A DNA stretch of 64,000 nt from Escherichia phage vB_EcoM-RPN187. The stretch lies in sequence record OL770074.2. One strand, written 5' to 3'. Positions 1-64,000 of this stretch are shown here, piece after piece; the stretch's first letter is position 1, and each line of letters begins with the position of its first letter. The notes under the pieces are model-generated. The model saw only the letters and a program-made list of their open reading frames with translations. It had not been told where the DNA came from and made no database searches. The position numbers and the translations under genes are program-made.

Positions 1-519
1 CTCGGGTATTATTCTCAATTAGTATCTTATATGGGTATGCTTCAAGATATGATTGCTCCTCTTCCAGATTTTTGGTTTAACTCTGCAAACGAGCAATTAA
101 AAGTAATGGGTAACTTTAGACAGAAAGATGTAATTATCGTTGAATCGTATGTTCGCTCTTATATCGAGACCCATAAGATGGTAGGAAATACAGTAGGGTA
201 CGGTCAAGTAGGTCCTCGTGATTCATGGTCTATTTCTGAACGTTATGATAATCCAGACCATAATTTGGTCGGACGTCGAGTTGGTGAAGATCCTGCAACT
301 AAACAAGGCGCATATAACAACCGCTGGGTTAAAGATTATGCAACTGCATTAGCTAAAGAGCTTAATGGACAAATTCTTGCTAAACATCAAGGTATGATGT
401 TACCGGGTGGCGTCACTGTTGACGGTGTTCGATTAATTGAAGAAGCTCGTTTAGAGAAAGAAGCTTTACGAGAAGAGTTATATTTACTGGACCCTCCTGC
501 AGGTATTTTGGTAGGTTAA
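1..519 (+). CDS. 13: neck protein gp13, C-terminal part (5' end lies outside the window)
   Basis: Frame is open from nt 1 to TAA at 517-519; sits immediately upstream of gene 14 as in T4; identity from synteny and recollection. Confidence 0.6.
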
Positions 520-520
520 T

Positions 521-1156
521 ATGGCAACATACTACAGATTGTATATTACAACATTTGAAACATCCACCGGTATAAAGATTTATGGTGGTAAACACAAATC
601 AGTTTACGAAGACCCTTCAAAAGACCCTTATACTGGGTCTGGTACCTTTATACGAAGGGCCAAAAGAAAATACGGTCCGTCTTGTATAAAAGAAATTATA
701 TGGTCTAAGCCATTTGAATCTAAAGCTCTAATGGATGAAGCTGAAGAGTTACTGGTAGATGAATTATCCATTTTAGAAAATTGCGCAAATCTTGTTAAAG
801 GTGGTGCAGGCGGAAGGTCGTATATTAACCCAGAAGATAATCCATCTATAGGACAAAAACGTTCAGCCCAATCTAAAAAGAAAATGTCTGACGCCGCAAA
901 ATCAAGAAAATGGACTGAAGAAGGGTTAAGAAAACGTAAAGAATCTACAGCAAGAATGTGGAAAGATTTCAAACATAGACATCCTGATTTTTCTGGTTCA
1001 AAGAATCCAGCAGCTCGAAAAGTTAGTGTAAATGGTAAAATATTTAACACCTGCAAAGAATGTGGTGAAGAATTTAATATCACATCAAGCGCGGTTATAG
1101 GCCGATGCAAAAACAACAAACCTAAATGGGCAGGATGGAATTATGTCGACGTATAA
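521..1156 (+). CDS. GIY-YIG-type homing endonuclease-like protein (seg-like)
   Basis: ATG at 521; N-terminus [22 protein letters not shown] fits the GIY...YIG spacing; basic C-terminal half with CxxC...C; overlaps gene 14 start by 14 nt. Confidence 0.5.
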
Positions 1157-1907
1157 TTCAAATTTATTTGCAAAGTTAGAAAACCGAGAAGGCTATTCTA
1201 AAACTAATGAAACCGAGATTTTAAACAAATACGTGAACTTTAACAAATACGAAAATAGTCAGACATTAGCCGATGTTCTAGTGGCAGAAAGCATACAGAT
1301 GCGCGGTATTGAATGTTTTTATGTTCCACGTGAATATGTTGCCGTGGACCTTATCTTTGGTGAGGACCTTAAAAATAAATTTACTAAAGCATGGAAATTT
1401 GCTGCATATCTGAACTCTTTTGAAGGTTATGAAGGAGCGAAATCGTTCTTCAGCAACTTCGGAATGCAAGTTCAAGACGAAGTTACATTATCTATTAACC
1501 CAGGTCTTTTCAAACACCAGGTCAACAATCAGGAGCCCAAGGAAGGTGATTTAATATACTTCCCAATGGATAACAGTTTGTTTGAGATTAACTGGGTTGA
1601 ACCATATGACCCATTCTATCAAGTAGGTAAAAATGCGATTCGTAAAATTACTGCAGGCAAGTTTATTTACTCTGGCGAAGAAATCAATCCGGTGCTTCAG
1701 AAAAATGAAGGTATCAATATACCTGAATTTAGTGACTTGGAACTTAACCCTGTTAGAAATCTTGACGGTATCCATGACATTAATATCGATGAATATTCTG
1801 AAGTTGAGCAAATCAATTCAGAGGCAAGTGAATACGTTGAGCCGTATGTAGTAGTTAACAACCGTGGTAGACAAAATTCACCATTTGACGATGGGTTTAT
1901 GAATTAA
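1143..1907 (+). CDS. 14: neck protein gp14
   Basis: 254 aa; N-terminus and length match T4 gp14 as recalled; ATG at 1143. Confidence 0.85.
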
Positions 1908-1932
1908 TAAATAGATAAGATAAAGCAAACAC

Positions 1933-1950
1933 CGGTCGAAAGGCCGGTTA
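1933..1950 (+). other. intercistronic stem-loop with GAAA (GNRA) tetraloop between genes 14 and 15
   Basis: accggtc-gaaa-ggccggt read directly; no U-run, so more likely a stability/processing hairpin than a terminator. Confidence 0.3.
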
Positions 1951-1959
1951 GGAGAAATG

Positions 1960-2781
1960 ATGTTTGGTTATTTTTACAACTCGTCGTTCAGGCGATATAT
2001 CACAATGATGGGCGATTTGTTTTCAAATATCCAAGTTAACCGTCAATTGTCTACAGGCAATAAATTAATTAGAGTTCCTATTACGTATGCATCTAAAGAG
2101 CACTTTATGATGAAACTTAATAAATGGACCTCTATAAACTCACAAGAAGATGTGGCTAAAGTCGAAACTATTCTACCACGTATAAATCTCCAAATGGTAG
2201 ATTTCGTTTATAACCCAACGTTTAAAACGAATATATTGAATAACTCTCTTTTGAGTAAATCGACTAAGGATATTGTAGACCAATACAACCCATCACCAAT
2301 TAAAATGATTTTTGAACTGAGCATCTTTACTCGTTATGAAGATGATATGTTCCAAATCGTTGAGCAAATTATTCCATATTTTCAGCCGCATTTTAATACG
2401 ACTATGATTGAGCAATATGGGCAGGATATTCCATTTGAAAGGGATATTAAAGTCGTATGGATGTCAGCAGCAATGGATGAACAAATAGACGGTGATAATT
2501 TATCCCGTCGACGTTTAGAGTGGTCATTAACATTTGAAGTAAATGGATGGATGTATCCTCCGGTAGGCGCAGCAGAAGGCCTTATTAAAACGACTTATCT
2601 TGATTTTCATGCTAATGAACGAGACCTTCAAACAGCCGCCAGCGTTTTTGAATCAGTTGATACAGAAATTAAACCGAGAGAAGTTGAAGCACAAGATTGG
2701 AATGGCGAAGTTGAACAAACTTATACTCATGATATTCCAATCCCGACTCCACCAACCCCTCCTGGTCCTAGAAAACAATAA
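1960..2781 (+). CDS. 15: tail sheath stabilizer / tail completion protein gp15
   Basis: MFGYFYNSSFRRY matches T4 gp15; second ATG (1960) has better spacing to GGAG at 1951-1954 than the ORF-track ATG at 1957. Confidence 0.85.
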   Translation: MFGYFYNSSFRRYITMMGDLFSNIQVNRQLSTGNKLIRVPITYASKEHFMMKLNKWTSINSQEDVAKVETILPRINLQMVDFVYNPTFKTNILNNSLLSKSTKDIVDQYNPSPIKMIFELSIFTRYEDDMFQIVEQIIPYFQPHFNTTMIEQYGQDIPFERDIKVVWMSAAMDEQIDGDNLSRRRLEWSLTFEVNGWMYPPVGAAEGLIKTTYLDFHANERDLQTAASVFESVDTEIKPREVEAQDWNGEVEQTYTHDIPIPTPPTPPGPRKQ

Positions 2782-5107
<2,326 letters not shown>

Positions 5108-5134
5108 AAATAAAGCAAATTAAGAGGAATTAAA

Positions 5135-7117
5135 ATGGCACTTCTCTCTCCGGGCGTTGAGCTCAAAGAAACTACCGTACAGAGTACTGTAGTTAATAAC
5201 TCCACTGGTACTGCTGCCCTGGCTGGAAAATTCCAATGGGGACCTGCATTCCAGATTAAACAAATCACTGATGAAGTTGCATTGGTTGATATGTTTGGTA
5301 CTCCTAATACGGATACAGCAGATTATTTCATGTCTGCTATGAACTTCCTTCAATATGGTAATGACCTTCGTGTTGTACGCGCAGTTGATCGTGATACCGC
5401 TAAGAACTCATCTCCTGTAGCAGGCAATATTGAATTCACAATCTCTGCTACTGGTAGTAACTATGCAGTTGGTGATAAAATTATCGTTAAGTATTTGACC
5501 GAAACTGTTGAAGCAGATGGTTATGTCACTTCAGTTGATGTCGATGGTAAAATTCTTAACATTTATATCCCAACCGGTAAAATTATTGCTCGTGCAAAAG
5601 AAATTAATGAATATCCGACATTGGGTTCTAATTGGACCGCCGAAGTTGCCAGTTCTTCTTCTGGACTTTCTGGCGTTATTACAATTGGTTCTATCGTAAC
5701 CGATTCGGGTATTCTGTTAACTGAAGTTGAAACTTCTGAAGAAGCTATTACTTCTCTAACTTTCCAAGAATCTATTAAAAAATATGGTGTCCCAGGCGTA
5801 GTTGCTCTTTATCCTGGTGAACTTGGCGACCAGCTCGAAATTGAAATCGTATCTAAAGCAGACTATGACAAAGGTGCTTCAGCCCAGTTAAAAATTTATC
5901 CTGATGGTGGTACTCGTGCATCTACTGCTAAAGCAATCTTTGGATATGGCCCACAAACTGATGACCAATATGCAATTATCGTTCGTCGTAACGATGCTGT
6001 AGTTCAGAGCGTAATTCTTTCTACTAAACGCGGTGAACGCGATATTTATGGTAGTAATATCTTTATTGATGATTTCTTTGCTAAAGGCGCAAGCAATTAT
6101 ATTTTCGCTACTGCACAAGGTTGGCCAAAAGGTTTCTCTGGCGTAATCAAACTGGGTGGCGGCTTATCATCTAATGAAACGGTTGACGCTGGTGATTTAA
6201 TGGAAGCTTGGGATTTGTTTGCTGACCGTGAATCTGTTAATGCGCAGTTGTTTATTGCCGGTTCTTGTGCAGGTGAATCTTTAGAAGTTGCTTCTACAGT
6301 TCAGAAACATGTTGTAGCAATTGGTGATTCTCGCCAAGATTGTTTGGTTCTTTGCTCGCCGCCACGTGCAACTATAGTTGGTATTCCTGTTAATCGTGCA
6401 GTTGATAATCTGGTTGATTGGCGTACTGCGTCAGGAACTTACACTGATAATAACTTTAATATAAGTTCTACTTATGCTGCTATTGACGGTAACTATAAAT
6501 ATCAATATGACAAATATAATGACGTGAATCGTTGGGTTCCATTAGCTGCTGATATTGCTGGTCTTTGTGCTCGCACAGACAATATTTCTCAGCCTTGGAT
6601 GTCTCCCGCCGGTTATAACCGTGGACAAATTCTTAACGTTATTAAGCTTGCAATTGAAACTCGCCAACCACAGCGTGATCGTTTGTATCAGGAAGCTATT
6701 AACCCTGTTACTGGTACCGGCGGTGATGGGTATGTTCTGTATGGTGATAAAACTGCCACTTCTGTTCCTTCACCATTTGACCGTATTAACGTTCGTCGTT
6801 TGTTCAATATGGTTAAAACGAACATTGGTTCAGCATCTAAATATCGCCTGTTTGAATTGAACAACGCATTTACCCGTTCTTCTTTCCGTACAGAGACTTC
6901 TCAATATCTACAGGGTATTAAAGCTCTTGGTGGTGTATATAACTTTAAAGTTGTTTGTGATACTACCAATAACACCCCAGCAGTTATCGACCGTAATGAA
7001 TTTGTAGCTACTTTCTACTTACAACCTGCCCGCTCGATAAATTATATTACGTTGAACTTTGTAGCAACAGCAACTGGTGCCGATTTCGACGAACTAATTG
7101 GTACTGTAAGTGGCTAA
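5135..7117 (+). CDS. 18: tail sheath protein gp18
   Basis: 660 aa; MALLSPGVELKETTVQS N-terminus and length match T4 gp18. Confidence 0.95.
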   Translation: MALLSPGVELKETTVQSTVVNNSTGTAALAGKFQWGPAFQIKQITDEVALVDMFGTPNTDTADYFMSAMNFLQYGNDLRVVRAVDRDTAKNSSPVAGNIEFTISATGSNYAVGDKIIVKYLTETVEADGYVTSVDVDGKILNIYIPTGKIIARAKEINEYPTLGSNWTAEVASSSSGLSGVITIGSIVTDSGILLTEVETSEEAITSLTFQESIKKYGVPGVVALYPGELGDQLEIEIVSKADYDKGASAQLKIYPDGGTRASTAKAIFGYGPQTDDQYAIIVRRNDAVVQSVILSTKRGERDIYGSNIFIDDFFAKGASNYIFATAQGWPKGFSGVIKLGGGLSSNETVDAGDLMEAWDLFADRESVNAQLFIAGSCAGESLEVASTVQKHVVAIGDSRQDCLVLCSPPRATIVGIPVNRAVDNLVDWRTASGTYTDNNFNISSTYAAIDGNYKYQYDKYNDVNRWVPLAADIAGLCARTDNISQPWMSPAGYNRGQILNVIKLAIETRQPQRDRLYQEAINPVTGTGGDGYVLYGDKTATSVPSPFDRINVRRLFNMVKTNIGSASKYRLFELNNAFTRSSFRTETSQYLQGIKALGGVYNFKVVCDTTNNTPAVIDRNEFVATFYLQPARSINYITLNFVATATGADFDELIGTVSG

Positions 7118-7130
7118 TAAGACGCCTGAT

Positions 7131-7148
7131 GGGCTATTTCGGTAGCCC
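7131..7148 (+). terminator. stem-loop downstream of gene 18
   Basis: gggcta-tttcgg-tagccc inverted repeat 14 nt after the gene 18 stop. Confidence 0.35.
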
Positions 7149-7149
7149 A

Positions 7150-7165
7150 TATAAATATAACTATA
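7150..7165 (+). promoter_or_regulatory. late promoter, 16-bp element TATAAATATAACTATA (copy 1), upstream of gene 19
   Basis: Exact TATAAATA plus an identical 8-bp extension; the same 16-mer recurs at 7771 and 18056. Confidence 0.6.
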
Positions 7166-7230
7166 TCGTTTAAAAATTAATTCTATGGGCATCTGGTTAA
7201 TCCTAAGCCCATATTACTACAGAGGCTAAT

Positions 7231-7722
7231 ATGTTTGTAGATGACGTAACTCGTGCCTTCGAATCAGGTGATTTCGCTCGCCCTAACCTGTTCGAAGTAG
7301 AAATCTCTTATCTTGGGCAAAACTTTAGCTTCCAGTGTCGTGCTACGGCTCTTCCTGCTGCGATCGTTGAAAAGGTTCCTGTTTCTTATATGAACCGTAA
7401 AATTAACGTGGCCGGTGATCGTACATTCGATGATTGGACTATTACAGTAATGAACGATGATGCTCATAGCATTCGTCAGAAATTTGTTGATTGGCAAGGT
7501 ATTGCAGCAGGACAAGGTAATGAAATTACCGGTGGTAAACCTGCTGAATATAAAAAGACCGCTATCGTTCGTCAATTTGCTCGTGATGCTAAAACGGTCA
7601 CTAAAGAAGTTGAAATTGTTGGCTTGTGGCCTACTAACGTTGGTGAAGTATCTCTTGACTGGGACAGCAATAACGAGATTGAAACGTTCGAAGTAACTCT
7701 TGCTCTTGATTGGTGGGAATAA
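7231..7722 (+). CDS. 19: tail tube protein gp19
   Basis: 163 aa; same length and position as T4 gp19. Confidence 0.9.
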   Translation: MFVDDVTRAFESGDFARPNLFEVEISYLGQNFSFQCRATALPAAIVEKVPVSYMNRKINVAGDRTFDDWTITVMNDDAHSIRQKFVDWQGIAAGQGNEITGGKPAEYKKTAIVRQFARDAKTVTKEVEIVGLWPTNVGEVSLDWDSNNEIETFEVTLALDWWE

Positions 7723-7728
7723 TCTGGT

Positions 7729-7744
7729 TGGGGAGAAATCCCCA
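7729..7744 (+). terminator. stem-loop with GAAA tetraloop downstream of gene 19
   Basis: tgggga-gaaa-tcccca read directly; weak U-run. Confidence 0.35.
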
Positions 7745-7770
7745 GCTTCCCGTGATGACGGAGAAGTCCA

Positions 7771-7786
7771 TATAAATATAACTATA
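7771..7786 (+). promoter_or_regulatory. late promoter, 16-bp element TATAAATATAACTATA (copy 2), upstream of gene 20
   Basis: Exact 16-mer, 21 nt upstream of the gene 20 ATG. Confidence 0.65.
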
Positions 7787-7806
7787 ATTCCCATTCGGAG
7801 AATACA

Positions 7807-9378
7807 ATGAAATTTAATATCTTAAGTTTGTTTGCTCCATGGGCAAAAATGGACGAACGTGATTACAAAGACCAAGAAAAAGAAAATTTAGAATCTATCA
7901 CCGCACCAAAATTGGACGACGGCGCTAAAGAATATGAAGTATCTGAAAATGAAGCACAGCAAACATATAATGCTATGTTTCAGAGAATGTTCGGTAGTCA
8001 AGAACCAGGGCTCAAATCAACCCGTGAATTAATCGATACGTATCGAAATTTGATGACGAACTATGAAGTGGATAACGCGGTCTCTGAAATAGTTTCCGAT
8101 GCTATCGTGTATGAAGATGATACAGAAGTCGTTTCTATAAATTTAGACAACACAAAATTTAGTCCAAATATCAAATCAATGATGTTGGATGAATTTAATG
8201 AAGTGTTAAATCATTTATCTTTCCAACGTAAAGGTTCAGATCATTTTAGACGTTGGTATGTGGATTCTCGAATTTTCTTCCATAAAATTATTGACCCTAA
8301 ACGCCCTAAAGAAGGTATTAAAGAGCTTCGTCGTTTAGACCCACGTCAAGTTCAATATGTCCGTGAAGTTATTACAACCACTGAAGCCGGTGTTAAAATA
8401 GTCAAGGGTTATAAAGAATATTTCATTTATGACACATCACACGAATCTTATGCTTGTGATGGTCGCATATATGAAGCCGGCACAAAAATAAAAATCCCTA
8501 AAGCCGCGATTGTTTATGCCCATTCTGGTTTAGTTGATTGTTGTGGTAAAAATATCATTGGTTATTTGCATCGGGCTATTAAGCCGGCGAACCAATTAAA
8601 ACTTCTTGAAGATGCCGTCGTAATTTATCGTATTACTCGTGCTCCTGATCGTCGTGTATGGTATGTTGATACAGGTAATATGCCTTCAAGAAAAGCAGCC
8701 GAACATATGCAACATGTTATGAATACGATGAAAAACCGTATTGCGTATGATGCTACTACAGGCAAGATTAAAAACCAGCAGCATATTATGTCGATGACCG
8801 AAGATTATTGGTTACAACGACGTGATGGTAAAGCGGTAACAGAAGTTGACACATTACCAGGTGCAGATAATACTGGAAATATGGAAGATGTACGTTGGTT
8901 CCGTAATGCGCTTTATATGGCTTTACGTATTCCTATTACCCGTATTCCAAGTGACCAAGGTGGTATACAGTTTGATGCTGGTACTTCTATTACACGAGAT
9001 GAATTGACATTTGGTAAATTTATTCGTGAGCTGCAACATAAATTTGAAGAGATATTCCTAGACCCGCTTAAAACTAATTTAATTCTTAAAGGAATTATTA
9101 CAGAAGATGAGTGGAATGATGAAATAAATAATATTAAGATAAAATTTCATCGGGATAGTTATTTCTCGGAATTAAAGGATGCTGAGATTCTGGAGCGTCG
9201 CATTAATATGCTTCAGATGGCCGAACCATTTATTGGTAAATATATTTCTCACAGAACAGCTATGAAAGATATTCTTCAGATGTCTGACGAGGAAATTGAA
9301 CAAGAGGCTAAGCAAATTGAAGAAGAGTCGAAAGAGGCTCGTTTCCAAGACCCCGACCAAGAACAAGAGGATTTTTAA
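7807..9378 (+). CDS. 20: portal vertex protein gp20
   Basis: 523 aa; length and position match T4 gp20. Confidence 0.95.
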
Positions 9379-9608
9379 TGGACGATTTAATTCAAGCTAT
9401 TAAATCAAACGACCTCGTTGCTACTCGAAAGTTTTTTGAAAGTGCAATGGCAGAAAAAACGGTTCGTTTGATTGAAGCACGCAAAGCAGAAATCGCTTCT
9501 CAATTTTTGATTGAAGGCGAAGAACCCGAAGAAGAAGAGAAAGCTTCGGAAGACGACGCTGATGAAGGCGATGACGACGAAGACGAAGATGATGAGGACG
9601 ATGAATAA
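9378..9608 (+). CDS. 67: prohead core protein gp67
   Basis: 76 aa with acidic D/E-rich C-terminus; T4 order 20-67-68-21; TAATG overlap with gene 20. Confidence 0.7.
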
Positions 9609-10033
9609 TGTATCTTATCCCTGAATCTTATGAATTGGTACTCGAAAATGTCGAAGCACTTATTCCTGAAGCACAGGGCCGAATCGATGCATTGTCTTCT
9701 GCTCTCGATATTGACGATATAAATACTATTATCGAGAACATGCTTGAAACTGAAACGGATTTAGCTGTTGCAATGGCTTCCATTATTAATGAAGAACAGT
9801 TAAATGAGTTTATCGTTAAACATGTTTCTTCTCGTGGTGAAGTCACTCGCACTAAAGACCGTAAAACTCGTGAACGTAACGCGTTCCAAACAACTGGTCT
9901 TTCTAAAGCAAAACGTAGACAAATCGCTCGTAAGGTCGTTAAAGCTAAAAAAGCTAACCCTTCAGGCCAAGTTAAAGGCTTGCGTAAGCGTAAAAAAGCT
10001 CTTAAACGTCGTAAAGCATTAGGATTAAGCTAA
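9608..10033 (+). CDS. 68: prohead core protein gp68
   Basis: 141 aa; synteny with T4. Confidence 0.7.
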
Positions 10034-10680
10034 TGAATAAACCCGAGTTACTTATTGAAACTTGGGGTCAACCCGGTGAGATTATTGATGGCGTTCCAAT
10101 GTTGGAATCTCATGATGGAAAAGATTCTGGCTTAAAACCAGGGCTTTATATAGAAGGTATTTTTCTTCAGGCAGAGGTTGTTAACCGAAATAAACGTTTA
10201 TATCCTAAACGCGTTTTGGAAAAAGCAGTAAGTGACTATATTAAAGAACAAGTCGAAACCAAACAAGCCCTTGGAGAATTAAACCATCCACCTCGTGCAA
10301 ATGTTGACCCCATGCAAGCCGCTATCATTATTGAAGATATGTGGTGGAAAGGAAACGATGTATACGGACGTGCTAGAATTATTGAAGGCGACCATGGTCC
10401 CGGTGATAAATTAGCTGCTAATATACGAGCTGGTTGGATTCCAGGTGTTTCCTCTCGTGGTCTTGGTTCTTTAACCGACACCAATAAAGGGTACCGTATC
10501 GTGAACGAAGGATTTAAATTAACCGTCGGCGTAGATGCCGTATGGGGACCTTCTGCTCCAGATGCTTGGGTTACTCCTAAACAAATATCAGAATCAGAAT
10601 CAGAAAATTCGGTGGAAACCACCAAAAACAGTGCTGATGAAGCATTTAAAGCTCTCGCAGAGAGTTTAAAAGCATTATAA
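10033..10680 (+). CDS. 21: prohead core scaffold protease gp21
   Basis: 215 aa; position and length match T4 gp21. Confidence 0.9.
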   Translation: MNKPELLIETWGQPGEIIDGVPMLESHDGKDSGLKPGLYIEGIFLQAEVVNRNKRLYPKRVLEKAVSDYIKEQVETKQALGELNHPPRANVDPMQAAIIIEDMWWKGNDVYGRARIIEGDHGPGDKLAANIRAGWIPGVSSRGLGSLTDTNKGYRIVNEGFKLTVGVDAVWGPSAPDAWVTPKQISESESENSVETTKNSADEAFKALAESLKAL

Positions 10681-10713
10681 ATAATAATGTAATCTAAACC
10701 ACAGGACACTAAA

Positions 10714-11526
10714 ATGATCAAAGAACAACTTTTGAAAGAAGCTCAAAACATCGAGACTTCAGTTGCTCTTAATAGTGTTTTCGAATCAGTAGAACTGTCT
10801 CCGGACGTTAAAGCTAATTTCAGCACTGTATTCGAAGCCACCGTTAAGCAGGAAGCAGTCAAACTGGCTGAATCTCATATCAAAGCCATCGCCGAAAAGG
10901 CCGAAGAAGAAGTTGAAAAGGCCAAAGAAGATGCTGAAGAGAAAGCTGATAAAAAATTGGCTGAACAAGCTTCTAAATTCCTAGACCATCTTGCAAAAGA
11001 ATGGCTCGCAGAAAACCAAATCGCAGTTGATAAAGGCATTAAAGCTGATTTGTTCGAATCCATGCTTGGTGGTCTGAAAGAACTGTTTGTTGAACATAAC
11101 GTTGTTGTTCCAGAAGAATCTGTAGATGTTGTAGCAGAAATGGAAGAAGAGCTGGCCGAACATAAAGAAGAAACCGCTCGTTTGTTCGAAGAAGTTACCA
11201 AACGTGATGCATATATCAATTACGTTCAGCGTGAAACCGCTATTAATGAAAGCGTAAAAGACCTGACTGAATCTCAGAAAGAAAAAGTTATTGGCCTGGT
11301 TGAAGGTATGGATTATTCTGACGCATTTGGTACTAAGTTAACTGCTATTGTAGAAATGGTTAAAGGTTCTACTAAAGAAGAAGCCGCTATTACCGAAAGT
11401 ATAAATACAGTTGACAATGACGCTGCCGGTCTTAATTTTGTTGCCGAAGCAGTTGACACTACCACAACTCAGGTAGAACAGAATTCTAATGTAAGTTTAT
11501 ATGCGAAAGTCGCATCTCGTTTCTAA
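10714..11526 (+). CDS. 22: prohead core scaffold protein gp22
   Basis: 270 aa; acidic coiled-coil-like composition typical of gp22. Confidence 0.85.
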   Translation: MIKEQLLKEAQNIETSVALNSVFESVELSPDVKANFSTVFEATVKQEAVKLAESHIKAIAEKAEEEVEKAKEDAEEKADKKLAEQASKFLDHLAKEWLAENQIAVDKGIKADLFESMLGGLKELFVEHNVVVPEESVDVVAEMEEELAEHKEETARLFEEVTKRDAYINYVQRETAINESVKDLTESQKEKVIGLVEGMDYSDAFGTKLTAIVEMVKGSTKEEAAITESINTVDNDAAGLNFVAEAVDTTTTQVEQNSNVSLYAKVASRF

Positions 11527-11543
11527 TTTAAAGGTTAACACAA

Positions 11544-13112
11544 ATGACTACTATCAAAACTAAAGCTCAGCTCGTAGACAAATGGAAAGAACTGCTGGAA
11601 GGTGAAGGCCTGCCGGAAATCGCTAATAGCAAGCAGGCTATTATCGCTAAAATCTTCGAAAACCAGGAAAAAGATTTCGAAGTATCCCCTGAATATAAAG
11701 ACGAGAAAATCGCTCAGGCATTTGGTTCTTTCTTGACCGAAGCTGAAATTGGTGGTGACCATGGTTATAATGCTCAGAACATCGCAGCAGGTCAAACCTC
11801 TGGTGCAGTAACCCAAATTGGGCCAGCAGTTATGGGTATGGTTCGTCGTGCTATTCCTAATCTGATCGCTTTTGATATTTGTGGTGTTCAGCCTATGAAC
11901 AGCCCGACCGGTCAGGTATTTGCTCTCCGTGCAGTATATGGTAAAGACCCTATCGCTGCTGGCGCTAAAGAAGCTTTCCATCCGATGTATGCCCCGGACG
12001 CGATGTTCTCTGGTCAGGGTGCTGCTAAGAAATTCCCAGCTCTGGCTGCTGACACTACTACTGTTGTAGGTGATATCTATACTCACTTCTTCCAAGAAAC
12101 TGGTACCGTATATCTGCAAGCTTCTGCTATCGTAACACTTGATTCTAGTGCGACTGATGCTGCTAAATTAGATGCAGAAGTTAAGAAACAAATGGAAGCT
12201 GGTGCACTGGTAGAAATCGCTGAAGGTATGGCTACTTCTATCGCTGAACTCCAGGAAGGTTTCAACGGTTCTACCGACAACCCATGGAACGAAATGGGCT
12301 TCCGTATCGATAAACAAGTTATCGAAGCTAAATCTCGTCAGCTGAAAGCAGCTTACTCCATCGAATTAGCACAAGACCTCCGTGCAGTACACGGTATGGA
12401 TGCTGATGCTGAACTGAGCGGTATTCTTGCTACTGAAATTATGCTAGAAATCAACCGTGAAGTTGTTGATTGGATTAACTACTCAGCACAGGTTGGTAAA
12501 TCTGGTATGACCCTGACTCCGGGTTCTAAAGCCGGTGTATTTGACTTCCAGGACCCGATTGATATCCGTGGTGCTCGTTGGGCCGGTGAAAGCTTTAAAT
12601 CTCTGTTGTTCCAGATTGATAAAGAAGCAGTTGAAATTGCTCGTCAAACCGGTCGTGGTGAAGGTAACTTCATTATCGCTTCCCGTAACGTAGTTAACGT
12701 ACTGGCTTCAGTTGATACTGGTATTTCTTACGCTGCACAGGGTCTGGCTTCTGGTTTTAATACCGACACTACTAAGTCTGTATTTGCCGGTGTACTTGGT
12801 GGTAAATACCGCGTATACATCGACCAGTATGCTAAACAGGATTACTTCACCGTTGGTTACAAAGGCGCTAACGAAATGGATGCAGGTATTTACTATGCTC
12901 CTTACGTTGCACTTACCCCACTGCGTGGTTCCGATCCTAAGAACTTCCAGCCGGTAATGGGCTTTAAAACTCGTTACGGTATCGGTGTTAACCCGTTTGC
13001 TGAAAGTTCCCTGCAGGCTCCAGGTGCTCGCATCCAGTCCGGTATGCCGTCTATCCTGAACAGCCTTGGTAAGAACGCTTACTTCCGCCGTGTATATGTA
13101 AAAGGCATCTAA
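11544..13112 (+). CDS. 23: major capsid protein gp23
   Basis: 522 aa; near-identical to T4 gp23 as recalled (MTTIKTKAQL...RVYVKGI). Confidence 0.97.
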   Translation: MTTIKTKAQLVDKWKELLEGEGLPEIANSKQAIIAKIFENQEKDFEVSPEYKDEKIAQAFGSFLTEAEIGGDHGYNAQNIAAGQTSGAVTQIGPAVMGMVRRAIPNLIAFDICGVQPMNSPTGQVFALRAVYGKDPIAAGAKEAFHPMYAPDAMFSGQGAAKKFPALAADTTTVVGDIYTHFFQETGTVYLQASAIVTLDSSATDAAKLDAEVKKQMEAGALVEIAEGMATSIAELQEGFNGSTDNPWNEMGFRIDKQVIEAKSRQLKAAYSIELAQDLRAVHGMDADAELSGILATEIMLEINREVVDWINYSAQVGKSGMTLTPGSKAGVFDFQDPIDIRGARWAGESFKSLLFQIDKEAVEIARQTGRGEGNFIIASRNVVNVLASVDTGISYAAQGLASGFNTDTTKSVFAGVLGGKYRVYIDQYAKQDYFTVGYKGANEMDAGIYYAPYVALTPLRGSDPKNFQPVMGFKTRYGIGVNPFAESSLQAPGARIQSGMPSILNSLGKNAYFRRVYVKGI

Positions 13113-13136
13113 TCTTAATTGATTAAATCTTATTTT

Positions 13137-13160
13137 GGGAGACTTCGGTCTCCCATTTTT
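13137..13160 (+). terminator. intrinsic terminator GGGAGAC-UUCG-GUCUCCC + U-run downstream of gene 23
   Basis: Perfect 7-bp stem with UUCG tetraloop followed by ATTTTT; also flanks the stop of the minus-strand ORF at 13165. Confidence 0.75.
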
Positions 13161-13164
13161 GGTT

Positions 13165-13434
13165 TTATTTCTGTGCAATTTCGATGTAAGTTTTCAAAAT
13201 ATTTTGCCAATTAGGCATACCTTCTTGGACATATGCCGGAGAACCATCTTTGTTTTTGAATGACGCAAGTTTATCAGTGGCCCAATAACCTTTAGCTCGA
13301 GCTTCGGAATCAACTTTCATCCATACTTTGTTGAAGGCATTACCATTAACTTTTGCACCATATTTTTCTACTAATCTAACTGCTTCAGCTTCCAGAACTT
13401 TTAAAGTATCTCGTAAGAAACGTGCTTTAGTCAT
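13165..13434 (-). CDS. hypothetical protein, antisense-oriented early gene between 23 and 24
   Basis: 89 aa, ATG at 13434 preceded by GAGGAG; own early-type promoter upstream; no recognisable motif. Confidence 0.5.
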   Translation of the reverse strand: MTKARFLRDTLKVLEAEAVRLVEKYGAKVNGNAFNKVWMKVDSEARAKGYWATDKLASFKNKDGSPAYVQEGMPNWQNILKTYIEIAQK

Positions 13435-13462
13435 TTTGTTTACTCCTCTGTAGTTGATAAGT

Positions 13463-13494
13463 CTATAGTATCACATACCAAATACGTTGTAAAC
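13463..13494 (-). promoter_or_regulatory. T4 early-type promoter (GTTTAC ... TGATACTATAG) for ORF 13165..13434
   Basis: Reverse complement reads ttGTTTACaacgtatttggtatgtgaTACTATAGa; same architecture as eight other minus-strand promoters here. Confidence 0.5.
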
Positions 13495-13500
13495 AATCTT

Positions 13501-13508
13501 TATAAATA
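13501..13508 (+). promoter_or_regulatory. late promoter (TATAAATA) for gene 24
   Basis: Exact TATAAATA 28 nt upstream of the gene 24 ATG. Confidence 0.6.
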
Positions 13509-13535
13509 ATCTATATCACATAAGGAAAAAATGCA

Positions 13536-14819
13536 ATGAGTAAAATCCAAAAATTATTGCGTGAATCTACAACGTCTACTAGCAACTCAATTGGTCGCCC
13601 AAATCTCGTTGCTTTGACTCGCGCTACGACTAAATTAATATATTCTGACATTGTAGCAACACAAAGAACTAATCAACCTGTTGCTGCTTTTTATGGTATC
13701 AAATATCTTAACCCAGATAACGAATTCACATTTAAAACTGGTGCTACTTATGCAGGCGAAGTTGGATATGTGGACCGAGAAAAAATTACTGAGCTCACAG
13801 AAGATTCAAAAGCCACACTAAATAAAGGCGATTTTTTCAAATATAATAATATCGTCTATAAAGTGTTAGAAGATACACCGTTTGCAGATATTCAAGAAAG
13901 TGATCTAGAACTAGCTCTTCAGATTGCAATCGTTCATTTAAAGGTACGGTTATTTTCAGATGCAGCGGTAACAAGCAAATTTGAAAGCTCTGATAGCGAA
14001 ATTTCTGATGCAAGATTCCAGATTAATAAATGGCAAACTTCGGTCAAATCTCGTAAACTTAAAACTGGTCTCACGGTTGAATTAGCGCAAGATTTGGAAG
14101 CGAATGGATTTGATGCCCCTAACTTCTTAGAAGATTTGCTTGCTACTGAAATGGCTGATGAAATTAATAAAGATATTCTTCAGTCTTTAATTACTGTATC
14201 TAAACGCTATAAAGTTACTGGAATTACTGACACCGGATTTATTGACTTGAGCTATGCATCCGCTCCAGAAGCAGGTCGTTCATTATATCGAATGGTGTGT
14301 GAAATGGTATCACACATTCAAAAAGAGACAACTTATACTGCAACGTTTTGTGTAGCCTCAGCTCGTGCAGCTGCTATTCTTGCTGCTTCTGGTTGGTTAA
14401 AACATAAGCCAGAAGATGACAAGTATCTTTCACAAAATGCTTATGGATTCTTGGCAAATGGATTACCTCTTTACTGCGATACCAACAGTCCGTTAGATTA
14501 TGTTATTGTGGGTGTTGTAGAAAATATCGGCGAAAAAGAAATTGTAGGGTCCATCTTTTATGCTCCATACACTGAAGGAGTAGATTTAGATGACCCTGAA
14601 CATGTTGGTGCATTTAAAGTTGTAGTTGATCCAGAAAGCTTGCAACCGTCTATCGGATTATTGGTTAGATATGCTTTATCAGCAAATCCTTACACAGTAG
14701 CAAAAGATGAAAAAGAAGCGAGAATAATTGATGGCGGGGACATGGATAAAATGGCAGGACGTTCAGACTTGTCTGTTTTACTCGGTGTTAAATTGCCAAA
14801 AATCATCGTTGATGAATAA
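13536..14819 (+). CDS. 24: head vertex protein gp24
   Basis: 427 aa, same length as T4 gp24; gp23 paralogue. Confidence 0.9.
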   Translation: MSKIQKLLRESTTSTSNSIGRPNLVALTRATTKLIYSDIVATQRTNQPVAAFYGIKYLNPDNEFTFKTGATYAGEVGYVDREKITELTEDSKATLNKGDFFKYNNIVYKVLEDTPFADIQESDLELALQIAIVHLKVRLFSDAAVTSKFESSDSEISDARFQINKWQTSVKSRKLKTGLTVELAQDLEANGFDAPNFLEDLLATEMADEINKDILQSLITVSKRYKVTGITDTGFIDLSYASAPEAGRSLYRMVCEMVSHIQKETTYTATFCVASARAAAILAASGWLKHKPEDDKYLSQNAYGFLANGLPLYCDTNSPLDYVIVGVVENIGEKEIVGSIFYAPYTEGVDLDDPEHVGAFKVVVDPESLQPSIGLLVRYALSANPYTVAKDEKEARIIDGGDMDKMAGRSDLSVLLGVKLPKIIVDE

Positions 14820-14848
14820 AAAAAAAAGGGACCTTACGGTCCCTTTTT
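14820..14848. terminator. bidirectional terminator between gene 24 (+) and rnlB (-)
   Basis: A10-gggacc-ttac-ggtccc-T5: hairpin flanked by A-run and T-run between convergent stops. Confidence 0.75.
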
Positions 14849-14850
14849 CG

Positions 14851-15849
14851 TTATGATACTAATTCAATCCATGCAGGACGCAGAACATCTTGCACCATTC
14901 GGACTAATTCTTTCTTAACAAGATTCGGATTATCAGATGATGTTAATACAATACCTTCACGAGAAGTTTCTTCCAGAATATCTTGAACAGTCAATCCCAT
15001 CACTTTGCCAAAATCTTTTGGCGTTACAGTCCCAATCTTAGAAATCACATTATTAACACGATTTAATGTAACATAACAAGCTAGAACATCAAGCAAGTTT
15101 TTGTCAATTTCGGTTAATGGAACCTGAGTTTTAATAGGCTTATCAGACTTTTTCTTTTCACTGAATTTAGAGTTCTTGCACTTAATAGCTACACGAGTAC
15201 CGTTTGGCAGCCATTTAGGGAAACAAGGCTTCAGAACATAACCTTCTGCCGTATTATCGCCAATAACATTAGCATCAAATACACAATTATTTGCTTCTAA
15301 AAGGTCTTCTGACGCAGTAGCATTATAAGCGGCTAAGACGGAATCAAGGTCGTTCGGAATCATGATAAGAGAATCAAATGTTCCACGACCAAGCATTGGT
15401 GCCATTTTAAAACCGAATTCATTACAGAAATCTTGCATTTCGTAATCGGTCAAATACGTATTATCACCACTTTCTGTATTGATAAGGATATCGAACACAT
15501 AAAAATCTTTTTCACCGTAGTCAACACCTTTCTGGATTCCACCGCCAGCGAATTCACCGAATACTTGATATGATACGGCTCGAGCTGCGTGCATTAATTC
15601 CTGAACGGCTTTAATAGCTTTATCATACTTCTTGAGTACGATTTCATAGCCGTAAAAATCTTCTGCTGGAAGAATAGGGCCTGTGCGCTTGGCGCATGTG
15701 ACGTTGTCACGTTCAATTATTAACGAGAAGTTGGTCCCATGGATCTTCTCACGTGCTACCCAAACACCAGTAGTCAAACCGTTAGTGTAGAGGTTTTCAA
15801 TAAACTTAGAGTTGTAGTGGTTTTCAAGACTGCTGTATTTCTTAAACAT
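14851..15849 (-). CDS. rnlB: RNA ligase 2 (RnlB)
   Basis: 332 aa; near-identical to T4 Rnl2 as recalled; nucleotidyltransferase motif KIHGTN. Confidence 0.85.
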
Positions 15850-15940
15850 AAATCACCATTATAAATAATAATATCAAAATAATTAGCAGAGACTCTATCT
15901 CTGTCCCAATGTTTAATTTGAATGGATAGAACCTAGATTC

Positions 15941-15967
15941 ATTATACCATCAAAAAATGTAAAGCAT
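15941..15967 (-). promoter_or_regulatory. MotA-dependent middle promoter (TGCTTTA box + TATAAT) for rnlB
   Basis: Reverse complement reads gtaTGCTTTAc-13 nt-TATAAT in the 24.2-rnlB intergenic region. Confidence 0.45.
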
Positions 15968-15968
15968 A

Positions 15969-16220
15969 CTAGAACTTGATTTCTATCCAGTGCCCATCAC
16001 GCTGGTCGTGATTAATTTTGTACTGAAAGCCGTTATCACGGAACCACTGCCCGATTTGCTCGGTGATAGTTAAATCATTCTTTGACGGATAGTATGTAAA
16101 TTGTGTCTGGCCTTTGTCAGCGGCTTTCTCTGCCATCACAGAGAAGTTAGTAATAAAATCTTTCAACAAATTGGCTTTAGTGGCCAGGGCCCTTTCTCTT
16201 AATTCCTGTGCAAAACTCAT
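15969..16220 (-). CDS. hypothetical protein (T4 24.2 position)
   Basis: 83 aa, ATG start, ATGA overlap with upstream gene; synteny only. Confidence 0.5.
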   Translation of the reverse strand: MSFAQELRERALATKANLLKDFITNFSVMAEKAADKGQTQFTYYPSKNDLTITEQIGQWFRDNGFQYKINHDQRDGHWIEIKF

Positions 16221-16411
16221 TTCTTCACCTTTTTGTTAATAAAACGTTTACGGTATACAACTTTTTCTTTTGCTTTAAACTTTGACCGAGCTGTCTCGGC
16301 TTTAGTCCATAGTAATCCAACTTCTTTAGGTTGTAAACCGATTTTTTGAGCAATTTCTACGAATGAAAATCCCGCCTCATGTAATGTATAAACTTCAACT
16401 TCAGCTCTCAT
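16217..16411 (-). CDS. small basic helix-turn-helix-like protein (T4 24.3 position)
   Basis: ORF-track start 16417 is TTG; first ATG at 16411; HTH-like FSFVEIAQKIGLQPKEV and K/R-rich tail. Confidence 0.45.
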   Translation of the reverse strand: MRAEVEVYTLHEAGFSFVEIAQKIGLQPKEVGLLWTKAETARSKFKAKEKVVYRKRFINKKVKK

Positions 16412-16475
16412 AATCAATCCCGTATTATTTGGTTTGTGCCATTATACACATCAATCTCAAGATGTGTTTTGTATG

Positions 16476-16506
16476 CTTTAAAAACGAAGAAAGGGGCCGA
16501 AGCCCC
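16476..16506 (-). terminator. intrinsic terminator (UUCG tetraloop on minus strand) downstream of hoc
   Basis: ggggc-cgaa-gcccc; on the minus strand it is followed by a U-rich run. Confidence 0.6.
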
Positions 16507-16512
16507 TTACGA

Positions 16513-17364
16513 TTATTGATAGGTATAGATGATACCAGTTTCTAAAGCAGTTTTATGAATGATGTATCCATTACGTGATTCTTGAACATCAACTTCTGGA
16601 TAATCTTGCAACATCTTCTGAAGAGTGTAACGATGCAGGTAGTATTTACTATCTGGATCTTCAGTTTTCCAATCTTTACCTTCTTCGGTCATTTTTTGGA
16701 TTTCATCCATAACCCACCAACCGCACCAGATGTAAGCTGAAGTACGATGTGGAAGAGGATGAACATAAGGTAATTCGCCTTCTGGTTCTTGAGCAACTTT
16801 ATCATTCACAGTAAGTGATACTTCATTCGAAGTAACTTCCTTTGCATCATAATCTGTCGCGGTTACTTGAGCTACACACTTAATTGTTTTAACTCCGCTT
16901 GTGGAAGGAGTGTAATTAAATGTAGCAGAAGTTGCTTCGCCTACAGGAGAACCGTCAACGTACCACTGATACGTAGCAGATGCGCCTGATGGTTGAGAAG
17001 CTAAAGCAGCAGTAAATTCAACAGGAGTTCCAATCGCTCCAGTAGCAGGACTATCAGGAGTTACAGCTAAGGTAGTTGACTGAGTTTTATTTTTAACTGT
17101 GATAGTTGTTGTCGCTTCAGCCGTTTCCGGGCCTCCTTCAGAAAGTGTATTTGTTGCAACAACTTTAATTGTTTTTGTTCCAGCAGGTCCTTTTAACACA
17201 TAATCAAAAGTTGCTTCAGATCCATCTTGTTGAACATTATCTACAGTCCAAGCATAGGTAATAGTTCCACCTCCAGTTTCACCACTGGGTGTAGCAGTAA
17301 ACTGCTGAGTCTGATCTATAACTCCAGTAGGTGTTTTAGGAGTTATATCAACTGTAAAAGTCAT
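16513..17364 (-). CDS. hoc: highly immunogenic outer capsid protein Hoc (short form)
   Basis: 283 aa; N-terminal Ig-like T/S-rich repeats and C-terminal WCGWWVMDEIQKM capsid-binding region; about 90 aa shorter than T4 Hoc (376 aa as recalled). Confidence 0.8.
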   Translation of the reverse strand: MTFTVDITPKTPTGVIDQTQQFTATPSGETGGGTITYAWTVDNVQQDGSEATFDYVLKGPAGTKTIKVVATNTLSEGGPETAEATTTITVKNKTQSTTLAVTPDSPATGAIGTPVEFTAALASQPSGASATYQWYVDGSPVGEATSATFNYTPSTSGVKTIKCVAQVTATDYDAKEVTSNEVSLTVNDKVAQEPEGELPYVHPLPHRTSAYIWCGWWVMDEIQKMTEEGKDWKTEDPDSKYYLHRYTLQKMLQDYPEVDVQESRNGYIIHKTALETGIIYTYQ

Positions 17365-17373
17365 AAGTTATCC

Positions 17374-18042
17374 TTATTTTAATGTTACGAAAGAAGAATT
17401 GCGTGTTTCACGAATTAGAACTGATCCGTCGCGATTAATGTAATAAATTAAGCTAAATAAAGTTTGGTGAGCAGAAGCATGCACAAAACTAGTTGGGCGA
17501 GATTTCCAATCTGGGGTTTCGGCTATCCATTGATAAATCCACCAAGGAACAGTAACATATCCTGGGCCTTTGCCTAATTTAATGAGTGTAGGACTAAAAT
17601 TTTCAGGCAGAACAAATTTTACTTCTTTATTTACATCTGCCTCAGGCTCTTTTTCAGATTCAACAACCTGAGTAATTGCTTCTTCGAATTTATCATGGTC
17701 GAATTCTTTTTCTTGTTCGACAACTTCTAATACTTCAACTTGTTCTGTTGGAGAATCAAACAACAGAATAGCTTCTTCTTTAACTTCTTCGTTGGTGAAA
17801 TTAACACCGTCCACATCATCTGCGGCAGTAATTAAATCGGTGATAGATAATCCATCAGTTTCAGGTAATGGTTCATCAGCCAGTGCTTTAAGAGCTTCTT
17901 CGATATCAATAACAATATTATCGAATGATTTTGTTTTCTTAACACTAATCCCAAATTGTTCTGCGTATTCAAACAGTTTAGCTTTGGCTTCCTTTTTATC
18001 AGAAAGAGCACGTAACTCTTCAATATAGTCTTTATCGATCAT
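17374..18042 (-). CDS. inh: Inh, inhibitor of prohead protease gp21 (by synteny)
   Basis: 222 aa acidic protein immediately downstream of hoc as in T4. Confidence 0.55.
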   Translation of the reverse strand: MIDKDYIEELRALSDKKEAKAKLFEYAEQFGISVKKTKSFDNIVIDIEEALKALADEPLPETDGLSITDLITAADDVDGVNFTNEEVKEEAILLFDSPTEQVEVLEVVEQEKEFDHDKFEEAITQVVESEKEPEADVNKEVKFVLPENFSPTLIKLGKGPGYVTVPWWIYQWIAETPDWKSRPTSFVHASAHQTLFSLIYYINRDGSVLIRETRNSSFVTLK

Positions 18043-18055
18043 GGTATTTCCTCAT

Positions 18056-18071
18056 TATAAATATAACTATA
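18056..18071 (+). promoter_or_regulatory. late promoter, 16-bp element TATAAATATAACTATA (copy 3), upstream of uvsW
   Basis: Exact 16-mer, 22 nt upstream of the uvsW ATG. Confidence 0.6.
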
Positions 18072-18092
18072 TTTATTACATGGTAATTTGAC

Positions 18093-19607
18093 ATGACTGA
18101 CATTAAAGTACATTTTTATGATTTTAGTCACGTGCGCATTGAATGCGACGAAAGTACGTTTTACGAACTTCGTGACTTTTTTAGTTTTGAAGCTGACGGG
18201 TATAAATTTAACCCAAAATATCGCTATGGGAACTGGGATGGTAGAATTCGACTTTTAGATTATAACCGTTTGTTACCATATGGACTTGTAGGACAAATAA
18301 AAAAGTTCTGTAATAATATGAGTTATTCTGTATGGATTGACCCTAAAATATTTGAGACCGAAGACCTTACCAGGGAAGATTTTGACGCATGGCTTTCTAA
18401 ACAAGAAATTTATTCGGGCAACTCCAAAATCGAACCACATTGGTATCAAAAAGATGCAGTATACGAAGGATTAGTTAATCGTCGTCGAATTTTAAACCTT
18501 CCGACATCAGCAGGTAAATCACTAATCCAAGCACTTTTAGCTCGATATTATCTAGAGAACTATGAAGGTAAAATTCTCATTATCGTCCCTACAACAGCAT
18601 TGACAACCCAGATGGCTAATGATTTTGTTGATTATCGCTTGTTTAGTCATTCGATGATTAAGAAAATTGGCGGTGGTGCTGATAAAGCAGACAGAGCTAA
18701 AAACGACGCTCCAATTATTGTTGGCACATGGCAAACAGTAGTTAAGCAGCCTAAAGAATGGTTCTCTCAGTTCGGTATGATGATGAATGATGAATGCCAC
18801 TTAGCAACAGGCAAAAGTATTTCTTCAATCATCTCAGGATTAAATAATTGCATGTTTAAATTCGGTTTATCTGGCTCATTAAGAGATGGAAAAGCCAATG
18901 TAATGCAGTACGTAGGTATGTTCGGCGAAATCTTCCGTCCTGTTAGCACGTCTAAATTAATGGAAGACGGACAGGTAACTGAGCTTAAGATTAATAGTAT
19001 TTTCCTTCGTTATCCGGACGAATTCACCGTTAAATTAAAAGGTAAAACATACCAAGAAGAAGTTAAAATTATTACCGGACTAAAACGACGTACAAAGTGG
19101 ATTGCTCAACTTTCAGTCAAATTGGCTAAGAAAGACGAGAACGCCTTTGTAATGTTTAAACACGTTACACACGGTAAAGAAATATTTGAAGCTATTAAAG
19201 AGCTTGGATACGAAAAAGTTTATTACGTATCAGGTGAAGTTGATACTGAAACACGTAACGCGCTTAAAGTCATGGCAGAAAATGGTAAAGGCATTATTAT
19301 TGTCGCATCATATGGAGTATTCTCTACTGGTATTTCAGTCAAGAATCTTCATCATGTTATTTTTGCCCATGGTGTTAAATCAAAAATTATCGTACTTCAA
19401 ACCGTAGGTCGCGTGCTTCGTAAGCATGGTTCTAAAGCTGTTGCTACAGTTTGGGATCTCATCGATGACGCAGGTGTAAAACCTAAATCATTAAATACTA
19501 AAAAGAAGTATACTCATCTTAATTACTTGTTAAAACACGGTATTGATCGTATCCAACGTTACGCTGATGAGAAATTTAACTATGTAATGAAAACAATTAA
19601 TTTATAA
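18093..19607 (+). CDS. uvsW: UvsW DNA/RNA helicase
   Basis: 504 aa; Walker A PTSAGKS and DECH box; near-identical to T4 UvsW as recalled. Confidence 0.9.
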   Translation: MTDIKVHFYDFSHVRIECDESTFYELRDFFSFEADGYKFNPKYRYGNWDGRIRLLDYNRLLPYGLVGQIKKFCNNMSYSVWIDPKIFETEDLTREDFDAWLSKQEIYSGNSKIEPHWYQKDAVYEGLVNRRRILNLPTSAGKSLIQALLARYYLENYEGKILIIVPTTALTTQMANDFVDYRLFSHSMIKKIGGGADKADRAKNDAPIIVGTWQTVVKQPKEWFSQFGMMMNDECHLATGKSISSIISGLNNCMFKFGLSGSLRDGKANVMQYVGMFGEIFRPVSTSKLMEDGQVTELKINSIFLRYPDEFTVKLKGKTYQEEVKIITGLKRRTKWIAQLSVKLAKKDENAFVMFKHVTHGKEIFEAIKELGYEKVYYVSGEVDTETRNALKVMAENGKGIIIVASYGVFSTGISVKNLHHVIFAHGVKSKIIVLQTVGRVLRKHGSKAVATVWDLIDDAGVKPKSLNTKKKYTHLNYLLKHGIDRIQRYADEKFNYVMKTINL

Positions 19608-19632
19608 GGGCTTCGGCCCTTAGGAGATAAAA

Positions 19633-19863
19633 ATGGTACTTGAATTTAAACAATTTTTATACGAAGCATCTATTGACGAATTCATGGGTAAAATTGCTAG
19701 TTGTCATACCTTAGAAGGGCTTGAAGAATTGGAAGCTTATTATAAGAAACGTATAAAAGAAACGAAATTAAAAGATACAGATGATATTTCTGTCAGGGAT
19801 GCCTTAGCAGGTAAGCGTGCCGAACTTGAAGGCGACGATGATGATGAGGAAGAAGACTTCTAA
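19633..19863 (+). CDS. uvsW.1: UvsW.1 small acidic protein
   Basis: 76 aa; position and size as in T4. Confidence 0.6.
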   Translation: MVLEFKQFLYEASIDEFMGKIASCHTLEGLEELEAYYKKRIKETKLKDTDDISVRDALAGKRAELEGDDDDEEEDF

Positions 19864-19865
19864 TT

Positions 19866-19895
19866 AAAAAAGGCCCGACCTTTTTGGAAGGGCCA
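19866..19895. terminator. putative bidirectional terminator between uvsW.1 (+) and uvsY.-2 (-)
   Basis: GGCCC...GGGCC stem flanked by A-run and T-run between convergent genes; stem is weak. Confidence 0.35.
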
Positions 19896-19919
19896 AAACC
19901 ATAGGCAAAAAAGGTAACA

Positions 19920-20087
19920 CTATAGTAAAAGTTGGGTTTCGTTCAATTGCTCTTCTGAACTTTCTGAAACCGGCATTTGTTGGACATAATTATAACAAGG
20001 CCCAGGATGTGCTGGTCCTTTGTCTGTTTCAACAACCAATGCAGAATCGATTGGAGTTTTACAGACAACACAAATCTTATCTGACAT
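19920..20087 (-). CDS. small Cys-containing protein (T4 uvsY.-2 position), 55 aa
   Basis: Not in ORF track (under 60 aa); hand-translated MSDKICVVCKTPIDSALVVETDKGPAHPGPCYNYVQQMPVSESSEEQLNETQLLL; AGGAGG 7 nt upstream. Confidence 0.5.
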   Translation of the reverse strand: MSDKICVVCKTPIDSALVVETDKGPAHPGPCYNYVQQMPVSESSEEQLNETQLLL

Positions 20088-20119
20088 GATTGCCTCCTAA
20101 GTTGAAATTACATATCTAT

Positions 20120-20344
20120 TTATACAACTCGCATGCACATATCGATACCCATATCTTTTGTATAAAAATACTCGTCGATGTACCCAGCAAACTTCCCTTT
20201 AATATAAAGGACGTCTTCGCCACAAGGGTGGTCTGCCAGGATACGAATATCCTGGCGTCGTAGACGATACTTTTCCATTAAGAATTTAATTTCAGTTTCA
20301 AATTCTTCATCATTATTAAAGGCATCTTCAATTGAATAGCGCAT
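20120..20344 (-). CDS. hypothetical protein (T4 uvsY.-1 position)
   Basis: 74 aa; TAATG overlap with the uvsY stop. Confidence 0.55.
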   Translation of the reverse strand: MRYSIEDAFNNDEEFETEIKFLMEKYRLRRQDIRILADHPCGEDVLYIKGKFAGYIDEYFYTKDMGIDMCMRVV

Positions 20345-20757
20345 TATTGCCCCGCTTCAAATTCTCGCATATCCTGGATATGTTTAAGTGCAAAACTACG
20401 AGACTTAACTGCGTCAAGTGCACCACTACAGAACTCAAGTAAAATTCCCCAGTATTGTAAAGTAGTCTCTATTTTAAGCACATCTTTATCTGCAGCCAGG
20501 ACAGTTTTCATTTCAGACTTCTCGTATCGGTCCATACTGAATTCATCACCGTCACCTCGTCCCGAGTAGTAGTCTAATCTTGCTTTTAGAGCAGTTTTCT
20601 TCTGAGTCTCTATACGCAACATTTCTTTACGAATAAATGAGTGCTTACGTAGCCATTTGCTGTATAACTTAACATTATTCGCCGTCTCATATTGCAACTT
20701 TGTCATATCAATAGCTAAGTCTGCGTCTAACTCTTCCTGTAAATCTTCCAGCTTCAT
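20344..20757 (-). CDS. uvsY: UvsY recombination mediator protein
   Basis: 137 aa from ATG at 20757 (MKLEDLQEEL...) matches T4 UvsY; the ORF-track 5' extension to 20838 starts at an ATG inside the MotA box. Confidence 0.85.
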   Translation of the reverse strand: MKLEDLQEELDADLAIDMTKLQYETANNVKLYSKWLRKHSFIRKEMLRIETQKKTALKARLDYYSGRGDGDEFSMDRYEKSEMKTVLAADKDVLKIETTLQYWGILLEFCSGALDAVKSRSFALKHIQDMREFEAGQ

Positions 20758-20812
20758 AATGTTCTCTCTTTTAACTAATAATCTCCCGGCTGTATCGGAA
20801 GGACCTAAAACC

Positions 20813-20837
20813 ATTATACACAGGTTGCCTTGAAGCA
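20813..20837 (-). promoter_or_regulatory. MotA-dependent middle promoter for uvsY
   Basis: Reverse complement reads aaTGCTTCAa-12 nt-TATAAT in the 25-uvsY intergenic region; T4 uvsY is a known middle gene. Confidence 0.55.
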
Positions 20838-21236
20838 TTACACTCTATTGCTTGACGCTAACTGAAGTTTAATTTGTTCAATATCGTCAGGGTTGTCTAC
20901 GACCGAAAATCTAATCTCTACTATAACCGTATAGTCATCATATACTGGCGTTACACTCACAGAAAGTTTGTCGATGCGTGGCTCATAGTTACGAACAGCT
21001 GCCTGGATATTACGCTCAATCGTATCGGCTGTAAGTGGTGTCATGTTCTCGAAAAGTTCGTCGACCAAATCGCATCCAAATTCAGGGTCGAAGGGGCGTG
21101 AGCCTTTTCTAGTTGTCACTATGCCAAGAAGACTATTTTTAATAGAACGAAGTCCTACAGAACGAGCAACGTCCTTGTTCCAATCCATACGCATTTCTGG
21201 GTCGATATCTGAATAAAGTTTATTGATATTAGACAT
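20838..21236 (-). CDS. 25: baseplate wedge protein gp25
   Basis: 132 aa; near-identical to T4 gp25 as recalled. Confidence 0.9.
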   Translation of the reverse strand: MSNINKLYSDIDPEMRMDWNKDVARSVGLRSIKNSLLGIVTTRKGSRPFDPEFGCDLVDELFENMTPLTADTIERNIQAAVRNYEPRIDKLSVSVTPVYDDYTVIVEIRFSVVDNPDDIEQIKLQLASSNRV

Positions 21237-21862
21237 TATAGTAACTCAAAGAATTCTTTGAGGCCTCGTATTGTGTGAACGTGTGACGCCCCACATTTGG
21301 GACATTTAATAGGGGTTGCCAGATAAATTGATGGCGATACTAAAAGATTTTTAATATTGATCATGTCATCTTCTGTTATAAGGCCGTAAAGGTCGTTTAT
21401 TTCTGCTTCAGTTAAATCTTCAACAGGGATGGACTCTCCATTGACAAAAACAGCCTCAATACATGAAGCAATCATTAATGCGATATTTTTATCGTCAAAT
21501 AATTTAGGTTGACGGAACTTAATTTTAATACCACTGAACGAATACCAGGGATCGGCCTGTTCATCTAATCGAGTGTGCAATAAATTCATATAGACTTGAA
21601 ATGAATGCCCACAGGAACAATTCCAGGTGTGTTCTTGATTCACTTCACCTAATGAATGTGCCCACAGATTTACCAACAATAACTCGGCTTCTTGTTTAGT
21701 CAAGTTTTTAGCGTTAGAGCAATTAGTGATAATATTGTTCACTGCTGATTCAATAGTACCTGTAGCCCGCGCACCTATGAGTCCTAGATATTCTTTTAAA
21801 GTAAAGGCTCTACAATTCACTTCTTTATCGCCTAAACGTACGGTAAACGTATATTTGTACAT
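21236..21862 (-). CDS. 26: baseplate hub subunit gp26
   Basis: 208 aa; size and position as in T4. Confidence 0.8.
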   Translation of the reverse strand: MYKYTFTVRLGDKEVNCRAFTLKEYLGLIGARATGTIESAVNNIITNCSNAKNLTKQEAELLLVNLWAHSLGEVNQEHTWNCSCGHSFQVYMNLLHTRLDEQADPWYSFSGIKIKFRQPKLFDDKNIALMIASCIEAVFVNGESIPVEDLTEAEINDLYGLITEDDMINIKNLLVSPSIYLATPIKCPKCGASHVHTIRGLKEFFELL

Positions 21863-21884
21863 GTTAACTCCTTTATTGTGTATT

Positions 21885-21892
21885 TATAAATA
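21885..21892 (+). promoter_or_regulatory. late promoter (TATAAATA) for gene 51, in a palindromic TATTTATAAATA that also reads as a late promoter towards gene 26
   Basis: tatttataaataat between divergent genes 26 and 51; near-palindrome gives TATAAATA on both strands. Confidence 0.55.
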
Positions 21893-21909
21893 ATAGAAAA
21901 GGAGTAATT

Positions 21910-22662
21910 ATGGCTAATATAATTCGTTGTAAATTACCGGATGGTGTTCATCGTTTTAAGCCGTTCACTGTGGCGGATTATAGAGACTTTTTACTAGTTA
22001 GAAATGATATCGAACATCGTTCGCCACAAGAACAAAAAGAAATAATTGCCGATCTGATTGATGATTATTTTGGCGAGTACCCTAAAACATGGCAACCATT
22101 TATATTCCTGCAAGTTTTTGCAGGCTCTATAGGCAAAACAAAAGTTCCCGTTATTTTCACTTGCCCTAAATGCTCTAAAGAAAAAACTGCACCATTTGAA
22201 ATATATCAAAAAGAACTAGTCGAACCTGAACTTGATGTTGCTGGTATAAAAATACGTTTTTCTTTCCCTGAAAAGTTTTATGACAATAAAGCATTAATGA
22301 TAAGTGAAAACATAAAAGAAATATATTATAATGATGAATGGTACCCATGGAATGATTTGACTGAAGAGAACCAAATCCAAGTAATAGAAGCAATAGACAT
22401 TGACTCGCTCGAGAAGGTTATTGCTTCTATGAACCCTATTAATTTGACCCTTAGATTAGGTTGTTGTGAACGTCATGTTAAAACATATACTGATATCTTA
22501 GAGGTTTTTAAATTGTTAGTTAACCCTGATGAGATTTTTACATTCTATCAGATAAACCATTCACTAGTAAAGAGTCAATACACATTGGATTCTATTATGC
22601 AAATGATTCCTGTTGAACGTGGTATTGCTTTAACATTAGTAGAAAAGGACCATAAAAAATGA
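21910..22662 (+). CDS. 51: baseplate hub assembly catalyst gp51
   Basis: 250 aa; synteny and size. Confidence 0.8.
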
Positions 22663-23831
22663 CAGTATTCCAACGTCCAGGATATCCTAACTTAAGCGTT
22701 AAATTATATCAAGATTATTCGGCTTGGCAAGAAAATAGATACGTTGAACTCGCGGCAACAATAACAACTTTAACCATGCGAGATTCGCTATATGGAAGAA
22801 ATGAAGGGATTCTTCAATTTTATGACACTAAAAACATCCACACTAAAATGGATGGTAGACAGATAGTCCAAATCTCTGTTTCAAATTCAAACACACCTCT
22901 CCAAGTTAGAACTCGAATTTATGGATGTAGACATTATTCTGTGTCTGTGGACTCAAAAGGTGACAATATTATTGCAATTGAGCTTGGAACAATACATTCT
23001 ATAGAGAACCTTAAATTTGGGCGTCCATTCTTCTCAGACGCAGGAGAATCTATACGTGAAATGTTAGGTGTCATATATAAAGACCGTACGTTAATTACTC
23101 CGCCAATAAACACTATTAATGCTTATGTTCCTGATATTCCTTGGACAAGCACATTTGATGATTATTTGGCATATGTCAGAGAATTAGGACTTGCTACAGC
23201 GAGTGATAAGTTCGTATTCGTATGGCAAGATATTTTAGGCGTAAACATGATTGACTACGATACTCTTATTGGTCAGGAAGGCATTAAGATGGTTGTAGGT
23301 GAGCCAAATACTGTAGGTCAGTATATTCAAGAGCTTGAGTATCCATTAGTATGGGATTTCACCTGGATGACTAAAGCTAACCAATTTACAAGAGACCCTA
23401 TTAAAAACGCCACGATATTCGCTCATTCATTTTTAGATACATCTATTCCGGTTATTGTTACAGGTGATGGTGATAATGCTATTCTTGTGTCAAGATCAGG
23501 TGGATATTCCGAAATGACCTATCGTAATGGATTTGAAGAAGCAAGTCGTCTTCAGACAATGGCCCAATATGACGGATATGCTAAATGCACTACTACAGGT
23601 AATTTTAACATAACGCCTGCTACTAAAATTATATTTGTTGACCAAAAGAACCAATTCAAATCCGAATTTTACGTGGATGAAGTTATTCATGAGTTATCAA
23701 ATAACAACTCGCAAACTCATCTGTACATGTTTACCAACTCAATGGTGTTAGAACCTGTTAACCCAGTTAAGGTTAAAAATGAACTTAAATCTGATTCTAC
23801 CTCTAAAGAAAATAATTCTACCACAGTCTAA
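22659..23831 (+). CDS. 27: baseplate hub subunit gp27
   Basis: 390 aa; ATGA overlap with gene 51. Confidence 0.9.
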
Positions 23832-24312
23832 TAAAAAGGTAATGATTCCCAAACTAGGGCTCAAACATTATAATCTTTTAAAGGACGTTAAAGGTCCTGA
23901 CGAAAACATGAAAATCTTAGCTGATTCTATTTGTAAAAATATGAGTCCCGCAGATTTTGATTTTGCATGTCTACACATATTGGAATTTAATAACAAACTT
24001 AAGTCTGAAGTTGAAAAAGATGGATTCACTTATAAACTAGATGACGTCTATGTATGCCAACGAACAGAATTCCAATTTCAAGGTAATACTTTTTATTTTA
24101 GACCCCCAGGCAAATTTGAACAATTCGCTACAATCAGTGAAATGCTATCAAATTGCTTAATAAAAGTTAACGACGAAGAGAAAGAAATTTCTTTCCTTGA
24201 GATGCCTGCTTTTGTAATCAAATGGGCAGAAGACCTTTCGACAACTATTGCTATTCCAGGCCCTAATGGTCCTATTAAGGGTATAGCAGAAATTATTGGA
24301 TTGCTTGAATGA
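23779..24312 (+). CDS. 28: baseplate hub distal subunit gp28
   Basis: 177 aa from ATG 23779 (equals T4 length as recalled) but overlaps gene 27 by 53 nt; alternative ATG at 23842 has AAGG 4 nt upstream and would give 156 aa. Confidence 0.7.
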
Positions 24313-26081
24313 AACCTGAAGAAATGAAATCCATGCGTAGAAATAAGGTCATTGCCGATAATAAACCACAAAAAGTAGCTGCAACAGCAGCTACTGATTC
24401 ATTAGAAGCATTGAATAACATTTCATCAAAACTGGACGATGTCCAAGCCGCGTCTGAACTCACATCACAAAGTGTAGAAGATAAAGGCAATGGAATTATT
24501 GAATCAATTGGAGACTTAAAGAATTCGACAGATAATACTGCTGAAGGCGCAGAGCTTATCGCAGAAGTTATTGAAAAACAAACTGAAGTCACTAAAAGTA
24601 TAAACGAAGTTTCTAGTGCAATAAGCTCCAAGTTAGACCGATTAGCTACATTATTAGAGCAAAAATTACAAACATCTACCGCTATTCAAAATACAGGAGG
24701 CACCTCTCTTGAAGTAATTGAGAACGCAATACCTGTTAAAGTGGTTGATAACGAAACTTATGATGAGTTGTTTAAAGCATTACCTACACCTGAAAAGATT
24801 GATAATAAGCCAGACGAAGATTTCTTCCCAGCCCCGGTTCAAGAAAGTGCTAATTCTACTTCCGATTCTAAAGGTGGAATTAGCTTTAAATTGAGCGATA
24901 AAATTGCAATGCTCACCAAAACAGTTCAAGCCGGGTTTAATAAATCAATATCAATTTCAGACAGAATTGCTGGAATGCTTTTCAAATACACTATAACGGC
25001 TGCTATTGAAGCAGCAAAAATGGCCGCACTTATTCTTGGTATTGTTATCGGTATTGATTTATTGATAGTCCATTTCAAATATTGGACAGACAAGTTCACT
25101 TCTGCCTGGGATTTATTTGATGAAAACTTTACTAAATTCTCCGATGAAGCTAAAGAGTGGGGTAAATTCTTAAGTGATATATTCACTTCTATTGACTCGA
25201 TAAAACAATTGTGGGAAGCCGGAGACTGGGGTGGTTTAACCGTTGCTATTGTCAAAGGTGTAGGAACAGCGTTAATGAACTTAGGTGAACTAATTCAATT
25301 AGGAATGGCTAAACTCTCCGCGTCTATATTGCGTGCTATAGGTTTTGGTGATACCGCGGACGAAATAGAAGGACGTGCTTTGGAAGGATTCCAAGAAACT
25401 ACTGGGAACAAATTAAAGAAAGAAGACCAAGAGAAAGTCGCTAAATATCAAATGAAGCGTGACGATGGTGAATTAGGAACCGTTTCTAAAGGTCTTGATA
25501 TGTTACAACGCGGCAAAACATTTGTTACTAACTGGGTTCGTGGTAATGACAATAAAGAAGAGTTTAGTACAAGCGATGAACGTGCTGCAGAATCAGCAAA
25601 ATTAAAAGAGTTACCTGAAGAGGAGCGTAAAGAGGCATATATAAAAGCTAATGAAACTCGTGCAGCACTGGTTAGATTTGAGGATTATATCGATAAAATC
25701 GATATGACTAATCCGGAAAATGCTAAAAACGTCGAGAAGTCTTATGCTGATTTAAGTAAACTTATTAAAGACCCTGAACTTAATAAAACTCCTGTTGTTA
25801 AAAAGGAATTAGATGCTAGATTTGAAAAGCTAAATAATAAAATGGCTGAAGCCAAAAAGGCCCAGACGACAGTTAAGCCTGAATCTTCGACTAAATCTCC
25901 AGAAGCAAAACAAGTTCAGTCAATAGAGAAAGGACGTGCTTCTGAATCTAAACAACAGCAACCGGTAGCGGCGATTAGTAACACAAATAATGTCGTCAAA
26001 AAGAATACCGTAGTCCAGAATATGACCCCTGTAACAAGTACAACGGCTCCTGGAATTTTCCATGCCACCGGTGTTAATTAA
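24309..26081 (+). CDS. 29: baseplate hub subunit / tail length determinator gp29
   Basis: 590 aa; central hydrophobic segment; same size as T4 gp29. Confidence 0.85.
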   Translation: MKPEEMKSMRRNKVIADNKPQKVAATAATDSLEALNNISSKLDDVQAASELTSQSVEDKGNGIIESIGDLKNSTDNTAEGAELIAEVIEKQTEVTKSINEVSSAISSKLDRLATLLEQKLQTSTAIQNTGGTSLEVIENAIPVKVVDNETYDELFKALPTPEKIDNKPDEDFFPAPVQESANSTSDSKGGISFKLSDKIAMLTKTVQAGFNKSISISDRIAGMLFKYTITAAIEAAKMAALILGIVIGIDLLIVHFKYWTDKFTSAWDLFDENFTKFSDEAKEWGKFLSDIFTSIDSIKQLWEAGDWGGLTVAIVKGVGTALMNLGELIQLGMAKLSASILRAIGFGDTADEIEGRALEGFQETTGNKLKKEDQEKVAKYQMKRDDGELGTVSKGLDMLQRGKTFVTNWVRGNDNKEEFSTSDERAAESAKLKELPEEERKEAYIKANETRAALVRFEDYIDKIDMTNPENAKNVEKSYADLSKLIKDPELNKTPVVKKELDARFEKLNNKMAEAKKAQTTVKPESSTKSPEAKQVQSIEKGRASESKQQQPVAAISNTNNVVKKNTVVQNMTPVTSTTAPGIFHATGVN

Positions 26082-26089
26082 GGATTATT

Positions 26090-27199
26090 ATGATTAGTGT
26101 AAAAGAAATAGTAGTAGATGCAAAGGATTTAAATAAAGCAATCCCAGTCTCAGAAAGTGCTGGGCAAAGCACTAAAACCGAAACAACTACTAAAACTTAT
26201 GTTGCTCAATTTCCTACAGGAAGAGCAGCCGGAAATGACTCCACAGGAGACTTCCAGGTAACAGATCTTTATAAGAATGGATTATTATTTACCGCGTACA
26301 ATATGTCTGCACGCGATTCAGGATCCCTCAGGAATTTACGTCCGGCATACGCCGGCACTTCATCTAACGGTATCATATCAGATTTAACTGATAATGTGAA
26401 AGATGCAGTGACTAAATTCTCTAATGGGTTGCTTCCTGCCGGAGCTAATAAACCTACTATAAATAAAACTCCTGTTGCTAATATACTTTTGCCACGTTCC
26501 AAATCTGACGTTGATACAACTTCACATCGTTTTAATGATATTGGTGATAGCCTTATTACTAAAGGTGGAGGTACTGCTACGGGTGTTTTAAGTAACATTG
26601 CTTCTACTGCAGTTTTTGGTGCATTAGATTCTATTACTCAAGGGCTTATGGCTGATAATAACGAACAGATTTATACGACTTCTCGTAGTATGTACGGCGG
26701 TGCTGAGAACCGTACTAAAGTCTTTACATGGGATTTAACTCCACGTTCAACTGAAGACCTTATGGCTATTATAAACATTTACCAGTATTTTAACTATTTC
26801 TCATATGGTGAGACCGGTAAATCACAGTACGCCCAAGAGATTAAAAGTTATTTAGACGAATGGTACCGTTCAACGTTTATTGAGCCTATGACGCCTGATG
26901 ATGCAGTAAAAAATAAGACATTGTTTGAAAAGATTACTGCGTCATTAACAAATGTATTAGTTGTAAGCAACCCTACAATTTGGATGGTTAAAAACTTTGG
27001 TTATACGTCTAAATTTGATGGATTAACTGACGTATTTGGCCCATGTCAAATTCAAAGCGTACGTTTTGATAAAACTCCAAATGGACAATTTAATGGTCTT
27101 GCTGTTGCTCCTAACTTACCGTCAACATTTACGTTAGAGATAACAATGCGAGAAATTATTACATTAAACCGTTCTTCACTTTATGCGGGGACTTTCTAA
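26090..27199 (+). CDS. 48: baseplate tail-tube junction protein gp48
   Basis: 369 aa; synteny. Confidence 0.85.
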   Translation: MISVKEIVVDAKDLNKAIPVSESAGQSTKTETTTKTYVAQFPTGRAAGNDSTGDFQVTDLYKNGLLFTAYNMSARDSGSLRNLRPAYAGTSSNGIISDLTDNVKDAVTKFSNGLLPAGANKPTINKTPVANILLPRSKSDVDTTSHRFNDIGDSLITKGGGTATGVLSNIASTAVFGALDSITQGLMADNNEQIYTTSRSMYGGAENRTKVFTWDLTPRSTEDLMAIINIYQYFNYFSYGETGKSQYAQEIKSYLDEWYRSTFIEPMTPDDAVKNKTLFEKITASLTNVLVVSNPTIWMVKNFGYTSKFDGLTDVFGPCQIQSVRFDKTPNGQFNGLAVAPNLPSTFTLEITMREIITLNRSSLYAGTF

Positions 27200-28161
27200 T
27201 GTACTCTTTAGAAGAATTTAATAACCAAGCTATAAATGCAGATTTCCAACGAAACAATATGTTTAGTTGTGTATTTGCTACTACACCGTCGACCAAATCG
27301 TCTTCACTAATTTCGTCAATTGGTAGTTTTGCTTATAATAACTTAGGGTTGGATTCAGATTGGCTAGGATTATCTCAAGGTGATATCAATCAGGGCGTAA
27401 CAACCCTGATTACAGCAGGAACACAGAAATTAATTCGAAAATCAGGTGTAAGTAAATATCTGATTGGAGCAATGAGTCAACGTACGGTACAAAGCTTGTT
27501 AGGCGAGTTCACAGTAGGAGCTTATCTGATAGACTTCTTCAATATGGCATATAATAATACAGGTTTAATGATTTATTCTGTAAAAATGCCTGAGAACCGA
27601 TTATCTTATGAAACGGATTTCAACTATAACTCTCCGAACATCCGAATTACCGGCCGTGAAATGGACCCGTTAGTAATAAGCTTTAGAATGGATTCCGAAG
27701 CATCTAACTTTAGAGCAATGCAAGACTGGGTAAACTCAGTCCAAGACCCTGTAACAGGTCTTCGTGCTTTACCACAAGACGTCGAAGCAGATATTCAGGT
27801 TAATTTACATGCACGAAATGGTTTACCACATACCGCTGTCATGTTCACCGGATGTATTCCTGTTAGTGTCTCTTCTCCTGAGTTAACGTATGATGGTGAT
27901 AATCAGATAACAGTTTTTGATGTAACATTTGCTTATCGCGTTATGCAATCAGGTGCCGTAAATAGACAGGCTGCTTTAGAATGGCTGGAATCAGGACTTA
28001 TTAGTAGTGTTTCAGGAATGTTTGGAAATAATCAGAATGATTCTGGCCTAGGAAGTGCAGTATCAAGACTTTCTAGATTAGGTGGGACTGCTGGAGGTGT
28101 GTCTAATATAAACACATTGACAGGTGTGGTGAATTCTGCGTCAAGAGTTTTAGGACTATAA
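27199..28161 (+). CDS. 54: baseplate tail-tube initiator gp54
   Basis: 320 aa; same size as T4 gp54. Confidence 0.85.
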   Translation: MYSLEEFNNQAINADFQRNNMFSCVFATTPSTKSSSLISSIGSFAYNNLGLDSDWLGLSQGDINQGVTTLITAGTQKLIRKSGVSKYLIGAMSQRTVQSLLGEFTVGAYLIDFFNMAYNNTGLMIYSVKMPENRLSYETDFNYNSPNIRITGREMDPLVISFRMDSEASNFRAMQDWVNSVQDPVTGLRALPQDVEADIQVNLHARNGLPHTAVMFTGCIPVSVSSPELTYDGDNQITVFDVTFAYRVMQSGAVNRQAALEWLESGLISSVSGMFGNNQNDSGLGSAVSRLSRLGGTAGGVSNINTLTGVVNSASRVLGL

Positions 28162-28163
28162 GG

Positions 28164-28190
28164 AAAAAAGGGAGACGTCGTCTCCCTTTA
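28164..28190. terminator. terminator hairpin between gene 54 (+) and the alt.-1-like gene (-)
   Basis: AAAAAA-gggagacg-tcgtctccc-TTTA; near-perfect palindrome between convergent stops. Confidence 0.6.
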
Positions 28191-28195
28191 GGGGT

Positions 28196-28489
28196 TTATT
28201 TACGGAATGAAAGGAATGCTGGTGCTCGGAATGGAGTATCATCTTTAGAGTATTTAACTAATACGACCATTGGTACCTCTGTTTCTAAATGACCTGTCAC
28301 TACACCGACAAAAATTTGATCAGTGTGCTCAGGGTCGCGAAAGTTTTTAAGAGGTTCCATAGCAATATGGAATGCACCTGGGAATACTCGATTCAATTCG
28401 TCAATCACAGCTTCGTTAAAAGCATCATCCGCTGGGATAACATCTTCAACTACTAGTTCTTGACCATTAAAGCGAAGCATAGATTTCAT
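28196..28489 (-). CDS. hypothetical protein (T4 alt.-1 position), 97 aa
   Basis: ORF-track start 28561 is TTG and reads through the promoter; first ATG at 28489 is preceded by GAGGA. Confidence 0.45.
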   Translation of the reverse strand: MKSMLRFNGQELVVEDVIPADDAFNEAVIDELNRVFPGAFHIAMEPLKNFRDPEHTDQIFVGVVTGHLETEVPMVVLVKYSKDDTPFRAPAFLSFRK

Positions 28490-28517
28490 AACGTTTTCCT
28501 CATGTTGTTGATGGGAT

Positions 28518-28548
28518 GATAGTATCACACATCCATGTGTTTGTAAAC
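28518..28548 (-). promoter_or_regulatory. T4 early-type promoter for the alt.-1-like gene
   Basis: Reverse complement reads aGTTTACaaacacatggatgtgtgaTACTATc; overlaps the Alt stop codon. Confidence 0.5.
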
Positions 28549-30635
28549 TATCCTTGGACAAATTTAAATGGAACTGATTCTAAATCCATTAAAGATGCTA
28601 ACAATTTCAATCCTTTAGGAGCACTAGTTTTTTCTACAAATGAAGAGAACGATACCGGCTCATCCGATTCGATTTCACCAGTCATAGCAACCACCTCGCC
28701 TGTTTCCATGAGAACATCACCATCGTAAATGACAGCTTCGTCCAACTGGTCTGAGGACATGACTTCAGCTTGAATAAATTTAAGGTTGGATTCTAAACCT
28801 GCACCAGTGTCAGATGACGCATCTGTAATTTTATTTATCTGCAAGAGAATGCCTCTAGGCAAAATAATTTCTTGCTCGTTAGGGTGATTACTCAACTGTC
28901 CAGGATAAATCACGTTAACTTTATGGGCGCCATCAATAGCCCATCCAACGTTAACACGGATTTGGTCTGGTGCATGCATAGCTGTTCTTACTTGACTAGG
29001 AGAAATAGTAACACCTTCGTCATTATTATCAATGTTAAGCTCTTTGCGAACTTCTTCAGGAGCAAGTCCAAGGGCAACGTTCTCTTTAAACCCGCCGAAA
29101 ATAATAGGAGCTAGTGAAGTGGAAACATAGTTTCTGAAGTAGAATACCTTATTTTTAACCATTGCTTCGTAAATAGGCATTCTGATAGACTGAGCTCTAT
29201 ATAACGTTAGTCCTTCAGGTAAACGGTCTCCATTTAAAAACGCCGAATCAAGACCATCAATAGCGCGTTTAACTTCATCTTCATCTGCAACATCGTAAAA
29301 ATCTGGTTTATAACGACCTAACAACATATTATTGATATCGGTATACGCAGAAGAGGCATATTCACGAATAGCTCGTTTTTCAGCAACAGAGTATTGATTA
29401 GGGACCCGATTCATTGTTATATTAAAGGTGCCTCTAGCCGATTCTCGTGCATAAGTATACATCACATTAGACAAGAACGCTGATTTACGCTGTTTCCAAG
29501 TTTTTTCAGATACTTCAGCTAAAACGTCGTCAGCCAGTTGGAAATTATCACGTCTAAAATCTTCAAACCATTCGTCTTTAATAGAGTCTGCAATTTCATT
29601 TGCAGCTTCAACAAAAGCAGCTAATGCTTTAACAGATGTTGTTTTTTCAGTTTTAATTTTCTTAGCAAACTTTTCTAAAGTTGGCTTAATAACACTACCG
29701 TAAGAAACTTCATCAGCAAATCTAAAGGATTCATCAATACGATTATAAATCTTATTTTCGATATCAGCAACTAAAGTGCCTTTTGCTGTGGACGATGCTT
29801 GGGCTAGTACGATTTCATATGCTTCAGGAAGTAATTCGGCTGTAGCTGGGCCACTAACTTCTTTAGCAGAATTTTCGTATTTCTGGAATAACTCACCTTC
29901 TTGACGGTCAGCTTCTAAAGATTGACTTGCTGCAATAGCACGACGAGAAATTTTAGTACGAGCAATAACAGGCTTATCTTTACGTTTTTCTTCTACAGCA
30001 GCAATAGAACCAGCGATAGCAGTTTCTTTGGTGACCATTTCACCAGTCTTTTTACTCACATAAACTTCGCCAACATCAGAATCTACTTTCGTGTACAACT
30101 CTGTGTTAATGTTAGGGATGCCTTTAATATCTTCAATGTTGGCATTTTTACGAACCATCATCACATAGGTGTGTTTACCTGTGAATTGATACATTGCCGA
30201 CAATACTTTAAAACGACCACCGGTTTTAGTAGAAACTAAACGAGCAAGAAGAGTTTGAAGTTGTTGTCCACGTCCTTTCAATTTCTTTGTAGGGAATCGG
30301 AACAGAACTGCATCCATACGAAGAGCTTTAACCTGTTCATATACTGTATTGAAAATGGTGTTGATTGCATCAATAGGAGCAGGACCAAGGCCGTTTTTCA
30401 ATTCAGCGAGATTACCCTTTTCAGACAGACTCATAATAACAACATGAGCGTATTTGTCGCCAAGTTTAACTTGTTTTACAGCATCGCCTTCAGAAAGGTA
30501 AGAGAATAAGCGAACTACGATGTTTGTATCAACATCACCAATTTTCCAGACTTGTGGAACTTTAGCTTTAGGGTTCAAATTGACGACAGGAAGACTGCCT
30601 TCAGATTCAAACACTTCATTTAATTGTTCAGACAT
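28548..30635 (-). CDS. alt: Alt ADP-ribosyltransferase (packaged, modifies host RNA polymerase)
   Basis: 695 aa; C-terminal region has ART-like R (YRAQSIR), STS (YVSTSL) and EQE (NEQEIILP) motifs; position between 54 and 30 as in T4. Confidence 0.8.
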   Translation of the reverse strand: MSEQLNEVFESEGSLPVVNLNPKAKVPQVWKIGDVDTNIVVRLFSYLSEGDAVKQVKLGDKYAHVVIMSLSEKGNLAELKNGLGPAPIDAINTIFNTVYEQVKALRMDAVLFRFPTKKLKGRGQQLQTLLARLVSTKTGGRFKVLSAMYQFTGKHTYVMMVRKNANIEDIKGIPNINTELYTKVDSDVGEVYVSKKTGEMVTKETAIAGSIAAVEEKRKDKPVIARTKISRRAIAASQSLEADRQEGELFQKYENSAKEVSGPATAELLPEAYEIVLAQASSTAKGTLVADIENKIYNRIDESFRFADEVSYGSVIKPTLEKFAKKIKTEKTTSVKALAAFVEAANEIADSIKDEWFEDFRRDNFQLADDVLAEVSEKTWKQRKSAFLSNVMYTYARESARGTFNITMNRVPNQYSVAEKRAIREYASSAYTDINNMLLGRYKPDFYDVADEDEVKRAIDGLDSAFLNGDRLPEGLTLYRAQSIRMPIYEAMVKNKVFYFRNYVSTSLAPIIFGGFKENVALGLAPEEVRKELNIDNNDEGVTISPSQVRTAMHAPDQIRVNVGWAIDGAHKVNVIYPGQLSNHPNEQEIILPRGILLQINKITDASSDTGAGLESNLKFIQAEVMSSDQLDEAVIYDGDVLMETGEVVAMTGEIESDEPVSFSSFVEKTSAPKGLKLLASLMDLESVPFKFVQG

Positions 30636-30649
30636 AGTGTTTTCCTTTT

Positions 30650-30669
30650 AGTAATAATTTATATTTATG
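30650..30669 (-). promoter_or_regulatory. possible late promoter for alt (7/8 matches to TATAAATA)
   Basis: Reverse complement reads gcATAAATATAAATTat about 27 nt upstream of the Alt ATG; not an exact consensus. Confidence 0.3.
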
Positions 30670-30692
30670 CCAAAAAGAGCCCGAAGGCTCTT
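30670..30692 (-). terminator. intrinsic terminator (UUCG on minus strand) downstream of the ligase operon
   Basis: aagagcc-cgaa-ggctctt preceded on plus by AAAAA, which is a U-run on the minus transcript. Confidence 0.55.
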
Positions 30693-30879
30693 AATCCACA
30701 ATCGGGAGCAAAGTACGATAAACTTCAAAATTAGGGCCTTTTTCGTACCCATTAACGTTATCTACGAAAACCCGATACGAATTTTCATTAGGAAAATCTA
30801 ATATAATCTGAGAGCAAGAGGTGGAAACATCTCCACCATCCTTCTTAGCTACAATAACTGTTTCTAAATAAGCTTTCAT
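30691..30879 (-). CDS. hypothetical small protein downstream of DNA ligase
   Basis: ORF-track start is GTG; first ATG at 30879 overlaps the ligase stop (TAATG); 62 aa. Confidence 0.35.
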   Translation of the reverse strand: MKAYLETVIVAKKDGGDVSTSCSQIILDFPNENSYRVFVDNVNGYEKGPNFEVYRTLLPIVD

Positions 30880-32372
30880 TATAAACCTGTCTGGGACCAC
30901 GGTCCAAATACGTCTTCAAATGAATCCGCTTCTGTTTTATCAAAACGGAACCCTTTAATAATTGGAAGGAAAATACCTACAGTACCTTCACGGCCTTTAG
31001 AATGAACCCAACCATTACATTCACAATCAGCGATACGCCCAATTAATTTACCTTCACGAGCTTCGGTCATTAATCGTTCACGGTCCAAATCATGACGCTC
31101 GTCTAAAGGAATAAGAACCTTTACACCGTCAACTGTTTTATGAGTTGTATCTTTAAAACCTGAACCACAATCAGTTGTAATACGACGACAACGTGATACG
31201 AGTTCGACACCACCTAATTTGTTAGGGTCTTTAGAGTGTTCATAGTATCCTACAACTTCTAAAGCGATATCAATAACTTCTTTAAATTTAATTAGGTTCT
31301 TAGATCGTTTGTTTTCCCAATATGAATCACGGTTTTTAAGGATAATACCTTCAAGACCTTGGTCAACATATTTTTTATAAACCGCTTTAGCTTCGTCAAG
31401 ATTACGAACTAACTGATTTTCAATTGGCTCAATTCGCTTAAAGCCTTCAGCCATATTTTCAAGAGCAGCAAAACGAACATCGTATTTCTGACCTTTAATT
31501 TTGCCATCAGAATAGACTTCATCTAAAGGAACATAGTCCCAGGCTTGAAGAACCATACCTTCCGCTTCTTTAGGAGAAATAGTCCCTTGAAGAGATTTAT
31601 TTGCTAAACCATTTGAAGTGCTACGGTCTGCAACTTGTACTTCTTCTGATTCTTCATTATCACCAAATAAGAACGACAGGTCATTTCCTGAGCTCACAGC
31701 CTTTTTAATATCAAATGAATGATAAACTAATTCACCGTCGATTAAAACCCCATTAGGGTGTCTTTCACGAGCTTCTTTAGTCATTTCCATTAGTTCATCC
31801 GCTAATAGAGTAAGACCATGGTATTCGTTACCAGCACGAGAAAAGAATTGAACACCATCATCGCGAACTTCAGCGAAACAACGAGCACCATCTGCTTTTA
31901 ATTGGGCAAATGCTGGCCATTTAATATTTTTAGTAATCAATTTCTCATCATATGCAGATGCTAACATCTGTGGTTGCAATTGAATAAGTCCAGGCCACAC
32001 CTTATTCGCGATAGACACTGAAGCACCTACTTCAAGATCGCGCATCATTACACGACGAAGGACTTCTACATCATCAGGTTTACCATCAGCGATATAACCC
32101 ATGAGCTCTTTAATTGCAGCGTTACCAGTGAGTTTACGAGTGGCTAATGTGAACTCAATAAAATCCAACATGTCATCTAATTCAAGAAGACCATATGCTT
32201 GAGACCTTTCACCCGGTCCTGGCCATTTCTTAATATAATACTGGATACCACGTGCATATGTTAAACGATACACACGTTCAAGTAATTTGTTGTCCTTATT
32301 TTTCTTAAGGATTTCTTGTTTTGTTTTAGTAGAACCGATCGCAGCTATTTTGTTTAAAATATCTAAAATCAT
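30879..32372 (-). CDS. 30: ATP-dependent DNA ligase gp30
   Basis: 497 aa; adenylation motif KADGAR; close to T4 DNA ligase as recalled. Confidence 0.95.
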   Translation of the reverse strand: MILDILNKIAAIGSTKTKQEILKKNKDNKLLERVYRLTYARGIQYYIKKWPGPGERSQAYGLLELDDMLDFIEFTLATRKLTGNAAIKELMGYIADGKPDDVEVLRRVMMRDLEVGASVSIANKVWPGLIQLQPQMLASAYDEKLITKNIKWPAFAQLKADGARCFAEVRDDGVQFFSRAGNEYHGLTLLADELMEMTKEARERHPNGVLIDGELVYHSFDIKKAVSSGNDLSFLFGDNEESEEVQVADRSTSNGLANKSLQGTISPKEAEGMVLQAWDYVPLDEVYSDGKIKGQKYDVRFAALENMAEGFKRIEPIENQLVRNLDEAKAVYKKYVDQGLEGIILKNRDSYWENKRSKNLIKFKEVIDIALEVVGYYEHSKDPNKLGGVELVSRCRRITTDCGSGFKDTTHKTVDGVKVLIPLDERHDLDRERLMTEAREGKLIGRIADCECNGWVHSKGREGTVGIFLPIIKGFRFDKTEADSFEDVFGPWSQTGL

Positions 32373-32638
32373 TTGATGTCCTCGATTTTGGTTACGGTTC
32401 TATTATAAGCCACTTCATCTAGAAGCGATTTCAGCGTTTTCTGATAAGTGGTAATCCATTTACCGAGTCCTTCAACATAGTATTCTGAAATGTAGATGAA
32501 CCCTTGTTCAACACACTCTTTAAATATTTCTGCATCTTTTACTGAACGAAACAACGGCCAGTCTCGAAAGAACATGTTAACGTGACCGTAGTCACGCGTT
32601 GTGTTTTTGCCATCTGTAATATCATGAACTACAAACAT
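32369..32638 (-). CDS. hypothetical protein (T4 30.1 position)
   Basis: 89 aa; ATGA overlap with the ligase start. Confidence 0.5.
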   Translation of the reverse strand: MFVVHDITDGKNTTRDYGHVNMFFRDWPLFRSVKDAEIFKECVEQGFIYISEYYVEGLGKWITTYQKTLKSLLDEVAYNRTVTKIEDIK

Positions 32639-32647
32639 AATTAACCC

Positions 32648-33463
32648 TTAACAATTTGTAGACCAAGTCCATTTGGACGAATCTAAAGGAAAGTTTTGAA
32701 TCGTCCACCATGGCTGCATATCGGTTGGTCCTGGGGTTCGCCAGGTATACGGATTCGACGGAGCGCCAATTTGATTAGGCCATGCGCCTGGACTTGTTGT
32801 ACCAGATTCTTTAAGCAAATCCGCCAATCGTTTTAAAAGGTCTTCATGATCTGAATCTGAATTATGCTCGGGAGGAACCAAACGAGATTCAATATCATCC
32901 CACGTGTGTACACGTTGTGCAGTACGAGGAATGGCATCACGTTCACCACGAGCCAACCAATAAATCGGTACATTAAGAATTTCTGCTGCATGGTCACAAT
33001 GATGAGCTAAATCGTCAACGTAACAAATCACGTTATATTTTGTTTTAGCTAGTTCGAATAATTGTTCCTTTGAAGAATCATGACCACACATCATTACTTC
33101 AGAGAAAGCGCCTGGGAACAAAGCATTCAAATTAAATTGTCTATTCAATCGAGCATCAATTGAATCACCTAGCGCCGTCACGGCTACAAAATTATAGTCT
33201 TCCTTTAGTTTATTGATAACTCGAAGAGCATCAGAATAAGGCGCTAAGTAACGAATAAAATCAGAGCGATTATATTTTTCTATTAATTGTTTACCGAGGT
33301 TATCGTCGGTATTGAATAGTTTACCAGGAGAAATAAATTTTTCGTCCTGAATCATTTTTAAAATATGTTCTAATGGAAGATTATATTTTTGGGCAAAATA
33401 AGGAAGTCCAGATTGCCAGCTTAAACATACACCATCAATATCAGTTAAAATAGTAGGTTTCAT
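32648..33463 (-). CDS. HAD-superfamily phosphatase-like protein (T4 30.2 position)
   Basis: 271 aa; N-terminal ILTDIDGV (HAD motif I, DxDxV) and later YVDD (motif IV-like); Trp/Pro-rich C-terminal tail. Confidence 0.5.
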   Translation of the reverse strand: MKPTILTDIDGVCLSWQSGLPYFAQKYNLPLEHILKMIQDEKFISPGKLFNTDDNLGKQLIEKYNRSDFIRYLAPYSDALRVINKLKEDYNFVAVTALGDSIDARLNRQFNLNALFPGAFSEVMMCGHDSSKEQLFELAKTKYNVICYVDDLAHHCDHAAEILNVPIYWLARGERDAIPRTAQRVHTWDDIESRLVPPEHNSDSDHEDLLKRLADLLKESGTTSPGAWPNQIGAPSNPYTWRTPGPTDMQPWWTIQNFPLDSSKWTWSTNC

Positions 33464-33912
33464 AAAGAGTCTCTTAATAGGTTTAACACATCAATAAATT
33501 CAGCTTCGGTTAGTATTGTATCATCTTTTGTTAGACCGCTAGCCATGCTGTGCTTCAAAATTTTTCCTTTAGAGGCTTGTAAGGCATCACGAAACCCCTT
33601 GTTTTGGATCGCGGCTTCAAAATATGCATTTGTGTATAATTCTTTCCACGCTTCGGAGTATCTTGAAAATGGAACTCCTAACCAGAAGAGAGTCCCACGG
33701 TCCTGAGCTCTTGCATAAGACCTTCCGGCTTGCTGTGCAGCCAATCCAGACAACCTAAATATACGTTTTTGTTGTTCAACATTTTTCACCTTACATCCTT
33801 GGAGAAATCCTTCAAGTCCTCCGAATTGAATACCATCCATAACAAAAGGCCATTGAGCAAAGTTACTTAATGCACATGACGGCCATGGAAAATTGCTTCT
33901 GATTTCAATCAT
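33460..33912 (-). CDS. NADAR/YbiA-like (DUF1768) domain protein (T4 30.3 position)
   Basis: 150 aa; ALSNFAQWP...DG...EGFLQGCK resembles the FSNF-WP-DG-EHYFQAQK core of E. coli YbiA as recalled; motif-level call. Confidence 0.5.
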   Translation of the reverse strand: MIEIRSNFPWPSCALSNFAQWPFVMDGIQFGGLEGFLQGCKVKNVEQQKRIFRLSGLAAQQAGRSYARAQDRGTLFWLGVPFSRYSEAWKELYTNAYFEAAIQNKGFRDALQASKGKILKHSMASGLTKDDTILTEAEFIDVLNLLRDSL

Positions 33913-34103
33913 AGTCTTTTAAGGCTTTTGATAATTTCTAATTCAGAACTCATGCGAACGTCTTCAGTTCCATCGACCCATAGGACGGTGTAGGCTTCTT
34001 TAATTTGTGTATTACCCAATTTAAAAGCAGGTAGAACCTTGGAAATCATGCCAGGAATACCTACACCTTTTAATTGAACTGTTTGTGATAAGAATAGTTG
34101 CAT
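33909..34103 (-). CDS. hypothetical small protein
   Basis: 64 aa; ATG start; ATGA overlap with the upstream gene. Confidence 0.4.
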   Translation of the reverse strand: MQLFLSQTVQLKGVGIPGMISKVLPAFKLGNTQIKEAYTVLWVDGTEDVRMSSELEIIKSLKRL

Positions 34104-34390
34104 TAGAACCTCATCTGAAAGCCATGAGATTTAACATTACCACCATAGATGTCAGAGGTATTGACTTCACGGGCGACACTTGGGTCGATATTGATAACAT
34201 GGTTGAGCTTAGTGATTGCTAGGGTATCCCGACCATTAACAGTACGGAATTCTACTGGGCATACAACATCGGCATAAGCCTTAATAGATTCACGAGTAGG
34301 TTGTTTGTCGGCAGGAACATCTTTACCCGCTTTAGAGAAAACAACTTCACAGAAATTTTTACGAGTATCGAAATAAGTGGTCATAAACAT
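34103..34390 (-). CDS. hypothetical protein
   Basis: Start placed at ATG 34390 (GAGGA 8 nt upstream, 95 aa); the ORF-track ATG at 34423 lies inside a stable hairpin. Confidence 0.4.
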   Translation of the reverse strand: MFMTTYFDTRKNFCEVVFSKAGKDVPADKQPTRESIKAYADVVCPVEFRTVNGRDTLAITKLNHVINIDPSVAREVNTSDIYGGNVKSHGFQMRF

Positions 34391-34406
34391 AATATTTTCC
34401 TCAATG

Positions 34407-34429
34407 GAGGCTTCGGCCTCCATTTTTAA
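34407..34429 (+). other. stable hairpin GGAGGC-UUCG-GCCUCC + T5, plus-strand oriented, inside the minus-strand 30.x cluster
   Basis: ggaggcttcggcctcc followed by atttttaag on plus; the UUCG loop and U-run are on the strand opposite to the local genes. Confidence 0.4.
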
Positions 34430-34431
34430 GA

Positions 34432-34797
34432 TTAGATATCGAATTCGTTAAGAACTACATCAAAGATTGCTTCGAGATGTTCAGGTTTAGCTCGATTGCT
34501 CAGGATGTGACGAATCCAAGTTTTAACCAGAAGTTTACGATTAACACCGTTCCAGCAAGGATGAGTACCTAAATCACGTTGACGGAAATCGTCATCTAAT
34601 GCAATTTTGAAGTTGGAACCTTCCATCGTGATTGAAACCGTGATGCCATTTTCAAATCGCATATAAACGTAATTAGGAGTCATATACTGCTCAATTTCGC
34701 ATACTGAGCCGTTATTATGCTTCCATAAGCAAATTGTATCGATAGAACCAGCGATACAGTTAGAAACATATTTACGTTCGAAGTTGATGTAGTTCAT
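34432..34797 (-). CDS. hypothetical protein
   Basis: 121 aa; ATG at 34797 preceded by GGAGAATAAA; early promoter upstream. Confidence 0.5.
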   Translation of the reverse strand: MNYINFERKYVSNCIAGSIDTICLWKHNNGSVCEIEQYMTPNYVYMRFENGITVSITMEGSNFKIALDDDFRQRDLGTHPCWNGVNRKLLVKTWIRHILSNRAKPEHLEAIFDVVLNEFDI

Positions 34798-34825
34798 TTT
34801 ATTCTCCAGATGTTTAAGTTGTTTG

Positions 34826-34867
34826 TTGGTACAGGTCTATAATAACAAAACCTGTACCAAAGTAAAC
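34826..34867 (-). promoter_or_regulatory. T4 early-type promoter with a 10-bp inverted repeat bracketing the -10 element
   Basis: -35 GTTTAC at 34862-34867; -10 TTATTATAG; perfect inverted repeat TTGGTACAGG (34826-34835) / CCTGTACCAA (34851-34860). Confidence 0.5.
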
Positions 34868-34871
34868 TGTT

Positions 34872-35240
34872 TTATGCAACTTTAATCCAATTGCCTAAAT
34901 TTAAAACACCTTTGGCTTTCATTTTTTCGATCAGGTTATCTGCTGTAATGCGTCCATTTTGATACCATGTAACATCTTCAGAGTAACCAGTTTCTTCGTC
35001 AACATATGTTTCTGAGCGAATTTTACCGGTAATAATAGTTTTTAATTCGTATGTGTCACCAGTGAAAAAGTTTGCTAACACAATTTTCCAAGAGAAATCA
35101 TTTGAAGGACCTTCAGGGGTCATACAACTTATGAACTCAAATTGCTCTTTGTATAACATCCACTGGAATTCTTTAATTTCGATAGCTTTATAACCGTCGT
35201 GGTCTTTACATTTGATGTATGAGTTCAGATTGATTTTCAT
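34872..35240 (-). CDS. hypothetical protein
   Basis: 122 aa; ATG at 35240 preceded by GGAGAATAAA. Confidence 0.5.
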   Translation of the reverse strand: MKINLNSYIKCKDHDGYKAIEIKEFQWMLYKEQFEFISCMTPEGPSNDFSWKIVLANFFTGDTYELKTIITGKIRSETYVDEETGYSEDVTWYQNGRITADNLIEKMKAKGVLNLGNWIKVA

Positions 35241-35278
35241 TTTATTCTCCGGTTGTTTTATTGATTAGGTGGTACAAG

Positions 35279-35310
35279 TCTATAGTAACACATCCTACAG
35301 GAGAGTAAAC
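35279..35310 (-). promoter_or_regulatory. T4 early-type promoter, paralogue of the 34826-34867 promoter
   Basis: Reverse complement reads aGTTTACtctcctgtaggatgtgtTACTATAGACTTGTACCA; shares the GGTACA-GTCTATA-TAACA module. Confidence 0.5.
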
Positions 35311-35342
35311 ATCTTTTTTAAACTTTTTCTGCCCTAAACGCA

Positions 35343-35365
35343 CAAAAGGGAGACCGAAGTCTCCC
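35343..35365 (-). terminator. intrinsic terminator GGGAGAC-UUCG-GUCUCCC (minus strand)
   Basis: Same 18-nt hairpin as at 13137, 50092 and 58417; on the minus strand it is followed by UUUUG. Confidence 0.7.
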
Positions 35366-35370
35366 TAAAA

Positions 35371-35550
35371 TTATGCAACAACCTTTCCAAAACGAGAAGC
35401 ATCATCTCGAAGAACTGCACGTGCTCTGCGCATGATCTTCTCAACTGTTTGATTAATACGAGAGTTCGACCCACGCTTGTATCCAGCGCGTTTAGAGGTA
35501 CCATCAACTTTCTTTTCTACTGCTTTCTTTGCTTTAGCTTGTTTTGCCAT
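35371..35550 (-). CDS. small basic protein, 59 aa
   Basis: Not in ORF track; hand-translated MAKQAKAKKAVEKKVDGTSKRAGYKRGSNSRINQTVEKIMRRARAVLRDDASRFGKVVA; terminator immediately downstream; weak SD. Confidence 0.35.
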   Translation of the reverse strand: MAKQAKAKKAVEKKVDGTSKRAGYKRGSNSRINQTVEKIMRRARAVLRDDASRFGKVVA

Positions 35551-35820
35551 TATAAATTCTCTTTAAATGAAAATGCAGGACTTATTGACATTGCCTGCTC
35601 AAGCCCTCAAGGGGAACATAGGTTTTTGAATATTTAACGACCAGGATAACCATAAACCCGTCATCATACCTACCACGACTTAGACAGATAACCTTTTTCT
35701 GACGCGTGATAGTACAAAATACATTCAAGAGGTACACCGTAAAATTGTCGGGGCGGTACTTCTAAAACATACCGATTCGCAAATCGATAATCAGACAATT
35801 CGACGGCTCCTCGATTTAAC

Positions 35821-36069
35821 TTACTTCAGGGTAATAACAAAATGACGAACTGCTTTACGTGCTGCAGAAGCCAGAGGCTTAGCATATTTCAATTCATCTT
35901 TCTGGACCAGGATATCACGAAGATCAGCTTGTGCTGGATTCAGATGTTTGAAATACTGTAAGATTTCAAGAGCTTCGGCTTCAACATCAATAGATGCACC
36001 GTAATTTTCATGGCCATTATTCCATGCATGGCGTTGCAGTTCAAGAGCGTGTTGTAATTGTTTAATCAT
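35821..36069 (-). CDS. rIII: rIII lysis-inhibition accessory protein
   Basis: 82 aa; MIKQLQHALELQR...VRHFVITLK matches T4 rIII as recalled. Confidence 0.8.
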   Translation of the reverse strand: MIKQLQHALELQRHAWNNGHENYGASIDVEAEALEILQYFKHLNPAQADLRDILVQKDELKYAKPLASAARKAVRHFVITLK

Positions 36070-36193
36070 TTTAAATTCTCAATTCGAGATAATATTTAGT
36101 AGCCACGTTCTTCTGAATTTCACTTTCTTTCGACAAGTCTCTCAGGTGTAGGCTACCGCTTAGAAGAGTGTTCTCTTCATATAGTTATTTATA

Positions 36194-36526
36194 TCACTTA
36201 TAAAGACACGGAATAGCTTTATAGTGGCATGTTACGAATTTCTGTTTAATTTCTTTAGGTTGTTTAAGACCCAAAGCCACAAATGGATGTGGAACATTTC
36301 GAATTTGTCCAACTGGTAGTGGAGTCAAATCACCGACTTCAACAAAACCTTCAGGAACATCAGGACCTACAGAATGAACTACACATAGTTCAGGAACTTC
36401 ACCTTGAACACGTTTACCAATCACAAGTCCTGATTCTGTAACTTCTTCATCACCTGCTTGAGCTGGTTCAGAAACCAGAATGACATATTCACCAACAGCA
36501 CGAATTGGGAGTTGTACTTCAGACAT
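36194..36526 (-). CDS. 31: co-chaperonin gp31 (GroES analogue)
   Basis: 110 aa; near-identical to T4 gp31 as recalled. Confidence 0.9.
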
Positions 36527-36556
36527 CTTATTTCCTTATTGTTTGACGATAGATTA

Positions 36557-36581
36557 ATAATACCATACTATTCGTAAAGCA
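36557..36581 (-). promoter_or_regulatory. MotA-dependent middle promoter for gene 31
   Basis: Reverse complement reads tATGCTTTAc-12 nt-TATTAT, then AAGGA and the ATG. Confidence 0.4.
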
Positions 36582-36583
36582 TA

Positions 36584-36880
36584 TTACATAAGAAGCAAAC
36601 GTTCTACCGGAGTGCCATCAACCGAAATTACTTTATCAAGGCGGAAAGAACGCCACTGACCTAACTTGGTGTCGAATGCTCGAACTGATTCACGAGGTTC
36701 ATAACGAACTTCTGTTGCTGGATTGTTATTTTCGTATTTGACTTCAAGTTCATCGCGCGAAGCAAACATAGTGCGTACCTCGCCGTTAGCCTTTTCAAAT
36801 ACAACACAATGAACGCCTACAGACAGAATAGTTTTAATACGTTCACGAAGAACCATAGTTTCTTGTTCAGTTAAAATCAT
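36584..36880 (-). CDS. hypothetical protein
   Basis: ORF-track start 36892 is GTG; first ATG at 36880 preceded by GGTGA; 98 aa. Confidence 0.45.
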   Translation of the reverse strand: MILTEQETMVLRERIKTILSVGVHCVVFEKANGEVRTMFASRDELEVKYENNNPATEVRYEPRESVRAFDTKLGQWRSFRLDKVISVDGTPVERLLLM

Positions 36881-36881
36881 A

Positions 36882-37463
36882 TTATTCACCACAAAAGTTT
36901 CGGATTTGTTCCCAATTCAGAGAACGAAGATTATTACGAGAGTACTGAATTACTTCAATACCGGCTTGTTTTAGAATGTCTGCCCAATTTTCAGGAGATC
37001 GATCGTATAATTCTGCGTATACAACCTTTTTAATACCTGACTGCGTAATAGCTTTAGTGCAATCAGGACACGGAGAAAGCGTCGTATATAACGTAGCACC
37101 TTCAATAGAATTACCTTTACGAGCTGCAAACAAAATTGCGTTCAGTTCCGCATGGATTTCGTTATTAGCAGACCATGCACTATGAGCCGCTCGATGTTCT
37201 TTAGCCAAAACAAAATTATCTGCCCGTCCAAATGCCGTAGTGCCTTCTTTATGTCCAGCAACGATGACCGGACTTGGTTTATTCTTCAACCAACCATTTT
37301 CGGATGCATGTTCGCAACAGTTAACGCCACCGGCCGGTGAACCATTATATCCAGTAGAGATAATGCGCCCATCTTTTTCAATGACGGCACCAACTTTCCA
37401 TGAACAACATTTTGATTCTTGAGAAATCAAATAAGCAATTTGAAGATATGTGCTAGCTTTCAT
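36882..37463 (-). CDS. cd: dCMP deaminase
   Basis: 193 aa; zinc-binding HAELNAI and SPCPDC motifs; close to T4 Cd as recalled. Confidence 0.9.
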   Translation of the reverse strand: MKASTYLQIAYLISQESKCCSWKVGAVIEKDGRIISTGYNGSPAGGVNCCEHASENGWLKNKPSPVIVAGHKEGTTAFGRADNFVLAKEHRAAHSAWSANNEIHAELNAILFAARKGNSIEGATLYTTLSPCPDCTKAITQSGIKKVVYAELYDRSPENWADILKQAGIEVIQYSRNNLRSLNWEQIRNFCGE

Positions 37464-38455
37464 TATTGAACCTTATTAATATAAGTTAACAGCTCTTTAG
37501 TTTGTTCCCAACTGATGCACGCATCGGTAACGGAAACGCCATAGGACATATTATCAGAAATTTTTTGATTTCCTTCATGTAGGAATGATTCTATCATAAT
37601 TCCTTTGACCAAATCATTAGCTGCTAAATTTTTACCAATACCAATTTGATTGCTATAACACCCATCAGCGTTTGCATGGCTACAGTCAACCATTACATAA
37701 TGATTCAGACCTAATGCACTTGCTTTGTTAGAAGCTTCTTGAATATCAGAAGAATGATAGTTCGGGCCGTTGGTCCCACCACGCAATACGATATGCGTAT
37801 TCTGATTACCTTCAGCTTCAACAATGCCTACAGTACCATCGACGTCCATACCCATATACCGATGAGGCCAGGCGGCACTATACATCGCGTCTGTAGCTAC
37901 TTTAATAGAACCATTGGTTGCGTTCTTGAAGCCTACGCACATCGGTAGACCTGAAGCAATTTCACGATGTGTCTGACTTTCAGTCGTACGGGCGCCAATA
38001 GCAACCCATGAGAAAATACCAGAAAGATACTTAATTGTGAATGGGTCTAATACTTCAGTTGCTAATGGAAGTCCCATACGTAGAAGTTTACGACACAATG
38101 TTCGTGCAACTATAAGACCGTGGTTCATATCAAAACTTCCGTCAAGATATGGATCATTTACAAGACCTTTCCAACCTACGGTAGTTCGAGGCTTTTCAAA
38201 ATAAACGCGCATCACTAACAGAACATTAGGAAGACGAGTTTGAAGTTCAGCCAGACGTTTGCCGTATTCAACAGCAGCAATAGGGTCATGAATTGAACAA
38301 GGACCTACAACAATAAGTTTGCGTGGGTCTTCACCGTTCATAATCGAATTAACTTGTTCGCGATGAGAAGCCACTTGTGATGCGTAAGCTTCCGACAAAG
38401 GAATAATCTCAGCCAGTTCTTTTGGAGAAATAAGTTTTCTGATGACAGGTAACAT
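37463..38455 (-). CDS. 3-deoxy-D-arabino-heptulosonate-7-phosphate (DAHP) synthase, class I (AroG/AroF/AroH-like)
   Basis: 330 aa; GPCSIHD, RVYFEKPRTTVGWKGL, AIGARTTESQ, HIVLRGG, ESFLHEGNQ and SVTDACISW blocks match E. coli AroG as recalled, including the metal/catalytic Cys, His, Glu, Asp; stop overlaps the cd start (TAATG). Confidence 0.85.
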   Translation of the reverse strand: MLPVIRKLISPKELAEIIPLSEAYASQVASHREQVNSIMNGEDPRKLIVVGPCSIHDPIAAVEYGKRLAELQTRLPNVLLVMRVYFEKPRTTVGWKGLVNDPYLDGSFDMNHGLIVARTLCRKLLRMGLPLATEVLDPFTIKYLSGIFSWVAIGARTTESQTHREIASGLPMCVGFKNATNGSIKVATDAMYSAAWPHRYMGMDVDGTVGIVEAEGNQNTHIVLRGGTNGPNYHSSDIQEASNKASALGLNHYVMVDCSHANADGCYSNQIGIGKNLAANDLVKGIMIESFLHEGNQKISDNMSYGVSVTDACISWEQTKELLTYINKVQ

Positions 38456-38575
38456 AACAATCCTTAGGAGATATAAACAGATTCTGATTCAACAATACCT
38501 TTAACCGGATTAGACAGGCTAAGTTAGTAGTGCTCAGATTTATGACCATTCTCGATAGTAATTAGATAACTCTCA

Positions 38576-38812
38576 TTATAGTGTTCCATATACTCGAGTT
38601 GCTTCAACGAGACCATCACTGCCTAATTTAAGATTAGTAATTTGGTCACCATCTTTAGGATTAACGATTATGAGAAAAGAACGAGGAGATTCTTGAATAA
38701 CTCGTAATGTTGCATCCTGGAAACGTTCAGACACTTTATTGATGAGTGTTTGAGCGAATTCTTTTACTTTAATCTGAAATTCGTGTACTGTAATTGGATT
38801 TTCACTTAGCAT
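38576..38812 (-). CDS. hypothetical protein
   Basis: 78 aa; ATG preceded by GAGGA; first gene after an early promoter. Confidence 0.45.
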   Translation of the reverse strand: MLSENPITVHEFQIKVKEFAQTLINKVSERFQDATLRVIQESPRSFLIIVNPKDGDQITNLKLGSDGLVEATRVYGTL

Positions 38813-38838
38813 TTCTATTTCCTCATTTGTTGGTAGAG

Positions 38839-38870
38839 TTATAGTATCACAACTCCACCATGTTGTAAAC
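38839..38870 (-). promoter_or_regulatory. T4 early-type promoter driving ORF 38576..38812, DAHP synthase and cd
   Basis: Reverse complement reads gGTTTACaacatggtggagttgtgaTACTATAAc. Confidence 0.5.
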
Positions 38871-38872
38871 CA

Positions 38873-39148
38873 TTAAATTGCTTTGCATTCAATTTTTTGT
38901 GAATCGAAATCAACTTCACATTGAATTACTAGATCAGCGTCAAGTCCAAACACAACAATCACATGAGCCGAGCTTGGCAACAGTGTAACAGACACAGAAT
39001 CCACTTGGTCTGGCACCAGCGTATTCAAAACGTAGAGTAGTTCAGAGTGGATCTTAAGCTCGGTGGCCGTATCCGGCTTATCAAAGAAATGATTTGCGAT
39101 AATCTGACTAAAAACTACCTTTACAATTTCAGAATATTTAGGGAACAT
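38873..39148 (-). CDS. hypothetical protein
   Basis: 91 aa; ATG start; compact early gene array. Confidence 0.45.
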   Translation of the reverse strand: MFPKYSEIVKVVFSQIIANHFFDKPDTATELKIHSELLYVLNTLVPDQVDSVSVTLLPSSAHVIVVFGLDADLVIQCEVDFDSQKIECKAI

Positions 39149-39155
39149 AATTACC

Positions 39156-39380
39156 TCAGTGCACAGTATTTACTTTAACTCGAACAACAAATCGCTCGGT
39201 TGGTTCACCTACAGGAACAAACTCTACATGATATTCACCTTTGTAACGAGTATTCAGATCATTACGAATTCCTGCGAGTTTGTTGATTAATGTAGGACTC
39301 ATATTAAGTCCCACTAGTTTACGAAGCATTTTGTATGCTTCATCTTCGATTTCATGATGTTTATCGTACATAGTTTTCAT
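39156..39380 (-). CDS. hypothetical protein
   Basis: 74 aa; ATG start. Confidence 0.45.
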   Translation of the reverse strand: MKTMYDKHHEIEDEAYKMLRKLVGLNMSPTLINKLAGIRNDLNTRYKGEYHVEFVPVGEPTERFVVRVKVNTVH

Positions 39381-39551
39381 TTAACCATTCAATTGCCTGG
39401 TCGACGTTATCAAATATACTGCCGTCCAACCATTCTTCATGTTCATAGTCCAGCACATCAATACCGAACCGTCCATTTACTAAAGGCCATACTACAAACA
39501 AATATTCTTTATGCTGTTCGATGGCCTCAATCACTTCATATAATCGTTTCA

Positions 39552-39552
<1 letters not shown>
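39361..39552 (-). CDS. hypothetical acidic protein
   Basis: 63 aa; ATG start; overlaps neighbours by a few nt. Confidence 0.4.
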
Positions 39553-40638
<1,086 letters not shown>

Positions 40639-40639
<1 letters not shown>

Positions 40640-40938
40640 TATTTTATTCCTAAGAAAATTTCAAGAATACGAATGTTATGCTCGCGCCGGTCTTTATTAA
40701 TTTCAGCAACGTTTTTATTAATTGACGTACTTCTAACGTTTGAAGAAATAAATTTAATCATATGACTTTTGAGTTGTTGCAAATCCAACCCTTTTTCTTT
40801 AGCAGCTTTACGAAGAGCTTTACCTGCTTCATCTAGTGCCTTTGCTGCATCTTTGTCATAATTGCCAAGTGACATTCCACGGCAGATATCAATATACTCA
40901 TCAGACCGTTTGATGTAATTCTCTAGTAATGTTTTCAT
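40639..40938 (-). CDS. hypothetical protein
   Basis: 99 aa; ATG start; lysine-rich. Confidence 0.4.
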
Positions 40939-40995
40939 TTAGATTTCCTCAATTATCCATAGGAGCATTATACTCTGCTCCTGAGAGTTTGTAAA

Positions 40996-41220
40996 CTATT
41001 TTACTAAAGATTCAATATACTCGTGAAGAGCTTTAGTCGCTACTGCCCACTTATTCTGATATTCATTTTTCAGATTAGCACGAGACTGAACTAACAATCG
41101 GTCATTAGTCGGAGGCAAAGATTCTAATCGTTGAATCTGGCGCCCATAAATCATAGCCGCCATTTCAGATTCATAGATAAGCCCTTTAATGTATTCATGC
41201 TGTTCTTTAGTCATTGGCAT
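40996..41220 (-). CDS. hypothetical protein
   Basis: 74 aa; ATG start. Confidence 0.4.
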   Translation of the reverse strand: MPMTKEQHEYIKGLIYESEMAAMIYGRQIQRLESLPPTNDRLLVQSRANLKNEYQNKWAVATKALHEYIESLVK

Positions 41221-41501
41221 TTTTCCTCTTTTAAACCACTACGATAATAACATATCATAGTCTTCTGGTCATGTACGTATCTTTTTACGTCGTTTAACCA
41301 GATACGAAATTCTTGAGAGTCTTCAAATGGCATTCCAACCCACGGATTACCATCAATAACCTTTACTTGCCATTTCTGGTTATATTCAACAATAGATTCA
41401 GGCCATGGCGGATGTAAAGTTTCTTTAGGGCTTAAGGGCACATCCTGGGCACATCCGGCTAAAATGCCAATAGATAATACAACTGCAGTTAATTTAATCA
41501 T
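41211..41501 (-). CDS. outer-membrane spanin lipoprotein (o-spanin, T4 pseT.2-like)
   Basis: 96 aa; signal peptide with lipobox ILAGC, Pro-rich mature part with C-terminal Cys. Confidence 0.6.
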   Translation of the reverse strand: MIKLTAVVLSIGILAGCAQDVPLSPKETLHPPWPESIVEYNQKWQVKVIDGNPWVGMPFEDSQEFRIWLNDVKRYVHDQKTMICYYRSGLKEEKCQ

Positions 41502-41854
41502 TCTGAGAGCTTCCTGAGGTCTTCTGCAAAGGAATCGAAGGACCTGTTGATTTGTTTTTCGACCAATCCTGGTTTACTTGCCACCACGTTCTTCTTCTTC
41601 GAATCCTTACGGAGCTTTTCATTTTCGGCCTTAAGTTGGTCAACTAAAACACGGTTCTTATAAGTCATTTCTTCGATTGACTGATATTGAACCTTGAAGT
41701 CGTCTAATACTTTAGCATTGTTTTTAGCAGTCTCTTTAACAGAAGCTAATTCATTATTCAACGAATCAACTTTGTTGTTTAAGACAACTATTGTTAGCGT
41801 AGAAACTAGAGCAAAAGCTGCTACCATAGCATAAATCGGATTTACTTTAAGCAT
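41498..41854 (-). CDS. inner-membrane spanin (i-spanin, T4 pseT.3-like)
   Basis: 118 aa; N-terminal transmembrane segment AMVAAFALVSTLTIVVL then coiled-coil-like charged region; directly precedes the o-spanin. Confidence 0.6.
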   Translation of the reverse strand: MLKVNPIYAMVAAFALVSTLTIVVLNNKVDSLNNELASVKETAKNNAKVLDDFKVQYQSIEEMTYKNRVLVDQLKAENEKLRKDSKKKNVVASKPGLVEKQINRSFDSFAEDLRKLSE

Positions 41855-42342
41855 GTTTTAATAATCTCAATGATTTCATCTCGGGATAATCCATTGATAA
41901 GAACGGTTTTCGGACCATCACACTGGATTTTGTACGATTCAAACAATACACACAACTCTTCTGCTGTATGATACGGACTTGAAATTCCGAGGCGATTGAA
42001 TTTGTCGGTAAGAGGGTCGCAAATAATGTAGAATTTTATACCTGAGATATGTACGTTTGGTTGACTAATATTAATGAACACATTAGCGTCATATTTAGTC
42101 AAATTGTTTTGAAGAAATTCTACCATGGCATTAACTGCTTCCGGCATCGCTTCACGTTTCTCTTCGGTGTAACGTGTTGAATATTCCTTTTGCTTTAACT
42201 TCTTTTTAGCATTTTTCGCTAGAGTAGTACGAAGGTCCGTAAGATAACCAACTGCACGGCCTTTCTTAAAGACTCGGATTCCATCTGTAGAATCACCAAA
42301 TGCTGCCACAACCATATCGTTAGTAATCAATTGCATATTCAT
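41842..42342 (-). CDS. alc: Alc, inhibitor of host transcription
   Basis: 166 aa from ATG 42342 (MNMQLITNDMVVAAFGDS...) matches T4 Alc as recalled; the ORF-track extension to 42405 reads through the promoter. Confidence 0.75.
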   Translation of the reverse strand: MNMQLITNDMVVAAFGDSTDGIRVFKKGRAVGYLTDLRTTLAKNAKKKLKQKEYSTRYTEEKREAMPEAVNAMVEFLQNNLTKYDANVFINISQPNVHISGIKFYIICDPLTDKFNRLGISSPYHTAEELCVLFESYKIQCDGPKTVLINGLSRDEIIEIIKTCLK

Positions 42343-42371
42343 AATTTTCTCCTCGTGTTGTTGATAAAAGC

Positions 42372-42402
42372 CATAGTAACACCTTCCTTGGTGTTTGTAA
42401 AC
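42372..42402 (-). promoter_or_regulatory. T4 early-type promoter for alc
   Basis: Reverse complement reads gGTTTACaaacaccaaggaaggtgtTACTATGG, then GAGGAG and the ATG. Confidence 0.5.
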
Positions 42403-42404
42403 CA

Positions 42405-43538
<1,134 letters not shown>

Positions 43539-43553
43539 TCAGTTAGTTTTTTT

Positions 43554-43585
43554 AAATTGTACCACAATCCTTGTGGCATGTAAAC
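43554..43585 (-). promoter_or_regulatory. T4 early-type promoter for rnlA
   Basis: Reverse complement reads aGTTTACatgccacaaggattgtgGTACAATtt, then GAGGA and the ATG. Confidence 0.5.
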
Positions 43586-43995
43586 TACTTTTTCTTATGT
43601 TGGATATTCCAAGGCGGGTTGAACTTTTTGATAAAAAGCGGTTCTTCAAGGTCCATTGTTGCGATGGTCATTGAACCAAGTTCGTTGGTGACTGAAAGGT
43701 CAAAACATTGGCGGGCCCAGAATTCAACCTTTTTGCCTTGCATTAAGGCATCCAAAATCATAAGTGATTTTCTTGAATCTGAAGTCTGGTCTTTTCGATT
43801 TATGGCTGTTCGATAATAGTTAATGCGTTTCTTTAAATTCTTGGTTTTACCAATATACACAAGCTCGTCATCTATAGCAATAGCGTATATGACATTTTTC
43901 TTATTAGGGACATCAACTGTTTTAATTGTTGCATCTTCTAATAGCTCCAATTCTGTATATTTAATAAAGGAATATTCGGCGGCAATATCTTTCAT
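43585..43995 (-). CDS. denA: endonuclease II (DenA)
   Basis: 136 aa; same length and position as T4 DenA; GIY-YIG-like VYAIAIDDELVYIGKTKNLKKR. Confidence 0.8.
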   Translation of the reverse strand: MKDIAAEYSFIKYTELELLEDATIKTVDVPNKKNVIYAIAIDDELVYIGKTKNLKKRINYYRTAINRKDQTSDSRKSLMILDALMQGKKVEFWARQCFDLSVTNELGSMTIATMDLEEPLFIKKFNPPWNIQHKKK

Positions 43996-44003
43996 AATAA
44001 AGT

Positions 44004-44017
44004 GGGACCGAAGTCCC
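44004..44017 (-). other. stem-loop GGGAC-UUCG-GUCCC between nrdB and denA
   Basis: gggaccgaagtccc read directly; lies between the nrdB stop and the denA start. Confidence 0.35.
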
Positions 44018-44021
44018 GTCC

Positions 44022-45200
44022 TTAGAAATATTTTTTGTATGAATTGATTACATTTTGGTCTACATCATTATCAATTTGTGCGACAAGATAAGAACTGATT
44101 TCAACTTCCTGAGGAGCTGCTTGAACTAAATCAGAGTTCAGATATTCACGAATCCAAGGATACGGATGCTTGGTCGGAGCATCAGTGATTGGGCAGGGTA
44201 AACCACACTGTTTCATACGAGACACAGTCAAGTAATCAACAAAAGCACACATACTCTGCGTATTGATACCTGGACATGTACCGTCTTTAAAGAGGTGTGC
44301 AGCCCATTCCTTCTCTTGACTATTTACTTCCATAAAAATGCCAACTGCTTCTTGTTCACATTCTTTAGCAATTTGAACCCACTCATCACCGTCAGTACCA
44401 GATTGAAGTTGACGGATAATGTACTGAGTACCCTTTAGGTGGAGTTGTTCGTCACGAGCAATGAACTTCATAATCTTTGCATTACCTTCCATAATTTCCA
44501 TATTTTTATGGAAGTTGAAAGTACATGCGAAAGATACATAAAAACGAATAGCTTCCAAGGCGTTAATTACATGAAGGCAAAGATAAAGAGATTTCATTAG
44601 CTCACGCTTCCAATATGTCTCATGCTCAATAGCATCTTCAATAACGTCTTCGTCTGCATTAATTTCTTTTTGGTATTTGATATCAGCTTTAGCGTTTTCC
44701 CAATAACGAGTTTTAACCAGAACATCATCGTAATATTTACCTATTGATTCAGCTCGTTTCATGATTGCTTCGTCTAATACAATCTCATCAAATACCTTAG
44801 ACGGATCGGTATAAAGATTTCGCATAATATGAGTATACGAACGAGAGTGAATAGTTTCGCTGAATGTCCATGTTGCAACCCACGTATCTAATGAAGGGTC
44901 AGAAATCAGTGCCATAAGTACCGCAGATGGGGCTCTGCCTTGGATAGAATCTAATAATGATTGATACTTAAGATTGTTTGTAAAGATGTCCTGTTGGAAC
45001 TGAGGAAGCTTATTGAACTGCGCAGAGTCCAACATCAAGTTTACCTCTTCGGGGCGCCAGAAAAACGAGAGCTGACGTTCAATAAGTTCTTCAAATACTC
45101 GATGTCGTTGAATATCATAACGAGCTAAACCTAATCCAGAACCAAAGAACATCGGTTCATTCAAAACATCAACTTGTTGTGTGTTAAAAACTGTACTCAT
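44022..45200 (-). CDS. nrdB: ribonucleotide reductase small subunit NrdB (intron-less)
   Basis: ORF-track start 45212 is GTG; ATG at 45200 gives MSTVFNTQQVDVLNEPMFFG, matching the T4 NrdB N-terminus as recalled; contiguous reading frame. Confidence 0.9.
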   Translation of the reverse strand: MSTVFNTQQVDVLNEPMFFGSGLGLARYDIQRHRVFEELIERQLSFFWRPEEVNLMLDSAQFNKLPQFQQDIFTNNLKYQSLLDSIQGRAPSAVLMALISDPSLDTWVATWTFSETIHSRSYTHIMRNLYTDPSKVFDEIVLDEAIMKRAESIGKYYDDVLVKTRYWENAKADIKYQKEINADEDVIEDAIEHETYWKRELMKSLYLCLHVINALEAIRFYVSFACTFNFHKNMEIMEGNAKIMKFIARDEQLHLKGTQYIIRQLQSGTDGDEWVQIAKECEQEAVGIFMEVNSQEKEWAAHLFKDGTCPGINTQSMCAFVDYLTVSRMKQCGLPCPITDAPTKHPYPWIREYLNSDLVQAAPQEVEISSYLVAQIDNDVDQNVINSYKKYF

Positions 45201-45252
45201 TATATTTCTCACTTAGTTTAACTCATCCATGAGTAAATTATAATCAAAAGTC

Positions 45253-47508
45253 TTAAAGCTTACAAGCAGAACAATCTTCAGCTTTAGGTGTTTCTAATTC
45301 ATAGTCATCTGTACCTGACCCATCACGAGTGTTATGATAGTAGAGATTTTTTCCGCCAAAGTACCAGAAGTAAAGCAGATCGTCAAGCATTACTGACATT
45401 GGCACTTTACCTTTCTCAAATACCGCAGGGTCATAGTAAGTATTAGCAGAAGCAGATTGGCACACCCATTTCAACATGATAGCAACTTGGGTCAAATAAG
45501 GTTTATTACCTTTCTTAGCAAGTTTCCACGCGTAGTCGTAAAGACTCATGTTATGTTCTATATTAGGAACAACCTGACGGAAGTTGCCTTCTTTAGATTC
45601 TTTAATACTTACTGGACCGCGTGGGGGCTCAATCCCGTTTGTAGAGTTTGATACTTGACTGCTTGACTCACAAGGCATGAGTGCAGACAACGTTGAGTTA
45701 CGAATTCCATGTTCTTTGAGTTCAGCTCGAAGTTCTTCCCAGTCACAGACGTAGTTCGGGGCTGCGATTTGGTCAATCTTTTTATTGTACCAGTCGATAG
45801 GTAATTCGCCTCTAGACCATTTAGTGTCTGAATAATACTCGCAACATCCTTTTTCTTTGGCGAGTTTGATTGAAGCTTTGATAAGGCCATATTGCAATCT
45901 CTCAAACAATTCATGAGTCAAATCGTTAGCGTCTTCATATGAAGCAAAGTTAGAAGTTAACCATGCAGCATAGTTCGTCACACCAACACCGAGGTTTCGA
46001 CGCTTTTTAGCTTTTAAAGCTTCTGGAACCGGATAATCTTGATAGTCTAACAGGTTATCAAGTGCACGAACTTGGACTTCTGCCAATTCATTAATTTTAT
46101 CTTGGTCTTGCCAATCAAATTTATCTAATACAAAAGCAGATAATGTGCATAAACCAATTTCAGCATCAGGACCATTCACATCATTAGTTGGAATAGCGAT
46201 TTCACAACATAAGTTACTCTGACGAATTGGAGCTTTTTCACGAATAAATGGAGTATAGTTATTAGTGTTATCAACAAACTGTGGATAAATTCGAGCGGTG
46301 CCAGAACGTTCAGTCATGAACAATTCAAAGAGTTCTAGTGCTTTGATTCTTTTCTTTCTGATTGTCGGGTCTTTTTCAGCTTTCTCATAAAGCTCACGGA
46401 ATTTATCTTGATCTTCAAAGAACGAGTAGTATAGTTCGCCTGACATTTCGTGAGGGCTAAATAAAGTAATATAATCATTTTTACCAAGGCGTTCCATCAT
46501 GAGGTCATTAATCTGAATTCCGTAGTCCATATGTCGAATACGGTTTTCATCCACGCCTTTGTTATTTTTCAGAACTAATAGGTTCTCTACTTCTAAGTGC
46601 CACATTGGATAATAAGCTGTAGCAGCACCACCACGAATACCACCTTGAGAACAAGATTTTACTGCAGTTTGGAAATGTTTCCAGAATGGAATAACACCCG
46701 TATGTCGAACTTCACCCATACCGATCTTAGAACCTTCTGCACGAAGCATACCAACGTTGATACCGATACCAGCTCGTTTAGAAATATATTCAATAATTGA
46801 TGCTGAAGTTTTGTTAATAGATTTTAACGAATCACCAGCTTCAATAACTACACAACTAGAGAACTGACGAGTTGGAGTACGAGCACCTGCCATAATTGGG
46901 GTAGGCAATGAAACTTGATGAGTAGAAACGGCATCATAAAAACGAATAATATGTTTCAAACGGTCATGAGTTTCGTCTTGGTGTAAGGCCATACCAATAG
47001 CCATGATAGCAAACTGTGGAGTTTCATAAATCTTCCCAGTTGTTTTATCTTTAACTAGATATTTTTCTTTAAGCTGCATAGCACCAGCATAAGTCAGGTC
47101 AAAGTCTCGTTCATGTTTAATCTGTGAATCGAGATAAATGATTTCTTCTGCTGAATATTGAGACAACAACTCAGGGTCGTATTTACCTTCATTAACACAG
47201 TAAGAAATATGGTCGATAAAAGCAGGCGGTTCAAACTGCCCGTATACATCTTTACGAAGTGCAAACATTAATCCTTTAGCGGCGACATACTGATAATCAG
47301 GTTCTTCGACAGAAATCAAGTTAGCTGCAACTTTAATACAAATCTTCTGAATATCTTTGGTGCTCATCCCATCGACAAGATGGGTCTTAATTTCTTCGTA
47401 TAATTCATATGGGTCGATTTGTGTTCCTTCACATTGCCAAGTTAAAACTTGAATAATTTTCTGTGCATCAAAATTTTGAGATACACCACTGCTCTTAGTT
47501 ACTTGCAT
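45253..47508 (-). CDS. nrdA: ribonucleotide reductase large subunit NrdA
   Basis: 751 aa; ATP-cone N-terminus and active-site NLCCEI; C-terminal CSACKL. Confidence 0.95.
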   Translation of the reverse strand: MQVTKSSGVSQNFDAQKIIQVLTWQCEGTQIDPYELYEEIKTHLVDGMSTKDIQKICIKVAANLISVEEPDYQYVAAKGLMFALRKDVYGQFEPPAFIDHISYCVNEGKYDPELLSQYSAEEIIYLDSQIKHERDFDLTYAGAMQLKEKYLVKDKTTGKIYETPQFAIMAIGMALHQDETHDRLKHIIRFYDAVSTHQVSLPTPIMAGARTPTRQFSSCVVIEAGDSLKSINKTSASIIEYISKRAGIGINVGMLRAEGSKIGMGEVRHTGVIPFWKHFQTAVKSCSQGGIRGGAATAYYPMWHLEVENLLVLKNNKGVDENRIRHMDYGIQINDLMMERLGKNDYITLFSPHEMSGELYYSFFEDQDKFRELYEKAEKDPTIRKKRIKALELFELFMTERSGTARIYPQFVDNTNNYTPFIREKAPIRQSNLCCEIAIPTNDVNGPDAEIGLCTLSAFVLDKFDWQDQDKINELAEVQVRALDNLLDYQDYPVPEALKAKKRRNLGVGVTNYAAWLTSNFASYEDANDLTHELFERLQYGLIKASIKLAKEKGCCEYYSDTKWSRGELPIDWYNKKIDQIAAPNYVCDWEELRAELKEHGIRNSTLSALMPCESSSQVSNSTNGIEPPRGPVSIKESKEGNFRQVVPNIEHNMSLYDYAWKLAKKGNKPYLTQVAIMLKWVCQSASANTYYDPAVFEKGKVPMSVMLDDLLYFWYFGGKNLYYHNTRDGSGTDDYELETPKAEDCSACKL

Positions 47509-47552
47509 ACATTCCTCAGTACAGGTTGGTAGACATTACTCCAAACGGGATA

Positions 47553-47575
47553 GTATTTATCCCGTTAATTTATTA
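47553..47575. other. 7-bp inverted repeat in the nrdA 5' leader region
   Basis: acgggat-N7-atcccgt read directly upstream of the nrdA RBS; function unknown. Confidence 0.25.
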
Positions 47576-47595
47576 TACACTTTTAAACTGAAGCG

Positions 47596-47850
47596 TTAAT
47601 TATCCTCAGCAATAATTTCTTCGTATTCTTTAGGTGTCAAGACTGTGATATCGAAATAAACCAACGGTTCTTTTTCTATACCGTAACCACCACAAAATTC
47701 ACGATATTCATAAATTCGTTCGTGTGAATAGCAAATAAATCGTTCACCTTTAACTGTGATTTCACTATTAGGTGAAGGGATATCCAGTTCACTTGGATTT
47801 TTCATTTCAAAAATTGTGGTGCCATATGAATTAATAAAACGTAAAATCAT
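47596..47850 (-). CDS. hypothetical protein (T4 nrdA.1 position)
   Basis: 84 aa; ATG start. Confidence 0.4.
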   Translation of the reverse strand: MILRFINSYGTTIFEMKNPSELDIPSPNSEITVKGERFICYSHERIYEYREFCGGYGIEKEPLVYFDITVLTPKEYEEIIAEDN

Positions 47851-47851
47851 T

Positions 47852-49547
<1,696 letters not shown>

Positions 49548-49608
49548 TTTATTCTCCTTCACTTTTATTTGATAGGGCTACTATAACATAGCCCTATCTT
49601 GTTATAAA

Positions 49609-50001
49609 CTACTTTTTAAAAGTTTTTTGCAAAAGTTTGATGATTTCGTCGACGTTGGTTTCATCTACGATACAATGGATTTTTGTTACACCTAAAGTTA
49701 TACCTTCATTAGTAGGTTGAGGCTTTACTAAATCTACCTCAGTAAAGTATTTGAACTCGTCAGGATAAATCTCAAAATAAGTTTCAATTTCACCACCAGC
49801 AGAACATACCGTACCATCTTCCATAGTTACACTTACTACGTTTGACGTATCGCTATCATAATCAGGTTCCATTCCGTTTACAACAAAACTAGGCCCGTGA
49901 AGTTCAATCAATTTTAACATCTTAGCGTTATTGTGTGGTGCTTCTTGAACAAAGTCGTCTTTAAACAAAGGGTTAATGATATAAGATTTTCCGATTTCCA
50001 T
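49609..50001 (-). CDS. hypothetical protein (T4 frd.2/frd.3 position)
   Basis: 130 aa; ATG preceded by GAGGA; own early promoter. Confidence 0.45.
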   Translation of the reverse strand: MEIGKSYIINPLFKDDFVQEAPHNNAKMLKLIELHGPSFVVNGMEPDYDSDTSNVVSVTMEDGTVCSAGGEIETYFEIYPDEFKYFTEVDLVKPQPTNEGITLGVTKIHCIVDETNVDEIIKLLQKTFKK

Positions 50002-50030
50002 TTTGATTTCCTCATGTTGTTGATAGAACT

Positions 50031-50059
50031 ATAATATCACATCTAGGGAAGAAGTAAAC
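50031..50059 (-). promoter_or_regulatory. T4 early-type promoter
   Basis: Reverse complement reads tGTTTACttcttccctagatgtgaTATTATAGt. Confidence 0.5.
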
Positions 50060-50086
50060 AACTTTTTTTGGCAATTTACAGATACT

Positions 50087-50109
50087 CAAAAGGGAGACCG
50101 AAGTCTCCC
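50087..50109 (-). terminator. intrinsic terminator GGGAGAC-UUCG-GUCUCCC downstream of gene 32
   Basis: Identical 18-nt hairpin; on the minus strand it is followed by UUUUGAG; 6 nt after the gene 32 stop. Confidence 0.75.
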
Positions 50110-50115
50110 GATTTA

Positions 50116-51018
50116 TTATAGACCAGCTAACAGGTCATCGAGGTCGCCATCATCAGAGGATGAGGTAGAGCTCATGAAGTCATCTTCAGTTTTTGCAGAA
50201 CTAAAGGCTTCCATGTCTTTATCAAAATCGTCAAGGTCAGAAGCAACTTTATCTGCAACAGAAGCTGCTGCGGCTGCTGCACCACCAAGAGCGGCAGTAC
50301 CAAGAACTTGATTAAATTTAGTATTCAATTCTTCAAACGATTTGAACTTATCTTTAGAAGTCATTTCAGAAAGGTCAACCATTTGTTCGAACAATTCTTT
50401 CTGGAAAGATTCATCATCAATGTTTGGAATCGCAGATTGATTCAGGAATTTAGATTCGTCGTAGTTACTGAAACCAGAAACCTGTTTAACTTTCAGTACA
50501 AAGTTAGCACCTTCCCATGGGCAAGTTACATCAACAGGAGTTTCACCCATTTCAGTATCGACTGCAATCATTGCATTGATTTTGTCCCAAATCTTTTTAC
50601 CAAAACGGTATTTGAATACTTTACCTTCATTGTCTGGAGCTTGTGGGTCTTTAACAACCAGGATATTAGCCCAATAAGAAGTTTTACGTTTCAGTTGAGA
50701 ATATTCTGTTTTGTTTGTATTGTACAGATCATTTTTACTAATGTACTGACATACTGGACAAGAGTCATAATCGCCGTGTGTAGATGAACAGGTTTCAATA
50801 TACCATTTGCCGTTTTTCTTGAACCCGTGGTTAACAAGAATTGCAAACGGAAGTGCGTCATCTGTTTTTGCCGGCAGGAAACGAATTACCGCTTGACCAT
50901 TACCGGATGCATCGAGTTTCAGCTTCCATTCACCTTTATCTTCTGAAGAGAAACCTTTGTTACCATTCAGTTTAGCCATCTGAGCTGCGAGGTCTGCGGT
51001 ACTTTTACGTTTAAACAT
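50116..51018 (-). CDS. 32: single-stranded DNA-binding protein gp32
   Basis: 300 aa; N-terminal [17 protein letters not shown], acidic C-terminal tail; close to T4 gp32 as recalled. Confidence 0.95.
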
Positions 51019-51090
51019 TTTATTTGCCTTTATTTAGATTATTAATTAAATTTTACAGTTGGTTGCTACGACACTTATACCTCGTAGCTG
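51019..51090 (-). promoter_or_regulatory. gene 32 5' leader: autoregulatory translational operator (hairpin plus AU-rich tract)
   Basis: Stem GCTACGA(51065-51071)/TCGTAGC(51082-51088) followed, in the mRNA, by about 45 nt of A/U-rich sequence before the ATG; matches the known T4 gene 32 operator layout. Confidence 0.5.
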
Positions 51091-51098
51091 GTATGTTT

Positions 51099-51106
51099 TA
51101 TTTATA
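51099..51106 (-). promoter_or_regulatory. late promoter (TATAAATA) for gene 32
   Basis: Reverse complement reads ccgTATAAATAaaac upstream of the operator hairpin. Confidence 0.45.
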
Positions 51107-51135
51107 CGGTAATTCTAACACACAAGAAATAAAGC

Positions 51136-51789
51136 TTAATACTTACATGATTTGATTGTTTCTATGAACAATTTCTTAGCAGCATTTCCATCGATTTGAA
51201 GTATTTTTCGATATGCCTTTAATTTGGTAGAATAATTTTGCCAGACTAAGTTATCGGTGAGTTCGTCGTGCTTATCTATAATATTCAAAAATGAGTCCAA
51301 CAATAAGAAAGTCTCAAATGAAATTATATTGCTTTGTAGCAATTTGAATATGTAGCTCGACTGAACGTTGTTATTATAATCAAATATCTCTTGAAGCGCA
51401 CTAACTTCAACTTTCTTACTGAAATAGTAGATGTTACGCACGTCTTCAGCAAACGTCTCCTTGGCTTGTTTGAGACGTCCAATATATTCCCTATAGAAAA
51501 CTAATGCATCAGCGTCTGATATCTCACCAATCCATGCGTCTTGGTTAGCAACTAAGTTGCTTATGAATATCAAGGTGAGTTCCTTCAATTTATATTTCTC
51601 TGATAGTTTTTCAAAGAAATATTTATCTCGGCGTTTTTGATACGCATTATCCGAAACACGCATGCACCAGTTATATTTGATTACGTCATACCGACCATTA
51701 AAATGTTGTTTGCACATCAAGTATAGTTTATATACCGATTTTCCATTAATATAACGTTCTCCATCAGGAGGCATGCGTATTTTAATCAT
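51136..51789 (-). CDS. 59: gp59 helicase loader
   Basis: 217 aa; near-identical to T4 gp59 as recalled. Confidence 0.85.
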   Translation of the reverse strand: MIKIRMPPDGERYINGKSVYKLYLMCKQHFNGRYDVIKYNWCMRVSDNAYQKRRDKYFFEKLSEKYKLKELTLIFISNLVANQDAWIGEISDADALVFYREYIGRLKQAKETFAEDVRNIYYFSKKVEVSALQEIFDYNNNVQSSYIFKLLQSNIISFETFLLLDSFLNIIDKHDELTDNLVWQNYSTKLKAYRKILQIDGNAAKKLFIETIKSCKY

Positions 51790-52124
51790 AATAAGAAATC
51801 TAACGTATTAGTTTTTTCACCACGAGCAACTGATGGGCGAAGCATGTTTTCGTCAATTGCTTCGCTTGTAATTTTTTCAACAATTCCTGTAGGAATAAAT
51901 TTAGCAAATTGTGTTTCTGGAATAGAATTTTCTTCCAAGAAAGCAGTTGTTGCTTCTAAATAAGACATACCAAATTGTTCAACCATGGATTCGATAATGA
52001 ATCCGTTTTCTTGACGGTCAAGCAATTTAGCGATATCATCTTTATCGTGTTTTACTGCTAATTCTTGTTCAGATAAACCGGCCTCATCAACCGGCTTAAT
52101 ATCACTTAGTGAAAACTGTGTCAT
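51786..52124 (-). CDS. 33: gp33 late-transcription co-activator
   Basis: 112 aa, same length as T4 gp33; ATGA overlap with gene 59. Confidence 0.8.
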   Translation of the reverse strand: MTQFSLSDIKPVDEAGLSEQELAVKHDKDDIAKLLDRQENGFIIESMVEQFGMSYLEATTAFLEENSIPETQFAKFIPTGIVEKITSEAIDENMLRPSVARGEKTNTLDFLL

Positions 52125-52371
52125 AAAGCTCGACTACCTCTTCGTTTTCAGCTTCAAATTGGTCACGAGCGTCTTTATGATAAAGAGCTAACAAACGATT
52201 AAACATTTTTACATCGACGCCAAGCTCTTCTTTAGCACGAGTACGAATGTCTTTAATCAGTTCATTATAACCAGAAATTTTAAGTTTGTTATCGGAAGCT
52301 TCCTTGACTAGTTTAGCCAGTTCTTCACCATGCACATCTTGATTAAATTCAACTGCTTCTTTCTTAGCCAT
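52102..52371 (-). CDS. dsbA: DsbA double-stranded DNA-binding protein
   Basis: ATG at 52371 (GAGGT 5 nt upstream) gives 89 aa, the T4 DsbA length; the ORF-track ATG at 52389 adds 6 residues. Confidence 0.7.
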   Translation of the reverse strand: MAKKEAVEFNQDVHGEELAKLVKEASDNKLKISGYNELIKDIRTRAKEELGVDVKMFNRLLALYHKDARDQFEAENEEVVELYDTVFTK

Positions 52372-52378
52372 GTTTACC

Positions 52379-53296
52379 TCAGAATTCATTAATTACACTT
52401 GTTAATTTAGAAAGACCAGATTTTACAAAGTATGAATAAATCTTGCCTTTAGGTTGTGGTTTATATGAGTTATAATACTCTATAATGGTTGAAGCAATAT
52501 TATCAGGGATATAATCAAAATCAATGAGAACCAAATTTTCTTGATACCGTTTATATTCTTCTGCACTTAATAATACTTCAGCTTGAGAACGGTCATTGGC
52601 AATTGCTTCAATAATCGTTGTTTTCATGCTCGGAGTTCGTTCACCATCAACTCTGGTAAACCAGAAGTCGCCGCGAACTCGAACAGATGCAACGCCGTCT
52701 TTACGGTCACCTTTAAGAATTTTAGTCATGCAATCAATTTCAGCAGAACCGTTCTTAATTTTAACCCATTTTTTCTGTGGTGGCGACCACTGTTTAACGT
52801 TAGGATATTTGTGTAATTGTGTAAAGTCACCATCTGATGCAACAATACATACCTTATGTCCAGTTAATGACAAATATTTAGTTAATACACCGATATGGTC
52901 ATCCGCTTCATACTTGTCAATATCCATTACAACGTATGGCATGTATTTCTTAATCTCATCAACAACTTGACGGAGCGCAGTAAAATATCCTTCCCAATCC
53001 CACTTTGAAGCTTCACGATCGGTTTTACGATTTTTCTTGTAATAGTAAGCAAAGTCACGACGCCAATAACCTGAAGTAGCATTATCCATACACAATACAA
53101 ATTTTGTATAGCCTTGCTTACGGAACATCACTACGTTTTTACGAATTGAATTCAAGATTACATGGCGAACCATCGGAACAGTAATTTTATCACCGTCTTC
53201 AAAGTTGTTTAATGCAGCTGCTAATGCAATGTTACTAAAGTCGGCAAGTGCAATACCTTCTTTGTAATCTTCATCCAACATCATTTCTAAATCCAT
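52379..53296 (-). CDS. rnh: RNase H (5'-3' exonuclease)
   Basis: 305 aa; close to T4 RNase H as recalled. Confidence 0.85.
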   Translation of the reverse strand: MDLEMMLDEDYKEGIALADFSNIALAAALNNFEDGDKITVPMVRHVILNSIRKNVVMFRKQGYTKFVLCMDNATSGYWRRDFAYYYKKNRKTDREASKWDWEGYFTALRQVVDEIKKYMPYVVMDIDKYEADDHIGVLTKYLSLTGHKVCIVASDGDFTQLHKYPNVKQWSPPQKKWVKIKNGSAEIDCMTKILKGDRKDGVASVRVRGDFWFTRVDGERTPSMKTTIIEAIANDRSQAEVLLSAEEYKRYQENLVLIDFDYIPDNIASTIIEYYNSYKPQPKGKIYSYFVKSGLSKLTSVINEF

Positions 53297-53325
53297 ATGA
53301 ACCTCTTGTTCAGTTAGTCAACTTG

Positions 53326-53358
53326 ACTATAGTAACATACTCATTTGAAAGCGTAAAC
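53326..53358 (-). promoter_or_regulatory. T4 early-type promoter for rnh
   Basis: Reverse complement reads aGTTTACgctttcaaatgagtatgtTACTATAGt; divergent from the gene 34 late promoter. Confidence 0.5.
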
Positions 53359-53361
53359 TGG

Positions 53362-53369
53362 TATAAATA
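53362..53369 (+). promoter_or_regulatory. late promoter (TATAAATA) for gene 34
   Basis: Exact TATAAATA 30 nt upstream of the gene 34 ATG. Confidence 0.6.
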
Positions 53370-53399
53370 AGTATTATTGAAACAATAAAGGAAAAACGA

Positions 53400-56300
53400 A
53401 TGGCCGACATCAAACGTAAGTTCAGAGCCGAAGACGGTCTGGACGCCGGTGGCGACAAGATTGTTAACGTAGCATTAGCCGACCGTACAGTAGGTACTGA
53501 TGGCGTAAACGTTGACTTCCTGGTACAAGAAAACACCGTTCAAGTATATGATTCTACGCGTGGATATAACAAAGGATTTGTTGTTCTTTATGACAACCGT
53601 TTATATCAAGCAATAAATGATATCGTGTCTCCTTCCGGGGCATTTAACCTTTTACAATGGCGTGCAGTTCGTACCGATGCACAATGGATAACTGTCTCTT
53701 CTGGGACTTATCAACTTTCTTCAGGTGAATCGATTTCGGTTAACACTGGTGCCGGCAATGATATGGTTTTCACATTGCCAAATACGCCGGTTGATGGTGA
53801 TACTGTTGTTTTGGCTGATATTGGTGGAAGAACCGGGACAGTTAAAGTACAGATTAACGCGTCTGTGCAGAGTATTTTAAACTTTAGAGGTGAACAAGTT
53901 CGTACAGTTTTAATGACGCGCCCACGTTCACAACTATTGTTTGTGTTTAGTAATCGTTTGTGGCAGATGTATATTACCGATTATGGTAAAGAATCAATCA
54001 CTGTTACACCTGCGGCACCATACCAAGCACAAGCAAATGATTTTATCGTTCGTCGTTTTACTAGTGCAGCACCAATCAACATTACACTTCCACGTAATGC
54101 TAACAATGGTGATATAATCAGCCTAGTCGATTTAGATAGATTAAACCCGCTGTATCATACATTTGTTAAAACATTTGATGATACAACGTCTATTGGTGAA
54201 GTCGGGACTCATATTGCCGAAGGCAGAAATGACTCTGACGCGTTTTTTGTTTTTGATGCTGCAAATAGTTTATGGCGTATATGGGAAGGCGACCAGAAAT
54301 CGCGTCTTCGTATTATCCGTGCGGATTCAAATATTCGTCCAAATGAAGAAGTTCTTATTTTTGGCACAAATAACGCTACAGCCGGAACTATTAATCTTAC
54401 GCTGCCTTCTGGAATTTTGAGTGGTGACACTGTTAAAATTTCAATGAACTACATGCGTAAAGGCCAAACAGTAAAAATTAAAGCTGCCGAAGGTGATACA
54501 ATTGCTTCTTCTGTTGCGTTGCTTCAGTTCCCTAAACGTTCGGAGTATCCACCTGATGCACAATGGGTCTCTGTTACTGAACTAGAATTCAATGGCACTA
54601 CTTCATATGTTCCTGTATTAGAATTAGCGTATATCGAAGACACCGTTGCTGGTACACGTTATTGGGTTGTTAAACAAAACGTCCCAACTGTAGAACGTGT
54701 CGATGCTGGAACTGATGCTACACGAGCTCGTTTAGGTGTTATTGCTCTTGCTACTCAAGCGCAAGCAAATGTTGATTTAGAGAATACTCCAGCTAAAGAA
54801 GTGGCTATTACTCCTGAAACGTTGGCAAATCGTACAGCAACTGAAGCTCGACGTGGTATCGCCAAAATTGCTACAACATCACAAGTTAACCAGAATTCCA
54901 CAGCATCATTTGTGGACGATACTATTGTTACGCCTAAAAAACTAAATGAGCGTACAGCAACTGAAACTCGTCGCGGTCTTGCTGAAATTGCTACTCAGAC
55001 TGAAACCGATGCTGGTCTTGATGACACAACGATTATTACGCCTAAGAAATTACAGGCACGTCAGGGTTCCGAAACACTATCGGGTATAGTTAAATATGTA
55101 TCAACTACTTCTGCTACTCCTGCCGAAACTCGTGGGGCTGCAGGCACTAATGTTTATAATAAAACCGTAAATAATTTAACTATTTCTCCTAAAGCCCTTG
55201 ACCAATATAAAGCAACTTACGCCCAACAAGGTGCAGTAATTTTAGCTATTGATAGTGAAGTAATTGCTGGACAATCTCAGTCTGGATACTCTCATGCTGT
55301 AGTAACTCCTGAAACACTACATAAGAAAACTTCTACTGATGGACGTATTGGTTTAATTGAAATTGCTACGCAAGCAGAAACTAATGCTGGGACTGATTAT
55401 ACACGTGCAGTAACGCCTAAGACGTTAAATGATAGGAGAGCGACGGAAGGATTATCCGGCATAGCCGAAATTGCTACGCAAGTTGAATTTGATACTGGAA
55501 CTGATGATACTCGTATCTCGACTCCACTGAAAATTAAAACTCATTTTGATTCTTCTGACCGTACCAGTGTTAATTCTGATTCCGGACTTATTGAAGAAGG
55601 AACCTTGTGGAACCATTATACTCTTGATATTTCTAAAGCAAATGAAACACAACGTGGTACACTTCGCGTAGCGACCCAGGCAGAATCTAATGCAGGAACT
55701 TTAGATGATGTTCTTATTACTCCTAAAAAGCTTTTAGGGACTAAGTCCACTGAAACGTCTGAAGGTGTAATCAAGGTTGCAACCCAGTCTGAAACTGTGA
55801 CTGGAACGTCAGCGAACACTGCTGTATCTCCTAAGAATTTAAAATGGATTGTGCAGAGTGAACCAACATGGGCTGCTACTACAGCAATTCGCGGATTCGT
55901 TAAAACTTCATCCGGTTCTATTACATTCGTTGGTAATGATACAGTCGGTTCTACACAAAACTTAGAGCTATACGAGAAAAATAGCTATGCAGTATCACCG
56001 TATGAATTAAACCGTGTATTGGCAAATTACTTGCCATTAAAAGCAAAAGCTGCTGACGCAAATTTATTAGATGGCCTAGATTCATCTCAGTTCATTCGTA
56101 GGGACATTGCACAGACGGTTAATGGTTCACTAACCTTAACCCAACAAACGAATCTGAGTGCCCCTCTTGTATCATCTAGTACGGCTACGTTTGGTGGTTC
56201 GGTATCTGCTAATAGTACATTAACTATTTCTAATACAGGTGCTTCAACTCGCTTAATATTTGAAAAAGGTCCACAAACTGGAAACAACCCTGCTCAGGCG

Positions 56301-57275
56301 ATGAATATCCGTGTATGGGGTAACCAATTCGCCGGCGGTTCTGATACATCTCGTGCTACGATATTTGAAGTTGGTGATGAAACATCTAACCACTTTTATT
56401 CACAACGGGATAACCTTGGTAATATTACTTTCAGCATCAACGGTACAGTTCGGCCGATTAATGTTAATGCATCCGGAACATTGAATGCTAATGGTGCGGC
56501 AACATTTGGACGTTCGGTGACAGCACAGGGTGAATTTATAACCTATAGTGCAAACGCATTCAGAGCAATTAGTGGTAATTACGGATTCTTTATTCGTAAT
56601 GATGCTGCTAATACCTATTTTATGCTTACTGCATCAAGTGATCAGACTGGCGGATTTAATGGATTACGTCCTTTAGCTATTAATAATGCATCCGGCCAAG
56701 TAACGATTGGTGAAAGCTTAATCATTGCCAAAGGTGCTACTATAAATTCAGATGGTTTAACTGTTAACTCGAGAATTCGTTCTCAGGGCACTAAAACCGC
56801 TGATTTATACACCCGTGCACCGACATCTGATACTGTAGGATTCTGGTCAATTGACATTAATGATTCAGCTACTTATAACCAATTCCCGGGTTATTTTAAA
56901 ATGGTTGAAAAAACTAATGAAGTGACTGGGCTTCCATACTTAGAACGTGGCGAAGAAGTTAAATCTCCTGGTACATTGACTCAGTTTGGTAATACACTTG
57001 ATTCACTTTACCAAGATTGGATTACTTATCCAACAACTCCAGAAGCACGTACAACCCGTTGGACACGTACATGGCAGAAAACTAAAAATTCTTGGTCGAG
57101 TTTTGTTCAGGTATTTGATGGCGGAAACCCTCCTCAACCTTCTGATATTGGCGCTTTACCTTCTGATAATGCAACAATCGGAAACTTGACAATAAGGGAT
57201 TTCTTAAGGATTGGTAATGTTCGCATTATTCCAGACCCTGTGAATAAAACTGTTAAATTTGAGTGGATTGAATAA
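53400..57275 (+). CDS. 34: long tail fibre proximal subunit gp34
   Basis: 1291 aa; internal repeats of the E-x-RRG-I/L-A-x-IAT type; size and position as in T4. Confidence 0.9.
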   Translation: MADIKRKFRAEDGLDAGGDKIVNVALADRTVGTDGVNVDFLVQENTVQVYDSTRGYNKGFVVLYDNRLYQAINDIVSPSGAFNLLQWRAVRTDAQWITVSSGTYQLSSGESISVNTGAGNDMVFTLPNTPVDGDTVVLADIGGRTGTVKVQINASVQSILNFRGEQVRTVLMTRPRSQLLFVFSNRLWQMYITDYGKESITVTPAAPYQAQANDFIVRRFTSAAPINITLPRNANNGDIISLVDLDRLNPLYHTFVKTFDDTTSIGEVGTHIAEGRNDSDAFFVFDAANSLWRIWEGDQKSRLRIIRADSNIRPNEEVLIFGTNNATAGTINLTLPSGILSGDTVKISMNYMRKGQTVKIKAAEGDTIASSVALLQFPKRSEYPPDAQWVSVTELEFNGTTSYVPVLELAYIEDTVAGTRYWVVKQNVPTVERVDAGTDATRARLGVIALATQAQANVDLENTPAKEVAITPETLANRTATEARRGIAKIATTSQVNQNSTASFVDDTIVTPKKLNERTATETRRGLAEIATQTETDAGLDDTTIITPKKLQARQGSETLSGIVKYVSTTSATPAETRGAAGTNVYNKTVNNLTISPKALDQYKATYAQQGAVILAIDSEVIAGQSQSGYSHAVVTPETLHKKTSTDGRIGLIEIATQAETNAGTDYTRAVTPKTLNDRRATEGLSGIAEIATQVEFDTGTDDTRISTPLKIKTHFDSSDRTSVNSDSGLIEEGTLWNHYTLDISKANETQRGTLRVATQAESNAGTLDDVLITPKKLLGTKSTETSEGVIKVATQSETVTGTSANTAVSPKNLKWIVQSEPTWAATTAIRGFVKTSSGSITFVGNDTVGSTQNLELYEKNSYAVSPYELNRVLANYLPLKAKAADANLLDGLDSSQFIRRDIAQTVNGSLTLTQQTNLSAPLVSSSTATFGGSVSANSTLTISNTGASTRLIFEKGPQTGNNPAQAMNIRVWGNQFAGGSDTSRATIFEVGDETSNHFYSQRDNLGNITFSINGTVRPINVNASGTLNANGAATFGRSVTAQGEFITYSANAFRAISGNYGFFIRNDAANTYFMLTASSDQTGGFNGLRPLAINNASGQVTIGESLIIAKGATINSDGLTVNSRIRSQGTKTADLYTRAPTSDTVGFWSIDINDSATYNQFPGYFKMVEKTNEVTGLPYLERGEEVKSPGTLTQFGNTLDSLYQDWITYPTTPEARTTRWTRTWQKTKNSWSSFVQVFDGGNPPQPSDIGALPSDNATIGNLTIRDFLRIGNVRIIPDPVNKTVKFEWIE
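54820..55860 (+). repeat. intragenic repeats in gene 34 (six or more divergent copies of a roughly 35-40 aa motif ...RxGxxEIATQxExxxGTDDTxxxTPKKL...)
   Basis: Seen in the translation: EARRGIAKIATT, ETRRGLAEIATQ, GRIGLIEIATQ, SGIAEIATQ, GTLRVATQ, GVIKVATQ; boundaries approximate. Confidence 0.6.
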
Positions 57276-57283
57276 GAGGTATT

Positions 57284-58411
57284 ATGGAAAAATTTATGGC
57301 TAAGTTCGGACAAGGATACGTCCAAACGCCATTTTTATCGGAAAGCAATTCAGTACGATTTAAATTAAGCATAGCGGGCTCTTGCCCGCTATCAACATCT
57401 CCTGCTTATATTAAGTTCCAAGATAATCCACTTGGGTCCCAGGTTTTTTCCGTTGGATTAAACGTTCGTGTAATAAATCCTACAACAGGTGCAGTAGTTG
57501 AATCTAAGTCATATAATTTCTCTACTGAAAACGACGCCACGTCAAGTGCATTTGTTACTTACATGGACACATATGCTTCTAATTTTATATTTGCTCTTGT
57601 TACTAACGCTAAAACAAACTTTCCTCCTGAAGTTCTCGCATGGTTTACCAAAGTTGGGAGTTCTGTTATTCCATTAGCTCAACAAGTTTTAAATATAGTG
57701 GACATTTCTTATTCTGCATTTTATATTTCTGGTAAGAATGCTATAGCACTAGAACATATTAAGTATAGTAATAAGAAAACTTCAACCGACTATAGTACAC
57801 CACTTGATGTTGTGTACGACACGATTGATGATATTGGTGCTACCGGCTTTCCTAGTCGTACGTACGAATCGACAGACACATTTTTATCTGCTGTTGGAGG
57901 TACTAATAATGAAATTAAAAGGATGCCTACAACGTCCCTTATTACACCTCTCGCTGGGTATAAATTGAAGGCTGGAGATTTCCTTTATATGAAATTCCAA
58001 CTAATGGCTGATGCTGATTTGTTAGCACAAGGGACGACACGACTTTCTATTCGTTTCTTTAAATCTCCTTCTACTTCACCTATTTCATTTAAGGATATAA
58101 ACTTTGATGGGGGCGCAGGTGAATGGAAGATATATGAAGACTACATAGAAATTCCTGCCGGTGCCGACGGGTTCACGATTTATTGTTATCGTACAGCTCC
58201 AGTTGGGCAAGGTGGATTAAGAAATGTTATATTCACTGAAGTATCATGTAATGGAAGCGTTTCAAAACCTGCCGAGTTTGGTATAAATGGTATTCGTGTA
58301 AATTATGTTTCAGAATCTTTAAGTGCCCCAGACATATTGACATTACCTACTCAATCTTCAACTGATACTGGTAAGGTATTTGGACAAGAATTTAAAGAAG
58401 CATCAGAATAA
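57284..58411 (+). CDS. 35: long tail fibre hinge connector gp35
   Basis: 375 aa; synteny. Confidence 0.8.
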   Translation: MEKFMAKFGQGYVQTPFLSESNSVRFKLSIAGSCPLSTSPAYIKFQDNPLGSQVFSVGLNVRVINPTTGAVVESKSYNFSTENDATSSAFVTYMDTYASNFIFALVTNAKTNFPPEVLAWFTKVGSSVIPLAQQVLNIVDISYSAFYISGKNAIALEHIKYSNKKTSTDYSTPLDVVYDTIDDIGATGFPSRTYESTDTFLSAVGGTNNEIKRMPTTSLITPLAGYKLKAGDFLYMKFQLMADADLLAQGTTRLSIRFFKSPSTSPISFKDINFDGGAGEWKIYEDYIEIPAGADGFTIYCYRTAPVGQGGLRNVIFTEVSCNGSVSKPAEFGINGIRVNYVSESLSAPDILTLPTQSSTDTGKVFGQEFKEASE

Positions 58412-58416
58412 ATTTA

Positions 58417-58440
58417 GGGAGACTTCGGTCTCCCATTTTT
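58417..58440 (+). terminator. intrinsic terminator GGGAGAC-UUCG-GUCUCCC + U-run downstream of gene 35
   Basis: Identical 18-nt hairpin followed by ATTTTT. Confidence 0.75.
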
Positions 58441-58441
58441 G

Positions 58442-58449
58442 TATAAATA
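58442..58449 (+). promoter_or_regulatory. late promoter (TATAAATA) for gene 36
   Basis: Exact TATAAATA 25 nt upstream of the gene 36 ATG. Confidence 0.6.
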
Positions 58450-58473
58450 TGGTATACATATAAGGAGACAACT

Positions 58474-59136
58474 ATGGCCGATTTAAAAGCTGGTAGTACA
58501 ACTGGCGGTGCTGTTATATGGCACCAAGGTAATTTCCCTTTAATGCCAGCAGGTGATGACGTCCTGTATAAAACGTTTAAACTCTATTCAGAATATAATA
58601 AACCGCAAGCGGCTGATAACGACTTCGTTTCTAAAGCTAATGGTGGTACTTACGCTGCGACTGTTCGATTTAATGGAGGCGTACATGTTCCTACTGTAGG
58701 TAGTAGTCAACAGTGTGGTGTTTATCCAGGTAACGGTGATAATGCTACTTTTGCTGTAACAAATATCGATATTGTTTCGTGGAATGGTATTGGTTTTAAG
58801 TCATCACAAGGTTCAGCAGACCGAACTGTTGTAATTAATGCACGTAACGGTGATATTAGTACAAAAGGCGTTGTGACAGCAGCTGGTCAAGTAAGAAGTG
58901 ATGCGACTGCTCCTATAGCAGCGAATGACCTTACTAGAAAAGATTATGTTGATGGACGAATAAATATTGTTACAGATAACGCAAATTCCCGTGTATTGCG
59001 TTCTGGCGATACTATGGCTGGTACTTTAACAGCACCAAACTTTTTCTCACAGAATCCGGCATCTGAGGCTAATCATGTTCCTCGTTTCGACCAGATTGTA
59101 ATTAAAGATTCTGTTCAAGATTTCGGCTATTATTAA
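58474..59136 (+). CDS. 36: long tail fibre distal subunit gp36
   Basis: 220 aa; synteny and size. Confidence 0.85.
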
Positions 59137-59144
59137 GAGGACTT

Positions 59145-62100
59145 ATGGCTACATTAAAACAGATACAATTTAAAAGAAGCAAAACCGCAGGTGCACGTCC
59201 TGCTGCTTCAGTATTAGCCGAAGGTGAATTGGCTATAAACTTAAAAGATAGAACAATTTTTACTAAAGATGATTTAGGAAATATCATTGATCTGGGTTTT
59301 GCTAAAGGCGGACAAGTTGATGGAAATGTAACTATAAATGGTCTTTTGAGATTAAACGGCGATTATGTACAAACAGGCGGAATGACCGTAAATGGACCTA
59401 TTGGTTCTACTGATGGCATAACTGCAAAAGTTTTCAGATCTACACAAGGTTCATTTTACGCAAGAGCAACAAACGATACATCAAATGCCCACCTTTGGTT
59501 TGAAAATACGAATGGATCGGAGAGAGGGGTTTTATACTCAAAACCGCAGTCTGAAAATGAAGGCGTAATTACAATGCGTGTTCGCCAAGGAACCGCAGCA
59601 GGGGCTCAAAGTTCAGAATTTCATTTCATTTCTACTGATGGCGGTATCTTCCAGGCACGCAAATTAACTGCTTTAACTTCTATTAGTACACCAACTATTA
59701 GTGTTAATTTAATTAATCATGATTCTAAAGCCTTTGGACAATATGATTCACAATCTTTGGTTAACTATGTTTATCCTGGAGATGGCGAAACCAACGGAGT
59801 AAACTATCTTCGTAAAGTTCGCGCTAAAGCTGCCGGAACCATGTGGCATGAAATCTGTACAGCTCAGACTGGCCAAGCAGATGAAATGTCTTGGTGGACG
59901 GGTAATACTCCATCATCTAAACAATATGGTATTCGTAACGACGGCCGAATGGCTGGGCGTAATAGCCTTGCATTAGGTACATTCACTGCAGATTTCCCAT
60001 CTAGTGATTATGGTAACGTCGGTGTAATGGGCGATAAGTATCTTGTTCTCGGTGACACTGTAACTGGCTTGTCATACAAAAAAACTGGTGTATTTGATCT
60101 AGTTGGCGGTGGATATTCTGTTGCTTCTATTACTCCTGACAGTTTCCGTAGTACTCGTAAAGGTATATTTGGTCGTTCCGAGGACCAAGGCGCTACATGG
60201 ATTATGCCTGGAACCAACGCAGCCTTTTTATCGGTTCAAACACAGGCCGATAATAACAATGCTGGAGACGGACAAACCCATATCGGGTACAATGCTGGTG
60301 GTAAAATGAGTCATTATTTCCGCGGTAAAGGCAAAACTAATATTAATACTCAGGAAGGTGTAGACGTTAACCCGGGTATTTTAAAATTAACAACCGGTGC
60401 TAACAGTATTAGCTTTAACGCTGCAACAGGTAATATTGATTCTACATTAGCTTTTCGTCTTAATAAAGGTATAATTATTGATGGGCCTGATAATCAGGGG
60501 TTCCAATTCAATGCTCCGACGGCTGTAGATGGTACTAGAAGCATATACTGGAATAGTGGCACACGCTCAGGTCAAAACAAAAGCCCTGTTACGGTTAAGG
60601 CATGGGGAAGTGCGTACAGCACAGGCGATAAATCTCGTGAAACTGTATTTGAAGTTGGCGACGGACAAGGTTATTATTTTTATGCGCAGCGTGTAGCTCC
60701 AGCTTCAGGATCTACTGTTGGGCCAATTCAATTTAGAATTGCTGGAGCATTATTAACCGGTGGTGGTATTACATCATCCGGCTCGATTGTTACAGAATCC
60801 AGTTTAGTTGCTAATAACGGAATGACTGTAAACGGTCAAGCCAAATTTGGCGGAACAGCAGATGCATTAAGAATTTGGAACTCTCGTTATGGTGCCATTT
60901 TCCGCCGCTCAGAAACATCATTATATATTATCCCAACTAACGAAAATGAAGGGGAAAACGGTGAAATAAACGACCTTCGTCCGTTTAGTATTGAGTTAGG
61001 CACCGGCGCAGTTTATATGAATCACGTTGTTGATATTGGCCGGGGCAAGTTTAAAGTAGAAGCATCCGGTACTACAGCAGGGCAACGTATTACAGTTAAT
61101 ACTGCCTCCGATGCTATTAGAATAAATGCTCCAACACAAGAATCTTCTAACTTCATCCAAGGACGTAAAGCAGATGTTCCGAAATGGTATTTAGGTATTG
61201 GCGATGGCGGCAACATCGTTCGTATGCACAGTTACACCTACTCCCATGGTATTGCATTAAACTCTGATACTGTTGATATAGCTAAACCTCTTAGAATAGG
61301 TTCAGCTCAATTAGGTACTGATGGTAATATTACTGGCGGTTCTGGTAATTTTGCTAACTTGAATACCACAATAAATAACCTTAAGACGGATATTGTCTCG
61401 AGTTACCCAATTGGCGCTCCGATTCCTTGGCCTACTGATACACCTCCTGAAGGCTATGCCATAATGGAAGGTCAAACATTTGATGCTGGCTTGTATCCTA
61501 AGTTAGCTGCGGTGTATCCTTCCGGCACTCTGCCTGATATGCGTGGTCAAACTATCAAGGGTAAACCATCTGGGCGTGCTGTATTAAGTACAGAAGCAGA
61601 CGGTGTTAAGTCACATAGCCATAGTGCAAGTGCATCAAGCACAGATTTAGGTACTAAGACCACTTCTAGTTTTGATTACGGTAGCAAAACGACTTCAAGC
61701 TTTGATTATGGTACTAAGACAAGTAGTACCACTGGCAACCATAACCATACAGTGAGTGGTAATACTAGTTCCGCTGGTGCTCACCAACACGCGCGTTCAG
61801 GCCCTCAGATACAAGGCGTCGTACCCGCTAGCATATTCTATGATGGATACAATAGTGCCGGTCCAAACGGCAACGCTAAAATCACTGGAAGCGTGAGCGG
61901 TGCTACTGCATCGTCGAATATGGCCAAAACTTCTTCAGACGGTGCCCACGCCCATAGTTGGTCTGGTACTACTAGCGCCACAGGTAACCATGCGCATACG
62001 GTGGGTATTGGCGCTCATACCCATTCGGTAGGTATTGGTGCTCATACGCATACTGTTGCAATTGGTTCCCATGGACATACAATAACTGTAAATGCCACAG

Positions 62101-62159
62101 GAAATACAGAAAACACAGTTAAAAACGTTGCTTTTAACTATATCGTTCGTTTAGCATAA
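59145..62159 (+). CDS. 37: long tail fibre distal subunit gp37 (receptor-binding tip)
   Basis: 1004 aa; C-terminal His-x-His boxes ([59 protein letters not shown]) as in T4-type gp37. Confidence 0.9.
61650..61730 (+). repeat. tandem 30-nt repeat in gene 37 (about 2.7 copies, encoding [11 protein letters not shown])
   Basis: ggtactaagaccacttctagttttgattac / ggtagcaaaacgacttcaagctttgattat / ggtactaagacaagtagtacc read directly. Confidence 0.7.
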
Positions 62160-62164
62160 GGAGA

Positions 62165-62185
62165 AGGGACTTCTGTCCCTTTTTA
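62165..62185 (+). terminator. intrinsic terminator downstream of gene 37
   Basis: gggac-ttct-gtccc followed by TTTTT. Confidence 0.6.
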
Positions 62186-62189
62186 TAAT

Positions 62190-62741
62190 ATGAAACTCTA
62201 TCACTATTATTTTGACACTAAAGAATTTTACAAAGAAGAAAATTACAAACCATTAAAAGGCGTAGGATTTCCGGCTCATTCGACACCAAAAAAACCTTTA
62301 GACCCTAAAGAAGGCTATGCTATTATATTTGACGAACGCGAGCAAGAATGGGTATATGTTGAAGACCATCGTGGAAAAACGGTATGGACTTATGATAAGC
62401 AAAAAATTGTTATTGACACTCCAGGTGCTCTTCAAAATGTTACTACAGAAGAACCCGGCGAATTTGACATTTGGACCGACGACGGGTGGAAGGAAGATGA
62501 AGCATATAAACGCGTAGTTCAACGTGATAAGAAAATTCATGAACTCTATAAATTATTCAGTGTTTTAAGTTCTCTTATTGACGCAGAGGTTGCTAATAGA
62601 GAAGAAAAACGAAAATTTAAAGAGCTCAAAAAATTCTTTGCCCTTTTAGAAAAGCATGAACATCTTGGCGGTGAATTCCCTAAATTCCCTGACCTTGAAA
62701 ACAAATCTATTGTCAAAGCGATTATAAATATCTTTAAGTAA
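62190..62741 (+). CDS. 38: gp38 tail-fibre assembly chaperone (T4 type)
   Basis: 183 aa; MKLYHYYFDTKEFYKEENYKP...KHEHLGGEFP resembles T4 gp38 rather than the longer T2-type adhesin. Confidence 0.85.
   Translation: MKLYHYYFDTKEFYKEENYKPLKGVGFPAHSTPKKPLDPKEGYAIIFDEREQEWVYVEDHRGKTVWTYDKQKIVIDTPGALQNVTTEEPGEFDIWTDDGWKEDEAYKRVVQRDKKIHELYKLFSVLSSLIDAEVANREEKRKFKELKKFFALLEKHEHLGGEFPKFPDLENKSIVKAIINIFK
62723..62730 (+). promoter_or_regulatory. late promoter (TATAAATA) for holin t, inside the 3' end of gene 38
   Basis: Exact TATAAATA 21 nt upstream of the t ATG, followed by AAGGAGG. Confidence 0.55.
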
Positions 62742-62750
62742 GGAGGTATT

Positions 62751-63410
62751 ATGGCAACACCAAAAGTATCATCTTCGCCTAGTGATATTCTATTTGGGTT
62801 GCTAGATCGTATTTTCAAAGATAACGCTACTGGAAAGGTTTTAATGTCTCGAGTAGCGGTAATTATTCTTTTGTTCCTAATGGCACTAATATGGTACAAA
62901 GGAAGTATTTTGCTGGATTATTATGTAAGAGCTAAGTATGATACTTATACTGAAATAATCCAAAAAGAACGAGCTTTACGTTTTGAATCTGCGGCTCTAG
63001 AACAACTGCAAATAGTTCATATCTCATCTGGTGCAGATTTTAGTGCTGTGTATTCTTTCAGACCTAAAAACTTAAATTATTTCGTCGACCTTATAGCTTA
63101 TGAAGGCAAACTACCTAGCACAATTTCTGAAAAGTCCCTTGGCGGATTCCCGGTGGATAAAACGGCTAATGAATATATAATTCATTTAAGTGGCCGTCAT
63201 TTCTCATCTAAATCAGAATTTGCATTTTTGCCTACAAAATCTAAGACTGCCGAACTTTCTTATATGTATAGTTGTCCATACTTTAATTTGGATAACATCT
63301 ATGCTGGAACTGTGACGATGTATTGGTATAAGGGGAGTAATATACTTGAGGAAGATCGCTTAGCGGCTATATGCAACCAAGCGATCCGAATACTAGGAAG
63401 GGCTAAATAA
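62751..63410 (+). CDS. t: holin T
   Basis: 219 aa; single transmembrane segment VAVIILLFLMALIWY and large periplasmic domain; close to T4 T as recalled. Confidence 0.9.
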   Translation: MATPKVSSSPSDILFGLLDRIFKDNATGKVLMSRVAVIILLFLMALIWYKGSILLDYYVRAKYDTYTEIIQKERALRFESAALEQLQIVHISSGADFSAVYSFRPKNLNYFVDLIAYEGKLPSTISEKSLGGFPVDKTANEYIIHLSGRHFSSKSEFAFLPTKSKTAELSYMYSCPYFNLDNIYAGTVTMYWYKGSNILEEDRLAAICNQAIRILGRAK

Positions 63411-63683
63411 TTAGTTGTTAGAATACATCGCTAAATGACGATAAATATTTTCAAAACCTTCATTGAATTCACTAATCAGTGTTTTCTTTTCTTCGGCAGT
63501 TAAATTTGTAATTAGTTTTCTGAACGAATTCTGATTTAGCTGCCGACCATCTTTTTTAATTCCAATCTCATTCAAGAATCCGATGAAACTTGCTCGGTCT
63601 TCAACAATATCTTCCCTAGAGAATTTAATCAAAATAGAAGCAATAGTAATAATTTCACGTACGATTTCAATATCTTTATTCAT
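63411..63683 (-). CDS. asiA: AsiA anti-sigma70 factor
   Basis: 90 aa; MNKDIEIVREIITIASILIKFSREDIV... matches T4 AsiA as recalled. Confidence 0.85.
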   Translation of the reverse strand: MNKDIEIVREIITIASILIKFSREDIVEDRASFIGFLNEIGIKKDGRQLNQNSFRKLITNLTAEEKKTLISEFNEGFENIYRHLAMYSNN

Positions 63684-63729
63684 AACGTTTTATTCATTCC
63701 ACTTAGTTGATATGGATATAGTACCATTA

Positions 63730-63891
63730 TCAGTGTTGATTGTAAACGGCTTTTTCTACGCTTTTAACGTAATTGGTATAGTCTTCCTGTTCATACGAGT
63801 GTAAGGCCAAGAACTGAACTAATAGTTCATTATAGACTAAAGCCTCACGCTCACGTTCGGCCTCTACTACGTTCTGAAGATTATGACTCAT
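63730..63891 (-). CDS. hypothetical small protein (T4 asiA.5 position), 53 aa
   Basis: ATG at 63891 preceded by AAGGA; the ORF-track start at 63945 would overlap the upstream gene by 65 nt. Confidence 0.3.
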   Translation of the reverse strand: MSHNLQNVVEAEREREALVYNELLVQFLALHSYEQEDYTNYVKSVEKAVYNQH

Positions 63892-64000
63892 ATCGTTCCT
63901 TATAACTATCAATATAGTCCTGTATGTCGAAGAATGATATTTCATATTCTAGGGCATTAAGAGCCCGTTCTTCAGTATAGTCAGAACCAAAGACGATAGT
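63881..64000 (-). CDS. partial CDS, 3' end only (upstream gene continues beyond the window; arn-like by position)
   Basis: 40 codons open from 64000 to TAA at 63881-63883 on the minus strand in AT-rich DNA; identity unknown. Confidence 0.3.
   Translation of the reverse strand, partial: TIVFGSDYTEERALNALEYEISFFDIQDYIDSYKERYES

Follow-up and report, generated by a model that had tools for sequence, protein, structure and literature searches.

The window analyzed in this work is a 64,000-nt stretch of DNA from Escherichia phage vB_EcoM-RPN187 (OL770074.2), a T4-like phage of the genus Mosigvirus (Straboviridae, Tevenvirinae). At the junction of the neck genes 13 and 14, an ORF that starts with ATG and codes for a 211-aa protein is wedged between the two neck genes (Table 1): gene 13, which itself runs off the window start, is followed by a single nucleotide and then by the ATG of the ORF, and the start of gene 14 lies within the last codons of the ORF, with a 14-nt overlap (ATGTCGACGTATAA). 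The same layout had been described in an earlier note on this DNA, and the coordinates agree. The GC content of the ORF (36.6%) is close to that of the flanks (36-39%), that is, the base composition carries no foreign signature. An antisense ORF (628-1119, 163 aa) was rejected as spurious because it is not open in the orthologous loci.

Table 1. Features of the gene 13/14 junction; coordinates are positions in the window
Feature	Coordinates	Strand	Basis or remarks
Gene 13, 3' part (neck protein gp13)	1..519	+	PHROG 211 head-tail adaptor Ad2; annotation of relatives
Native gene 14 initiation region	513..520	+	AGG 513-515, stop codon TAA of gene 13 517-519, T520; now serves the endonuclease ORF
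622-bp insertion	521..1142	+	Segment without counterpart in HEG-less relatives; pairwise alignment
Putative homing endonuclease ORF	521..1156	+	Starts where the own ATG of gene 14 stood
Divergent GIY-YIG catalytic domain, aa 1-98	521..814	+	
Catalytic-domain motifs			RLY 6-8, YGG 21-23, His25, YxGSG 37-41, KYG 50-52, Glu75, Asn90, GG 94-95
NUMOD3-like basic linker, aa 105-127	833..901	+	Pfam NUMOD3, 16.9 bits (cut-off 20.4)
I-TevI-type helix-turn-helix DNA-binding domain, aa 159-204	995..1132	+	PF20987, profile, Foldseek
Gene 14 Shine-Dalgarno, AGGA	1132..1135	+	Within the 3' part of the endonuclease ORF; spaced 7 nt from the ATG
Gene 14 (neck protein gp14, 254 aa)	1143..1907	+	Pfam T4_neck-protein, 2e-127
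Recoded gene 14 5' patch	1146..1190	+	Gene 14 nt 4-48; 15 sites with different fixed bases in HEG+ and HEG- Mosigvirus genomes

The proposal of the earlier note that the ORF encodes a seg-like GIY-YIG homing endonuclease is supported by the BLASTP similarity of its product to T4 SegC (33% identity over aa 4-197, about 194 aa; pairwise E 5e-15), by a full-length match to PHROG 314 "homing endonuclease" (2.6e-37) and by profile matches to the domains of I-TevI. Additionally, SegC was detected with tblastn (E 4e-9 to 7e-8), the identity to a SegD-like protein is 32.5%, and the 'HEase' models were the only matches reported by PADLOC. The corresponding motifs in the ORF product and SegC are RLY/FYLY, IYGGKHK/IYVGVHK, PYTGSG/GYMGSG, KRKYG/IKKYG and EAEELLV/EAEIVTE; the shared pattern can be written as xxY...Y(I/V/G)GxH, D.Y.GSG, A.KKYG, E...E and (Y/A)N..GG.GG.

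The standard profiles of the family do not recognize the protein. The search with the Pfam GIY-YIG model (PF01541), which the earlier note had suggested as a check, yielded no match at E<=1 for the ORF product and likewise none for the orthologues from SP18, KpF2 and P0009, and the SegE_GIY-YIG model (PF19835) gave no match at E<=1 for the ORF product or for its nearest relatives in the clade; T4 SegC itself scores 18.8 bits with PF01541, under the cut-off of 22.6. The NCBIfam match is confined to the C-terminal half of the protein. A profile derived from a 39-sequence alignment (A3) that combines the clade of 13/14-junction proteins with canonical Seg-like proteins, some of which match PF01541, retrieved from the PDB both the catalytic domain (1LN0, 1.8e-9) and the DNA-binding domain (1I3J, 9.2e-9) of I-TevI, the td intron endonuclease of T4 (catalytic domain, PDB 1LN0/1MK0; DNA-binding domain, 1I3J). 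1LN0 is not detected with the clade-only profile (A2), and the link to this structure is transitive because the broader alignment containing the canonical Seg-like proteins is needed to establish it. The I-TevI catalytic domain was not among the Foldseek matches, and a single-sequence phmmer search against the PDB recovered only 1I3J, weakly (E 0.12). The predicted fold of the catalytic domain is beta-beta-alpha-beta-alpha, as in GIY-YIG domains.

The reading of the N-terminus in the earlier note (residues 4-25) as GIY and YIG elements spaced by 10 aa has to be corrected. There are 12 residues between Tyr8 (RLY) and Tyr21 (YGG), with a two-residue gap in the alignment with SegC; SegC and I-TevI both have a hairpin shorter by two residues, and Gly takes the place of the YIG isoleucine. 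Both tyrosines are invariant in all 12 clade members and are aligned by BLASTP with the tyrosines of FYLY and IYVG in SegC. Also invariant throughout the clade are the remaining residues of Arg6-Leu7-Tyr8 and Tyr21-Gly22-Gly23-Lys24, as well as Asp35, Tyr37, Gly39-Ser40-Gly41, Lys50-Tyr51, Glu73, Glu75, Asn90 and Gly94-Gly95. Glu75 and Asn90, which align with E75 and N90 of I-TevI, are conserved in the entire 39-sequence alignment. The invariance of Tyr8, Tyr21, Glu75 and Asn90 at an overall identity of 53-64% within the clade argues for selection on catalysis. When the profile is aligned with 1LN0, the stretch of I-TevI around its catalytic Arg27 has no partner and forms an insertion specific to I-TevI; the candidate counterparts in the ORF product are Lys24/His25 and Arg46/Lys50, and SegC is in the same situation.

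The C-terminal part of the protein is an I-TevI-type helix-turn-helix domain (PF20987) preceded by a NUMOD3-like element. Although the Pfam I-TevI_DNA-bd score for aa 159-204 (22.6 bits) is under the cut-off of 27, the clade-only profile matches 1I3J at 2.7e-5, and Foldseek retrieves 1i3j_A with a probability of 1.00; the linker stretch is modeled with lower confidence (pLDDT 71-78 for aa 91-120). The C-terminal half is very basic, as had been noticed earlier, with 26 K/R against 12 D/E in aa 99-211 and a pI of 10.06. The CxxC...C cluster that the earlier note had highlighted in this half is indeed present (Cys178-x-x-Cys181...Cys196) but is neither conserved nor a zinc finger: Cys178 is unique to the ORF product, Cys196 is found in 5 of the 12 clade members, and Cys181 alone is invariant. 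These three residues are the only cysteines in aa 99-211, and all belong to the helix-turn-helix region, which aligns with the helix-turn-helix of I-TevI and not with its zinc finger; a Cys4 zinc finger in the linker is absent from the ORF product.

Compared with the known enzymes, the protein shares with SegC the order of the domains (nuclease, NUMOD3 linker, I-TevI-type helix-turn-helix), and with SegA-G the location of the gene between conserved phage genes, the apparent lack of a promoter of its own on a host transcript and the patchy presence among relatives (PMC2988022). It differs from SegC in its location at the 13/14 junction, which is empty in T4, in the two additional hairpin residues, in having RLY and YGG in place of GIY and YIG, and in the invariance of Cys55 and Cys88 in its clade; furthermore, SegC passes PF19835, whereas the ORF product matches neither this model nor PF01541. 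I-TevI provides the best structural match for both halves and follows the same two-domain logic and fold, and the C-terminal helix-turn-helix domains align residue by residue, including the terminal W..W.Y. In contrast to I-TevI, the protein is not intron-encoded, is shorter (211 aa versus 245 aa), lacks the linker Cys4 zinc finger and an identifiable Arg27, and shows catalytic similarity only through bridging Seg-like sequences. Taken together, the ORF product is probably a free-standing Seg-type GIY-YIG homing endonuclease, encoded at the gene 13/14 junction, that would home by cutting near it; that it cleaves DNA, where it does so and that the gene homes we infer from comparison of sequences.

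The first 2.4 kb of the window are 98.5-99.6% identical to the corresponding regions of twelve Mosigvirus records, all 12 of which contain the ORF (including S143_2, moskry, mogra, F2, SQ17 and VIPECOMC06) with a protein identity of 99.5-100%; the ORFs of moskry, mogra, F2 and SQ17 are identical to the one analyzed here. Approximately 140 close relatives (95-99% identity) align in two pieces with 1778 nt of the 2400-nt query, that is, without exactly 622 bp, and in these HEG-less genomes gene 14 starts one nucleotide past the gene 13 stop (...GGTTAATATGGCAACTTATGAT...). Similarly, genes 13 and 14 of T4 are separated by 1 nt only, without an intervening ORF, and the list of T4 endonucleases in the review of Edgell et al. 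has no entry at 13/14 (PMC2988022, Table 1); the alignment and the list both agree with the statement in the earlier note that T4 has no gene at this position. Given that the HEG-less genomes and T4 share this arrangement, the empty site is ancestral and the ORF is an insertion. The left edge of the insertion is ambiguous within ATGGCAAC, which is common to the insert and native gene 14. In the alignment with the empty site of the HEG-less phage vB_Eco_F27, the last 120 nt of gene 13 contain 3 differences, each at least 98 nt away from the junction.

The comparison of the 13/14 junction across T4-like genomes, another check put forward earlier, revealed presence/absence polymorphism in three genera: in addition to Mosigvirus, an ORF at this junction is found in 9 of about 30 Gaprivervirus records (SP18, VR26, RZ and others) and in 16 of about 110 Slopekvirus records (KpF2, Kiwi, phT4A and others). 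Three further lineages, metagenomic or other (represented by P0002, P0003 and P0009), possess an ORF at the same junction. The orthologues are 53-64% identical to the ORF product, and those of SP18, VR26, phT4A, KpF2 and G5211, all of them deposited, belong to the same clade and show the same site and architecture. The deposited ORFs are named variously by similarity, as endonuclease, homing endonuclease, intron-associated endonuclease or hypothetical protein, and the SP18 gene is recorded as 'segC' (ADO19516); we found no published description of these 13/14-junction ORFs in the literature searched. The ORF is an uncharacterized yet already annotated member of the Seg family.

Patterns of variation around the junction bear on the mobility of this gene. 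Among six HEG+ Mosigvirus genomes, the ORF together with the adjoining patch of gene 14 (see below) shows a mean of 2.7 differences per 673 nt, all singletons, compared to 8.5 per 673 nt in the right flank and 13.5 per 520 nt in the left flank, and the flanks of the HEG+ genomes resemble one another no more than they resemble those of the HEG- phage KAW3E185. In Slopekvirus, the alleles of KpF2 and phT4A differ at 173 of 616 nt (72% identity), with flanks that differ by 1-4%. A cassette of low diversity in diverse flanks, along with two diverged alleles, fits recent and repeated spread of the gene. The patchy distribution and the mosaic flanks could also be produced by the ordinary heavy recombination of T4-like phages.

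The ORF takes over the start of gene 14. The sequence preceding its ATG is the one that precedes the ATG of gene 14 in HEG-less Mosigvirus genomes and in T4, and its first four codons (ATGGCAACATAC) encode MATY, as do those of native gene 14 (ATGGCAACTTAT). At the other end, codons 1-5 of the present gene 14 (ATG TCG ACG TAT AAT) overlap the tail of the endonuclease gene, which encodes ...YVDV followed by the stop codon. The overlap of the form ATGTCGAC.T.T.AT is found also in two metagenomic relatives (P0002 and P0003), and the equivalent gene 14 overlaps in SP18, KpF2 and G5211 are ATGCGTAA, ATGCGTGA and ATGATTCAATATAA, respectively; purine-rich motifs equivalent to AGGA are present in the cassettes of SP18, KpF2, P0002 and P0003. 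Every lineage keeps an in-register gene 14 ATG with a Shine-Dalgarno sequence at the 3' end of the endonuclease gene. Because of the position of the ATG, the identity of the upstream sequence and the overlap at the 3' end, the cassette is predicted to capture the initiation region of gene 14 and to provide a replacement Shine-Dalgarno, ATG and first codons.

No late-promoter box (TATAAATA) was found in positions 1-2400 or in the 3 kb upstream of the junction in the relative L001, and scans for sigma-70 promoters and terminators produced only chance-level hits. Since no such box lies near the ORF, the endonuclease gene looks like a promoter-less cassette riding on the gene 13-14 transcript, as has been described for segC, segF and segG (PMC2988022). 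RNA hairpins at both junctions are no better than in shuffled sequences (z 0.4-1.3), and relatives do not share the small AU-rich hairpin that covers the gene 14 ATG.

The 5' end of gene 14 downstream of the insertion is recoded in the carriers. Over the region from -3.5 to +4.2 kb, where the background divergence is about 1%, a comparison of Mosigvirus genomes (five HEG+, four HEG-) revealed 15 HEG-linked fixed differences that all fall within nt 4-48 of gene 14, plus a single one elsewhere, in the variable fibritin gene at a distance of 2,796 nt upstream. Of the differences in the patch, 11 of 15 are synonymous and 4 change amino acids (A2S, D5N, K6S, G16E). A blastn search with a 96-nt query that covers the patch returned 12 records with at least 99% identity, all HEG+; the donor of the patch appears to be unsampled, the best HEG-less record being only 79% identical. 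The nearest cassettes, P0002 and P0003, share with the patch the first ~15 nt only.

Similar patches are seen in the other two genera. Set against the prevalent HEG- allele (AYL, Miro), the Slopekvirus HEG+ genomes show differences at nt 5-7 of gene 14 and at 27 positions in nt 20-86, compared with 5 differences in the next 650 nt and 2 in the 1250 nt upstream. This Slopekvirus patch is present at 100% identity in 21 records, 13 HEG+ and 8 HEG-, and is missing from about 90 other HEG- genomes. The Gaprivervirus differences are concentrated at -24..-1 and +4..+90. A stronger reading, in which the target must span the insertion point, would rest on the comparison of KpF2 with a HEG- phage that differs from it at nt 5-7 only; it was dropped because that phage belongs to the HEG- minority that bears the HEG-linked patch.

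The confinement of the 15 nearby fixed differences to nt 4-48 of gene 14 suggests that the target probably lies within tens of nucleotides of the insertion. Under the simplest reading, the recognition or cleavage site would be located within the first ~100 nt of gene 14, and the patch would be donor sequence that was co-converted with the ORF and also renders the carrier uncuttable. The eight patch-only Slopekvirus genomes may then represent conversion tracts that fell short of the ORF, or later losses of the ORF. A target within ~100 nt of the gene is outside the norm of the Seg family: the characterized T4 Seg enzymes cut hundreds of bp away from their own genes (PMC2988022), and the putative target of the ORF product, within ~100 nt of the insertion, is a point of difference from SegC, as are the use by the ORF of the start codon of the downstream gene and its overlap with the new start of that gene.

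Linkage of an endonuclease gene with a diverged stretch of an essential neighbor is a familiar feature of intronless homing, exemplified by SegG/gene 32, SegF/gene 56, mobE/nrdB, SegH and Hef, and the pattern observed here fits the gene conversion and self-protection by target polymorphism described for such systems (PMC2988022). The difference is that, in the present case, which is known from sequence, the diverged stretch abuts and overlaps the endonuclease gene and includes the start codon of the neighbor.

Outside this junction, the window holds no further gene of this kind among those searched for. In phmmer searches with one HNH protein and five proteins of the Seg type as queries, the ORF at 521-1156 was the sole match among the 348 window ORFs of at least 50 aa, and nrdB (44022-45212) and td (47852-48712) are uninterrupted ORFs; hence the description of these two genes as intron-less in the earlier note holds, and so does, with Seg-type and HNH queries, its statement that the endonuclease gene is the only mobile-element-like gene in the window. 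In the near-identical phage F2, nrdA is split by an HNH endonuclease gene, and genes 23 and 24 flank a segD-like gene; neither of these two endonuclease genes is present in the window.

An alternative scenario is that the endonuclease is decaying or domesticated, binding DNA through its I-TevI-like tail without cutting it and being retained as the source of the gene 14 start. The divergence of the catalytic domain beyond the reach of both Pfam GIY-YIG models, the unassignable equivalent of Arg27 and the YGG in place of YIG are compatible with such a fate, and so is the present dependence of gene 14 translation on sequence inside the ORF, which would prevent a clean deletion. Nevertheless, we consider decay unlikely: no truncation of the ORF is seen in any of the 12 Mosigvirus copies or elsewhere in the clade, and Tyr8, Tyr21, Glu75, Asn90 and the GSG and KYG motifs remain invariant while overall identity has dropped to 53-64%. 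The unusual features of the catalytic domain are partly matched in T4 SegC, which shares the His after YxG, has no obvious Arg either and is listed as an active enzyme (PMC2988022, Table 1). The low diversity of the cassette in diverse flanks and the two diverged Slopekvirus alleles speak against decay as well, pointing to recent spread.

In another scenario, the protein would be primarily a weapon of phage competition that cuts co-infecting relatives (marker exclusion) to the benefit of the carrier, with the spread of the gene as a by-product. Sequence data cannot separate such a role from homing; the PADLOC matches are to homing-endonuclease models only, and a tight linkage of the ORF with the recoded patch beside it is the expected outcome of gene conversion started by a nearby cut, which leaves little probability for competition as the main function. 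Some of the GenBank names of the ORF ('intron-associated endonuclease', 'putative group I intron endonuclease') imply yet another possibility, namely, an intron-encoded endonuclease, with a group I intron interrupting gene 14 near its 5' end. The ORF indeed opens with the first four codons of gp14, as if joined in frame to an upstream exon, and joining MATY to ...NSNLFAKLE would restore a gp14-like N-terminus. However, the 622-bp insert leaves no space for a ribozyme core because the 636-nt ORF takes up all of it, a search of positions 300-1500 with the Rfam group I intron models gave nothing at E<=10, and the RNA structure at the junctions is no better than that of shuffled controls. Moreover, each lineage retains an in-register gene 14 ATG with a Shine-Dalgarno sequence, and an intron is accordingly exceedingly improbable. 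An intein was ruled out because the ORF and gene 14 are read in different frames.

For the preferred interpretation, a free-standing homing endonuclease, the following mechanism can be proposed. The endonuclease gene would be transcribed with the late neck genes and translated from the former ribosome-binding site and start codon of gene 14, and the essential gene 14 would still be made because the 3' end of the endonuclease gene brings a new Shine-Dalgarno, ATG and first codons. In a mixed infection, the enzyme would cut the genome of a HEG-less relative close to where genes 13 and 14 meet, the initial ~100 nt of gene 14 being the likeliest location, and repair off the carrier genome would copy the endonuclease gene and the recoded part of gene 14 next to it. 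Protection of the carrier might come from this recoded part, from the site being interrupted, or from the two combined.

A more specific proposal, to which we assign slightly less than even credence, is that the 13/14 endonucleases constitute a distinct free-standing lineage of GIY-YIG enzymes that resemble the intron-encoded ones in having a target tens of nucleotides away from the insertion, and that the cassette has repeatedly invaded this one site in at least three genera of T4-like phages, the two Slopekvirus alleles being only 72% identical. For such a lineage, the self-contained mobile unit would comprise the ORF, which adopts the start codon of the host gene, and, for gene 14, a new ribosome-binding site and ATG with a recoded, cut-resistant 5' end; the target would be in the start region of an essential gene, and the patch-only HEG-less genomes would represent conversion tracts that stopped before the endonuclease gene.

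The current understanding of homing is not changed by this ORF. The analysis adds to the Seg family an uncharacterized insertion site (13/14) and a divergent sub-clade, and since the standard GIY-YIG profiles miss this sub-clade, HMM-based surveys under-count such genes. The sharply bounded HEG-linked patches in three genera predict a location of the cut that is testable at once, and close HEG+ and HEG- isolates exist for crosses (moskry or mogra versus KAW3E185). The junction presents a compact natural case of a selfish gene that sits on the start of an essential gene without harm, having taken its start codon and supplied a new one along with a recoded and probably cut-resistant stretch of gene 14.

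Within the catalytic domain of the predicted Seg-type GIY-YIG endonuclease encoded at the gene 13/14 junction of the RPN187 window, Cys55 and Cys88 are invariant in all 12 members of the 13/14 clade, whereas canonical Seg proteins carry Phe and Tyr at these positions, in the motifs NF..EIL and YN. Among the near-invariant positions, this ORF deviates from the clade only at His25-Lys26, compared with Arg25-His26 in its 11 closest relatives; given that His25 agrees with the T4 SegC motif YVGVHKT, this change looks benign.

At the overlap with gene 14, an AU-rich 8-bp hairpin (GAAUUAUG...UAUAAUUC) is possible, the single stem of which could enclose both the AUG of gene 14 and the stop codon of the endonuclease ORF. 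This hairpin shows no advantage over shuffled controls, and its conservation is absent in the related cassettes. In Shigella phage SP18 (L003), the annotated start of gp14 is an internal ATG; an upstream ATG overlaps the endonuclease stop (ATGCGTAA) and yields the conserved gp14 N-terminus MRNSYDASLFARLEDGTGY. The SP18 gene 14 as deposited therefore probably lacks its first 34 codons.

In Slopekvirus, the 13/14 endonuclease alleles of KpF2 (L004) and phT4A (L025) differ at 173 of 616 nt, although they occupy an identical insertion site and their flanks are only 1-4% different. Such diverged alleles at one site in near-identical flanks suggest either separate invasions or an old polymorphism, the flanks of which have since been homogenised. 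Furthermore, the recoded stretch of gene 14 that is associated with the endonuclease gene (nt 20-86) is present at 100% identity in 8 Slopekvirus records that lack this gene (L011 and seven others), with codons 2-3 of gene 14 native in all of these. These patch-only genomes may reflect conversion tracts that ended short of the endonuclease gene or, alternatively, loss of that gene.

Coordinates of the features discussed in the window and in related phages
Feature	Location	Strand	Remark
His25-Lys26	window 593-598
Cys55	window 683-685
Cys88	window 782-784
AU-rich hairpin	window 1138-1159
ORF between genes 23 and 24	window 13165-13434	-	89 aa, sole ORF there
nrdA	window 45253-47508	-	intact, 751 aa
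Stretches without megablast match to F2	window 33909-34426, 48715-49314, 59342-60556, 60938-64000
SP18 upstream ATG	L003 3129
SP18 annotated gp14 start	L003 3231
KpF2 endonuclease allele	L004 2498-3112
phT4A endonuclease allele	L025 2299-2913
Patch without endonuclease gene	L011 1299-1390
Two extra F2 endonuclease ORFs	L008 1857-2567 and 36172-36831

Phage F2 (NC_054913.1) is filed by RefSeq under Tequatrovirus efftwo; despite this label, it shares 99.3% identity in the 13-17 region with phages filed as Mosigvirus. The window is ~98% identical to F2 and collinear with it outside four stretches that have no megablast match, which points to additional variable cassettes or replaced genes. In F2, nrdA is split into two ORFs by an HNH endonuclease ORF, and a segD-like GIY-YIG ORF lies between genes 23 and 24, whereas the window has an uninterrupted nrdA and a single short ORF at the respective positions. 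Therefore, near-identical Mosigvirus genomes differ in their endonuclease content.

Follow-up and report, generated by a model that had tools for sequence, protein, structure and literature searches.

What is a small gene, read on the opposite strand, doing between the two capsid genes of a T4-like phage? We analyzed a 64,000-nucleotide stretch of Escherichia phage vB_EcoM-RPN187 (sequence record OL770074.2; hereafter, "the window"), in which gene 23 (major capsid protein; 11544-13112, plus strand) and gene 24 (capsid vertex protein; 13536-14819, plus strand) flank a spacer of 423 bp (13113-13535) that holds an ORF of 89 amino acids on the minus strand. A first-pass annotation, made from the letters alone, had read this ORF as a self-contained early transcription unit inside the late head-gene block and had suggested host-takeover or anti-defense cargo. 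Here, we ask whether the ORF is a real gene, how it would be expressed, how it came to occupy this position, and what kind of product it is likely to encode.

The source phage is, by the identity of its DNA, an RB69-like Mosigvirus: genomes of that genus (AV117, TU01, PhAPEC2, ST0, and AV110 among them) match the window at 98.6-99.1% identity. The 89-aa gene is not new: more than 200 phage genomes carry it under the label of hypothetical protein, and its signals in RB69 were predicted in 2006. In PhAPEC2, the gene is labeled a hypothetical protein "similar to RB69ORF188c"; the protein from the window is ~99% identical at the amino-acid level to PhAPEC2_170 and to AV110 WPK33856, and its residues 1-89 align with positions 1-90 of the 90-position profile of PHROG 6003 ("hypothetical protein") at E 3.9e-45. 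These alignments place the gene in PHROG 6003, as an intact orthologue of RB69ORF188c/189c. A tblastn search found it in 239 phage records, comprising ~120 from Mosigvirus with at least 95% amino-acid identity and ~119 from Dhakavirus and Gaprivervirus with 30-38% identity. Every T-even record examined (Mosigvirus, Dhakavirus, Gaprivervirus) has it at the 23-24 junction, antisense to both genes. Hundreds of contigs carry an intact form, none of them with a functional name, and no mention of RB69ORF188c, NP_861878, or phrog_6003 was found in the literature.

The basic elements of the gene lie where the first-pass annotation had put them. The coding sequence runs from ATG to stop on the minus strand at 13165-13434 in the ORF list and specifies a protein of 10.2 kDa with a pI of 9.7; a Shine-Dalgarno sequence, GAGGAG (13443-13448, minus strand), can be read 8 nt upstream of the ATG. 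This GAGGAG is kept in RB69 and mogra, and either GAGGAG or a GGAG-like motif stands at the equivalent position in WG01, 04086, and VR20. The GC content is 0.359 for the ORF, 0.333 for the spacer, and 0.382 for the window.

Upstream of the ORF, a promoter scan predicts a T4-type sigma-70 early promoter on the minus strand at 13465-13494, with a GTTTACA -35 element (13494-13488), a 17-nt spacer, and an extended -10 of the form TGA-TACTAT (13470-13465); the A/T-rich stretch TTATTTATAAAGATT lies upstream of the -35, and the predicted transcription start falls near 13458. The early-type promoter that had been proposed for the ORF is thus borne out, and GTTTACA-N17-TACTAT belongs to the phage's early class. 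The pattern TTTACW-N17-TAYWAT is the early-promoter consensus of T4/PST-type PeSLs (PMC4122927; a further source of the consensus is PMC1524935); the window has 8 matches where 0.32 would be expected, every one on the minus strand and that at 13465-13494 among them, and several of the 8 share the same GTGATACTAT -10 region. In the alignment, the -35 element is invariant across the three genera, and an early promoter occupies the equivalent place in WG01, in VR20, and upstream of T4 segD. For RB69, Nolan et al. (2006; PMC1524935) had predicted both an early promoter on the minus strand (Pe:109605, HMM score 29.9) and a late promoter (Pl:109573). Taken together, the motif, its distribution, and its conservation place the promoter of the 89-aa gene in the T4-type early class.

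Back to back with this promoter, on the other strand and 6 nt from the G of its -35, stands the late promoter of gene 24, TATAAATA (13501-13508, plus strand; found by pattern search), which lies outside the cassette formed by the early promoter and the ORF. This octamer is invariant across genera in the alignment and is the annotated late promoter in SA20RB, a phage with nothing inserted at this junction. We infer early expression of the 89-aa gene from its promoter class, from Pe:109605 in RB69, and from T4, in which omics data class segD, the gene at the same junction, together with the nearby genes rnlB, 24.2, and 24.3 as "early RNA" (PMC9697503 supplement); no transcriptome of a Mosigvirus was found in the literature.

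Does the ORF encode a protein that selection has maintained? Nei-Gojobori estimates of dN/dS are low: 0.05 among the Mosigvirus sequences and 0.12-0.25 when unsaturated pairs of the same type are compared. Between genera, its dN is 3-6 times that of gp23 or gp24: in the comparison of the window with WG01, a Dhakavirus, it is 0.72 for the 89-aa gene versus 0.125 for gp23 and 0.24 for gp24. These rates indicate a true protein gene under purifying selection that evolves fast between genera.

The structural prediction points the same way. Given an alignment of 15 homologues, AlphaFold2 produced a confident model of the 89-aa protein (mean pLDDT 92.9, pTM 0.79) with an alpha/beta fold consisting of a helix at 3-25, a helix at 31-48, a beta-hairpin at 52-60/66-70, and a helix at 76-88. 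A Dhakavirus homologue of 31% identity has a BFVD model that superposes on it at a TM of 0.84, and homologues at 30-38% identity keep both the length and the predicted fold. The invariant residues are mostly polar (K3, N30-G31-N32, N35, and Q70, with S57 near-invariant) and are located, in the predicted model, in the loop between helix 1 and helix 2 and in the hairpin. The protein is predicted to be soluble (GRAVY -0.56) and basic, with pI values of 8.0-9.9 across the family; as a basic pI is common in ORFs of AT-rich phages, these values do not by themselves show nucleic-acid binding.

Sensitive homology and structure searches, which had been proposed as the check on the gene's identity, gave a confident model but no relative of known function. 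There was no significant domain match in Pfam and nothing in NCBIfam or PADLOC; sequence searches of the PDB, with the single sequence and with a profile, returned E values of 0.1 or worse (e.g., the BRCT domain of RFC1); Foldseek found nothing in the PDB and only the gene's own family in BFVD; and neither profiles nor folds matched a characterized member of the known anti-defense or defense families. No Rfam model came near its gathering score. DUF4859 matched 2 of 13 family members in Pfam at E 0.005, below its cutoff, and was taken as chance. The earlier statement that neither a GIY-YIG nor an HNH motif nor any recognizable domain is present agrees with these searches, and the protein has no similarity to T4 SegD: a remnant of that endonuclease was considered and rejected, with an hhalign probability of 1.2% and no GIY-YIG or HNH domain in Pfam. 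Nor did a relaxed hmmsearch of six-frame ORFs from the whole window and four T4 loci (most of the genome, apart from the late-gene block at 99.7-106 kb and the final 1.5 kb) reveal a paralogue, the best E value being 0.23.

The family does extend beyond the T-even phages. A HMMER profile search of 1.84 billion representatives gave 10 matches, among them three full-length homologues in unrelated phages (P0021, P0023, and P0014; E 1e-12 to 1e-19). Two other matches, to giant Big_2/Filamin repeat proteins (P0022 and P0024), were judged spurious, since their scores are sums of many weak repeat matches and the matched segment is a helix plus hairpin in our model; one more (P0020) is a chimeric fragment. 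Apart from the spurious repeat-protein hits, everything that the search returned belongs to the family. The homologues occur in three settings: a series of small genes on one strand, with a T7 gene-0.6-like gene among them, in a phage with a neighboring gene resembling those of ~145-kb Klebsiella myoviruses; a Serratia-siphovirus-like contig, with the homologue between the tail-tip gene J and the replication module; and a distant T4-like phage, with the homologue beside baseplate-hub genes. No homology was found among the neighbors in these three contexts that would point to a conserved partner gene. In the first two settings (L011 and L012), a sigma-70 promoter match lies upstream of the homologue and a hairpin downstream; in the third (L018), the promoter matches are all weak and no terminator was called. 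These contexts characterize PHROG 6003 as a family of stand-alone genes, apparently read by the host polymerase where the signals are clear, that has spread horizontally.

How did such a gene come to lie between genes 23 and 24? We surveyed this junction with the joined 23 and 24 flanks as query in a sample of matching T4-like records and can distinguish three states of it. Most Tequatrovirus and the T4-like phages of Klebsiella and Enterobacter have an empty slot (~83 bp); T4, T6, and RB18 have segD there (811 bp); and Mosigvirus and Dhakavirus have the 89-aa gene (~415-430 bp). The earlier statement that T4 has segD in this slot, opposite to the capsid genes, was therefore correct, and so was the view of the junction as variable. 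T4 segD is on the same strand as the 89-aa gene, and its predicted early promoter (T4 107,253-107,281; TTTACA-17-TATTAT with TGn) likewise adjoins TATAAATA; the first ~21 nt from this octamer into the -35 are near-identical between T4 and the window phage, and the cargo is unrelated. The empty slot of SA20RB contains only the hairpin and the late promoter. Since an early promoter accompanies both types of cargo and is missing from the empty slot, each cargo either brought such a promoter with it or was recombined behind one. The comparison presents the 23|24 junction as a three-state slot with unrelated cargo behind the same early promoter. As a side result, T4 segD, for which a review reported finding no early promoter, seems to be preceded by a good one.

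There is also some indication that the cassette moves independently of its flanks. In the metagenomic phage L007, the flanks are as diverged from the window as those of Dhakavirus, yet the gene is of the Mosigvirus type (dN 0.275 vs 0.724). This incongruence, and the higher dN of the gene relative to gp23 and gp24, fit cassette exchange.

Exchange of this kind recalls the PeSLs (promoter-early stem-loops), in which modular shuffling is mediated by the early promoters and stem-loops on either side of ORFans (Arbiol et al. 2010, PMC2839356; Comeau et al. 2014, PMC4122927). As in those units, an ORFan in the window has a strong early promoter matching the PST/T4 consensus exactly and a GC-rich stem-loop, the locus shows insertion, deletion, and replacement polymorphism between related phages, and the unit is transcriptionally insulated. 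The differences are substantial, however. A PeSL is a composite intergenic motif of ~100 bp that recurs around the cargo, whereas in the window ~310 bp separate the promoter from the stem-loop, with the gene in between; each of the two occurs once, with no hairpin upstream of the promoter; the stem-loop is the terminator of gene 23 and faces the other strand; and the slot belongs to the conserved late core rather than to a hyperplastic region.

Two further systems resemble the locus in part. T4 segD shares the slot, the antisense orientation, the promoter architecture at the late octamer, and the UUCG hairpin after gene 23, but it is a free-standing GIY-YIG homing-endonuclease gene of 672 bp rather than 270 bp, and the two proteins are unrelated. 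Like a lambdoid moron, the 89-aa gene stands alone between two conserved late genes, with a promoter of its own and a hairpin downstream, and is dispensable; unlike a moron, it has a terminator that is not its own and a GC content (0.359) close to that of the rest of the genome (0.382), so that it does not have the look of a recent acquisition from the host. The GC content agrees with Nolan et al. (2006), who described the novel ORFs of T4-like phages as "not moronic" (PMC1524935).

The gene can evidently be lost. In the RB69 reference, it is split into ORF188c (41 aa) and ORF189c (29 aa) by a +1 insertion accompanied by clustered mismatches and, further along the gene, a -1 deletion, so that the same gene in the same slot and strand is broken in RB69 and intact in the window. 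In mogra, a -1 change in an A5 run truncates the frame, and the resulting 51-aa fragment recurs on 6 contigs. Because RB69 and mogra are viable isolates with a frameshifted gene, it would not be essential for lytic growth; we regard the gene as dispensable for plaque growth, with the qualification that some of the frameshifts could be sequencing errors. The first-pass annotation had named absence or frameshifting in close relatives, with no effect, as an argument against its reading. Frameshifts do occur in RB69 and mogra, but purifying selection is strong elsewhere, so that they speak for a dispensable gene and not for a functionless one. From the losses it follows that whatever benefit the gene may bring is conditional or small.

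Of the explanations that compete with a useful protein, the one that survives best, which we still consider improbable, is that the locus is a slot-filler, selfish or neutral, in the form of a mobile cassette of promoter and gene maintained as conserved regulatory sequences recombine (PeSL-like shuffling). The protein would be useless to the phage, and occupancy of the junction may also abolish the site that segD-type homing endonucleases target or insert into. It would account for the mutually exclusive presence of the 89-aa gene and segD in the same slot and strand, for the near-identical stretch from TATAAATA to the -35 in T4 and the window phage in front of unrelated cargo, for the L007 incongruence, and for the nonlethal loss of the gene, and PeSL-mediated shuffling is documented (PMC2839356). 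However, the protein has no nuclease or recombinase motif, and the target of SegD was listed as unknown in a 2010 review (PMC2988022). The low dN/dS and the invariance of the polar residues N30, G31, N32, N35, and Q70 in very divergent phages imply a selected activity.

The 3' end of the unit raises a different possibility. Between the convergent genes lies a GC-rich hairpin (13136-13155), with predicted folding energies of -16.8 and -13.5 kcal/mol (z -4.3 and -4.9) and an identical sequence in Dhakavirus WG01. On the plus strand, it has a UUCG loop and the tail TTTTTGGTTT (U tail, 13156-13165), which together make a canonical terminator for gene 23. On the minus strand, the same hairpin stands 10 nt past the stop codon of the ORF, its loop reads CGAA, and AAAAUAAGAUUU follows without a U-run; our scan called no terminator there (AAAATAAGATTT after the hairpin). 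Judged by its sequence, the hairpin is thus an intrinsic terminator on the plus strand only, and the bidirectional UUCG terminator of the first-pass annotation does not stand. The same conclusion can be drawn from RB69, where TransTerm placed the terminator "23-><-RB69ORF188c" on the plus strand only (PMC1524935 supplement). VR20 has a U-tail in the cargo direction. As for the self-contained early unit that had been proposed, its own promoter and its orientation antisense to the late head genes hold up; with a minus-strand hairpin that lacks a U-tract, "self-contained" may be wrong at the 3' end.

If transcription continues past the hairpin, the early promoter could read through into gene 23 and produce an "anti-late" antisense RNA that damps premature capsid expression, with the ORF as secondary cargo. 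In its favor, the minus strand has no U-run after the hairpin, no strong minus-strand terminator was found in the next 1 kb or more within gene 23, the promoter architecture is kept in T4 with other cargo, and anti-late early RNA is established in T4. Against it, the empty slots of most T-even phages lack the early promoter, which argues that antisense control of gene 23 is no general need; VR20 does have the U-tail in the cargo direction; and the protein is under strong purifying selection and conserved in phages where it lies far from capsid genes. We rate an RNA role, and with it the demotion of the ORF to secondary cargo, as slightly less probable still than the slot-filler.

That the protein is a head-assembly or capsid-associated factor is very improbable, the location in the head-gene block being the one observation in favor. 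The gene runs opposite to the head genes, behind a sigma-70 early promoter and with no late promoter of its own; it is absent from T4 and from most of the T-even phages and T4-like phages of Klebsiella, all with the same capsid genes; its homologues occur outside capsid modules; and the PhAPEC2 annotation flags the neighbors as virion proteins and not the 89-aa protein. A chance ORF in an AT-rich spacer, for which the short length and the lack of a known domain might speak, is effectively refuted by the scarcity of such ORFs in shuffled spacers (among 5000 shuffles of the 423 bp, 21 contained one of 89 aa or longer), a dN/dS well below 1, and divergent homologues that keep the length and predicted fold and are detected by HMMER at E 1e-12 to 1e-19.

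We therefore return to the early accessory gene. That the locus is a real early accessory-gene cassette is, in our assessment, very likely; the fuller statement, that it is a monocistronic cassette whose product is a conditionally useful early binding protein, is one that we favor with some reserve. Under this model, host sigma-70 polymerase would recognize the T4-type early promoter and produce a minus-strand mRNA of ~320 nt from near 13458, carrying the strong Shine-Dalgarno sequence and the 89-aa ORF, which ends 10 nt before the gene-23 hairpin. The cassette, made up of promoter and gene, measures ~340 bp and sits between the terminator of gene 23 and the late promoter of gene 24. Its product would be a soluble, basic, 10-kDa alpha/beta protein with no catalytic motif, made in the first minutes of infection, that may act stoichiometrically by binding a host (or nucleic-acid) target and so confer a conditional advantage. 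Unrelated enterobacterial phages have exchanged it as a gene on its own.

As to the function, a binder involved in host takeover or counter-defense seems the most likely class, a choice that we make tentatively. Small early proteins of this type, 60-110 aa in length, include Emp/Gp94 of the Mosigvirus AV110, Dmd, Arn, and TifA, which the 89-aa protein resembles in size, in predicted early sigma-70 expression, in being non-essential and fast-evolving, and in having no enzymatic motif. No sequence or fold similarity to them was detected, however, so that the comparison is one of proteins that may work alike. In AV110, the one Mosigvirus with a toxicity screen of this kind, the screen covered 45 early proteins chosen by homology to T4 early proteins, and this choice left the 89-aa gene out.

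A broader reading is conceivable, and we consider it doubtful as a whole: PHROG 6003 would be a new family of ~10-kDa basic early proteins with an alpha/beta fold not seen before, which inhibit a host factor and spread as a cassette, with the 23|24 junction as a landing pad. If this were true, the inhibited target would be a defense or housekeeping factor of the host, the family would have spread across T-even myoviruses, other myoviruses, and siphoviruses, and its members and segD-type endonucleases would replace one another as cargo behind a shared early promoter.

To the existing annotation of a hypothetical protein, our analysis adds that the gene is protein-coding, fast-evolving, and dispensable, that it has moved between unrelated phages, and that it occupies a three-state slot. 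RB69 offers a natural null that can be compared with its intact relatives. In the biology of these phages, the 89-aa gene would be an ordinary accessory cassette, and it makes a modest but cheap candidate for anti-defense and toxicity screens.

The small gene between genes 23 and 24 falls into two deep types, and their distribution can be compared with that of the flanking head genes. In a 173-kb metagenomic T4-like phage (L007), gp23 and gp24 share 83% and 71% amino-acid identity with their counterparts in the window, a divergence like that seen in Dhakavirus. Its small gene (L007 4001-4273) is nevertheless the Mosigvirus-type version, at 63% amino-acid identity, so the two types do not track their flanks. 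The adjoining vertex gene 24 also varies among relatives: it is present as two tandem paralogues in Dhakavirus, Gaprivervirus and two metagenomic relatives (L002 1-2394, L003 1-2399, L007 1337-3901 and L009 1338-3897), and as a single gene in the window, T4, the metagenomic relatives L016 and L019, and Dhakavirus phage 04086.

Some recorded copies of the small gene are frameshifted. In the RB69 reference (L020 1792-2032; NC_004928 109,291-109,531), a +1 and a -1 frameshift, together with a cluster of mismatches, divide it into ORF188c and ORF189c; the split marks a pseudogene unless it stems from an old sequencing error. In phage mogra (L004 1501-1769), an A5 run carries a -1 change that leaves a 51-aa fragment, which recurs on six independent contigs.

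Homologues are also found beyond the T4-like phages. In two unrelated phages, L011 and L012, the small gene is bracketed by composites of a hairpin and a sigma-70 promoter (L011 4271-4340; L012 3869-3943 and 4263-4280), as in L011, where a hairpin at 4271-4288 is followed by TTGACA-17-TATACT at 4312-4340. These composites resemble the PeSL (promoter-early stem-loop) motifs of T4-type phages, although they lie outside that group. On a distant T4-like contig (L018 3590-3862), the gene two positions downstream of the small-gene family member matches a DUF5417 (T4 frd.1-like) small protein of the window (49329-49547, minus strand) at 53% identity.

In T4, where segD occupies the slot, a good match to the T4-type early promoter (TTTACA-17-TATTAT with TGn) precedes segD on the minus strand (L006 1254-1282; approximately 107,253-107,281 in NC_000866), 7 nt from gene 24's TATAAATA. 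A 2010 review of T4 mobile elements stated that a segD-specific promoter was not found and that the segD transcript was expected to be vanishingly rare (PMC2988022). Both the promoter match and time-resolved omics of T4, which list segD as an early RNA with detectable protein (PMC9697503 supplement), are at odds with that account.

Exact matches to the published consensus, TTTACW-N17-TAYWAT, number eight in the window (positions 13465, 16309, 28519, 38841, 40967, 42373, 43556 and 63718) against 0.32 expected, and all eight lie on the minus, early-gene strand; several have GTGATACTAT in common. Together, these sites amount to a map, ready for use, of the window's candidate early promoters.

What the first reader, a model, noticed from the sequence alone, without database searches (positions are those of the whole stretch)
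32648..33912. NADAR/YbiA-like and HAD-like enzymes next to DNA ligase and the Alt ADP-ribosyltransferase
ORF 33460-33912 carries an SNFxxWP...DG...E-x-F-Q-x-x-K core resembling the NADAR (DUF1768, YbiA) fold. NADAR proteins are N-glycosidases, and some reverse ADP-ribosylation of guanine. The overlapping upstream ORF 32648-33463 starts with a HAD phosphatase motif I (ILTDIDGV) and has a YVDD motif. Both sit in the ligase operon a few kb from alt (28548-30635), which encodes an ADP-ribosyltransferase with R/STS/EQE motifs. A phage NADAR could counter ADP-ribosylating host defence toxins (DarT-like) or edit ADP-ribose marks; the HAD enzyme could process the released nucleotide or sugar phosphate. 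This is a motif-level inference, and these may simply be the conserved T4 30.2/30.3 genes whose function is not established.
Basis: inference. Interest (0 to 1): 0.55.

Follow-up and report, generated by a model that had tools for sequence, protein, structure and literature searches.

The report
Known phage anti-DarT enzyme plus phosphatase
These two overlapping genes of a T4-like phage are the already published anti-defence enzyme AdfN, which strips toxic ADP-ribose marks off phage DNA, and a neighbouring phosphatase-like gene of unknown role that published T4 data show is not needed for that defence.

Summary
Both ORFs are real, but they lie on the minus strand. They are the orthologs of T4 genes 30.3 and 30.2 in an RB69-like phage (genus Mosigvirus).

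ORF 33460-33912 is AdfN. [quoted passage not shown] The window copy keeps the catalytic Glu and Lys, the phage-specific His in the last strand, and the C-terminal helix. That helix is lost by a frameshift in RB69, the type phage of the genus. This copy is therefore predicted to be active.

ORF 32648-33463 is gp30.2. All four HAD phosphatase motifs are conserved in its family, and its confident model is a HAD fold with a helical cap. The nearest sequence and Foldseek matches are 5'(3')-deoxyribonucleotidases. A fast-evolving, disordered, Trp/Pro-rich tail follows the domain.

The proposed NADAR-HAD partnership is not supported. In the published T4 transposon data, 30.3 insertions are lost on DarTG1 (log2FC -7.25) while 30.2 insertions are unaffected (-0.12, p = 0.61). 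The two genes also lie about 55 kb apart in Yersinia phage phiR1-RT.

Only the function of gp30.2 remains open.

The parts
33460..33912 (-). adfN (T4 gene 30.3 ortholog), 150 aa: an intact phage NADAR DNA ADP-ribosylglycohydrolase
   Evidence: Pfam PF08010, E=1e-68, full length. 94.7% identical to T4 gp30.3/AdfN. The family profile hits YbiA 2b3w at E=8.7e-4. The AF2 model (pLDDT 81.6, pTM 0.81) matches only NADAR structures 2b3w, 8bat and 8bau.
33790..33813 (-). Catalytic core E34-G-F-L-Q-G-C-K41 of AdfN (equals T4 E36...K43)
   Evidence: Coordinates and sequence verified and aligned to T4. E34 is invariant and K41 nearly invariant in the family alignment. E36A and K43A mutations impair T4 AdfN (PMC11825919).
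33550..33552 (-). H121 of AdfN, in the last beta-strand (LKHS, 33547-33558): the hallmark residue of the phage gp30.3 NADAR subfamily
   Evidence: Invariant in alignment A5. The strand at 119-122 is in the AF2 model. PMC11125620 states that His replaces the Glu of YbiA and the Asp of DarG1-type NADARs.
33463..33507 (-). C-terminal helix of AdfN (EAEFIDVLNLLRDSL, residues 136-150), present here but lost in RB69 by a frameshift
   Evidence: The DNA alignment shows RB69 reads AACTTGAAG where the window and T4 read AAC-CGAAG. The protein alignment is and the helix at 136-149 is in the model. Truncating T4 AdfN at this point reduces activity (PMC11825919).
33460..33463 (-). ATGA overlap: the stop codon of adfN overlaps the start codon of gene 30.2 (translational coupling). 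The upstream junction 30.4/adfN at 33909-33912 is also ATGA.
   Evidence: Read directly from the sequence.
32879..33463 (-). gp30.2 HAD-superfamily phosphatase domain with a helical C1 cap, residues 1-195
32648..32878 (-). gp30.2 C-terminal extension, with its stop codon at 32648-32650: a predicted helix at residues 203-220, then a disordered Thr/Pro/Trp-rich tail at residues 221-271
   Evidence: pLDDT is below 50 over most of 227-265. Identity to T4 is 27%, against 86% for the HAD domain. The extension is absent or unrelated in many homologs. Composition is given.
30879..32372 (-). Context: gene 30, ATP-dependent DNA ligase
   Evidence: PF01068, E=1.2e-26.
32369..32638 (-). Context: gene 30.1 (DUF3045)
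   Evidence: PF11243, E=1.4e-26.
28548..30635 (-). Context: alt, a virion-packaged ADP-ribosyltransferase
   Evidence: PF03496, E=3.9e-28. Annotated as Alt in AV113, T4 and RB69.

Best explanation
The 1.26-kb stretch holds two translationally coupled genes of the T4-type cluster that lies upstream of the ligase gene, in a Mosigvirus (RB69-like) phage.

Gene 33460-33912 (minus strand) is adfN, the ortholog of T4 gene 30.3. It encodes a stand-alone NADAR-fold N-glycosidase. When a host DarT1 toxin ADP-ribosylates guanines in the replicating phage DNA, AdfN cleaves the guanine-ADP-ribose bond. This releases ADP-ribose and restores the base, so replication can continue. The activity and the phenotype were shown for the T4 ortholog. 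For this copy they are inferred from 95% identity and intact catalytic residues. Unlike the frameshifted RB69 allele, this copy is full length, so this phage is predicted to resist DarTG1.

Gene 32648-33463 (minus strand) is gene 30.2. It most likely encodes a Mg2+-dependent phosphomonoesterase of the HAD superfamily with a C1 cap. Asp8 would act as the nucleophile and Asp10 as the general acid/base. The most likely substrate is a (deoxy)nucleoside monophosphate or a similar small phosphoester. The chemistry is inferred from motifs and fold, and the substrate only from the nearest relatives. It appears to act independently of AdfN. It is dispensable in the laboratory, and its biological role is unknown.
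For: AdfN
- PF08010 full-length match at 229.9 bits.
- 94.7% identity to T4 AdfN, with E34 and K41 aligned to T4 E36 and K43.
- H121 lies in the last strand and is invariant. This matches the definition of the phage NADAR subfamily (PMC11125620).
- The C-terminal helix is intact, with no RB69-type insertion.
- The family profile hits YbiA alone in the PDB, E=8.7e-4.
- The three NADAR structures are the only Foldseek hits with probability above 0.8.
- Published work on T4 AdfN shows guanine-ADPr hydrolysis in vitro, loss of DarTG1 resistance on deletion, and impaired E36A and K43A mutants (PMC11825919; PMC11125620).
- HIDEN-SEQ independently shows 30.3 insertions lost on DarTG1, log2FC -7.25.
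- The pattern of codon differences from T4 points to purifying selection: 31 synonymous against 8 nonsynonymous.

gp30.2
- The four HAD motifs are conserved in 44 homologs.
- The AF2 model has pLDDT above 90 for residues 1-195, with canonical placement of the motifs at strand ends.
- Foldseek's top hit is mouse cytosolic 5'(3')-deoxyribonucleotidase (E=5e-8), followed by further cdN/mdN entries and a bacterial deoxyribonucleotidase-like protein.
- The only HAD protein found in the PDB by sequence is cdN 2jao. In that alignment W16 pairs with the Phe six residues after the second Asp.
- NT5C is the Pfam family hit by the most homologs, 8 of 44.
- DxD plus DD is the phosphatase-type motif set, not the dehalogenase type (established knowledge of the HAD superfamily).
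- In the HAD domain, 73 codons differ synonymously and 27 nonsynonymously from T4.

Independence of the two genes
- T4 30.2 insertions are neutral on DarTG1 (log2FC -0.12, p=0.61) and in M9 medium (log2FC -0.10, p=0.61), and the gene is non-essential with 72 of 72 sites hit.
- In phiR1-RT, 30.2 stays beside ligase and alt at about 130 kb, while the AdfN homolog is at 75 kb.
- Seven divergent AdfN loci have no 30.2 within 6 kb.
Against: AdfN
- No experiment exists on this exact allele. It differs from T4 AdfN at 8 residues and is 2 residues shorter at the N-terminus.
- The window protein itself does not hit Pfam NADAR PF08719. Homologs reach only E of about 2e-4, below the Pfam cut-off.
- T4 AdfN fails to neutralise DarT1 outside a T-even infection, so the mechanism has an unidentified additional requirement.

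gp30.2
- All Pfam and NCBIfam HAD hits are below their curated thresholds.
- The profile search against the PDB gives cdN only at E=0.46, among noise hits.
- No phenotype is known in any tested condition.
- The transposon data are from T4, whose gp30.2 is only 72% identical overall and has a different tail.
- Tight adjacency with a 4-nt overlap in 21 of 28 loci leaves some room for a shared role under untested conditions.
Confidence: 0.85

Rival explanations
1. gp30.2 is the missing T-even-specific partner of AdfN. The HAD enzyme would process the released ADP-ribose or a phosphorylated intermediate, or would recruit AdfN, and AdfN would need it for full anti-DarTG1 activity.
For: The two genes overlap by ATGA and are adjacent in 21 of 28 loci. 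T4 AdfN works fully only during T-even infection, and the authors suggest that another T-even protein is needed. In bacteria, ADP-ribosylglycohydrolase genes are often coupled to phosphatases, including HAD 5'-nucleotidases (PMC9503650).
Against: In T4 HIDEN-SEQ on DarTG1, the 71 insertion sites in 30.2 give log2FC -0.12 (p=0.61), against -7.25 for 30.3. Only 30.3 and its upstream neighbour 30.4 are significant. Plasmid-borne adfN alone rescues RB69, although RB69 does carry its own 30.2. The two genes are 55 kb apart in phiR1-RT. 30.2 is absent near AdfN in 7 divergent loci.
Confidence: 0.04
2. AdfN's main natural substrate is not DarT1-modified DNA. It could instead be soluble ADP-ribose-derived immune signals, or marks made by the phage's own ADP-ribosyltransferases (Alt, ModA, ModB), with the anti-DarTG1 effect being one facet of that.
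For: [quoted passage not shown] The gene sits about 3 kb from alt. The family is far more widespread (1,385 clusters) than would be expected from a single defence system.
Against: The T4 enzyme has been shown directly to act on guanine-ADPr DNA, and it has a strong, specific DarTG1 phenotype. alt insertions are neutral on DarTG1. 30.3 is dispensable without DarTG1. No activity on other substrates has been reported in the papers read.
Confidence: 0.1
3. gp30.2 is a HAD-fold protein that is not a nucleotidase. It could be a sugar-phosphate or phosphoglycolate-type phosphatase, or a polynucleotide 3'-phosphatase-like end-processing enzyme working with the adjacent ligase.
Against: Sequence-level matches favour NT5C, and so does the top Foldseek hit. 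Pnkp-type phosphatases lack the large C1 cap that this model has at residues 16-86 (established HAD classification). No data on substrate exist.
Confidence: 0.3

Closest known systems
T4 AdfN (gp30.3), anti-DarT factor NADAR (Johannesman et al., Nat Commun 2025, PMC11825919; Cihlova et al., Toxins 2024, PMC11125620)
   Same: 94.7% identical. It occupies the same position between 30.4 and 30.2, upstream of ligase. It has the same catalytic Glu and Lys, the same last-strand His and the same C-terminal helix.
   Different: Two residues shorter at the N-terminus, with 8 substitutions. It is carried by a Mosigvirus rather than a Tequatrovirus. This allele has not been tested experimentally.
RB69 gp30.3 (the truncated AdfN allele)
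   Same: Same genus. 96% identical over the shared 135 residues. The neighbouring gp30.2 is 99% identical.
   Different: RB69 has an insertion (AACTTGAAG versus AAC-CGAAG) that creates a stop codon and removes the last 15 residues. RB69 is DarTG1-sensitive. The window allele is intact. The RB69-type sequence had no exact match in IMG/VR.
DarG1 / BC4488-type NADAR antitoxins (G. lovleyi 8bat) and E. coli YbiA (2b3w)
   Same: Same fold. The SNF..WP...DG...E......K core is shared with YbiA. The guanine-ADPr hydrolase chemistry is shared.
   Different: The window protein is an orphan with no DarT partner. It has His instead of Asp (DarG1) or Glu (YbiA) in the last strand. T4 AdfN cannot replace DarG1 in uninfected cells. 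It belongs to Pfam PF08010, not PF08719.
Cytosolic and mitochondrial 5'(3')-deoxyribonucleotidases (cdN/mdN, Pfam NT5C; 2jao, 2i7d, 1mh9) and S. epidermidis 3bwv
   Same: HAD core plus helical C1 cap. The motif I context DxDGV....[F/W] is shared. These are the top Foldseek hit and the only PDB HAD protein found by sequence.

Membership tests
Phage gp30.3 / AdfN subfamily of the NADAR superfamily | Full-length match to Pfam PF08010 (Phage_30_3) above the gathering score | tested here: met
   229.9 bits against a cut-off of 36. Residues 10-148 match profile positions 2-138 of 138.
Phage gp30.3 / AdfN subfamily of the NADAR superfamily | Catalytic Glu and Lys (T4 E36 and K43) | tested here: met
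   E34 and K41 align to T4 E36 and K43. E34 is invariant and K41 nearly invariant in the family alignment. Coordinates 33790-33813.
Phage gp30.3 / AdfN subfamily of the NADAR superfamily | Histidine in the last beta-strand, where YbiA has Glu and DarG1-type NADARs have Asp (PMC11125620) | tested here: met
   H121 lies in the model strand 119-122 (LKHS) and is invariant in A5.
Phage gp30.3 / AdfN subfamily of the NADAR superfamily | Intact C-terminal helix, required for full activity | tested here: met
   Residues 136-150 are present and identical to T4. The RB69 frameshift is absent.
Phage gp30.3 / AdfN subfamily of the NADAR superfamily | Hydrolysis of guanine-ADP-ribose on DNA, and rescue of the phage from DarTG1 | not testable with these tools
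   Shown for the T4 ortholog only.
NADAR superfamily (YbiA fold) | Match to Pfam PF08719 (NADAR) above the gathering score | tested here: not met
   No PF08719 hit for the window protein at E<=1. Three homologs hit it at E=1.6e-4 to 3.8e-4, at 21-22 bits against a cut-off of 35.1. TIGR02464 gives E=0.095. PF08010 is a separate Pfam model for this divergent branch.
NADAR superfamily (YbiA fold) | [quoted passage not shown] | tested here: met
   AF2 model with pLDDT 81.6 and pTM 0.81. Foldseek hits are 2b3w (E=2e-4, TM 0.59), 8bat (probability 0.97) and 8bau (probability 0.82); nothing else scores above probability 0.04. The profile hits YbiA at E=8.7e-4.
HAD superfamily phosphatases | Motif I DxDx[T/V] at the end of strand 1 | tested here: met
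   D8-I-D10-G-V follows strand 4-7. D8, D10 and G11 are invariant in 44 homologs.
HAD superfamily phosphatases | Motif II (Ser/Thr), motif III (Lys) and motif IV (DD) | tested here: met
   T96 lies at the end of strand 91-96 and is nearly invariant. K132 is invariant, just before helix 133-142. D150-D151 lie at the end of strand 145-150 and are nearly invariant.
HAD superfamily phosphatases | Rossmannoid HAD core with a cap domain | tested here: met
HAD superfamily phosphatases | Pfam or NCBIfam HAD model above the curated cut-off | tested here: not met
   HAD_2 scores 15.5 bits against 23.8. TIGR01428 scores 12.8 against 125.4. The best value among 44 homologs is E=3.5e-4 for PF00702.
NT5C 5'(3')-deoxyribonucleotidase family (PF06941) | Pfam PF06941 match | tested here: not met
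   No hit for the window protein. Eight of 44 homologs hit it at best E=0.002, below threshold.
NT5C 5'(3')-deoxyribonucleotidase family (PF06941) | Closest structural neighbour is cdN/mdN rather than another HAD family | tested here: inconclusive
NT5C 5'(3')-deoxyribonucleotidase family (PF06941) | Dephosphorylation of dNMPs | not testable with these tools
   No biochemical data on gp30.2 were found in the papers searched.

The most novel reading that the evidence does not exclude
gp30.2 could be an unrecognised phage accessory enzyme with a role of its own. It would be a cap-type HAD nucleotidase that removes a specific (deoxy)nucleotide or nucleotide-derived immune or toxic metabolite during infection. 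Its fast-evolving Trp/Pro-rich tail would dock it onto a host or phage partner. Its phenotype would appear only on hosts carrying a defence or metabolic condition that has not yet been tested. A still less likely variant is that it supplies the unexplained T-even-specific context that AdfN requires.
Probability: 0.12. Interest if true: 0.5.

Novelty: already known. Interest (0 to 1): 0.15.

Why it matters
The practical value is correct annotation. In the closest public genomes (AV112, AV113 and most others) both genes are still labelled 'hypothetical protein'. The first can now be named adfN.

Its intact state predicts that this Mosigvirus, unlike the genus type phage RB69, resists DarTG1. That is useful for host-range prediction and for choosing phages for therapy.

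The analysis also removes an attractive but wrong idea, that the adjacent HAD gene is AdfN's partner. It isolates gp30.2 as a widely conserved gene under purifying selection that is still uncharacterised. It is present in about 1,400 phage records, and a simple phosphatase substrate screen could resolve its function.

Tried and rejected
- Direct Pfam NADAR and HAD hits for the window proteins: none above threshold. NCBIfam gave only noise-level hits.
- Single-sequence search against the PDB gave only suggestive E-values: YbiA 0.25 and cdN 0.52. The gp30.2 family profile did not improve the cdN hit (E=0.46, among unrelated hits).
- The sigma-70 promoter and terminator scan of 30600-36200 was at chance level: 17 found against 17.8 expected for promoters, and 3 against 3.3 for terminators. 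It says nothing about transcription units.
- The hypothesis that gp30.2 is the T-even cofactor of AdfN was considered and rejected, on the T4 transposon data and on broken synteny.
- A functional link to alt was considered and rejected. Only proximity supports it, and alt is neutral on DarTG1.
- Literature searches for gp30.2 or 'gene 30.2' found nothing on its function.
- T4's annotated internal ORF 30.3' was checked as a possible extra gene. It is interrupted by a stop codon in this window.
- Exact-match counts of the RB69-type and intact alleles in IMG/VR (0 against 4) are too small to give a frequency.
- The homologous-protein search for gp30.3 returned only 23 close relatives. The exhaustive representative search was needed to see the breadth of the family.
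Full report
OBSERVATION

Both ORFs exist at exactly the coordinates given, but on the minus strand. In the direction of transcription, the 150-aa ORF 33460-33912 comes first. The 271-aa ORF 32648-33463 follows it, overlapping by the four bases ATGA.

The quoted motifs are all present: SNFAQWP at residues 16-22, DG at 26-27, and ILTDIDGV and YVDD in the second ORF.

The stated neighbours are confirmed. ATP-dependent DNA ligase lies at 30879-32372 and the Alt ADP-ribosyltransferase at 28548-30635, with DUF3045 (30.1), gp30.7 and gp30.8 around them.

The window comes from a T4-like phage of the genus Mosigvirus. The closest records are Escherichia phages AV112 and AV113, at 98.4% DNA identity. 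Gene order matches T4 and RB69.

ORF 33460-33912 IS adfN (T4 GENE 30.3)

It matches Pfam PF08010 (Phage_30_3) over its full length, at 229.9 bits against a cut-off of 36. It is 94.7% identical to T4 gp30.3.

That T4 protein has been characterised.
- Cihlova et al. 2024 (PMC11125620) showed that it hydrolyses guanine-linked but not thymine-linked ADP-ribose on DNA.
- Johannesman et al. 2025 (PMC11825919) renamed it AdfN, for anti-DarT factor NADAR. They showed it is necessary for T4 to resist the DarTG1 toxin-antitoxin defence and sufficient to rescue RB69. E36A and K43A mutations impair it. RB69 is DarTG1-sensitive because a one-base insertion truncates its allele by 15 residues.
- An independent transposon screen (HIDEN-SEQ, bioRxiv 10.1101/2025.11.20.689424) found T4 30.3 insertions lost on DarTG1, with log2FC -7.25 and adjusted p of 0.

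I tested the defining features on the window protein.
- E34 and K41 align with T4 E36 and K43.
- H121 is the histidine in the last strand that distinguishes phage NADARs from YbiA (Glu) and DarG1-type NADARs (Asp). It is invariant in the family alignment and lies in strand 119-122 of the model.
- The C-terminal helix (residues 136-150) is intact. RB69 reads AACTTGAAG where the window and T4 read AAC-CGAAG.
- A profile of the family finds exactly one PDB sequence, E. coli YbiA, at E=8.7e-4.
- The AlphaFold model (pLDDT 81.6, pTM 0.81) matches only three structures with meaningful probability: YbiA 2b3w, Geobacter lovleyi NADAR 8bat and Phytophthora NADAR-ADPr 8bau. These are the same three reported for T4 AdfN.

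The window protein has no PF08719 hit, and homologs reach only about E=2e-4. This reflects Pfam keeping a separate model for this divergent branch, not absence of the fold.

Between this phage and T4, 31 codons of adfN differ synonymously and 8 nonsynonymously. AdfN is far more conserved (95%) than ligase (66%) or Alt (44%).

Conclusion: this is an intact, presumably active adfN allele. This Mosigvirus is predicted to resist DarTG1, unlike RB69.

ORF 32648-33463 IS GENE 30.2, A HAD-FOLD PHOSPHATASE-LIKE PROTEIN

It is 99% identical to RB69 gp30.2 and 72% identical to T4 gp30.2. It belongs to phrog_420, a family of unknown function.

Curated HAD models score below their thresholds, but the motif and fold evidence is consistent.
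- In an alignment of 44 homologs, the four HAD motifs are invariant or nearly so: D8-x-D10-G, T96, K132 and D150-D151.
- The AlphaFold model is confident over residues 1-195 (pLDDT above 90). It places each motif at the canonical strand end and has a helical C1 cap at residues 16-86.
- Foldseek gives 105 PDB hits at E<=1e-3, and all those listed are HAD-family entries. Mouse cytosolic 5'(3')-deoxyribonucleotidase is first, at E=5e-8.
- The DxD plus DD motif set marks the phosphatase type rather than the dehalogenase type (established knowledge of the HAD superfamily).

The nucleotidase suggestion rests on four weaker observations.
- cdN is the only HAD protein in the PDB found by sequence.
- In that alignment W16 pairs with a Phe of cdN six residues after the second Asp. 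From memory of the cdN/mdN structures, that Phe stacks on the base of the bound nucleotide. This is a lead, not a test.
- NT5C is the Pfam family hit by the most homologs, 8 of 44.
- cdN is the top Foldseek hit.

I rate 'phosphomonoesterase' as likely and 'nucleotidase' as only the best guess.

Residues 196-271 form a predicted helix followed by a disordered Thr/Pro/Trp-rich tail. The tail is only 27% identical to T4, against 86% for the domain, and many homologs lack it.

DO THE TWO GENES WORK TOGETHER?

The idea is attractive. T4 AdfN works fully only during a T-even infection, and its discoverers suspect that another T-even protein is needed. The evidence is against gp30.2 being that protein.
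- In the T4 transposon library grown on DarTG1, 71 insertion sites in 30.2 give log2FC -0.12 (p=0.61). The only significant genes are 30.3 and its upstream neighbour 30.4 (log2FC -1.79, probably polarity).
- 30.2 is also neutral in M9 against LB medium and is non-essential.
- Across 28 loci, 30.2 immediately follows 30.3 in 21. It is 1 kb away in one, and absent within 6 kb in the seven most divergent.
- In Yersinia phage phiR1-RT, 30.2 stays beside ligase and alt at about 130 kb, while the AdfN homolog sits at 75 kb.

The adjacency is therefore lineage synteny with translational coupling, not an obligate functional pair. Likewise, nothing beyond proximity links either gene to alt, and alt insertions are neutral on DarTG1.

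COMPARISON WITH WHAT IS KNOWN, AND NOVELTY

The first gene is a member of an experimentally characterised family (AdfN, gp30.3 NADAR), and every testable defining feature is met.

The second is a member of the HAD superfamily by motifs and fold. It is not demonstrably a member of any curated HAD family. Some GenBank records already label homologs as 'HAD-like hydrolase', 'putative phosphatase' or '5' nucleotidase'.

The finding is therefore already known. What remains open is the substrate and role of gp30.2 and the unexplained dependence of AdfN on the T-even context. My evidence argues that these two questions are not linked.

SCORES

Interest is 0.15. The most novel reading not excluded is that gp30.2 is an accessory or counter-defence nucleotidase with a partner-docking tail. 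I give that a probability of about 0.12, and it would be of moderate interest if true.

Noticed in passing
window 33555-33782 (minus strand); T4 locus L002:7403-7630: T4's annotated internal out-of-frame ORF 30.3' (75 aa) is interrupted by a stop codon after 34 codons in this phage. It is not conserved and is probably not a real gene.
   Followed up: yes
window 32651-32803 (gp30.2 residues 221-271): The tail is disordered and rich in Thr, Pro and Trp (8, 8 and 6 of 51 residues). It evolves far faster than the HAD domain: 27% against 86% identity to T4. Only a TWRTPG motif is shared with T4. It may be a docking motif for an unknown partner.
   Followed up: partly
window 28548-37463 compared with T4 locus L002: Protein identity to T4 is strongly mosaic along the operon. 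AdfN is 95%, gp30.7 97%, gp30.9 95% and gp31 97% identical. Alt is 44%, ligase 66%, gp30.1 58%, the gene in the 30.4 position 33% and gp30.8 44%. This suggests differing constraint or exchange between genera.
   Followed up: partly
proteins P0225, P0240, P0145, P0236: In metagenomic proteins, gp30.3-type NADAR domains are fused to prolipoprotein diacylglyceryl transferase (Lgt), an FtsW/RodA-like membrane domain, a GDSL lipase and BspA-type leucine-rich repeats. These partners are unexpected for a DNA de-ADP-ribosylase. I did not check whether any are gene-calling artefacts.
   Followed up: no
L027:6004-6447 and L016:6001-6342: In a 256-kb IMG/VR contig the AdfN homolog is split into two ORFs (6004-6207 and 6295-6447). 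In L016 the match starts at residue 37. Both may be further natural loss-of-function alleles besides RB69's.
   Followed up: no
window 33909-34103 (minus strand); T4 gene 30.4: In the T4 HIDEN-SEQ data, 30.4 is the only other gene significantly depleted on DarTG1 (log2FC -1.79, adjusted p 0.014). This is probably a polar effect on 30.3, but that is untested. The gene in this position in the window is only 33% identical to T4 30.4.
   Followed up: no
RB69 locus L003:9268-9681; IMG/VR scans: The RB69-type frameshift sequence (ACAATACTAACTTGAAGCTGAATT) has no exact match in IMG/VR, while the intact version has 4. The truncation may therefore be peculiar to RB69 or its laboratory lineage.
   Followed up: partly
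L026:6446-7177 and 7456-7788: In one divergent phage contig, the AdfN homolog is followed by two ORFs that look like HD-domain phosphohydrolases by eye. This would be a different phosphohydrolase neighbour in place of the HAD gene. It was not tested with profiles.
   Followed up: no

Follow-up and report, generated by a model that had tools for sequence, protein, structure and literature searches.

A Phage DAHP Synthase Whose Feedback-Inhibitor Site Is Rebuilt Across a Clade of T4-Like Phages

Escherichia phage vB_EcoM-RPN187 (record OL770074.2, of which a stretch of 64,000 nucleotides, hereafter the window, was analysed) encodes an intact type I-alpha DAHP synthase in which, judging from alignments, the site that normally receives the feedback inhibitor has been systematically rebuilt, as it has been in the whole clade of related phage proteins. 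The presence of a DAHP synthase gene in phages is not new; the rebuilt regulatory site is the new element, and no published account of it for the phage clade was found in the literature. The reading that we consider probable, with some reservation, is that of an early-expressed enzyme insensitive to Phe and Tyr, which would override the host control of shikimate entry.

All the carbon that enters aromatic biosynthesis passes through DAHP synthase, a valve that bacteria shut by end-product feedback, in which Phe, Tyr or Trp occupies a pocket at the tight-dimer interface and shuts off the enzyme. To this pocket one subunit contributes its N-terminal extension and the other its residues ~146-155, 175-180 and 209-221 (AroG numbering). 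Asp155 of AroG is a salt-bridge residue and D6, D7 and I10 are inhibitor-site contacts; N8K and delta-Ile11 are mutants in the N-terminus of AroF. The Phe site has been described as formed by the N-terminal extension and the hairpin (PMC4735112), and the main chain of the inhibitor is contacted by Gln151/152 and, via its side chain, by Ser180/181 (PMC9529685). P150L abolishes the Phe inhibition of AroG, and S180F and F209A/S are feedback-resistant AroG variants (PMC9529685).

An Intact Type I-alpha Enzyme

The gene and its product were located as follows:

37463..38455, minus strand: DAHP synthase gene (type I-alpha, 330 aa; predicted to convert PEP and erythrose-4-phosphate into DAHP), an ORF with an ATG start

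A sequence-only reading of the window had proposed a class I DAHP synthase of 330 aa here, with its Cys, His, Glu and Asp metal and catalytic positions in place, and both claims were borne out. The ORF is exactly that, is the longest possible reading of its frame, and contains all the motifs then quoted (GPCSIHD, RVYFEKPRTTVGWKGL, AIGARTTESQ, HIVLRGG, ESFLHEGNQ and SVTDACISW). A longer N-terminus hidden by a miscalled start was considered and rejected, since an in-frame stop precedes the ATG by ~39 nt and the stretch that separates them contains no start codon. The family search that the same reading had suggested, against Pfam and phage genomes, gave strong matches: DAHP_synth_1 (PF00793) with E=3e-74 and 249.8 bits over a cut-off of 25.5, the aroFGH equivalog TIGR00034 of NCBIfam with 425.9 bits over 173.2, NF009395 with 453.4 over 343, and the profile phrog_5045, which spans residues 1-330 with E=3.1e-181. 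The isozyme-specific models for AroG (NF006723, 362.2 for a cut-off of 568) and AroH (NF009396, 384 for a cut-off of 463) were not passed.

The four metal ligands (C53, H260, E289 and D311) and the ten residues binding PEP and E4P (R83, K88, P89, R90, T91, G154, A155, R156, K177 and R225) each align to their AroG counterpart, and all of them are invariant in the 24 proteins of the phage clade that were compared. An AF2 model (pLDDT 91.6) superimposes on solved AroG and NmeDAH7PS structures (8E0U, 1QR7 and 4HSO) with a TM of 0.95 and an rmsd of 1.5 A, and in its (beta/alpha)8 barrel the beta6a/6b hairpin is kept, with strands at 198-203 and 209-214. By these criteria, the enzyme is probably catalytically competent. 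Nonetheless, its activity is not simply to be assumed, because single substitutions at equivalent positions of the AroF of C. glutamicum lowered activity or stability, with S188F retaining <15% of the activity and Q159A being unstable (PMC9529685).

A Rebuilt Inhibitor Pocket

Scoring the allosteric residues against AroF, AroG and AroH of E. coli, also suggested by the sequence-only reading, gave the most informative result of the analysis. The elements concerned are:

38426..38455, minus strand: shortened N-terminus, with 7 residues before the AroG L16 column (ORF bounded by the in-frame upstream stop)
38018..38047, minus strand: codons 137-146 (DPFTIKYLSG), part of the rebuilt pocket, with I141, K142 and G146 in place of AroG P150, Q151 and D155 (alignment)
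37943..37945, minus strand: codon of P171, in place of AroG S180 and AroF S181 (alignment)
37856..37858, minus strand: codon of Y200, in place of AroG F209, in the beta6a hairpin strand of the pocket (alignment)

When the 24 phage-clade proteins were compared with 95 cellular homologues, the same exchanges were found throughout. At AroG position 150 the phage proteins have Ile (23/24) where the cellular ones have Pro (88/95), at 151 Lys (23/24, with Arg in the remaining one) instead of Gln (94/95), at 155 Gly (23/24) instead of Asp (94/95), at 180 Pro in all 24 instead of Ser (93/95), and at 209 Tyr, again in all 24, instead of Phe (93/95). The N-terminus follows the same pattern: the window protein has 7 residues before the L16 column, compared with 15 in AroG, 16 in AroF and 14-16 across AroF/G/H, and the ranges of the phage clade (5-9) and of the 95 cellular homologues (13-50) do not overlap. 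The first ~9 residues are missing in the phage clade, and the positions aligned to AroG D6/D7 are absent.

Out of 329 aligned positions, only six have one residue fixed in the phage proteins and another fixed in the cellular ones (P150I, Q151K, D155G, S180P, F209Y and T223A), and five of these six clade-defining substitutions fall inside a list of 17 pocket positions (P~1e-6). Since that list was drawn up in part after the alignment had been inspected, an independent list of nine inhibitor-site residues (PMC9529685) was also used, and it contains four of the six (P~4e-6). Other features of the pocket are retained, namely D137 (AroG D146), P138 (AroF P148), L170, the Tyr-type G202 and the hairpin. 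A pocket that is merely decaying was rejected as an explanation, given that in the phage clade the rebuilt positions vary less than the protein does on average (0.40 vs 0.99 bits, P=0.003). This conservation fits a structural lock and a new ligand equally well.

The second of these options amounts to a new allosteric site, through which the enzyme would respond to a different effector, for instance an acidic or phage-specific metabolite drawn by Lys142, and shikimate entry would be tied to a signal under phage control. In its favour are the pocket positions, re-fixed and unusually conserved, the basic residue (Lys or Arg) at AroG-151 and the non-random one, Tyr, at AroG-209, each in 24/24 proteins, the persistence of the hairpin and of most hydrophobic pocket walls, and the coupled downstream cd product, annotated in T4 as an allosteric enzyme too. 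However, the phage proteins lack the N-terminal tip with which cellular enzymes close the pocket, no data indicate a candidate ligand, and packing of the dimer interface to hold the active conformation would explain the conservation equally well, so that we regard this reading as unlikely, albeit the best of the alternatives. Its more elaborate form, in which the rebuilt pocket (Ile-Lys at 141-142, Gly146, Pro171, Tyr200 and no N-terminal lid) would place shikimate entry under a phage signal, perhaps an acidic or phage-specific effector, in step with the allosteric and translationally coupled dCMP deaminase, is more doubtful still.

A further alternative is an ordinary Tyr-sensitive isozyme of the AroF type, by which the phage would just enlarge the stock of regulated DAHP synthase in its host cell. 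The best match among solved structures by sequence is indeed E. coli AroF (353 bits, vs 309 for AroG), position AroG-211 is taken by Gly202, the Tyr-type residue that AroF has there too, and many GenBank annotations read "Tyr-sensitive". These labels, however, are transferred by similarity, and the AroF residues Gln152, Ser181, Pro151 and Asp156 have all been replaced, together with the clade-wide absence of the N-terminal nine residues; substitutions at those positions yield feedback-resistant enzymes (PMC9529685). A Tyr-regulated phage enzyme is, in consequence, quite improbable. The reading of a Phe/Tyr-insensitive enzyme is the one followed below: the phage enzyme probably escapes host control, because the whole phage clade has rebuilt the pocket through which it would be shut off.

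One Old Clade Kept in Place

Whether this enzyme had been described in other Tevenvirinae was left open by the sequence-only reading, and the answer is that it had, since the gene is annotated in 212 phage records, a PHROGs family exists for it and genome papers mention it (PMC11845039, PMC8022965). These two are passing mentions, the only ones on the function of the phage synthases that were found, and the literature searched yielded no enzyme, expression or infection data for any member of the clade. All 212 matches span >=80% of the protein, and the one copy seen to be interrupted is that of phage G53, where a 55-bp duplication shifts the frame.

The source phage belongs to Mosigvirus, with the window being 97% identical in nucleotides to Mosigvirus SSE1, and the locus cd.2 - DAHPS - [cd.1] - cd is shared by Mosigvirus, Kanagawavirus, Marfavirus, Winklervirus and Bragavirus. 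The phage proteins are monophyletic in 199 of 200 NJ bootstraps; their identity to any cellular homologue is <=54% (~52% for E. coli AroF), and within the clade it goes down to 55%. The phage DAHP synthases thus form, on this phylogeny, one old clade. The GC3 of the gene (0.287) lies near the window median (~0.296) and far from that of E. coli aroF/G/H (0.50-0.57), its codon usage being fully phage-like, as had been claimed from the sequence in arguing against a recent host fragment. A recent capture from the host is accordingly rejected, considering the best cellular identity of 54%, the monophyly and a GC3 that equals the phage median. The NJ sister of the clade, P0112, gave no information on the donor lineage, as it lies on an ordinary bacterial contig and the nearest cellular matches come from several phyla.

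Between genera, dN/dS is 0.14-0.26, and the phage synthase is under long-term purifying selection. Within Mosigvirus, dN/dS is indistinguishable from 1, with <=14 differences per pair, too few to show selection. The gene is dispensable, being absent from RB69 and T4 and frameshifted in G53. That dispensability, together with the ratio inside Mosigvirus, could suggest a protein with no useful catalytic role (a tolerated passenger, a drain of PEP/E4P or a partner in some non-enzymatic interaction), but the ratios between genera, the 14 catalytic residues invariant down to 55% identity, the matches over >=80% of the protein, with the one interruption seen in G53, and a locus conserved in five genera make this very hard to believe.

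Locus, Predicted Early Expression and Proposed Role

The gene lies in the early region between cd and pseT, in an interval in which T4 has only the small ORFs cd.1-cd.5, as the sequence-only reading had stated and the T4 annotation confirms. Its surroundings, from the downstream neighbour to the upstream boundary, are:

36882..37463, minus strand: cd, dCMP deaminase, directly downstream of the synthase gene (Pfam dCMP_cyt_deam_1, E=1.5e-26; SSE1 annotation)
37461..37465, minus strand: TAATG, the synthase stop overlapping the cd start, with possible translational coupling (sequence and ORF coordinates)
38461..38465, minus strand: Shine-Dalgarno-like AAGGA, 5 nt 5' of the synthase ATG (sequence)
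38576..38812, minus strand: cd.2 homologue (DUF7320), between promoter and synthase gene (PF24005, E=3e-35; phrog_1504; named cd.2 in PEi26 and RB69)
38841..38870, minus strand: putative sigma-70/T4-early-type promoter GTTTAC-17 nt-TACTAT, homologue of T4 Pe133295 (motif scan, alignment and T4 annotation)
39552..40451, minus strand: pseT, polynucleotide kinase/phosphatase, bounding the interval upstream (HAD_PNKP, E=4.8e-58, and AAA_33)

The TAATG overlap is readable in the sequence just as it had been reported. The upstream early promoter is a probable one, on the ground of homology: in an alignment comprising T4, RB69, SSE1 and AlbertHofmann, the motif matches T4 Pe133295, an annotated early promoter in the same gap between cd.3 and cd.2, even though promoter-like matches in the region (10 observed, 13.4 expected) are not above chance. 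The minus-strand scan between this promoter and the synthase gene gave no terminator-like site, and inspection by eye of the 120 nt that precede it revealed no MotA-box or late-promoter motifs. Early expression of the synthase may, from the homology of its promoter, be expected.

Put together, these elements suggest the following course of events. An ancestor of several T4-like genera would have acquired the gene once, long ago, and it would have been kept at one locus since then, where it would be transcribed early from the Pe133295 homologue, together with the dCMP deaminase gene. With the loss of the N-terminal tip and the replacement of the inhibitor-contacting Gln151 and Ser180, of the residue at the Pro150 position, of Asp155 and of Phe209, the enzyme would have become unresponsive to aromatic amino acids, and during infection carbon from PEP and E4P would keep entering the shikimate pathway at any level of end product. 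This unregulated flow would come when the host has already lost the ability to adjust the expression of its own aro genes, and chorismate flux would presumably rise. The product that matters may be pABA and folate, serving the td, frd and hydroxymethylase chemistry of the phage, or the aromatic amino acids that go into virion proteins, or yet another one. The first of these had been linked in the sequence-only reading to a thymidylate synthase and a dihydrofolate reductase in the window; both are present, although the names had been given in swapped order, dihydrofolate reductase being at 48709-49296 and thymidylate synthase at 47852-48712.

If true, a lytic phage that brings the valve without its shut-off site would override the metabolic control of the host at the level of the enzyme, beyond mere enzyme dosage. 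It would also provide a feedback-resistant type I-alpha enzyme of natural origin, already tested by evolution and relevant to the production of aromatic compounds, where variants of this kind are obtained by mutating these positions. Furthermore, a question becomes testable: which shikimate product limits the growth of T-even phages, folate or the aromatic amino acids? For this, natural nulls (RB69 and the frameshifted G53) and carriers exist inside one genus.

As for the small neighbouring ORF, the idea that T4 cd.1 is a decayed remnant of the synthase was rejected, its similarity to it (E=11) being none; a cd.1 homologue (E=1e-10) adjoins the synthase gene in phage CHI14, which counts against that origin as well.

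Comparison with Known Enzymes

The phage enzyme has in common with E. coli AroF (PDB 6AGM/6AGL) and AroG (1KFL, 1QR7) the type I-alpha family, the fold, the metal and substrate residues and the beta6a/6b hairpin. It differs from them in that AroF Pro151, Gln152, Asp156, Ser181 and Phe210 correspond to Ile, Lys, Gly, Pro and Tyr, in having a few residues deleted close to 277 and 300, in a shorter C-terminus and in the origin of its gene, which belongs to a lytic phage and follows phage codon usage. The changes in the phage proteins fall at positions (150, 151, 180, 209 and the N-terminus) that are also altered in laboratory feedback-resistant AroG and AroF variants (P150L, D146N, S180F, F209A/S and those at Gln151), the engineering of the N-terminal domain being attributed in a citation within PMC5879953 to Zhang et al. 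2014. Unlike the laboratory ones, the phage changes are natural, combined, fixed in a clade and to different residues (Ile, Lys, Pro, Tyr and Gly), and their effect is predicted from sequence.

Among phages, ORF 64 of phiC120 (PMC8022965) is a 98.5%-identical copy of the same gene family, to which the gene of Klebsiella phage KLB31, from Kanagawavirus, a genus inside the phage clade, belongs too (PMC11845039). Both reports go no further than naming the domain and proposing a supply of aromatic amino acids (PMC11845039, PMC8022965), and contain no analysis of allosteric site, phylogeny or locus.

A functional parallel is found in a bacterium. PhzC/PA1901 of P. aeruginosa, a type IIB enzyme, has shed its allostery by aromatic amino acids and feeds a dedicated pathway regardless of feedback, its insensitivity being experimental (PMC6435475). 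The logic is the same as that proposed for the phage enzyme, for which insensitivity is predicted. Nevertheless, PhzC/PA1901 belongs to a biosynthetic cluster and to type II rather than type I-alpha, and the route was another one: PhzC lost inserted helices, whereas the phage enzyme has substituted the residues of its pocket.

A known gene in the cd-pseT region

The sequence-only reading of the window proposed an intact DAHP synthase (DAHPS) in the cd-pseT early region, and this observation is confirmed in full. The ORF is present where it was placed, as the longest reading of its frame, and contains all the motifs quoted for it.

37463-38455, minus strand: DAHP synthase ORF, ATG start, 330 codons, no longer reading of the frame possible
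38870-38841, minus strand: promoter-like GTTTAC, 17 nt spacer, TACTAT (the promoter of the sequence-only reading; scan match)
38524-38619, minus strand: 31-aa ORF with GTG start, in the cd.2-synthase gap
38409-38549, minus strand: 46-aa ORF overlapping the synthase start

The protein matches Pfam DAHP_synth_1 (E=3e-74) and the NCBIfam aroFGH equivalog TIGR00034 (425.9 bits, cut-off 173.2), and does not reach the cut-offs of the NCBIfam AroG- and AroH-specific models. Aligned to AroF, AroG and AroH of E. coli MG1655, it retains the four metal ligands and the ten residues that bind PEP/E4P, as anticipated, and these 14 positions are invariant in 24/24 cluster representatives of the phage clade. 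Its AlphaFold2 model (40-sequence alignment; pLDDT 91.6, pTM 0.91) superposes on the solved AroG and N. meningitidis DAH7PS structures with a TM of 0.95 and an rmsd of 1.5 A.

As a gene it had been known and annotated before. By tblastn it occurs in 212 phage records, 139 of them at >=95% identity (Mosigvirus) and the remainder, at 58-77%, from T4-like phages of Enterobacter, Edwardsiella, Erwinia, Serratia, Klebsiella and Proteus, apart from a few distant copies that are unrelated. Most records are labelled phospho-2-dehydro-3-deoxyheptonate aldolase or DAHP synthase, and the PHROGs family phrog_5045 (auxiliary-metabolic-gene category) corresponds to it, which answers the earlier question of whether it had been described in other Tevenvirinae. 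Two papers give it a single sentence apiece, the phiC120 genome paper (PMC8022965) and one on Klebsiella phage KLB31 (PMC11845039), and no functional study of the phage enzyme was found in the literature searched, which covers few subscription journals. DAHP synthases 35-38% identical, annotated as hypothetical, are encoded by Aeromonas phage HJ05 (OQ594355.1, L011 2899-4062) and by the human-gut 'Bacteriophage sp.' contigs MT837466 and MT838377; these are unrelated phages with other genomic contexts, and appear to represent independent acquisitions.

Gene order and expression signals

The 6 kb around the gene are 97% identical to Shigella phage SSE1 (Mosigvirus, JS09 type). Upstream lies pseT, the small ORFs in between belonging to the cd.2 (DUF7320) and cd.3 (DUF7355) families, and the gene orders compare as follows.

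T4: cd.3 - cd.2 - cd.1 - cd
RB69: cd.3 - cd.2 - cd (without synthase and cd.1)
Window: cd.3 - cd.2 - DAHPS - cd
Serratia phage CHI14: cd.3 - (cd.2) - DAHPS - cd.1 homologue - cd

In Kanagawavirus (Entb_45, PEi26), Marfavirus, Winklervirus and Bragavirus the gene is likewise directly upstream of cd, or one to two small ORFs away. T4 Cd.1 was considered as a remnant of the synthase and rejected, since the proteins have no similarity and cd.1 is thus a neighbour. In RB69, the type Mosigvirus (NC_004928, L003 5743-6503), cd abuts cd.2 and both the synthase and cd.1 are missing, which makes the synthase an accessory gene within the genus; it is present in about 139 of roughly 148 records with the cd-pseT region at >=95% nucleotide identity.

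A Shine-Dalgarno sequence (AAGGA) lies 5 nt upstream of the ATG, and the stop codon overlaps the start of the next gene, cd (dCMP deaminase), as TAATG, in agreement with the first reading. That reading also placed an early promoter at 38839-38870. The promoter scan by itself proves nothing, because its matches in the region (10) do not exceed chance expectation (13.4); however, the motif aligns with early promoter Pe133295, annotated in the cd.3/cd.2 gap of T4, with hexamers and spacer largely conserved in the window, RB69, SSE1 and AlbertHofmann. Given this alignment, and since no terminator-like site was found on the minus strand between promoter and synthase, it is reasonable to infer that the synthase gene is co-transcribed early with cd.2 and cd.

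The cd.2-synthase gap (120 nt; 38456-38620, minus strand) holds small ORFs unlike those of relatives: a 41-aa ORF is annotated there in SSE1, AlbertHofmann and APCEc01, and the 31-aa and 46-aa ORFs of the window had no family match. Between the synthase and td (window ~40500-47850 against SSE1, L001 24400-32400) the coordinate offset shrinks by ~625 nt. The gene for the SSE1 HNH homing endonuclease is of nearly this length (636 nt, L001 31452-32087), suggesting that the window lacks this mobile gene.

A rebuilt inhibitor site

The inhibitor site of type I-alpha enzymes is built from an extension at the N-terminus together with a beta-hairpin, at the tight-dimer interface (PMC4735112). In AroG and AroF, main-chain binding of Phe/Tyr falls to Gln151/152 and Ser180/181, and an Asp155 salt bridge holds the site; P150L and D146N abolish inhibition, and S180F, L175D, L179A, F209A/S and V221A confer feedback resistance (PMC9529685). 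Scored against AroF, AroG and AroH, the phage proteins differ clade-wide: AroG positions 150, 151, 155, 180 and 209 are Ile, Lys, Gly, Pro and Tyr in 23-24/24 of them, whereas Pro, Gln, Asp, Ser and Phe occupy them in 88-94 of 95 cellular homologues. The N-terminus is also shorter, with 5-9 residues before the AroG-L16 column against 13-50 in the cellular set, the ranges being disjoint. Contacts in this N-terminal part include those of AroG D6, D7 and I10, and the AroF mutants N8K and delta-Ile11 map to it. The clade was defined on cluster representatives, several from unannotated assemblies, many of them contigs of ~170 kb and some short.

Only 6 of 329 aligned positions are fixed differently between phage and cellular groups. 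Five fall within our own 17-position pocket list (P~1e-6), four within the independent nine-residue list of PMC9529685 (P~4e-6), and the sixth, T223A, is on the hairpin. Within the phage clade the pocket varies less (0.40 bits) than the protein does on average (0.99 bits; P=0.003), so that simple decay was rejected in favour of a site rebuilt and then held. As far as the literature was searched, this remodelling is undescribed, and with it an ordinary annotation becomes a specific hypothesis that can be tested cheaply.

From these sequence features we infer the activity, feedback insensitivity and timing of the enzyme, and consider it fairly probable that an early, active, feedback-insensitive synthase sustains shikimate entry: expressed early and without response to aromatic amino acids, it would continue to channel PEP and E4P into the infected cell's shikimate pathway. 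The unregulated DAH7PS PhzC, a type IIB enzyme feeding phenazine synthesis, sets a precedent for this logic (PMC6435475). Since single substitutions at equivalent positions lower activity or stability in C. glutamicum AroF (PMC9529685), compensation in the phage enzyme must be assumed. As the main alternative, the new, conserved pocket may be a binding site for another effector, which we regard as possible, if rather improbable. An ordinary Tyr-sensitive AroF-type enzyme, the label used by many records, is less likely still, because the Tyr-contacting residues are gone.

For the feedback-insensitive enzyme, candidate uses of the extra chorismate are pABA and folate to serve td, frd and the hydroxymethylase chemistry of the phage, aromatic amino acids to build virion protein, or others; the conserved adjacency to cd weakly supports the nucleotide/folate reading. 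The window does contain both DHFR (48709-49296) and thymidylate synthase (47852-48712), with their names exchanged in the first reading.

Selection, dispensability and origin

Comparisons between genera give a dN/dS of 0.14-0.26 at saturated dS, and this selection signal makes a functionless passenger very unlikely. Within Mosigvirus the ratio is uninformative, with too few changes. The few amino-acid differences between alleles of this genus cluster at the very N-terminus (38437-38449, codons 3-7: VIRK, IVGK, VVRK, VTRK) and at about 37651-37665 (codons 264-268, after the His260 region: ADGCY/AAGHY), which may be the reason for within-genus values that are high yet statistically empty.

The gene is dispensable, as RB69 and T4 lack it and the copy of Escherichia phage vB_EcoM_G53 (MK327943.1, L016 301-1348, aligned to 37463-38455) is frameshifted. 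There, a perfect 55-bp tandem duplication shifts the frame after about residue 248, with loss of His260, Glu289 and Asp311; the record enters the region as a misc_feature with no CDS, and the copy may be a natural null, or else an artefact of assembly.

The closest cellular proteins reach only 50-54% identity and belong to several phyla (for enterobacterial AroF, ~52%), and the phage synthases form a single clade in 199/200 NJ bootstraps. The GC3 of the gene (0.287) is at the median of the window ORFs, E. coli aro genes having 0.50-0.57, and a codon-usage likelihood test places it squarely within the window's own genes, bearing out the view that it is no recent host fragment. The phages gained it in one old acquisition, after which it descended vertically and was occasionally lost. 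Beside the phage clade, the NJ tree joins a bacterial DAHP synthase, P0112 (JGI metagenome contig Ga0495607_0000243, L017 8001-9083), with a long N-terminus and a pocket that is also non-canonical (Ala, Gly, Pro and His at AroG 150, 151, 180 and 209); its neighbours are ordinary chromosomal genes (uvrC, TRAP and ABC transporters).
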